23,540 bases of DNA from Fonticula alba ATCC 38817 (Eukaryota; Protista; Nucleariida), in the NCBI GenBank assembly GCA_000388065.2, contig KB932205.1; one strand, written 5' to 3'. The notes beneath the pieces were generated by a model. It searched no databases. It was not told the DNA's origin and saw nothing but the letters and a program-made list of their open reading frames with translations. Made by a program: the position numbers and the translations under genes. How positions within the stretch are numbered: position 1 is the first letter of the stretch; each line of letters starts with the position of its first letter. Positions 1 to 23,540 of the stretch are shown here, piece after piece.

Positions 1-274
1 TCGGTATCCTCCGCCACTCGGACTACATGAACCTGGCCCAGTGCGAGACCCTGGATGGTGCGCCTCCTTGCCCCCTCGCCGGCCGCCTGCCGCATTGCCA
101 GCTGCCCAAACTGACCCTCCTGCTTTCCATCTCCGCCGGTGGCAGATCTCAAGCTCCACCTCTCTGGCTCGGACTACGGCAACTTCCTCCAGAACGAGCC
201 CTCCCCCCTGGCCACCACCACCATCTCCCAGGTACTTTTCCCCGCGTGCCGGCCCCCCGGTCCACACACACACA

Positions 275-305
<31 letters not shown>

Positions 306-1590
306 TCCCTTCCCCTTCCTCCACCCCCCACGCTCACACGTGCCCCCAACACCTCCTCCCCTTCCCTGTGGCTAGAAATGCACTGAGAAGATGGTCGCCG
401 AGTTCCGCCACCTCCGTGCCAATGCTGTTCCCCCCCTGTCCAAGTTCCTGGACTACATTACGTACGTCCTCTTTCCTGTCCCCCCCTCGCTCCGGCCGGT
501 CCTCCGTCGCGGCTTCCTCGCTGACCCCTGTCTACCCCCCTGCCTCTCGTCCTGCCCTCCCTTGCCCTTTGGCCGGCATACACACACACACACACAACAC
601 ACACAACACACACAGCTACGGCTACATGATCGACAACATTGTTCTCATCCTGACCGGCACCCTGCATGAGCGCGACACCTCCGAGCTCCTGGAGAAGTGC
701 CACCCCCTGGGCATGTTCGAGGCCCTGCCCTCCCTCTGTGTGGCCACCACCACGGCCGACCTGTACAACTCGGTCATCATCGACACCCCGCTGGCCCCCT
801 ACTTCTCGGCCTCCCTCAGCGAGGCGGACCTGGACGAGCTGAACATCGAGATCATCCGTAACACCCTGTACAAGGCCTACCTGGAGGACTTCCACGCCTA
901 CTGCCAGCGCCTTGGTGGCACCACCGCCGAGATCATGGGCAAGCTCCTGGCCTTCGAGGCCGACCGCCGTGCCATCAACATCACCATCAACTCCTTCGGC
1001 ACCGACCTGACCAAGGACGAGCGCTCTCGCCTGTTCCCCACCATTGGCCAGCTGCACCCTGATGGCCTGGCCCGCCTGGCCCGCGCCGATGATGTTGAGG
1101 GTGTCGCCGCCGCTTGCAGCCCGTACCCCGAGTACAGCCGCGCCTTTGAGGACGCCGAGGTCGAGGGCAAGTCCCTGGAGGAGTGCTTCTACGCGTGCGT
1201 TTGCCCTCTCTCTTCTTCTTCTTTTTTTTTTCGCTTCCCTCCCTCCCCTGTCCCGGCCGCCCCCGTCTCCTCCTGCGACCATTAGAGGGCGCATGCGAGA
1301 GGGAGAGAAAGGCGAGGGCGAGGCGAAAGAAAAAGGGCCCGCGCGAGCCAATCTCCCTTTCCTACTAACACACACATGCCCGCCCGTCCCCCCCCCCCCC
1401 CGTGCCTCTCCTTTTCAGTTACGAGGTTGAGCTCCTGAAGTCCAGCTTCGAGCAGCATTTCCACTTTGCCACCTTCTACGCCTTCGTCCGCCTGAAGGAG
1501 CAGGAGATCCGTAACATCGTCTGGATCGCCGAGTGCATTGCCCAGAGCCAGCGCGACAAGATCAACCACTACATCAACATCTTCAACTAA
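1..1590 (+). CDS. VMA6: V-type H+-ATPase V0 subunit d, 5'-truncated; exons <1-57, 146-231, 376-461, 616-1194, 1419-1590
   Basis: The spliced product reads [33 protein letters not shown]...[27 protein letters not shown]...CHPLGMF...DTPLAPYF...[21 protein letters not shown]...[15 protein letters not shown]...[31 protein letters not shown]. These are hallmark Vma6/ATP6V0D motifs. All four introns (58-145, 232-375, 462-615, 1195-1418) are GT-AG and phase-compatible. Positions 3-1590 spliced give 978 nt = 326 codons. Confidence 0.97.
266..305. repeat. (CA)n microsatellite in V-ATPase d intron 2
   Basis: Visible acacac tract; similar tracts occur at 577-615, 1830-1860 and 19117-19140. Confidence 0.9.
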
Positions 1591-2262
1591 GTCTCTTTCT
1601 CCCTCGCCGACGCCGCGCCGCAAGCCCCGCAGGCCCAGAGCAAGGACGGACGCAACCAGCCGGCGGAGGCCACTGCGTCGGCCTTGGCCCGTGGTGCCCC
1701 TCATGCCCCGGCTTTTTCTCCTCCCCTCTCCCGCCACCGCCCTTTCCCCCTTTGCGCGGGATTCCGACATCTGGCGCCGGGGAGGGGGCGGAGGCGGCGG
1801 GCCAAGGCCCTGCTTGCGCGTGCGGGCGCACACACCAACACACATACACACACACACACGCGCGCGCGCGCGCGCGTAACATCAGCGCCTCTGTTCCCCT
1901 CCCGGAGGAGGTCAGGGGCGTGCTCCCCTCCCTCCCCTCGCCTCTAATAATACAATTTACAAAAGACAGAACATCTCTTCCGATGTGCGGGGCATTTTCT
2001 ATTACCAAGGCACTCGTGTGCGCGCTGCGGCGTCGCACTGTCCGCGGGCCTTGTCACGGGGGACCTCACCCCTGCATGCATGCATGCACGACCGCCAGGA
2101 GAGGGATATGTATCTCCATTTGCCGGGGGGGGGGGGGGAAGGGAGAGAGAAGTTCCCACACAGAGAGGCAGAAAGAGGGGGAGAGAGGGGGAGAGAAACG
2201 AGTGGAGGGCGGCAGGAGGGGGAGACCCGGCCACTGGCAGACGCGAAGCAAGGACGCCCCCA

Positions 2263-3260
2263 CTACTCGGCCGTAAGCCGGCCCAGATCCTCGACCAGCA
2301 GGGCGCCCAAAGCCGGGTCGGCCACCGGATTGAAGACGCCTCTCCCCGCGGTGGACAGACAGTCGGCCAGGATGGCCACCTGCGCATGCGTCGAAATCGG
2401 CTGGCCACCGACACCTCGCTCGCGCAACTGCGTCAGCCCGGCCCCAAAGTCCCCAGCAAGCAGGGCCAGGTGCGCCGAGTCGAAGTCCTCCACGCCGGCC
2501 GACGCCTCGGCGGGGGCGGTGGTGGCGGCCGCGGCGCCGGGAGCCGCCAGGTCGGCGCCCGTCGCCTGGATGGCCTCTCGCGCCAGCAGCAAGTGCGTCA
2601 TCTCCAGCGCGCTCCGGTCGAGGATCGGCTGGCCGTCGGCCGCGGCGCCCGGCTGCAGCACCGCCGAGTAAATGGTCTCGGCCACGGGGGCCAGGGGATC
2701 GGCGTGAGAGCCGGCCCGCGAACTTGAGGCCGGCGCTTCCCGCAGGGCATCCAGCGCGATGCGCTGGTGCTCGACGACCGCCGCCAGGTTCGGCGACTTA
2801 CGAGTCAGCTCGGCATGCGCCGACTCCAGGCTGTCATGGACACGACCGGTGCTCATGATATCTGTCGGTGGACTGGCGGCGAGGGGGACGAAAGCTGGAG
2901 TGAGGGAGAATGCAGGGGGGGGGGGCTGGCGAGCAATGAGCGTAAGAAGGGGGGAATGAGGGCTGGGTGGGGAGAGTGCGCTGAGGCGCCGGGCGAGGGG
3001 GGGGTAGTGCAAGCTGGTGTCCGAAAAAGGACCACACGCCCCCCCCCTGCAGAAGGGTACGCCAGTGCGCGCAAGGGGGCGCACGCACGAAGAGAGAGAT
3101 CTGGTCCGGATGGTGGAGAAGGGAGCCAGCGAAGGGCTGGGGGGGGCCGGGGGGGGGGGGACCGCCGGACCGCAGCACAGGGCACCCGGCCGAGTGCGCG
3201 TGGGTCGGGCGGCGGGATCTGCATGTGTAGCATGTTCAGATCGTTGGCACCTGCCTCCAT
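2263..3260 (-). CDS. Hypothetical helical protein; well-supported exon 2861-2263, tentative first exon 3260-3089
   Basis: The segment 2856-2263 (MSTGRVHDSLESAHAELTRKSPNLAAVVEHQRIALDAL...LLVEDLGRLTAE*) has protein-like composition, unlike the shadow ORFs. A CAG acceptor lies at 2864-2862 and a GTGCGT donor at 3088. Joining 3260-3089 (MEAGANDLNMLHMQ...) keeps the frame and gives ~256 aa. The 5' structure is uncertain and no family was recognised. Confidence 0.65.
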
Positions 3261-3741
3261 GTCTGCCTTATCAGACTGGGATGCGACAAATGTGTGCTTT
3301 TATATTATTCCGTCTTTATTCGGGGCACAGATGCTGTGTTCATTTGTGCGTGCGTGTGTCCGGAACGGGACTCTTCCGGCCCACCTGCTCGTCTCCGCGT
3401 CTCTTTCACTCAGTGGCAGGATGCGTGCGTGTGTTGCCAGACGCCTGAGCCGCCCATTTGTTGTTGGTGCGTGTTCTATCCCCTATCTCCCGGCTTCCTT
3501 GGAGGTATGACCAGCACCGCGCCCGGCTTCGTGTGGTGTTTGGGGGGAAGAAAGGGGGGGGGGGGAGAAAAGGTGGGAAAAGGAGGGAAACGAAGCCAGA
3601 GGCGACAGCACGGGGAACAGGGGCCCTTCGTGATGGCGGCGGCCTTTGGGGGGTGTGGGTGATTTATTTGGGAGCGTCGACTCACCTCCTTCAGGGGCCG
3701 CTCCGGCGGCCATTTTCTACGGGAGTCGAATCTAGCTCGGT

Positions 3742-4564
3742 CTAGAAGAGCGGCGTGCCGGGAGGGAGGCCAGCACTGTCAAGAAGAACCACTCGACTGA
3801 CCGGGGCGGCGTCCACACCGTCAGCTGCGGGCTGGCTGAAGGCCCCAGCGACCACCATGCCGTGGGACTGGATGCCGCGCATCTTGCGGGGCTTGAGGTT
3901 GGCCACCAGGACAACGCTCTTGCCCACGAGCTGAGCAGCATGGCGAGGCCAGGGGAGGGTGGGTGTTAGAGGGCGACGGGGGGATTGCCCGCGGGCCATG
4001 GCTGCTGGCGTACCTCCTCGGCGGTGTGGGACTCGCGCAGGCCGGAGCACACGGTGCGCGGGGTGCCGGACCCGTCATCCAAGCTGTCGTGGGCACCCGC
4101 GTGGCAGGGGGAACCATGCCCATGGGGCAATGCGCGTGTGTCAGGAGGCGGCACGGGGGGGGGAGGGGGGAGAAGCAGGCGGGCAAGGGAGGGCAGGTGA
4201 CCTGAACGCACGTCAGAACGTAGAGGCGATCGGCATTCGGGTGCGGCTCGGCCTGCAGCACCCGAGCTGATAGGAGTTGCACCTTGGCGAAATCCTCGAT
4301 GCCGATGGGGGCCGGGGCGGCCGGGGCGGCCGGGGCGGCCGGGGCAGCAGCATCGACCGCCGGGGCGGCGGCAGCTGGAGCAGCGACATCGGCAACGGGC
4401 GCGGCAGCATCGGCGGCCGGGGCAGTGGGAGGTGCGACGGCGGCGGCGGCGGCAGCGGCGGCACCCTCACCCGGAGCCGAGCTGAGCATACGCACGGCAA
4501 GAGGCCCGAAGCGTGGGACGCCATGCTGTGCATACAGGCGGACGGAGCTGATAGCGCGAATCAT
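3742..4564 (-). CDS. Stand-alone tRNA-binding OB-fold protein (Trbp111/CsaA/MetRS C-terminal-like) with N-terminal mitochondrial-like presequence; exons 4564-4212, 4083-4014, 3930-3742 (203 aa)
   Basis: The spliced product is MIRAISSVRLYAQHGVPRFGPLAVRMLSS, an Ala/Pro linker, then IGIEDFAKVQLLSARVLQAEPHPNADRLYVLT/LDDGSGTPRTVCSGLRESHTAEE/LVGKSVVLVANLKPRKMRGIQSHGMVVA...LPPGTPLF*. The DF.K, H.NAD.L, ANLKP.KMRG..S.GM and PPG motifs are typical of this family. Introns 4211-4084 and 4013-3931 are GT-AG and in phase; total 612 nt. Confidence 0.92.
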
Positions 4565-5067
4565 TGCAGGCCGGCGATGCGTGGGCGAGGAGGCAGGGCG
4601 CGAGTGGGCGGGGCTGGGAGGGGGAGGAAGGGCGAGGGGGATGGGCCTCACCCCGGCGCCTGGCCGCCGGGCTCGTGCGGCCGCCGGGCTCTTGAGGCCG
4701 GAGCACGATCGGCATCCGGGCCGCACCGAGATCGCACATGTGTGTATGTGTGTGTGTGCCTGCCCCGGGGCCTGGGGGAACCGGGCCCAGGTGCCAGCGG
4801 ATCGCGACTAGACGGCCGCGCTCATGGGCCACCGCGGTCCGGCAGGCGGGCAGATCGCGGCGCCTTCGCCACAAAGACCCTTGTGCATTTCCTTCCCCCA
4901 GCCTGCTTTTCCCCCCCCCCCCCCCCCCTCCCTCGCGTGCCCTTTTGCCCTTTCCGTGCGGGGTTCCTTTCGCCTCTCGACCTTGGCCTCCCCCGCCCCC
5001 CCCTTCTCCCTCCATCCCTTCCTCCCTCCCTCTCTCCCTCCCTCCCTCCATAGCCCGAGCAGTGTGA
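4565..5067. promoter_or_regulatory. Putative bidirectional promoter between the tRNA-binding gene and Gemin5
   Basis: The divergent predicted start codons are 503 bp apart. No specific element was identified. Confidence 0.45.
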
Positions 5068-8000
5068 ATGTCGCTCGCAGGCGAACTGGCGGCGCCGGGC
5101 GAGGCGTCGGCCCTGGCTCTGGGCCTCGGGGCTCTGGCGCCTGAGTGCGGGCCGGCGGCCAGTGCGTCGGCCGTCATCCTGCCGGCCTCGCCGAACTGGC
5201 ACTCCTCCAGCGCGGTGGCCGTGCACCCGCGCCTGCCGCTGGTGCTGCTGGCTTGCAAGGATGCCGTGGTTCTGGTGGCGCCGGCGACCGGTGGCGGGTG
5301 CCCCTCGGGGCCCTCGCCGGCGGACTTCCGCGTGGTGGCCTGGCACAATATGAATGGCTCGGCCGGGGCGCCCAATCGATCGATCGTCCGCGTGACGGCC
5401 GTGGCCTTCGCCCAGAGTGCGGCCGGGGCCGCGGGCCCGGGGGCCTTGCTGGAGGACGCCCTGCCGGCGGTGCGGCTGGTGGCCGGCTTGTCGGACAACC
5501 GGGTGGCCCTGTTCCAGGTGGCTCGCGGCGCGGCCGGCGGCCCGCACGGCGGCGCACGCTGGGTCCTCCGGCAGGTGGCCCGCCATGCGGGGCACCGATC
5601 GGCCGGGTCCACCGCCGACGGGGACTCCGGCGGGGTGTCTTCCGAGGGCACGGCCGCTGTGCCGGCCGGCGGGCCGGGCGGCCGGGCGCGCGGGAATCGC
5701 TCCGCCGGCACGGTGCCCCCCTCGTCAGTGACTACGGTCAGCGCGTCGGCCGACTCGCCGTGGGTGGTGTCCGGCGATGGGCTGGGCCGGGTGGTGGTTT
5801 GGCGCCTGCCATCGGGCGATGCTTCCGCCGGGCCGGACCCAGTGGCCGGCCTCCTTGACAGCCTTGTCCAGCCTGCCGGGCCGGCGAGCGACCCGGCAGC
5901 TCGGCGATTGCTGGAGCAGTCGCGCTTCCCGGCCCAGACGCACGGCGGGTCCGAGCAGACGGGCTACTGGTCGCGATTGCAATTGATCGGCGCGGCGACG
6001 GGCCCGGCGTCGGCCGGCGCCTCCTCCGGGTCGACCGTGCGCGGGGGCGGCAGCGGTGCCCGCGGTCGCGGGCCACGGGCCGCTGTCGGCGGATCTTCCG
6101 GCGGTGTGGCGGCCATCTGCTCGGATTGGGCCCCCTTCGCCGTGCCGGTCTTCGCCATCGGGTGCGTGCTCGAGGCCCCGTCGTTCCCGGCGCTGTGGGC
6201 TCTTGACTGACCCTTTCCCTCGCTCCTCGCTCCTCGGGACGACGCCGATGATGATGGTGTGCGTTTGTGTGTATTTCTGTGTGTGTATTTCTGTGTGTGT
6301 ATTTCTGTGTGTGTATTTCTGTGNNNNNNNNNNNNNNNNNNNNNNNNNNNNNNNNNNNNNNNNNNNNNNNNNNNNNNNNNNNNNNNNNNNNNNNNNNNNN
6401 NNNNNNNNNNNNNNNNNNNNNNNNNNNNNNNNNNNNNNNNNNNNNNNNNNNNNNNNNNNNNNNNNNNNNNNNNNNNNNNNNNNNNNNNNNNNNNNNNNNN
6501 NNNNNNNNNNNNNNNNNNNNNNNNNNNNNNNNNNNNNNNNNNNNNNNNNNNNNNNNNNNNNNNNNNNNNNNNNNNNNNNNNNNNNNNNNNNNNNNNNNNN
6601 NNNNNNNNNNNNNNNNNNNNNNNNNNNNNNNNNNNNNNNNNNNNNNNNNNNNNNNNNNNNNNNNNNNNNNNNNNNNNNNNNNNNNNNNNNNNNNNNNNNN
6701 NNNNNNNNNNNNNNNNNNNNNNNNNNNNNNNNNNNNNNNNNNNNNNNNNNNNNNNNNNNNNNNNNNNNNNNNNNNNNNNNNNNTGTATTTCTGTGCGTGT
6801 TTCTGTGTGTGTGTTTCTGTGCGTGTTTCTGTGTGTGTGCTTCTCGGTGTGGCACTCCTTACGCCCGTGTGTGTGCACGCGCGCGCGCGCGCGCGCCTGT
6901 GTGGCGGGCGGCGGGGACGCCAAATGGCAGCCACCAAAATGGCCAGATCTCCCTTTGCACCGTCCTGCCGGGGGCCCTGCTGGATGGGAGTGCCCCCTTT
7001 GCGGTGGCCATTTCCGCGCGACTGCGCGACCATTCGGACGCCGTGCAAACGGTGCGCTTTTCGCCGTTTCCGGTGTCGCCATTCGCCCCGGGCCCGGGTG
7101 CCAGCCCGGAACGCCGGGCAGTTCCGACCGCCGGGGCGTCGCTCGGCCCCGGCGTGGACTCGTGCCCGACCACGCCAGGGGTCGGCGGCCCGGCAGGGAC
7201 GGCGGCATCGGTCGGGCCGCTACAGTTGGCCTCATGTGCCGGGCTGGCACCGGTGCACGCGAGCCTCGGCGTGCCGCTGGTGGAGACGCTCTTCCTGGCC
7301 AGTGGCTCGCGCGACCAAACGGTGCGCGTGTGGGCCGTGCAGCCGGGCCTGCTGTCCGGCATCCGGGCGCCACTGCCGGCGGGTGATTCGCACCTGCTGG
7401 CCCTTGCTACCAGCTGCCTGGTGCGCTTCAATTACCCGCGCGACTCGACCGGACCCGGGGGCGGCCGCGGCCCGGGGGCAGCCGGGGGCCCATCCGCCGG
7501 CGACTCGGCCCCGGATGACGGTCGGCAGGCAAGCCGTCTGCGCGCGACGCTGACGTGGTCCGCCCGGCCAGGGGCCCCGGGCCGGGCTTACCAGTGTGTC
7601 TGTGCCCTGTCGACCGGGGCGGCCCCATGTGCCGGGGACCGGCTGGCGCCGATTCTCCTGTGCGGCTCGGCCAGTGGCGAGCTGTCGGTGTGGGACTTGG
7701 GCATGCCGCTGGTCCGGCTGCCGGGCCCGGCCGGCGGCGAGGCGGCCGCCGACGAGGCGCTCTTCGACATGCCGCGGTACACGACGGCCGGCGAGTGTGC
7801 GGCCTGGCGCCGGCGTTGGCCGGCCGACTTGCTTGCGGCGCCGGTGCTGCAGCATGCGCCGTGCTCCTTCCGGCCGGCATCGGCGGGATCGCCGGACGCC
7901 CCGGCCCCGCTCGGGGCTCGTCTCATCCGACGCCTGACCACCGGCGGCCATAATCGCACCATCTTTGGCCTGGACTTCGGGGGGTTTCCTTCGCCCGGCG

Positions 8001-8105
8001 TGGGGGCCTCCATCTCCATGGATCGGCAGGTGTGTACCTGGGGCCTTCTCCTCGGCCGCGTGCTTTCTGCGATGTCATGAGTGGGAGTATCGGCCTGGTG
8101 AACTG

Positions 8106-8140
<35 letters not shown>

Positions 8141-8261
8141 TGTGTGTGTGCGTGCGTGTGTGCGTGCGTGCGTGCGTGCGTGCGTGCGTGGGTGCGTGGG
8201 TGCGTGCGTGCGTGCGTGTGCGTGTGTCTGTGCGCGCGTGCTCCTCCCTCCCTCCCTACCC

Positions 8262-8298
<37 letters not shown>

Positions 8299-11200
8299 GT
8301 TCTCCCCACCCCCATCCGAACGCGGCACCCTCCCGGGGTCAAAGGTGATCATTTGGTCGCTGGCCGACTTGCAGCCGGTGACTCGCATGCCGACCCTCGG
8401 GGCCTTCGGCTGGGCCCTGAGCGTGGCACCGGAGACCGGACCGGCCCCGAGGCAGGTGGCCCTGGCCGTGGGCGATGGCACGGTGCGGCTGTTTGATCCG
8501 TGCACGGTGGGGCAGCGACGCCTGCTGCCGAGCTCCGGTCCGACCCCCGGCGTCGGGGCGTACGATGGCTGGCGCTCGGTCTGGCGGCGTCTCAACACCC
8601 AGGTGACCGCCTGCCGGCATGCGCCGGCCAGCGCCGACCCCCACCTGGCCGGGCGGCTGGCATACGGCCTGGTCGACGGCGGGGTGGGCTTGCTGTCGGC
8701 CGGGTCGGCCAGCCCGGCGGTGGTCCCCTCGCCGGGGTTCCACCAGGCCTCCGTGCAGGCGGTGGTCTGGCTGCGGGTGACCGAGCCGGATGAGGCGCCT
8801 GGCGGTGGCGCGGCCGGCGGCGCGGCTCCTGGCCGGTGGTCGCTGGCCTCGCTGGCGGCCGATGGCCAGGCGCTGCTGCTGCACCGCCTGGCCGGGCCAC
8901 CCTCGGGTGCCGAGCGCCCCGCCGGGCCGGAGCCGGCCGACGCTCGACCGGCCAAGAAGCGCCGGAAGCGAGGCCCCCCGGGAGATGCAGCCGAGTCCGG
9001 GCCCGGGGCCCCATCGTCGGACGCCTGGGCCAGCGGCGGGCCATTTATGTCGGGCCCGGGGCCGGGCCCGGGCCCGGCCGATCTGACGGGGGCCGTGCAT
9101 GGCGGGCAGGCCGGCCTGCCGGCCGATGCACGGCCCACCGCACTGGCCGGGTCCCCCTGCGGCCGGGTCCTGGCGGTGGGCTTCTCCAGCGGGCATGTGT
9201 GCCTGTATGTCCTGAGCGGGGCATTGGAACATCGGCTGTTGGCCGCCGGGGCGACCGGGACTGCGGCCCATCCGCCGGCCGAGGCGTGCCTGGTGCTGAC
9301 CGGCCACGGTTCGGTCCCCGGGCAGGAGTCCATCACATCGGTCGACCTGCTGGAGCACGGTACGTGAGACTGGCCCTGTGCCGGGGTCCCCGCCAGGGCG
9401 TCTCGGCATTGCTGCCGCTTCTTTTTTTTTTTTTTCCTTTTTGCCTTGGCGGCTCCCTGCCCGACGTCCGTTGTGTGTGAGTGTACATGCGTGCCCCTTC
9501 TCACCGGTTTTTTCCCGTTCCCCTTTCCATCCCACCCGCCCGGTCGCAGATGGGGGCCTCCTGCTGGCCGCGGCCACGGAACGCGGGCGGCTGCACGTCG
9601 CCGAGGCGGTCTCGGGCCCGGCCGCCGGGGGGCCGGACTGCCCGGCGGCCGAGCTGTCCTTCGGAGGCTTCGAGTCGCAGCAGCACTCGGATGCCGGTGT
9701 GGCGGTCTGCTGGGCTGCCGGGCCGCCGGAAGCCGTTCGCCATCCTGGGTACTTGGGATCCCTGGCCGGGGCACCGGGTGTCCCCGGGCCCGAGGCCACG
9801 GTGGCTCGTCTGTTGTCGCTCGCGCAAAATGGCTCGCTGCAGTTGTGGCACGTGGTGCTCGGGCCCGAGCGGGGCCGCCGGCGGCCGGTCCTCGCGGCCC
9901 GGTACCTGCCGGTGCATTTGGGCCAGGTGCATGGGGCGGCGGCCATGCTGCTACCTGGCTCCCGGGGGCTGGTCATTCTGTCGACCGGCAGCGACCAGAC
10001 CCTCCGGTCGACGCTGCTGGCCGATGACCTGGATCCGAAGCTGCTGTCCGGGCCGCCGGCCGTCTCGCCACCGGGGGACGGCCCGGTGCCCGTGGCGGCG
10101 GCCGTGGCGGCCCCAGCGGCGCCGGCGGTCCCAGCCCCAGCAGAGGCATTCCCCTCGCCCGGACCCGGGGGCCCGAGTCCGGCCAAGCGCCCGCGCGGGG
10201 AGGCCCCCGGCCGAGCCGCTGTCAGCCTGGCGCCCGACGCGACACCGGCCGCCAGCCCGGCCACGGGGAGTGACATGGCTGCCGGCGGGGAGCCGGGCCT
10301 GGCGCCCGGGCGCGGGCTCTTCTGGGACCTGCTGGGCCAGGGCCCCGGGCCGGCGCCAGGCCAAGCGTGCCCCTTCATGCGCCCGCTCCTGCCGATGGCC
10401 CAGTGCCTGGCGCCCGGGGCCGGGCTTCTCGGGCTTCGGCACCCGGCCGGCCCGGCGTGCGGCCGCCAGTGTGGCCTCCTGCCGTTGCTGCTCGCTTCCC
10501 CCACGCGAGACCTGCTGGCCCAGCTCCAAGCCTCCGGTGCGTGGCCGGACCCCGACTTGCCCTCGCCCCGCCCCCTTCCCCATGTGTCTCGCCTCCTCCC
10601 CCCCCCCCCGGCGTGGATCACTGACTTGCTGCCTCTTCCCCCTTCGCGGCTCCGCCTCGGGCGCCCTCTCCTGCCTCGCTGCTCGGGCGCAGCCCTGGCC
10701 ATGCCGGCCGGGAGGGGGCTCCTGGCCGGGGTGTGCCTGCAGGCATGGCTTGGCCATGGGCGGCGGGCCCTCGAGCGTGCGTTGGTCGATGTCGAGGCGA
10801 CGTGCGCCTGTGCCCGCTGCCGGCACGCATTGCTGGCCGGGCTGGCGGCCCTGGCCGGGCACTTTGCCCCGGGAGACCTGTCGCGGCGCTATGCGGCGGC
10901 GCTGTGCCGGCCGGCGGGCGCCGGGCGCCGGGCGGCTGCATGTGCCGCGGACCCGGGCCTCGGCCCGCTTCTCGGGGCCACCTTGGTGCTCGGGGCCGAG
11001 GGCAGCGCGGCCGGGGTCCGGGCCCTGGCCGAGGCCGGGCTGTGGGGCTTGGCGGTGGCCCTGGGCCGGGTCAACCTGCCGGCGGCTGGCAGCCTGGACG
11101 CCAGTGCGGCCGGGCCCCGGGGCCTCCTCCTCCAAGAGGTCCTCCACGCCGGTGCCCTGTCGGCCGCATCGCCCGCACACCCGGCCGGGCCATGTGCCGG

Positions 11201-12016
11201 CCCGCTCCTGAGCCGGTACGTGGCCGTGTGGCCCTTTTCTTTTTGCCTGTCTGTCCGCCCGTGTCTGTGTCCCTGTGCTGACCCCCCTTGCGGCCTGCTG
11301 TGCGCCCGCCGGTGTTGGGCCACGCCCCCCCGGGCATGCGCGCGCGGTAAATGCCCCCCCCCCCTGGACATGGCGATCGGGCTGCGCAGCTTCAGCCGGC
11401 TGGATGGTCCTCTTCGGACCGGCACCTCGGCGCCGGCGGCTCTGGAGAGTGTCTTCGGCCCGCCGGAGTCCGGTGGTTTGGTGCCCACGGCGGATGTGTC
11501 CCCGGTGGAGGGCCTGTTCCTGCGACTGGACGCCTGCCTGTTCCTGCTGGGCGATGAGACGCTCCCGCTGTCGGAGACGCATGGCGGCGCGACTGTGCGT
11601 TTACACCCCTGCCCTGGCCACCGCCTCGCATGTGCGCCCCCCAGGGCCTGGCTGACCCGCATCTCTATTGACCGCCTCCCCCCCTCCCCCGGCCGCCGGG
11701 GCCGCCGGCTGCCGCGTGTCCTCTTCCTCCTGGCCAGATTCCGGTCTCCGAGCGCCGGAACACCTTTGCCCGGTTGGCGGGCGCGGCTGCGGAGGTTGCC
11801 GCCCGGCTGGGCGCCAGAGCCATGCACCCCCTCGGGGCGTATGGCACGGGCGGCGACCCGCCGGGGGACGGCGCCCTGGCCGGCCGACTGCTATACCGTG
11901 CCGGGCTGCTTCTTCAGCCGGATGGCGCGATCGTGGCCGAGGCGCCGGCCGAAGGGGGCCTGGCCGAGTGGGTCACGCGCATCTGCGAGCTCTTGTCACG
12001 CCAGGAGTCCACATGA
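5068..12016 (+). CDS. GEMIN5: Gemin5 homologue (tandem WD40 propellers plus TPR-like dimerisation module); exons 5068-6161, 6931-8029, 8345-9359, 9550-10536, 10693-11215, 11390-11594, 11738-12016 (~1733 aa)
   Basis: Collinear matches to human Gemin5 as recalled: LPASPNW (5179-5199) ~ LPPSPNW; FAIG/HQNG ~ VAIGYKDG; [13 protein letters not shown] ~ LASGSKDQTIRIW; HNRTIFGL ~ HSRIVFNL; SMDRQ/VIIW ~ SMDRDVKCW; [22 protein letters not shown] ~ PSLGGFAYSL..AIGVGDGMIRVW; [12 protein letters not shown] ~ LAFGTDDGKVGL; [10 protein letters not shown] ~ AIAIAKARL. All six introns are phase-consistent and the CDS totals 5202 nt. The start is uncertain (possible acceptor CAG ending at 5080), and intron 1 spans an N-gap. 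Confidence 0.88.
6258..6840. repeat. (GTGTGTATTTCT)-like minisatellite spanning an assembly gap in Gemin5 intron 1
   Basis: gtgtatttct(gt)n units occur on both sides of N-gap 6324-6783, which likely explains the gap. Confidence 0.85.
8108..8294. repeat. Compound microsatellite (GT)n-(GCGT)n-(CT)n in Gemin5 intron 2
   Basis: Directly visible: tgtgtg..., then gcgtgcgt..., then tctctctc... before the acceptor ending at 8344. Confidence 0.9.
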
Positions 12017-15000
12017 TCTCAATCCCGAAATAGTCCACGCCTTTTTGTTTTCCCTTCTCCCCCTGGTGCGCCACGACCGCCGGCGACGTCGGCGGCCCCC
12101 TGCCCCGCTCGAGGGGAGGCCTGGCCGGGGTCCAGACGGGGGGGGGGCATTGCTTGGTGGAGACACATTTGTGTGGGTGTGCGCGTGCGCGCGTGCGGGG
12201 GAATGAGACCGCGCAAAGGAGGGAGCCGGTCGCGGCCGCCCTCCTCCGCGGCGGTGCATATGGCGCGGGCTGGTTCCTCATCCGGTCAGGAGGCCCTGCC
12301 TGCACCCCGTATCGCGGGGTGCGGGGGGAGATGACTCGGGCCGATCGGCGGGCGTGTGCTCCCCTTTCGGACGCACCTGCCCCCGATGGAGGCCTCCGGG
12401 GGGGGGGGGGGCGAGGGGCGTGTGCGCGCCGGTGCGAGCCCCCGCGACTCCGGGAGACCAGGCCTGGAGGCCGGACGAGATGCGCGAGGGGCCGGGGACA
12501 AAAAGCTGAGGCATTCCCTGGACAGCCGGCGACGCGCGGGTCCCACGCACGACGCGGGCCCGGGGGGCGTCGGGGGGGGGGGCCCCGCCCGGCGCCTGGT
12601 CGGCTCTCATGGGGCCGGATGGAGTTTGGGGGCGGGCGGCAAGGGCAGCAAGGGCGGCAAGGGCGAGGGGGGTTGGGGCGGCGGCCGGCCCTGGCGCGTC
12701 CGAGGGCACCGGGCCTGCCTGCCGGTGCGTCGTGAGCCGGCTGCCCTGCCGGCCCCGGGGCGCGGTGTGTGGCCCGATTGGGGGTGAGCCAGCCCCGCAG
12801 GGTGTGGGCAGTGGGTGGCGACGGGGGCGCGGGTGCGGGCACGCGGCGGGCGGGCCGGGGCACATTCTCCGGGCCCCCGTGCGCTGTGCCGCTATTTTTC
12901 AACACCCCGCGACATTTCCTCGCAGGGGGGCGGGCGGGACCAAATTTGGATTTCTCTCGGGGGATGGCCTCGGGGATTACATAAGAAAAGGCGCGCCCGG
13001 GAGGGAGTGTGCCCGGTGTCCCGCGCGCACGCAGGCCCTGAGTGCGTGGTTGCGCCGCCCCCCCTCCGCGGCTTGGACCGGCGTCCTGCGTTCCCACCCA
13101 TTCCCTGCCGGGTGCTCGGGCGTTGGGGCATCCCTGGCGCTCTCACGGGTCGTGGGTGCGGGGCGCCGCGGGCCGGGGGACTTCCCGGCTCCGAGCGAGA
13201 CGGCCCTGGTGCAGGAACCCCCCCCCCCCCCTGCTGGGCCCCCCGGCCCTCCGGGGGTCCCCAGCAGAAGGCCCCAAGGAGGTGCGGGGCCGCGGGCGTG
13301 GGTGTTGGCTTCGGTGCCGGGGGGGAGCCGGGGGCGCGCGCTTGCACGAGCGAAGCCGCCGCACGCACGCACATTTTAGCGAACCATGTGGCGAGAACTC
13401 GGGGCCATTTTCACGCTCGGGCCGAACTGCCAGTTGTGACGCTGGCAGGGATTCCGGCGATCCTGGTTTAGGGCCCCCGGCCGGCGGCCGCCCTCGCGCC
13501 CGCGCCGGGCGAGCTGTTGGGCGGAGGGGGGGGGGGGCCGGCGACCGCTTGGGCTGGCGCCCGCAAGCCCGGGCACTCGCGGCAACTCCGCCGTCCCTTG
13601 CCGGAGGGGAGGCACGTTGCTGGGGGGGGGGGCTGCCTCCGGGTGTGGGCGAATCCCCGCCAGGCCCTCGGGCGGGGCGGGGGGACAGCGGATTCCTCTG
13701 TTTCAGAATGGCCAGCGCTGGTGTGCCCTGCCAGGCAGCGCTCCCGGCCCGACCCCCCGGCAGAGGGGTTGGGCTGGATTTCACCCGGCTCCCACCTTCG
13801 GGGCGGCGGAGAAACCGGCCGGCGCCCGGGCCAGGACCCGAGACCCAGCGGCAGTTCCCAATGGTCTCCGAGCCATGTCTCGGCCCTGCCAGCGGTGGCC
13901 GGCGCCCGGATGGGGGTGCATGCTTGCGCGTTTGTCCCGCCCCCCCTCCCCCGGCCGGGGGAGGCAGATCGCGGGGCGCCCCCGGCTCGGAGGCCGATCG
14001 GCCCCTGTGCGAGTGTGTGCGTGTGCGCGCGCGGGGCTCGGCCGGGGGCCCCGGGGGGGGGGCGGGGGGGCGGGCGGGCAAGGGGGAGGTGCGGGCGAGG
14101 CGAGGCGAGGCGAGGCGAGACGAAGGGGGGCCCGCCGAGGGGCGCCGGCGCCGGGCCNNNNNNNNNNNNNNNNNNNNNNNNNNNNNNNNNNNNNNNNNNN
14201 NNNNNNNNNNNNNNNNNNNNNNNNNNNNNNNNNNNNNNNNNNNNNNNNNNNNNNNNNNNNNNNNNNNNNNNNNNNNNNNNNNNNNNNNNNNNNNNNNNNN
14301 NNNNNNNNNNNNNNNNNNNNNNNNNNNNNNNNNNNNNNNNNNNNNNNNNNNNNNNNNNNNNNNNNNNNNNNNNNNNNNNNNNNNNNNNNNNNNNNNNNNN
14401 NNNNNNNNNNNNNNNNNNNNNNNNNNNNNNNNNNNNNNCGTGCCCCGCCTCTCCGGCCCTAGGTCCGGGCCTGCGGTGTGCGGGCTCGCGGAGACGGTGT
14501 TTTCATTTTCGCCCCGTTGTGCCGGAGGGCCGCCCCGCGACGGGGAACGCGCCCGGGGCCTGATCGGAAGCCCGCCCGGCGCCCGGAGCCCCGCCCCCCC
14601 CCCAGTGCCGGGATTGTGATCGGTCCGGTCCACGCGGCGGCGGCGGCGGCGGCGGCCTTCGGCCCCGGTGTCCGGCGGCGGTGCGTGGCGCGTCAACTGC
14701 GGCTGTGTATTTGCGCCTCCGGGACTGGAGGGGGGGGGGGCACGGGTGCGTGTGCGACATCCGGCCGGGGAGAATGCCCGGAGCCCTTTCCCGGAAGGCT
14801 GGTAGGTGTGCGCCCGCACGCCGGCGTCGCCAATCCTCCGGCCGCCCTGCTCGCCCGGCGGGGCGGTTCCCGCGGAGCCTGTGACTACTGGCGCGCTGCC
14901 CGACCCGGCCCCCCCCCCCCGGCCACAAGCCCGGAGCGGCCCGCAACCCCCGGGCGTCTGGTCAGAGGTCTTGACTTCCGCGCCCCTGTGGGTCCAATCT

Positions 15001-16055
15001 CCGAGCCCCGGCCGCGGTGCGGGGGGGGTCATGGGGGAGACGCCCCCCGGGCATGGCCCGGTCCGGGGGAGGGCGTGGGGGTGGGGTGCCGGGGGCGCGG
15101 GGGTGGGGGGGGGGGGGTGCCGGCATGTGCACGGGGCGAGGCGAAATATTTCCCTCATCACCAAAGTATGGAGAGGAAGAGCCGCGTCCAGCCATCTCCC
15201 CCAGGTTCTGCCCCCTCCTCCCTTCCTTTCCCCTCCCCTCCCCTCCCCTCCTTGGATCTCCCCTTCCCTCTCGCCTCCTCCCGGTGTGCCGCGTCGCCCT
15301 TTGCCCGACTGCGCGCCCGGCTGCTCCTCCCTTGCCCCCTCCCCTCCCGTCACTCGGCCCTGTCACAGCCCAGCTTTTCTCGGCCCCGTCCTCCCCCCCC
15401 CCATTCCCCCATTGTCTCCCCCCTCGCCCGCAGCTTTGAGCAAGTTCTGCGGCTGAAGATCTCGCGCGCGTGCGCGCCCCTCTCTCCCCCCCCCCCCTCC
15501 CCTTCCCCTCGCCTCTGCTCCGGTTGTGTTGCCTCATCCACAGTAGAGCACGGNNNNNNNNNNNNNNNNNNNNNNNNNNNNNNNNNNNNNNNNNNNNNNN
15601 NNNNNNNNNNNNNNNNNNNNNNNNNNNNNNNNNNNNNNNNNNNNNNNNNNNNNNNNNNNNNNNNNNNNNNNNNNNNNNNNNNNNNNNNNNNNNNNNNNNN
15701 NNNNNNNNNNNNNNNNNNNNNNNNNNNNNNNNNNNNNNNNNNNNNNNNNNNNNNNNNNNNNNNNNNNNNNNNNNNNNNNNNNNNNNNNNNNNNNNNNNNN
15801 NNNNNNNNNNNNNNNNNNNNNNNNNNNNNNNNNNNNNNNNNNNNNNNNNNNNNNNNNNNNNNNNNNNNNNNNNNNNNNNNNNNNNNNNNNNNNNNNNNNN
15901 NNNNNNNNNNNNNNNNNNNNNNNNNNNNNNNNNNNNNNNNNNNNNNNNNNNNNNNNNNNNNNNNNNNNNNNNNNNNNNNNNNNNNNNNNNNNNNNNNNNN
16001 NNNNNNNNNNNNNNNNNNNNNNNNNNNNNNNNNNNNNNNNNNNNNNNNNNNNNNN

Positions 16056-16220
16056 CTCCCCCCCTGATATGTCCCCTATGTCGCTGGTTGGCCAACGCCA
16101 AGCGTCCCTGGCGGACACCGCCCGGTCCTGCCTTCCCCCCCCCCTCCCCCCCTGATATGTCCCCTATGTCGCTGGTTGGCCAACGCCAAGCGTCCCTGGC
16201 GGACACCGCCCGGTCCCTGC
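16056..16220 (+). repeat. Direct duplication (88-bp period) at a contig edge covering the predicted start codon
   Basis: cctgatatgtcccctatgtcgctggttggccaacgccaagcgtccctggcggacaccgcccggtcc occurs with its ATG at 16069 and again at 16157, immediately after the N-gap. Confidence 0.85.
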
Positions 16221-16922
16221 CGCACGGGGCCGCCACCGGCGGCGGCGGCGGCGGCAGCGGCCCCACCGCCGCCCTCGGCGCCACGCAGCAGGAGCTCCTC
16301 CTGCACTTTGACCTGGCCACCGAGCACCTCTACCTGCCGGAGGGTGTGGTCCCGCCGAAGGACCGCCTGCCGCCGGCCAGCGGGGAAGCCGGCCTGACGC
16401 TGGCCTCGACTCGGCGGCCGTTCCCCGGCTCCGGCTCCGGCTCGAGTCTGGTGACCGGCGGCTCCTCCTCCGGGCAGTTCGCGTCCCCCGGCGGCGGGCC
16501 GGCCGTCGGCCTCCAGCGCCTGCTGCCCGGGCCCGCGCCCTCCTCCGAGTCGCACTTCCTCTTCGGTGCCAATGCCGGGCCCGGCCCGTATGCCGACTCG
16601 AGCGCCCTCCTCCCCGGGCCTGGTCTGGCCGACGGGGGTCCCTTTTCGCAGCCGCGCTTCCTGACTCATGGGTGCGTCCCCCCCCCCCCCCCTTGCTATT
16701 CCTCCTTCTCGGCCGCCGCCTGCCCCATCGCTGCTGTGTCTCACATCTGCCCTGCTGACGGCTGGGCCCCTCCCCTGTGCCCCCCTTGTTCGGTTCGGCC
16801 CGCTCCATGCCATGCCACGCCGTGTCGCCTCTTCTCGCACCCCATGCCGGTTGCCGCGTGGCCCGGTCCAGATCCGGCGGCTATCCGACATCCGGCCACG
16901 GGGGCCCCACTCCGACGCCCCC

Positions 16923-16962
<40 letters not shown>

Positions 16963-19900
16963 TACCAGCCGGACGCCCGGGCCATCGGGCCGGTGTCTGT
17001 CCAGCAGCCACCGCTGCCGCCGCCGGCACAGCAGCAGCCCCTCGGCACCCCCAGCCGCGGGGACTTCCACGAGCCTGGCTCTTTCACCCCCTTCGGCCAG
17101 CACCCCGGCTCGGCGCACCAATCCCCCGGCAGCCGGAGCGACTCGTCCTCCCCCCCGCAGCCGGGCGACCTGCACCGGGCCAAGCGCCCGCATGACGCCC
17201 TCCTGCCGGGCCCCGGGCCGGTCATCCACCACGGGCAGCACCATGCCCCGGGCTCGGGAGCCGCGCGCTACATGCCCAGCCCCCATGGCCTCGGACCCGG
17301 CAACACCCCGGGCCCGAGCCCGCACTATGCCGGCCTGCCGTATGCCGGCGGCCCGCGTCCGGTGCCGGCCCCTCTCTCGGAGGAGTATTACCACGGGCTG
17401 GGGGCCGGGCCGGGTCCGTTGGCGGCCGTCCCGCTCGATGTCGGCTTTGCCGGGGCCCGCTCGCCGGGGCAGCACGGCCCGGGGCCCGCCGCCGGGGGGG
17501 GCACCTTCGCCATCGGCACCAACAATGGTCCTGGCCCCGGTGCTTCCCTCTCTTCCGGCCCGGGGGGCTACACCCCGCGGCACTACCTGCCGGCGGGCGG
17601 GGCCTCGGCAGCCGCATCGCCCGTGGTCGGTGGCGACCTGCCCCTGCACAAGCGCCCGCGCGCGGCATCCTTCTCCGGGGGTCTCTCGTCGCCCCGGCGC
17701 CCGGGCACCGGGGTGCTTTCCCACTCGGATGAGGAATCGCCGGTCCTGCCGGCCGAGGACTCCTTCGAGGGCGGTGGCTCGTACGCCCCGAACGGCGGGT
17801 CGGCCGGGCCCCATGGCGGGTACTCGTACCTGCCGCCGCCGCAGTTGCTGGTCGGCGCGCGCTGGCTCCCCGGGGCCGGGGCCTCGTCGGCCCGTGGCGG
17901 CGGCAGCGGCCCCAACTCGCAGTCGGACTCGCGCTCGGCGTCGCCCTTCCCCGGGAGCGGCCCCTCCGGGGGCCGGGGCTCCCCGGCCGGCACCTCGCGC
18001 TCCCTCGTGTCGCGGCTCAATCACAATGCCTCGGAGCGCCGGCGCGCCCACAGCATCAATGATGCCATCACCCGGCTGCGGCAGCTGGTCCCTGGCTGTC
18101 GGTCGTCCCTGGTGACGGACACCGGGGAAAAGATCAGCGGCAATGAGAAGGTCACCAAGTCCGATGTCCTGCACAAGACATGCACCTATGTGGAGGACTT
18201 GCAGCTGGACTATCAGGAACTCCTGGCCCACATCGACCGCATGGGCCGCGAGATGGACCGGCTGAAGGCGCAGCTGGCGGCCGCCCGTGGGGGGGACCGT
18301 GCCGTCACCGGCGCCTCGGCCCAAAAGCCCCCCGGCCGGCAGCATGAGCAGCGGCAGCAGCAGGCCGGCGAGTTGGCCCTGCCGCCGCCGCCGTCGCAAC
18401 AGCAGCAGCCGCAGCCGCAGCCGCAGCCGCAGCAGCCGCAGCACCATCTCCCCGGGCCGCCGTATGATACGGTGTCCTTGCCGGGCGCCGGGGCTTCGCC
18501 GGTCCTGCAGCAATCCCCGAATGCTGGTGGGCCCGCCATGCAGACGCTGGCCCGGTCGTCGGGCATGCATTCGCAGCAGCGCTTCGCCCCGCCCCACATG
18601 TATGCCGGCCACCCGGGCGTGGCGCCGAGCATGTTCGGCTCCCCCCGGTCGCTGTCTTCCTCCTCCTCCTCCTCCTCCTCTTGCTCCTCGGCGGCGGTGT
18701 CCTCCTCCTCCGAGCCGGAGGACGACCTGAACTCGCCGCACATGCCGGGCCCCGGCAGCGGCCACGGCGGTGGCACCGACCACTTCTCCCCGTCCCAGGC
18801 TGATGCCTCCTCCTCCGGGCCACACGGCTTCCCGGTCGGTCCTTCCGTCAGCACGGACGGCCTGTCGCAGCATCTGGCGGCCAGCCCATTTGGCGGCCCG
18901 CCGGTCAGCGGTGCGTTTGCCCTCTCTCCCTCTTTCCTTTCCTTCCTTCTTCCCCCTCGCTCGCCGCGTGCACCCCGCGCGCCATGTGCCTTGCCATTCT
19001 CTTGCATGGCGACTGCCCTGCTCTCATCCTCGCCCTGGGCGGGCCCCCCCTTCTGACGCGCTTTGTGCTGCCATGGATCCCCCCCGGTGCCGATGCTCCC
19101 CCTCCGGCGCTCTTCTCACACACACACACACACACACACTCGACCCACCCCCGGTGCAGATGGCTTTGGCATGGTGGAGGCGTATGGCGCACCCGGGTCC
19201 GGGGCCTTTGGGGCGGATCCCCTGGCCGCGGGTGCCCCGGCGGCCGGTGACGCCACGGCCGACGGCCAGATCAACACGCTGGAGCTGCTGGCCCCGCGCG
19301 AGCGGTCGCACGTTCCCCAGACCACCGGCACGGCCTTCCTGGAGTATGCCTCCTCGGTGTTCATCTTCATCACGGTGTTCATCTACCTGCCGATGGTGTT
19401 CGACCGGGCCACCAACGGCTCGACCAAGGCCGCCCTGTCGTCGGCCATTGTCGGCATGCCGGGCTTCCAGGGGGCCACCGGGGCCGGGCTGGCCGGGGCC
19501 GGGGGCACCTTGGCACACCTGGCCGCCGGGGCCGGCAACAATGGCACGGCCGATGTCCTGGCCGCGCCGGACCAGCTGCCGGGCCTGGTGAACTCGCTGT
19601 CCTCCAGCCAGAACCTGGTCCTGTCGCTGGTGGCCCTGGTGCCGGACCTGTCGGACCCGCTGTTCCCGGTCCGGTCGCTGGTGTACTCGGGGCTGGTGCT
19701 GGCCCTGAAGGTGTCGGTGTCGGTGGTGGTCTTCCGCCTGCTGCTGCTCCGGGCCACGGTCAATCTGTCCTCCTTCTCGCAGATGCGCCAGCGGGCGGAG
19801 CGCGCGCGTGCCCTCCGCCACCGGGCCGACGCTCTGGTCTCGGCCGGCAGCATCAACAAGGGCCGCGAGCTGTATGCCGAGGGGCTGGAGCTTCTGTGGG

Positions 19901-21180
19901 GCCGTCCCCTGCGGGCCATCTACTCGGCCAACCTGCTGTCCCCGCTGACGCGCTCAACCGTGGCCGAGCGCTTCCTCAACTTCTGTGCGTGCCATGCCGC
20001 CCCCTCTGGGTCTTCCTCCCCTCCTTTCCCCCCCCCCCCCCCAGCACAAAAGGGGAAGAAGAGAGAGGTATCCCACCCCAAACCAAAGAAATAAACAGCA
20101 AAAAAAACCAAAGAGATAATAATTTAACCCACACCAAAACCCTCCCCCCCCCCCCCCCACCCCCCCCCCCCCCCGGCAGGCGTGCTCATCCACACGACTC
20201 TCTTCCTGCTCTTCCACGGAGTTCTCTACATCTCCAACCGGGTGCCGGTCTTCCGAATGATCAGCAACCGGATCCTCCACCTGCCCGGTCTGGACGAGGT
20301 GACCAGCGAGATGGTGGCCCTGCTGTATGGCATCTTCAAGCACCAGCCCTACGAGACATGGCACACCTCGCTCCAAACCTACTCGTATGCCCTGGCCGCG
20401 GTCAACATGGAGGAGACCAAGCACTCCAACAGCGAGATCCTCACCGAGTTGCTGGCCTACTTCTCCATCGGGATCGAGCATGTGCGTGTCGCCGTGCTGC
20501 ATGTGGATCTCCCCGTGTCTCCGCCTCTCTGCCTTTTTGCCCCCCTTTCCACCCCTGTCCCGGGGCACACTTTCTAACATCCCCCCCCCCCCCCCCCCGC
20601 GCGCGCACCCCCTCGCATGCACCACTCCCGCACGCAGCTTGAGGTCCGCGACTTGGTGGAATACCTGCGCTCGCGGGCTCTCTACCTGGCGGCCGTGTAT
20701 CATGGCCCGGAGCAGGTGGCCCGGGTCCGGGCCATTCTCCAAGCCCAGACCCCGCCCGACCAGCAGCTCTTCCGCATGGCCCGGTCGTCGGCCCCATACC
20801 TGGTGTCTTTCATCCTGCGCATCATCATGCTGCTGATGACCAGCGTCAATGCGGCCGTCAGCATGCGCGGCCTGCGTGAGGAGGAGCTGGCCCTGTTCCT
20901 GTCGGATGAGGGCGCCAGCGGTGCCGACGTGGCCACCACTGCCGCCGGGTCCTGCGTCCCGGCCGGGGTGGCGGCCCTCAAGGCGCCCCCTGCGGGGGCC
21001 GACGCCGGTGACCGCGACGGCGGCCCGGCCGAGACGACGACCCCCGCCGCCGCTCACGACGGCGGCGTCGCCGCCAGCACCGTCCCAGACATGGCCATGC
21101 TCGGCTCCTCGGGGACGGCCTCCCCCCTTGCCGAGGGGTGTCCCTCCTCGCCGGCCGCCATCTCCCTCAAGCAGGCCTAG
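16157..21180 (+). CDS. SREBF: SREBP-like membrane-anchored bHLH-ZIP transcription factor; exons 16157-16671, 16872-18910, 19160-19984, 20180-20481, 20638-21180 (~1407 aa)
   Basis: Four GTGCGT...CAG introns (16672-16871, 18911-19159, 19985-20179, 20482-20637) each join the adjacent ORFs in exact phase; the CDS totals 4224 nt. Domain order is disordered N-terminus, bHLH-ZIP, TM1, loop, TM2, helical C-terminal domain. The C-terminal domain has RHRADALVSAG..LELLWGRPL and ALAAVNMEE, resembling SREBP RHRKQADLDLARG..LRALGRPL and ALSALNLAE. Additional 5' exons could lie in or before the gap at 15554-16055. Confidence 0.85.
16924..16962 (+). repeat. (CAG)12CAA encoding polyQ13 in the SREBP-like N-terminus
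   Basis: A perfect CAG run in frame with exon 2 (PPQQQQQQQQQQQQQYQP). Confidence 0.9.
18013..18285 (+). other. bHLH-leucine zipper domain of the SREBP-like protein
   Basis: RLNHNASERRRAHSINDAITRLRQLVP, a loop, then KVTKSDVLHKTCTYVEDLQLDYQELLAHIDRMGREMDRLKAQL. The HNA.E and SIND motifs, the helix-2 K.K..VL.K...Y pattern and the L/L/M/L heptads are all present. Confidence 0.93.
19345..19401 (+). other. Predicted transmembrane helix 1 of the SREBP-like protein
   Basis: YASSVFIFITVFIYLPMVF is a 19-residue uncharged hydrophobic run with a Pro near its end. Confidence 0.8.
19675..19749 (+). other. Predicted transmembrane helix 2 of the SREBP-like protein
   Basis: SLVYSGLVLALKVSVSVVVFRLLLL is hydrophobic and directly precedes the SREBP-like C-terminal domain. 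Confidence 0.7.
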
Positions 21181-21847
21181 CCTGCGCGTGTGCATCCCCC
21201 CCCCCCTGCTACGCATGCGAGACGCGGCTGGCTGGCTGGCTGGCTGGCTGGTGTTCTGCCATCGCGCTCCCCTCCCTCTCCCCCCTCGTCCTTGTGAATG
21301 GGTTGCTCCTCCTCCTTTGTATTCTAATTCCCCTGGAGCCGGGCCCGAAAGTGTGCTCGCGCACGTCCCCCCTCCCCCCCNNNNNNNNNNNNNNNNNNNN
21401 NNNNNNNNNNNNNNNNNNNNNNNNNNNNNNNNNNNNNNNNNNNNNNNNNNNNNNNNNNNNNNNNNNNNNNNNNNNNNNNNNNNNNNNNNNNNNNNNNNNN
21501 NNNNNNNNNNNNNNNNNNNNNNNNNNNNNNNNNNNNNNNNNNNNNNNNNNNNNNNNNNNNNNNNNNNNNNNNNNNNNNNNNNNNNNNNNNNNNNNNNNNN
21601 NNNNNNNNNNNNNNNNNNNNNNNNNNNNNNNNNNNNNNNNNNNNNNNNNNNNNNNNNNNNNNNNNNNNNNNNNNNNNNNNNNNNNNNNNNNNNNNNNNNN
21701 NNNNNNNNNNNNNNNNNNNNNNNNNNNNNNNNNNNNNNNNNNNNNNNNNNNNNNNNNNNNNNNNCACATACACCTACCTGCCCGCCCCCCCCCCCCCCCC
21801 AAGGCCCTCCGCGGCCCCTCCACCAGATAGACAGCCCCTCTCTCCCC

Positions 21848-21867
21848 CTGCCCCCCCCCCCCCGTCT

Positions 21868-21942
<75 letters not shown>

Positions 21943-21948
21943 CCGCCC
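21848..21948. repeat. Long poly(C) tract (G-run on the minus strand)
   Basis: A near-pure C run just after N-gap 21381-21764; its true length is unreliable. Confidence 0.8.
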
Positions 21949-22036
21949 CTCTGTCTATTCCCCTCTCCGCTGCCCTCGGCTTCTCCCCCCCCCCCTGCCC
22001 CGCTCTCCTCTCCGGGCCGAGATCCTCCTCGCAGAC

Positions 22037-22042
22037 AATAAA
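22037..22042 (+). terminator. Candidate polyadenylation signal AATAAA for the SREBP-like gene
   Basis: AATAAA in a short A-rich island between the convergent 3' ends of genes 5 and 6. Confidence 0.3.
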
Positions 22043-22147
22043 CAACACATTTGAATTCGATCGTACACATACACACGCGCACTTGCGCTGTCCTGCCGGC
22101 TCTTTGCCCTCGTCCCTGTCTCCCCCTTTCCTCGGCGGGGGGCCGGG

Positions 22148-23540
22148 TCACTTGCGGCTCTTCTCGAGCTCGGCGGTCGAGGGATTGGGCACGGTCATGG
22201 CGAAGGAGGACGACCGGCCGGAGGAGCCCGGCCCGTCGGATGGCGGCTGGGCCTCCAAGTTCAGCTGGGACAGGGTGACATCGACATTGACTCGAGCCCC
22301 GGTGGGGGCCAGGTGCGAGCCGACTGAGGATGTCCGAGGGCCGGTCCCGGCACCGACGGCGGCCCCGGTGCCAGCGCCAACATGGGGCACAGCATGCTTG
22401 GCTGTGGCCGACAGCATGGACTCCGGCCGGTGATGGCGCTGGTGTAGGGTCCCGCCGGTGCGGCGCGCCCCGCCGTCGATCGAGAGCTCGCCGCTGCTGC
22501 CGCTGCCGGAAAGGGCGCGCGATACGCTGCCCAGCGCCTCCATCTCCTCCAGCGTCAGGGGCCGGAGGCCGGTGTGGCTGGCGGGGTGCTCGCTGGCCGG
22601 GGCGGCCGGGCCGGGGCGCGCCAGGCCGGCGGTCGGGCCGGATGGCGCCAAGTCACCAGGCCGCGGCAGCCCCTCCGAAGAAGGCAGGGGCGAGCTGCTC
22701 CGGTCGCTTGGCCCCCCCCCTCCGGGCGGGACCACGGCGCCGGGCGCCGGGGCCGCGCCCCATGCGGCCGCGCCCTCCTCGGTCGGGCGGCCGATCGCCG
22801 ACGCCGGCACCGGCGGCGACATCATCGCCGATGCTGGGGCCGCCGCGTGGCCCACCTCCGGGGAGTTGAGCAGCGACCCGACCAGCGTCTCTTCCAAGGT
22901 CTGGAGGGACAGCTGCGCCGGGGCTGGCACCGGGGCCGGCTGGCGTCCGTTCAGCACGGCCAGGTCCGGCAGCAGGGTGTCCTGCTCGGCGGGCGGGGAG
23001 GGGGGCGCGCGCGCGGCGGCCCCCCCGGGCAGGGAGTGCATGGCTGGACGCCCGGAGAGCACGGTCAAATCCGCCAGCATGGGACTGCGGCGGGGCTCCG
23101 GGGCGGCGGGCGCGCGCGGGCCGACCGCGGGCCGGTCGCCGGCCGCCGACTTGGGGATCTCCATGGACGAGCGCCAGGACAGGGCTTCGCCGGCTGGCCG
23201 CGGGCTGCCGGGCGACAGGACCGCCGGGGCGGCCATGGGCGTGCCTCCGCCCTTGCTGCCGGCCGGCCCGCCGGCGGCCATGCTAGTGGCTGAGGAGCGC
23301 CAGCTGCCGGGGCCGGTGCGCGTGGGGCTGGCTGGAGGGGTGAGCCGGTTGCCGGCCCGGGGCCCGGGGGGGGGCCCGCCATGTGGCCGAGCTGCAGCAG
23401 CTCCTGCGCCGGTGGCCCCGCCGTTGGCGGTAGGGCTCCGGGGTGGCGGGTCGCGCGCCGGGGACCTGACGCGCGATCCTTCGCCCGGGCGAGTGGGCGA
23501 CGCTGGCACCGAGGGGGGCGCGCCGGCGCGGCGCAGGTGC
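22148..23540 (-). CDS. C-terminal exon of a Pro/Ala/Gly/Ser-rich, largely disordered protein (5'-truncated)
   Basis: The frame is open from the window end to TGA at 22150-22148. It contains protein-like islands (LSLQTLEETLVGSLLNSPEV, LRPLTLEEMEAL, NVDVTLSQLNLE). The 23509 start in the ORF track is an internal GTG. No domain was recognised. Confidence 0.7.
   Translation of the reverse strand, partial: HLRRAGAPPSVPASPTRPGEGSRVRSPARDPPPRSPTANGGATGAGAAAARPHGGPPPGPRAGNRLTPPASPTRTGPGSWRSSATSMAAGGPAGSKGGGTPMAAPAVLSPGSPRPAGEALSWRSSMEIPKSAAGDRPAVGPRAPAAPEPRRSPMLADLTVLSGRPAMHSLPGGAAARAPPSPPAEQDTLLPDLAVLNGRQPAPVPAPAQLSLQTLEETLVGSLLNSPEVGHAAAPASAMMSPPVPASAIGRPTEEGAAAWGAAPAPGAVVPPGGGGPSDRSSSPLPSSEGLPRPGDLAPSGPTAGLARPGPAAPASEHPASHTGLRPLTLEEMEALGSVSRALSGSGSSGELSIDGGARRTGGTLHQRHHRPESMLSATAKHAVPHVGAGTGAAVGAGTGPRTSSVGSHLAPTGARVNVDVTLSQLNLEAQPPSDGPGSSGRSSSFAMTVPNPSTAELEKSRK

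Follow-up and report, generated by a model that had tools for sequence, protein, structure and literature searches.

For transcription factors that are kept in a membrane until proteolysis sets them free, the SREBPs are the textbook example. The group B bHLH proteins are binders of the E-box CACGTG. Fonticula alba is a cellular slime mould, an opisthokont that belongs to a sister lineage of Fungi. A two-membrane-span architecture is common to fungal and animal SREBPs, and their hallmark is a Tyr in the basic region that replaces a conserved Arg (PMC3894159). An SREBP-type factor is to be expected in F. alba because it is an opisthokont, and with SREBPs known from animals as well as fungi, the presence of an SREBP-like gene here is no surprise. 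In the window, i.e. the whole stretch of 23,540 nucleotides of F. alba DNA that was analysed, the evidence as a whole moderately favours a genuine, transcribed, membrane-anchored bHLH-ZIP transcription factor that follows the design of SREBP, would be released by proteolysis and would bind an E-box-type site. A V-ATPase d subunit gene lies nearby, and its product is 99% identical to a Fonticula alba protein (contig KB932205.1).

The original prediction was a hidden five-exon gene, in which five ORFs are joined via four in-phase GTGCGT..CAG introns to encode about 1407 aa. Splicing of 16157-16671, 16872-18910, 19160-19984, 20180-20481 and 20638-21180 (all on the + strand) indeed yields a 4224-nt CDS with 0 internal stops that encodes exactly 1407 aa, and the joints 16671/16872, 18910/19160, 19984/20180 and 20481/20638 are all in phase. 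GTGCGT begins and CAG ends each of the 4 introns. Between 16001 and 21300 this hexamer occurs four times on the + strand, every time at an exon end, and was not found on the - strand. Window-wide it is in about 4.7-fold excess (46 observed versus 9.8 expected), part of which is supplied by a microsatellite at 8148-8223. Exons have a GC3 of 0.80-0.96, and the value falls in the introns. Exon 1 (16157..16671, +; aa 1-172) is Gly/Ser/Pro-rich; RNA contigs begin at 16161, and no usable start precedes the ATG at 16157. A 502-N assembly gap ends at 16055, upstream of exon 1, and the proposed ATG falls within a perfect 73-nt duplicate (16056-16128 = 16144-16216); the 5' end is therefore uncertain and the true N-terminus of the protein may lie in the gap. 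Exon 2 (16872..18910, +; aa 172-851), with RNA contigs over 16972-18371 and 18452-18909, encodes an N-terminal region of low complexity (Gly/Pro/Ser/Gln) that includes a polyQ run and the basic cluster KRPR (17650-17661), then the bHLH-ZIP and a Ser/Pro/Gln linker. Exon 3 (19160..19984, +; aa 852-1126) carries two hydrophobic segments with the loop between them, an Arg-rich stretch and a helical hairpin. A third hydrophobic segment and helices including ALAAVNMEE are found in exon 4 (20180..20481, +; aa 1127-1227), and exon 5 (20638..21180, +; aa 1228-1407) contributes helices, a fourth hydrophobic segment and an Ala/Gly-rich end closed by TAG at 21178-21180.

All four introns, each GTGCGT..CAG on the + strand, are skipped by RNA contigs in both samples (X1 and X3), as the hidden-gene proposal implied. 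For intron 1 (16672..16871, 200 nt) and intron 4 (20482..20637, 156 nt), the joints 16670>16871 and 20481>20638 (the latter side 255) are listed as GT..AG in both samples. RNA is contiguous from 18909 to 19159 across intron 2 (18911..19159, 249 nt) in X1 and X3, and RNA positions account exactly for the 19984/20180 joint at intron 3 (19985..20179, 195 nt), which has an A-rich core and poly-C tracts. One contig (X1 record 3; X3 record 9) runs unbroken through 18714-18909, 19159-19985, 20187-20481 and 20638-21205. Exon 2 is thus physically joined to exons 3-5, and the link at 18910/19160, on which the proposal turned, is present in the RNA contigs of both samples. An RNA contig extends to 21340, into the 3' UTR. 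The upstream region 14439-15553 has no RNA contigs in the same runs, a silence that serves as a control that X1 and X3 are RNA. The five-exon gene is real and expressed.

The bHLH domain (18013..18204, +; aa 553-616) matches Pfam HLH with an E value of 5.1e-14 (52 bits). It is followed, continuously with helix 2, by a leucine zipper (18169..18276, +; heptad listing) of four heptads with hydrophobic d positions (L615, L622, M629, L636) and a positions (V612, Y619, I626, M633, L640), and the USF2 and Myc alignments run through it; the bHLH-ZIP assignment is thereby borne out. The sequence of the basic region is HNASERRRAHSIND. It has His5 and Glu9, with an Arg at the SREBP Tyr site and an Ala at the group B Arg13 site, so that the group B set of His/Lys5, Glu9 and Arg13 is incomplete at position 13. 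In the HMMER alignment to human SREBP-1a (1AM9), 16 of the 33 residues of the basic region and helix 1 are identical (48%). There the SREBP-1a stretch EKRYRSSIND faces ERRRAHSIND, in which Arg stands in place of Tyr and Ala in place of the next Arg; the basic region thus lacks the SREBP signature Tyr. With this part as query, SREBP-1a ties with USF2 for the top PDB score (20.8 bits), whereas the whole bHLH-ZIP ranks USF2 (28 bits), Myc (26), Tye7 (22.7) and SREBP-1a (21.2) in this order.

Downstream of the bHLH-ZIP, hydrophobic segment 1, candidate TM1 (19336..19401, +; aa 911-932, FLEYASSVFIFITVFIYLPMVF), has a Kyte-Doolittle (KD) 19-mer peak of 2.02 and a Hessa sum of +1.2. Segment 2, candidate TM2 (19681..19749, +; aa 1026-1048), has a KD peak of 2.44 and a strongly positive C-terminal flank. 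The 93-aa loop between them is Gly/Ala-rich and has two N-x-S/T sequons, NGS at aa 937 and NGT at aa 979. These sequons, the positive flank and the hydrophobicity fit an N-in/C-in hairpin. Segment 3 (aa 1126-1144, +) straddles intron 3 with a KD of 1.99, and segment 4 (20797-20859, +; aa 1281-1301) has a KD of 1.97. Hydrophobic segments downstream of the bHLH are thus found as predicted, but on the hydropathy scales they number four of equal strength (KD 1.97-2.44; Hessa sums 0.9-1.9) and not the two TM helices that had been claimed, which makes the topology ambiguous.

In the C-terminal tail, the motifs RHRADALVSAG...LWGRPL (19816-19911) and ALAAVNMEE (20389-20415) stand exactly where they had been placed. 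They may correspond to parts of the SREBP regulatory domain. In the animal SREBP-1 tail, blocks of the form RHR..AD..G...LGRPL, then AL.Y, then AL.A.N..E follow TM2 in the same order. That the tail is homologous to the C-terminal domains of SREBPs, also part of the original prediction, did not receive support from the searches. Exons 3-5 (as exon pieces) gave no match to DUF2014 or any other Pfam family at E<=1; the tail pieces found no Sre1 or SREBP chain among PDB sequences at E<=10 and no significant match in metagenome scans; and phmmer with exon 3 returned 0 matches among 1.84e9 protein representatives. The AF2 model of the exon 3 piece is all-helical and poor (pLDDT 53), that of the exon 4 piece has five helices (pLDDT 52), and Foldseek with the piece models against AFDB Swiss-Prot retrieved no SREBP. 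All these are weak tests, because exon pieces and not the spliced tail were used as queries and folding was done without an alignment. DUF2014 is moreover reported as confined to Ascomycota SREBPs (PMC3894159); it is therefore a poor criterion here, and its absence is not decisive.

Could the locus be a gene-model artefact, in which two neighbouring genes, one for a soluble bHLH protein and one for a membrane protein, are linked only by rare read-through or by an assembly error? Unspliced exon 2 does run into a stop inside intron 2 (19054-19056), assembly gaps lie on either side of the locus, one edge of which is duplicated, and the transcript data are Logan contigs, from which rare isoforms are dropped. 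However, the only contigs crossing 18910/19160 are spliced, in frame and canonical GT..AG in both samples, none retaining intron 2 in X1 or X3, and depths are alike on either side of this joint (X1 17.9-26.4; X3 21.4-36.6), which makes such an artefact very improbable. Another reading takes the protein as polytopic with four spans and two loops, one of 77 aa in the cytosol and one of 136 aa in the lumen. If all four segments span the membrane, there is no cytosolic regulatory domain, and the bHLH part would be released otherwise (e.g. by ERAD/proteasomal clipping) or would be active while tethered at the inner nuclear membrane. Segments 3 and 4 are as hydrophobic as segments 1 and 2 (KD 1.99 and 1.97 versus 2.02 and 2.44), with Hessa sums of 0.9-1.9 for the set. 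Against this, both have polar stripes (H/T/T/H/G in segment 3, S/R/T/S/N in segment 4) like the buried helices of a soluble helical domain, and the charge of +3 on the C-side of segment 3 does not go well with a lumenal position. We regard the four-span arrangement as unlikely.

The protein could also be a true SREBP orthologue or paralogue, with a tail that is homologous to the regulatory domain and binds a SCAP-like escort, and with a coupling of sterol or oxygen supply to proteolytic release. The parts in SREBP order, the opisthokont host and the basic region and helix 1 (16/33 identical to SREBP-1a, top PDB score shared with USF2) argue for this, and the similar blocks of the animal SREBP-1 tail are a lead and not a test. 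It is opposed by the missing signature Tyr and by the lack of a significant tail match in Pfam, PDB, the 1.84e9 proteins and Foldseek. A true SREBP is thus possible, if on the doubtful side. Slightly more speculative is the idea, advanced here only tentatively, that the tail is homologous to the SREBP regulatory domain of the animal type, though highly diverged from it, and that F. alba has a small family of Tyr-less factors of SREBP architecture.

The tethered bHLH-ZIP factor that we prefer has, in order, a long, disordered N-terminal part bearing the KRPR cluster, the bHLH-ZIP, a linker of about 265 aa, a putative hydrophobic hairpin and some 260 aa of helical tail. A bHLH-ZIP with membrane segments downstream makes the layout SREBP-like. 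Of the predicted SREBP architecture, the layout, the bHLH-ZIP and the membrane segments are supported, whereas searches with exon pieces found no similarity for the tail, and the signature Tyr is an Arg here. Against the preferred reading weigh the Tyr and Arg13 replacements, the higher scores of USF2, Myc and Tye7 than of SREBP-1a across the whole bHLH-ZIP, the unmatched tail and the four equally hydrophobic segments. The protein is best viewed as SREBP-like in design and is probably derived from opisthokont SREBP stock, a statement about origin and not a demonstration of family membership. It would reside in the membrane of the ER or the nuclear envelope, its two ends facing the cytosol. In response to a sensed signal, regulated proteolysis, in the first membrane segment or close to it, would free the N-terminal part of about 900 aa, which would then move to the nucleus. 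As His5 and Glu9 are kept, with Arg in place of the SREBP Tyr and Ala in place of Arg13, an E-box-type site would be expected as DNA target and not a sterol-response element. On the predicted splitting of the gene by unspliced ORF calling, a public protein collection bears indirectly: it gave no match to exon 3 or to the bHLH, though F. alba proteins are included in it. The gene seems to be absent from public protein collections, and collection-based surveys of transcription factors would therefore miss it. An SREBP layout without the Tyr and without Arg13 suggests that the membrane-tether design is separable from the DNA-recognition switch. If the tail is indeed a diverged homologue and such a family exists, the membrane tether and the escort-controlled release of a bHLH-ZIP would be older than the Arg-to-Tyr switch or separable from it, and F. 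alba, an opisthokont from the fungal side, would harbour a natural 'pre-SRE' version of the pathway. The gene may thus offer a handle on pathway assembly in early opisthokonts.

With the SREBPs (SREBF1/2; Sre1/SrbA), the F. alba protein shares an N-terminal activation-type region, the bHLH-ZIP, a linker, a putative hydrophobic hairpin and a helical C-terminal tail, as well as an opisthokont host. It differs in the Arg for the signature Tyr and the Ala for the following Arg, in two further hydrophobic segments in a tail with no detected sequence or fold match, and in a much longer linker (about 265 aa) and loop (93 aa). The loop of human SREBP is about 30 aa. The group B bHLH-ZIP proteins of the USF/Myc-Max type provide the best whole-domain PDB matches (USF2 28 bits, Myc 26 bits) and conserve His5 and Glu9; however, they have Arg13 where the F. 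alba protein has Ala, and they are soluble nuclear proteins without membrane segments. Tye7, the third-best PDB match, and Hms1/Cph2 are anchorless yeast SREBP-like bHLH proteins, which illustrate that SREBP-type bHLH domains are re-usable outside sterol control (PMC3894159). They kept the Tyr and lost the membrane part, whereas the F. alba protein shows the reverse. Proteolytic release from a membrane is also known for the bZIP factors ATF6/CREB3, plant bZIP28/NTL and Mga2/Spt23. Although these have another DNA-binding fold, a single span in place of a hairpin and no sequence relation to the F. alba protein, the logic is shared: a cytosol-facing DNA-binding domain held by a membrane anchor.

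The five-exon gene foreseen in the original prediction is confirmed. Exons 16157-16671, 16872-18910, 19160-19984, 20180-20481 and 20638-21180 (all on the + strand), read and spliced by script, join through introns of phases 2, 1, 1 and 0 into a coding sequence of 4224 nt with one stop only, the terminal one, and the encoded protein has 1407 aa, as had been proposed. All four introns start with GTGCGT and end with CAG. The acceptor of intron 1 is CCAG (16868-16871), which keeps the phase. A CAG at 16926 was also considered as acceptor for this intron and was discarded, being out of phase; the true acceptor ends at 16871. By codon position, GC3 is 0.80-0.96 across the exons and lower in the introns. 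Between 16001 and 21300, GTGCGT is found only four times on the + strand, each time at an exon end, and zero times on the - strand. Window-wide it occurs 46 times versus 9.8 in shuffles, an approximately 4.7-fold excess that is compatible with a preferred donor sequence, 15 of the 46 matches being supplied by a (GTGC)-type microsatellite at 8148-8223 (+). This microsatellite falls inside an annotated 1733-aa gene (5068 to beyond 11590) that shows faint WD40/IFT122-like matches and also spans an N gap (6324-6783). Another GTGCGT, at 1195, coincides with a frame change of the coding signal in the V-ATPase subunit d gene (27-1590, + strand; Pfam vATP-synt_AC39, E 4.5e-51), whose exon shares 99% identity with the protein annotated in Fonticula alba (GCA_000388065.2, contig KB932205.1, ~1.79 Mb). 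Downstream, a long ORF on the - strand (22148-23509; GC3 0.83-0.93) is rich in Pro, Ala, Gly and Ser and matches no Pfam family. The single-exon product guessed from its first ATG has no match on record, and the gene is thus probably spliced or runs past the window edge.

Evidence for transcription comes from four 2012 runs of two RNA samples (X1 and X3), with contigs mapped to 16056-21340. In these runs 77% of the sampled words from 17900-21200 are present, which is about the exonic share, and the contigs skip all four introns. The joints 16670>16871 and 20481>20638 are of the GT..AG type in both samples. A single contig per sample (record 3 of X1, record 9 of X3) spans 18714-18909, 19159-19985, 20187-20481 and 20638 onward; since its record coordinates are contiguous, introns 2 and 3 are also spliced out and exon 2 shares a molecule with exons 3-5. 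Six unplaced letters between record positions 863 and 870 are exactly 20181-20186. The transcript link between exons 2 and 3, chosen beforehand as a test of the prediction, is therefore seen in contigs of both X1 and X3. No RNA signal was detected over upstream positions 14439-15553 in any of the four runs, which shows that these are RNA and not contaminating DNA. Two large 2026 raw-read runs labelled 'organism B' (X12 and X13) were rejected as expression evidence: only poly-C tracts were matched, and the organism is absent from both, despite the shared species label. The tracts that draw such unrelated reads lie upstream of the start codon (16135-16152), in intron 3 (20028-20045) and in intron 4 (20581-20598). 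The core of intron 3 (20040-20140) is A-rich and low in GC, with poly-C on its flanks, in a locus of about 70% GC.

At the 5' side, a 502-N gap (15554-16055) is adjoined by a 73-nt perfect direct duplicate (16056-16128 = 16144-16216), probably a gap-edge assembly artefact. The true 5' end of the gene is uncertain because this duplicate contains the proposed ATG. The RNA contigs start at 16161. The roughly 4 kb that precede the gene (12200-16055) carry no codon-position GC signal and form an unusually long non-coding stretch with two N gaps; their readable part is the silent 14439-15553.

The predicted bHLH-ZIP is real. Pfam HLH was detected at aa 553-616 (E 5.1e-14), the sole family in the five exon pieces at E<=1, and helix 2 continues as four heptads in which positions a and d are hydrophobic (L615, L622, M629 and L636 at d). 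The 550 residues N-terminal to this domain are rich in Gly, Pro, Ser and Gln and include a polyQ run as well as a KRPR cluster, and the 265 residues C-terminal to it are rich in Ser, Pro and Gly. A published definition of the SREBP family comprises a bHLH in which a characteristic Tyr takes the place of a conserved Arg, followed by two membrane spans and by a C-terminal portion (PMC3894159). Over the basic region and helix 1, the top PDB match is the SREBP-1a crystal chain 1AM9, with 16 of 33 residues identical (HMMER). Here the EKRYR of SREBPs is replaced by ERRRA, i.e. Arg for Tyr and Ala for the next Arg, position 13 in group B bHLHs. With the whole bHLH-ZIP, the PDB scores are 28 bits for USF2, 26 for Myc, 22.7 for Tye7 (a yeast SREBP-like bHLH protein) and 21.2 for SREBP-1a. 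The DNA-binding domain thus resembles SREBP in helix 1 and is devoid of the signature Tyr, and the basic region suggests binding of the E-box type rather than SRE binding. ESM Atlas matches to the bHLH were generic fungal HLH clusters, and a metagenome locus scan with this domain gave no relatives.

The tail, encoded by exons 3-5, was compared with SREBP by several methods. No Pfam family was found in the pieces from exons 3-5 at E<=1, no SREBP or Sre1 (fungal SREBP) chain among PDB sequences with exons 3, 4 and 5 taken separately (E<=10), and no relative in a metagenome locus scan with exon 4. The ESM Atlas returned only weak TPR-like or unnamed matches for the tail pieces (0.77 and 0.69). 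AlphaFold models made without alignment were poor (pLDDT 53 for the exon 3 piece, 52 for the exon 4 piece), and Foldseek with these low-confidence models against AFDB Swiss-Prot gave chance helical matches only. These negatives are weak, because the domain was cut into three pieces and searched without an alignment, and because the tails of SREBPs show little conservation even among fungal members. Two tail motifs, RHRADALVSAG...LWGRPL and ALAAVNMEE, are indeed located at 19816-19911 and 20389-20415, as predicted. Their proposed resemblance to the SREBP regulatory domain is tentative, and the human SREBP-1 tail presumably contains similar blocks in the same order, which serves as a lead only; a literature search found no paper printing these SREBP-1 strings.

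Following the bHLH-ZIP, hydrophobic segments are present as predicted, but there are four of them with nearly equal strength, so that 'two TM helices' is one reading only. They lie at aa 911-932, 1026-1048, 1126-1144 and 1281-1301, with Kyte-Doolittle 19-mer peaks of 2.02, 2.44, 1.99 and 1.97, respectively, and Hessa-scale sums of 0.9 to 1.9. Two N-x-S/T sequons lie in the loop that joins segment 1 to segment 2, and the C-terminal flank of segment 2 is highly Arg-rich; both features fit a hairpin having the protein ends in the cytosol. Because segments 3 and 4 each show a polar face, they may be extra membrane spans or else helices buried in a soluble, helical domain. A four-span membrane resident is a serious, if rather unlikely, rival: segments 3 and 4 are nearly as hydrophobic as 1 and 2 and may be additional spans, but their polar faces suit a soluble domain as well. 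A gene-fusion artefact is very unlikely indeed, exon 2 and exons 3-5 being on one RNA contig in both samples. The best-supported reading is a bHLH-ZIP factor that would be stored in the membrane and freed by putative proteolysis, in an SREBP-like design. Whether it could sense sterol or oxygen through a SCAP-like partner is a more tentative proposal, possible although doubtful.

The gene seems to have escaped public protein sets. Although the collections include F. alba proteins, exon 3 is unmatched there at any length (phmmer of this piece against 1.84e9 representatives gave 0 matches, its own protein included), and the bHLH region, used in word-indexed searches with cut-offs of E<=1e-3 and E<=10, matched no protein of 373-1188 aa. 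The public set thus seems to be devoid of the bHLH gene, or at least of its membrane part. A literature search pairing SREBP with Fonticula or Thecamonas found no paper. Among the cellular slime moulds, F. alba belongs to the Holomycota, the fungal side of the opisthokonts. SREBPs occur in animals and fungi alike, and an SREBP-type gene is thus expected in this lineage. The SREBP interpretation is partly supported: the gene, its bHLH-ZIP and its layout agree with it, but the signature Tyr is absent and the tail found no match in the piece-wise searches. The F. alba gene thus has the architecture of an SREBP but lacks the signature of that family, and it belongs to a lineage in which relatives of SREBP are to be expected.

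Follow-up and report, generated by a model that had tools for sequence, protein, structure and literature searches.

A bHLH-zipper gene of Fonticula alba with an SREBP-like layout that lacks both the SREBP tyrosine and the group-B Arg13 in its basic region

Introduction

To our knowledge, no membrane-tethered bHLH factors other than the SREBPs have been studied well, and a tyrosine in their basic region is taken as the signature of the family. This Tyr, located at position 12 of the basic region, is both the hallmark of SREBPs and a criterion for inclusion in the family (PMC6329520, PMC3894159), and it provides SREBP with the ability to bind SREs as well as E-boxes (PMC6329520, PMC8431614). 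The adjacent residue, Arg13, is invariant in group-B bHLH proteins, in which it specifies the central base of the binding site and contacts both base and phosphate (PMC8431614). Group A, which is presented as metazoan-specific in PMC5064789, is defined by an Arg at position 8 and by M, L, V or T at position 13; this non-Arg residue makes no contact with the central bases, and group-A factors bind DNA well without Arg13 (PMC8431614). Furthermore, the monomers of bHLH dimers may take different half-sites when they are paired with different partners (PMC8431614).

Here, we analyze a gene located in a window of 23,540 nucleotides of Fonticula alba ATCC 38817 (contig KB932205.1), whose product had been regarded in a first-pass annotation as a rewired or early-branching SREBP paralogue. 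The recognition rules from which that annotation started, concerning Tyr12, Arg13 and the non-Arg residue at position 13 in group A, agree with the literature (PMC8431614, PMC6329520).

Results

The gene that bears the motif consists of five exons on the + strand (16157-21180) and encodes a protein of 1407 aa. All four introns have the form GTGCGT...CAG and leave the reading frame intact across the exons, and each of the four exon junctions is present in transcript contigs; this bHLH gene is real and expressed. Exon 1 (16157-16671; aa 1-172) encodes a low-complexity N-terminus, and its junction with exon 2 (16671/16872) was found in contigs of the RNA runs X1 and X2. An assembly gap and a 65-nt duplication (16064/16152) lie directly upstream of the start codon at 16157, which is for this reason provisional. 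Exon 2 (16872-18910; aa 172-852) encodes an activation-type region rich in Gly, Pro, Ser and Gln, the bHLH-zipper and the start of a linker, and the RNA contigs over 16972-18371 and 18452-18909 show no differences from it. Exon 3 (19160-19984; aa 852-1127) encodes the remainder of the linker, followed by hydrophobic segments 1 and 2 and by the first, Arg-rich part of the C-terminal domain; its two junctions (18910/19160 and 19984/20180) each lie inside single RNA contigs. Exon 4 (20180-20481; aa 1127-1227), with hydrophobic segment 3 at its start, is connected through the RNA junction 20481/20638 to exon 5 (20638-21180; aa 1228-1407), which contains hydrophobic segment 4 and an Ala/Gly-rich tail, ends with the stop codon TAG at 21178-21180, and is covered by RNA contigs extending to 21205/21219. 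An antisense ORF at 16741-18873 was rejected as the real gene: the GT..AG junctions in the RNA contigs place the gene on the + strand.

The flagged bases are the same in all the samples in which they were covered. The stretch containing the motif shows no differences in contigs of the two RNA runs (X1 and X2; 16972-18371) or of DNA run X7 (17977-18371), and the single difference in the soil-metagenome DNA run X6 (17695-18371), T>C at 18199, is synonymous (Leu). Since the bases are identical in two RNA runs and two independent DNA samples, a sequencing error as the origin of Arg12 and Ala13 is ruled out, as far as assembled contigs, on which this check was made, can show. Five coding differences were found in the other samples, four of which are synonymous, the fifth being a Ser>Pro change in the low-complexity N-terminus, together with an in-frame 3-nt insertion within a Gly/Ala loop. 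This pattern of variation fits purifying selection.

The stretch 18022-18060 (+ strand) encodes HNASERRRAHSIN. The codons GAG (18034), CGC (18037), CGG (18040), CGC (18043) and GCC (18046) specify Glu, three times Arg, and Ala, exactly as in the E-R-R-R-A reading of 18034-18048 given in the first-pass annotation. The enclosing ORF matches the Pfam HLH profile (PF00010; E 5.9e-14), position 2 of which corresponds to the Arg at 18013, and this register assigns positions 5, 9, 12 and 13 to His, Glu, Arg and Ala, respectively. Positions 1-13 of the basic region (SRLNHNASERRRA; 18010-18048, + strand), assigned by the Pfam register and by alignments to USF2, SREBP-1a, MITF and NeuroD1, include Arg2, His5, Asn6, Ser8, Glu9, Arg10-12 and Ala13. 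In a gap-free HMMER alignment to SREBP-1a (1am9), Arg12 (CGC, 18043-18045) is opposite the Tyr and Ala13 is opposite the next Arg, which bears out the two replacements that had been noticed earlier, and the SREBP hallmark Tyr12 is absent. The alignment to USF2, which is also gap-free, places Ala13 opposite the last Arg of ERRRR. Apart from position 13, the DNA-contacting positions have all been kept, namely Arg2, His5, Asn6, Glu9, Arg10-12 and the Lys at the start of helix 2. His5, Asn6, Glu9 and Arg10-12 are the residues that hold the CA within an E-box half-site and the DNA backbone.

Based on the Pfam HLH profile and on PDB alignments to USF2 and Myc, the basic region is followed on the same strand by helix 1 (18049-18093), an 18-residue loop (18094-18147) and helix 2 (18148-18204). 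Reading of the sequence, which aligns along the Myc zipper, shows that helix 2 continues into a short leucine zipper (18199-18288) of about four heptads, with Leu 18199, Leu 18220, Met 18241 and Leu 18262 at the heptad positions. Thus, the Pfam HLH match and the heptads after helix 2 demonstrate the presence of a bHLH-leucine-zipper DNA-binding domain, a feature shared by the SREBP family.

When the whole domain was compared with PDB sequences, the scores were 28 bits for USF2, 26.3 for Myc, 23.4 for Tye7 and 21.9 for SREBP-1a, Max also being among the best matches. The basic region and helix 1 alone score highest with SREBP-1a (20.8 bits; NeuroD1, 20.5), by a margin of only 0.3-0.6 bits over NeuroD1 and USF2, whereas helix 2 and the zipper match Myc and no SREBP in the PDB search. 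Overall, the domain is marginally closer to USF-type proteins and to the HNAVERRRR-type proteins of Holomycota and early fungi than to SREBP-1a or Tye7. In an exhaustive search of 1.84 billion representative proteins, the eight matches listed were all of the USF or HNAVERRRR type; no SREBP-type representative was found above the listing threshold, and neither an orthologue nor a self match was found among these representatives. Two scans of JGI metagenomes, in which the bHLH and exon 3 were used as queries, revealed no relatives. A word-indexed search for homologues of the 759-aa exon-2 ORF, confined to its bHLH, gave nothing at E <= 1e-3 within a length range that excludes 1407-aa products, and nothing scored when such a search was run with an alignment seeded with fragments of SREBP-1a and Tye7, in which low-complexity words swamped the candidates.

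A search with a USF-led alignment retrieved 124 relatives, which are solely of the USF and HNAVERRRR types and include no SREBP, MITF or Max; Arg12 and Arg13 are present in all 124 of them, and so is Val8. AP-4 was absent from the matches of this search, as it was from those of the PDB and exhaustive searches. All USF-type matches (87/87) contain HNEVERRRR, and the Fonticula protein, with HNASERRRA, lacks this USF motif. Of the group-B features, it possesses His5, Glu9 and the zipper, with Ala in place of Arg13, and it has neither of the two residues that define group A, since positions 8 and 13 are Ser and Ala. Ser8 fits neither the Arg8 of group A nor the Val8 of the retrieved relatives. By overall sequence similarity the domain is classed as divergent and group-B-derived, and the protein seems to be an unusual variant and not a true SREBP.

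The protein is composed of a long low-complexity N-terminus, the bHLH-zipper, a linker of ~270 aa and a C-terminal region of ~500 aa with two to four hydrophobic segments. This order, in which a bHLH-zipper precedes predicted hydrophobic segments, is SREBP-like. Membrane segments were called by hydropathy scales alone (Kyte-Doolittle and Hessa; own script). Segment 1 (aa 914-932; 19345-19401, + strand; Kyte-Doolittle 2.02; summed Hessa 1.24 over 19 residues) and segment 2 (aa 1030-1048; 19693-19749, + strand; Kyte-Doolittle 2.44; Hessa 1.05) are predicted TM helices 1 and 2. Directly after segment 2 there are 6 Lys/Arg in 20 residues, a positive flank that suggests a cytosolic location of this side. 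The Gly/Ala loop between the two segments, as read from the sequence, contains an NGS and an NGT sequon. Segment 3 (aa 1126-1144; 19981-19984 and 20180-20232, + strand) may either span the membrane as a third helix or be a helix that is buried, and segment 4 (aa 1282-1300; 20800-20856, + strand) was called by the same hydropathy scales. Since four segments pass the hydrophobicity thresholds, and not two as in the SREBP hairpin, a two-helix hairpin is a putative topology for this protein.

The C-terminal domain was searched as three exon pieces, which lowered the sensitivity; these exons had no match in Pfam at an E cutoff of 10, none among the PDB sequences and no Atlas lead, and none of the three showed similarity to the SREBP C-terminal domain or DUF2014. 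The language-model neighbours of exon 3 were weak and belonged to TPR-like helical-repeat clusters. Cleavage motifs of the site-1, site-2 or rhomboid type could not be established in the protein.

Discussion

On balance, we favour the view that the gene encodes a lineage-specific, membrane-anchored bHLH-zipper protein that is derived from group B and has lost the selectivity for the central CG of CACGTG. Two helices (aa 914-932 and 1030-1048) would form a hairpin that holds such a protein in an internal membrane and leaves its two termini in the cytosol, and its N-terminal half would be freed by proteolysis, as in SREBP. The freed half, dimerized by means of its zipper, would bind E-box-like sites without the discrimination of the two central bases that is typical of Max, USF and SREBP, and would thus be neither CACGTG-specific nor of the SRE type. 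A changed DNA site, or a role as a weakly binding partner, would follow from the established recognition code. The CAGCTG suggested in the first-pass annotation would be one candidate site among several, since group A typically has Arg at position 8, where the Fonticula protein has Ser. No DNA motif can be transferred from the homologues, none of which exceeds about 40% identity.

The gene is of interest because an expressed gene of a deep-branching fungal relative combines the SREBP layout with the usual Arg at position 12 and the lack of Arg13. It provides a natural test of whether membrane tethering is bound to the SREBP lineage, and of what a group-B basic region reads without the central-base contact. 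Its practical value is modest, as it concerns one species and no orthologues were found in the representative proteins and metagenomes searched.

We consider it unlikely that the protein is a true SREBP descendant. According to this explanation, an ancestor possessing Tyr12, Arg13 and the hairpin was duplicated, after which one copy reverted the Tyr to Arg, lost Arg13 and acquired a rewired regulon. Apart from SREBPs, no proteins are known in which an activation region, a bHLH-zipper, a hydrophobic hairpin and a C-terminal domain follow one another in this order (PMC6329520), but the Tyr that decides on inclusion in the family is absent. Similarly, the basic region and helix 1 score best with SREBP-1a, with HNA-E-R and SIND-I-L-LV in common, but this lead over NeuroD1 and USF2 is a fraction of a bit, helix 2 and the zipper match Myc and no SREBP, and the score of the whole domain is 28 bits for USF2 versus 21.9 for SREBP-1a. 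The unmatched tail is compatible with SREBP descent, because true fungal SREBPs are poorly conserved beyond the DNA-binding domain (PMC6329520); against this stand the lack of any match to DUF2014 or the SREBP C-terminus in the exon pieces, and the exhaustive search, in which USF types and no SREBP-type representatives reached the listing threshold. The original proposal of an SREBP paralogue is not supported: the Tyr is missing, the C-terminal exons are unmatched when searched in pieces, helix 2 and the zipper are Myc-like, and the whole domain is nearer to the USF and HNAVERRRR types.

It is equally doubtful whether Fonticula contains a small, lineage-specific family of membrane-tethered non-SREBP bHLH-zippers, in which a group-B domain of the USF/MITF-like type, its basic region altered (Ala13 in the present protein), would have been joined to a membrane module. 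If so, the regulated release of bHLH factors from membranes would have arisen repeatedly or would be older than the SREBP Tyr, and these proteins would read E-box variants that are preferred by no known group-B protein outside animals.

The possibility that the protein binds DNA weakly or non-autonomously, functioning mainly as a heterodimer partner or as a membrane-sequestered dominant-negative for the other bHLH-zippers of the cell, is distinctly unlikely. Ala13 should cost affinity, because Arg13 contacts base and phosphate in group B (PMC8431614), and the loss of this Arg may weaken DNA binding and not retarget it. The zipper is short (~4 heptads), and a choice of half-site that varies with the partner (PMC8431614) would also suit such a role. 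However, all the remaining DNA-contacting positions have been kept, from Arg2 to the helix-2 Lys, and group-A factors bind DNA well in spite of lacking Arg13 (PMC8431614).

Finally, it is very unlikely that the protein has no membrane anchor and is an ordinary nuclear bHLH-zipper with an odd basic region, whose hydrophobic stretches form buried helices within a C-terminal domain that is soluble and all-helical: charged or polar residues are present in segments 2, 3 and 4 (Lys/Arg, two His, and Arg, respectively), the neighbours of exon 3 are weakly TPR-like and there is no homologue of proven topology, but segment 1 is a clean 19-residue hydrophobic stretch (Kyte-Doolittle 2.0), segment 2 (2.44) is followed by a classic positive-inside flank, and the Gly/Ala loop contains the NGS and NGT sequons.

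Among the known systems, AP-4 (TFAP4) binds DNA well with a residue other than Arg at position 13, its site being CAGCTG and not CACGTG. As AP-4 is a bHLH-zipper of the group-B class (PMC1828162), it forms a precedent for a member of this class without Arg13. Unlike the Fonticula protein, AP-4 is metazoan and nuclear, has two zippers, and possesses neither a membrane anchor nor His5.

The SREBPs, including fungal Sre1, share with the Fonticula protein the order of an activation-type N-terminus, bHLH-zipper, long linker, predicted hydrophobic hairpin and C-terminal domain, and SREBP-1a shares the residues of the basic region and helix 1 mentioned above. In contrast to these proteins, the Fonticula protein has Arg12 for Tyr and Ala13 for Arg, an 18-residue loop, a helix 2 and zipper that are not SREBP-like, possibly four predicted membrane segments instead of two, and a C-terminal region without detectable similarity when searched in three exon pieces.

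USF and the holomycotan HNAVERRRR-type proteins, such as the Paraphelidium protein P0007, match the whole domain best, at 36-41 bits and 34-47% identity. As in the Fonticula protein, their loop begins with VPGC/IPDC and their helix 2 runs into the zipper. They differ from it in having Val8 and Arg13 next to the shared Arg12 (124/124), where the Fonticula protein has Ser8 and Ala13. Furthermore, they are soluble and have lengths of 100-400 aa, whereas the Fonticula protein is ~850 residues longer, including the hydrophobic module.

The basic region and the accuracy of its sequence

The stretch 18022-18060 (+) reads CAC AAT GCC TCG GAG CGC CGG CGC GCC CAC AGC ATC AAT and translates to HNASERRRAHSIN, which confirms the codon calls of the first-pass annotation (Glu at 18034, Arg at 18043-18045, Ala at 18046-18048). 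The ORF holding it matches the Pfam HLH family (PF00010; E 5.9e-14), and since position 2 of the profile is Arg at 18013, the His, Glu, Arg and Ala take positions 5, 9, 12 and 13. In HMMER alignments to solved structures, which are gap-free over this stretch, the third Arg of the query lies opposite the Tyr of SREBP-1a (HNAIEKRYR), and its Ala lies opposite the next SREBP-1a Arg as well as the last Arg of USF2 (HNEVERRRR) and MITF (HNLIERRRR). Translation, Pfam register and alignments thus bear out what had been noticed first, namely Arg at the SREBP Tyr position and Ala at 13.

Contigs of sequencing runs were overlaid on 16100-21250. Transcript contigs of both RNA runs (X1, X2) show no difference over 16972-18371, nor does a 2025 DNA run labelled with another organism (X7) over 17977-18371; the sole difference of a soil-metagenome run (X6) within the bHLH domain is 18199 T>C, a synonymous Leu change. 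At the level of assembled contigs, a base error behind Ala13 and Arg12, allowed for in that annotation, can therefore be rejected. Of five coding differences in other samples, four are synonymous and one is Ser>Pro in the low-complexity N-terminus; there is also an in-frame 3-nt insertion within the Gly/Ala loop. This variation, though it concerns few sites, fits a gene under constraint.

Within 16100-21250, the gene is present at about 99.8% identity in the 2022 soil metagenome X6 (five single-base differences and two 3-nt indels over the ~3 kb covered) and in 2025 DNA runs labelled with another organism (one difference in X7). An identical or very closely related strain thus occurs in material from the environment or from co-cultures.

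Gene model and surroundings

The gene has five exons on the + strand (16157-16671, 16872-18910, 19160-19984, 20180-20481 and 20638-21180), which together encode 1407 aa, the only stop being the terminal one. Every intron has the form GTGCGT...CAG; two of the four exon junctions are seen as joints in RNA contigs, and each of the remaining two falls within one contiguous RNA contig (records 3 and 8). The GT..AG polarity identifies the + strand as coding and rules out the long antisense ORF 16741-18873, a by-product of ~75% G+C. The gene, its expression, its bHLH domain and the residues in question are established.

The introns (16672-16871; 18911-19159, with a (CA)n run; 19985-20179; 20482-20637) measure 156-249 nt, and each contains long C-rich or poly-C tracts; the tract at ~20581-20612 draws unrelated contigs from metagenomes, and depth in X6 spikes there to 1060. 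At 16056-16216, directly after an N gap (15554-16055), a 65-nt stretch with the proposed start codon is duplicated (16064 and 16152). Its first copy leads into a stop, and RNA contigs carry unaligned upstream sequence before 16132/16135. We regard the duplication as a likely assembly artefact, which leaves the gene's true 5' end and its start codon uncertain.

Further upstream, an ORF at 41-1285 (+), truncated by the window start, strongly matches subunit d of the V-ATPase (Pfam vATP-synt_AC39, E 4.5e-51). About 10 kb (5000-15500) have 72-79% G+C, N gaps at 6324-6783 and 14158-14438, and very long ORFs in several reading frames of either strand; seven ORFs tested from this region gave no Pfam match.

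Family of the bHLH domain

Against PDB, the whole domain scores 28 bits with USF2, 26.3 with Myc, 23.4 with Tye7, 21.9 with SREBP-1a and 20.9 with Max. The basic region plus helix 1 gives 20.8 bits with SREBP-1a, 20.5 with NeuroD1, 20.2 with USF2 and 19.1 with MITF; for helix 2 plus zipper, Myc scores 21 bits and SREBP is absent from the list. An exhaustive HMMER search of 1.84 billion representative proteins returned eight matches at E <= 1e-3 (the top one at 40.7 bits and 36% identity), with neither an orthologue nor a self match. Seven are USF-type (HNEVERRRR) or of the HNAVERRRR type of early-fungal/holomycotan bHLH-zipper proteins, among them one from the aphelid Paraphelidium and one Drosophila USF; the remaining one (P0002) is repetitive and has no bHLH motif. 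A profile search added 120 proteins, again of these two types, and in local phmmer comparisons the USF types reached at most 38 bits, the HNAVERRRR type 40.7 bits. Taken together, the PDB scores and search matches make the domain, by sequence, a divergent group-B bHLH-zipper without specific affinity to SREBPs.

Tyr12 is the SREBP hallmark and an inclusion criterion of fungal SREBP phylogeny; it disrupts an Arg-Glu salt bridge, allowing binding to the non-palindromic SRE (PMC6329520, PMC8431614, PMC3894159). The 1407-aa protein lacks this defining residue. The first-pass annotation had suggested a possible rewired or early-branching SREBP paralogue. Its residue calls stand, and the parts of the protein follow the order known from SREBPs, but the paralogy is not supported, given the missing Tyr12 and the lack of specific SREBP affinity. 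Descent from an SREBP through reversion of Tyr12 and loss of Arg13 is unlikely. The C-terminal exon pieces yielded no Pfam family (DUF2014 included) at E up to 10, no PDB sequence match and only sub-threshold neighbours in the Atlas; two JGI metagenome scans, one with the bHLH and one with exon 3, gave no relatives. SREBPs keep little conservation beyond the DNA-binding domain, and DUF2014 is limited to Ascomycota (PMC6329520, PMC3894159), so these absences neither prove nor exclude such descent.

DNA recognition

The residues for the half-site CA and the backbone are kept (Arg2, His5, Asn6, Glu9 and Arg10-12, together with the Lys that begins helix 2). Judging from Ala13, the contact selecting the central CG has been lost. 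AP4 also lacks Arg13 and binds CAGCTG, which sets a precedent. It is placed in high-order group B (PMC1828162). Arg13 is called invariant in group B, where it specifies the CACGTG central base; group A proteins combine Arg8 with M/L/V/T at 13, leave the central bases uncontacted and prefer CAG or CAT half-sites (PMC8431614). The rules for Tyr12, Arg13 and group A initially relied upon agree with this literature (PMC6329520, PMC8431614, PMC3894159). Groups A, D and E are metazoan-specific (PMC5064789). That the protein binds DNA weakly and acts as a partner or decoy, as the loss at position 13 might suggest, is less probable still than SREBP descent, with the half-site and backbone residues retained.

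Protein anatomy and proposed function

A Gly/Pro/Ser/Gln-rich region (aa 1-545) precedes the basic region (552-564), helix 1 (565-579), an 18-residue loop (580-597), helix 2 (598-616) and a zipper (615-~645) of Leu, Leu, Met and Leu spaced 7 residues apart. After a Ser/Pro/Gly-rich linker (646-905) come hydrophobic segment 1 (914-932), a Gly/Ala-rich loop with the sequons NGS and NGT (933-1029; window 19402-19692), hydrophobic segment 2 (1030-1048), behind which six of 20 residues are Lys or Arg, a Leu/Ala/Arg-rich region (~1055-1320) with two more hydrophobic stretches (1126-1144 and 1282-1300), and an Ala/Gly-rich tail (~1321-1407). The loop ends in PVRSLV, a single weak motif that loosely resembles the SREBP motif of RxxL type for site-1 protease.

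Each of the four hydrophobic segments exceeds simple thresholds, which allows for two membrane helices or four; with either number, both termini would be cytosolic. A soluble factor with these helices buried is the least probable alternative. On balance, we lean towards a membrane-anchored factor that would be freed by proteolysis and whose dimer would bind E-box-like sites without CACGTG preference; SRE-type binding would be absent because the Tyr is missing. In this proposal the anchoring is predicted, and we infer the proteolytic release and the DNA site.

As far as its residues tell, the protein is a group-B bHLH-zipper with Ala13 and predicted membrane anchoring, found in one species and lacking the residue that defines SREBPs. 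All 124 fetched relatives, a sample biased by the presence of ERRRR among the candidate words, have His5, Arg12 and Arg13, and Val at position 8. Whereas its near relatives of the USF and HNAVERRRR types thus carry Val8 and Arg13, the Fonticula alba protein departs from them with Ser8 and Ala13.
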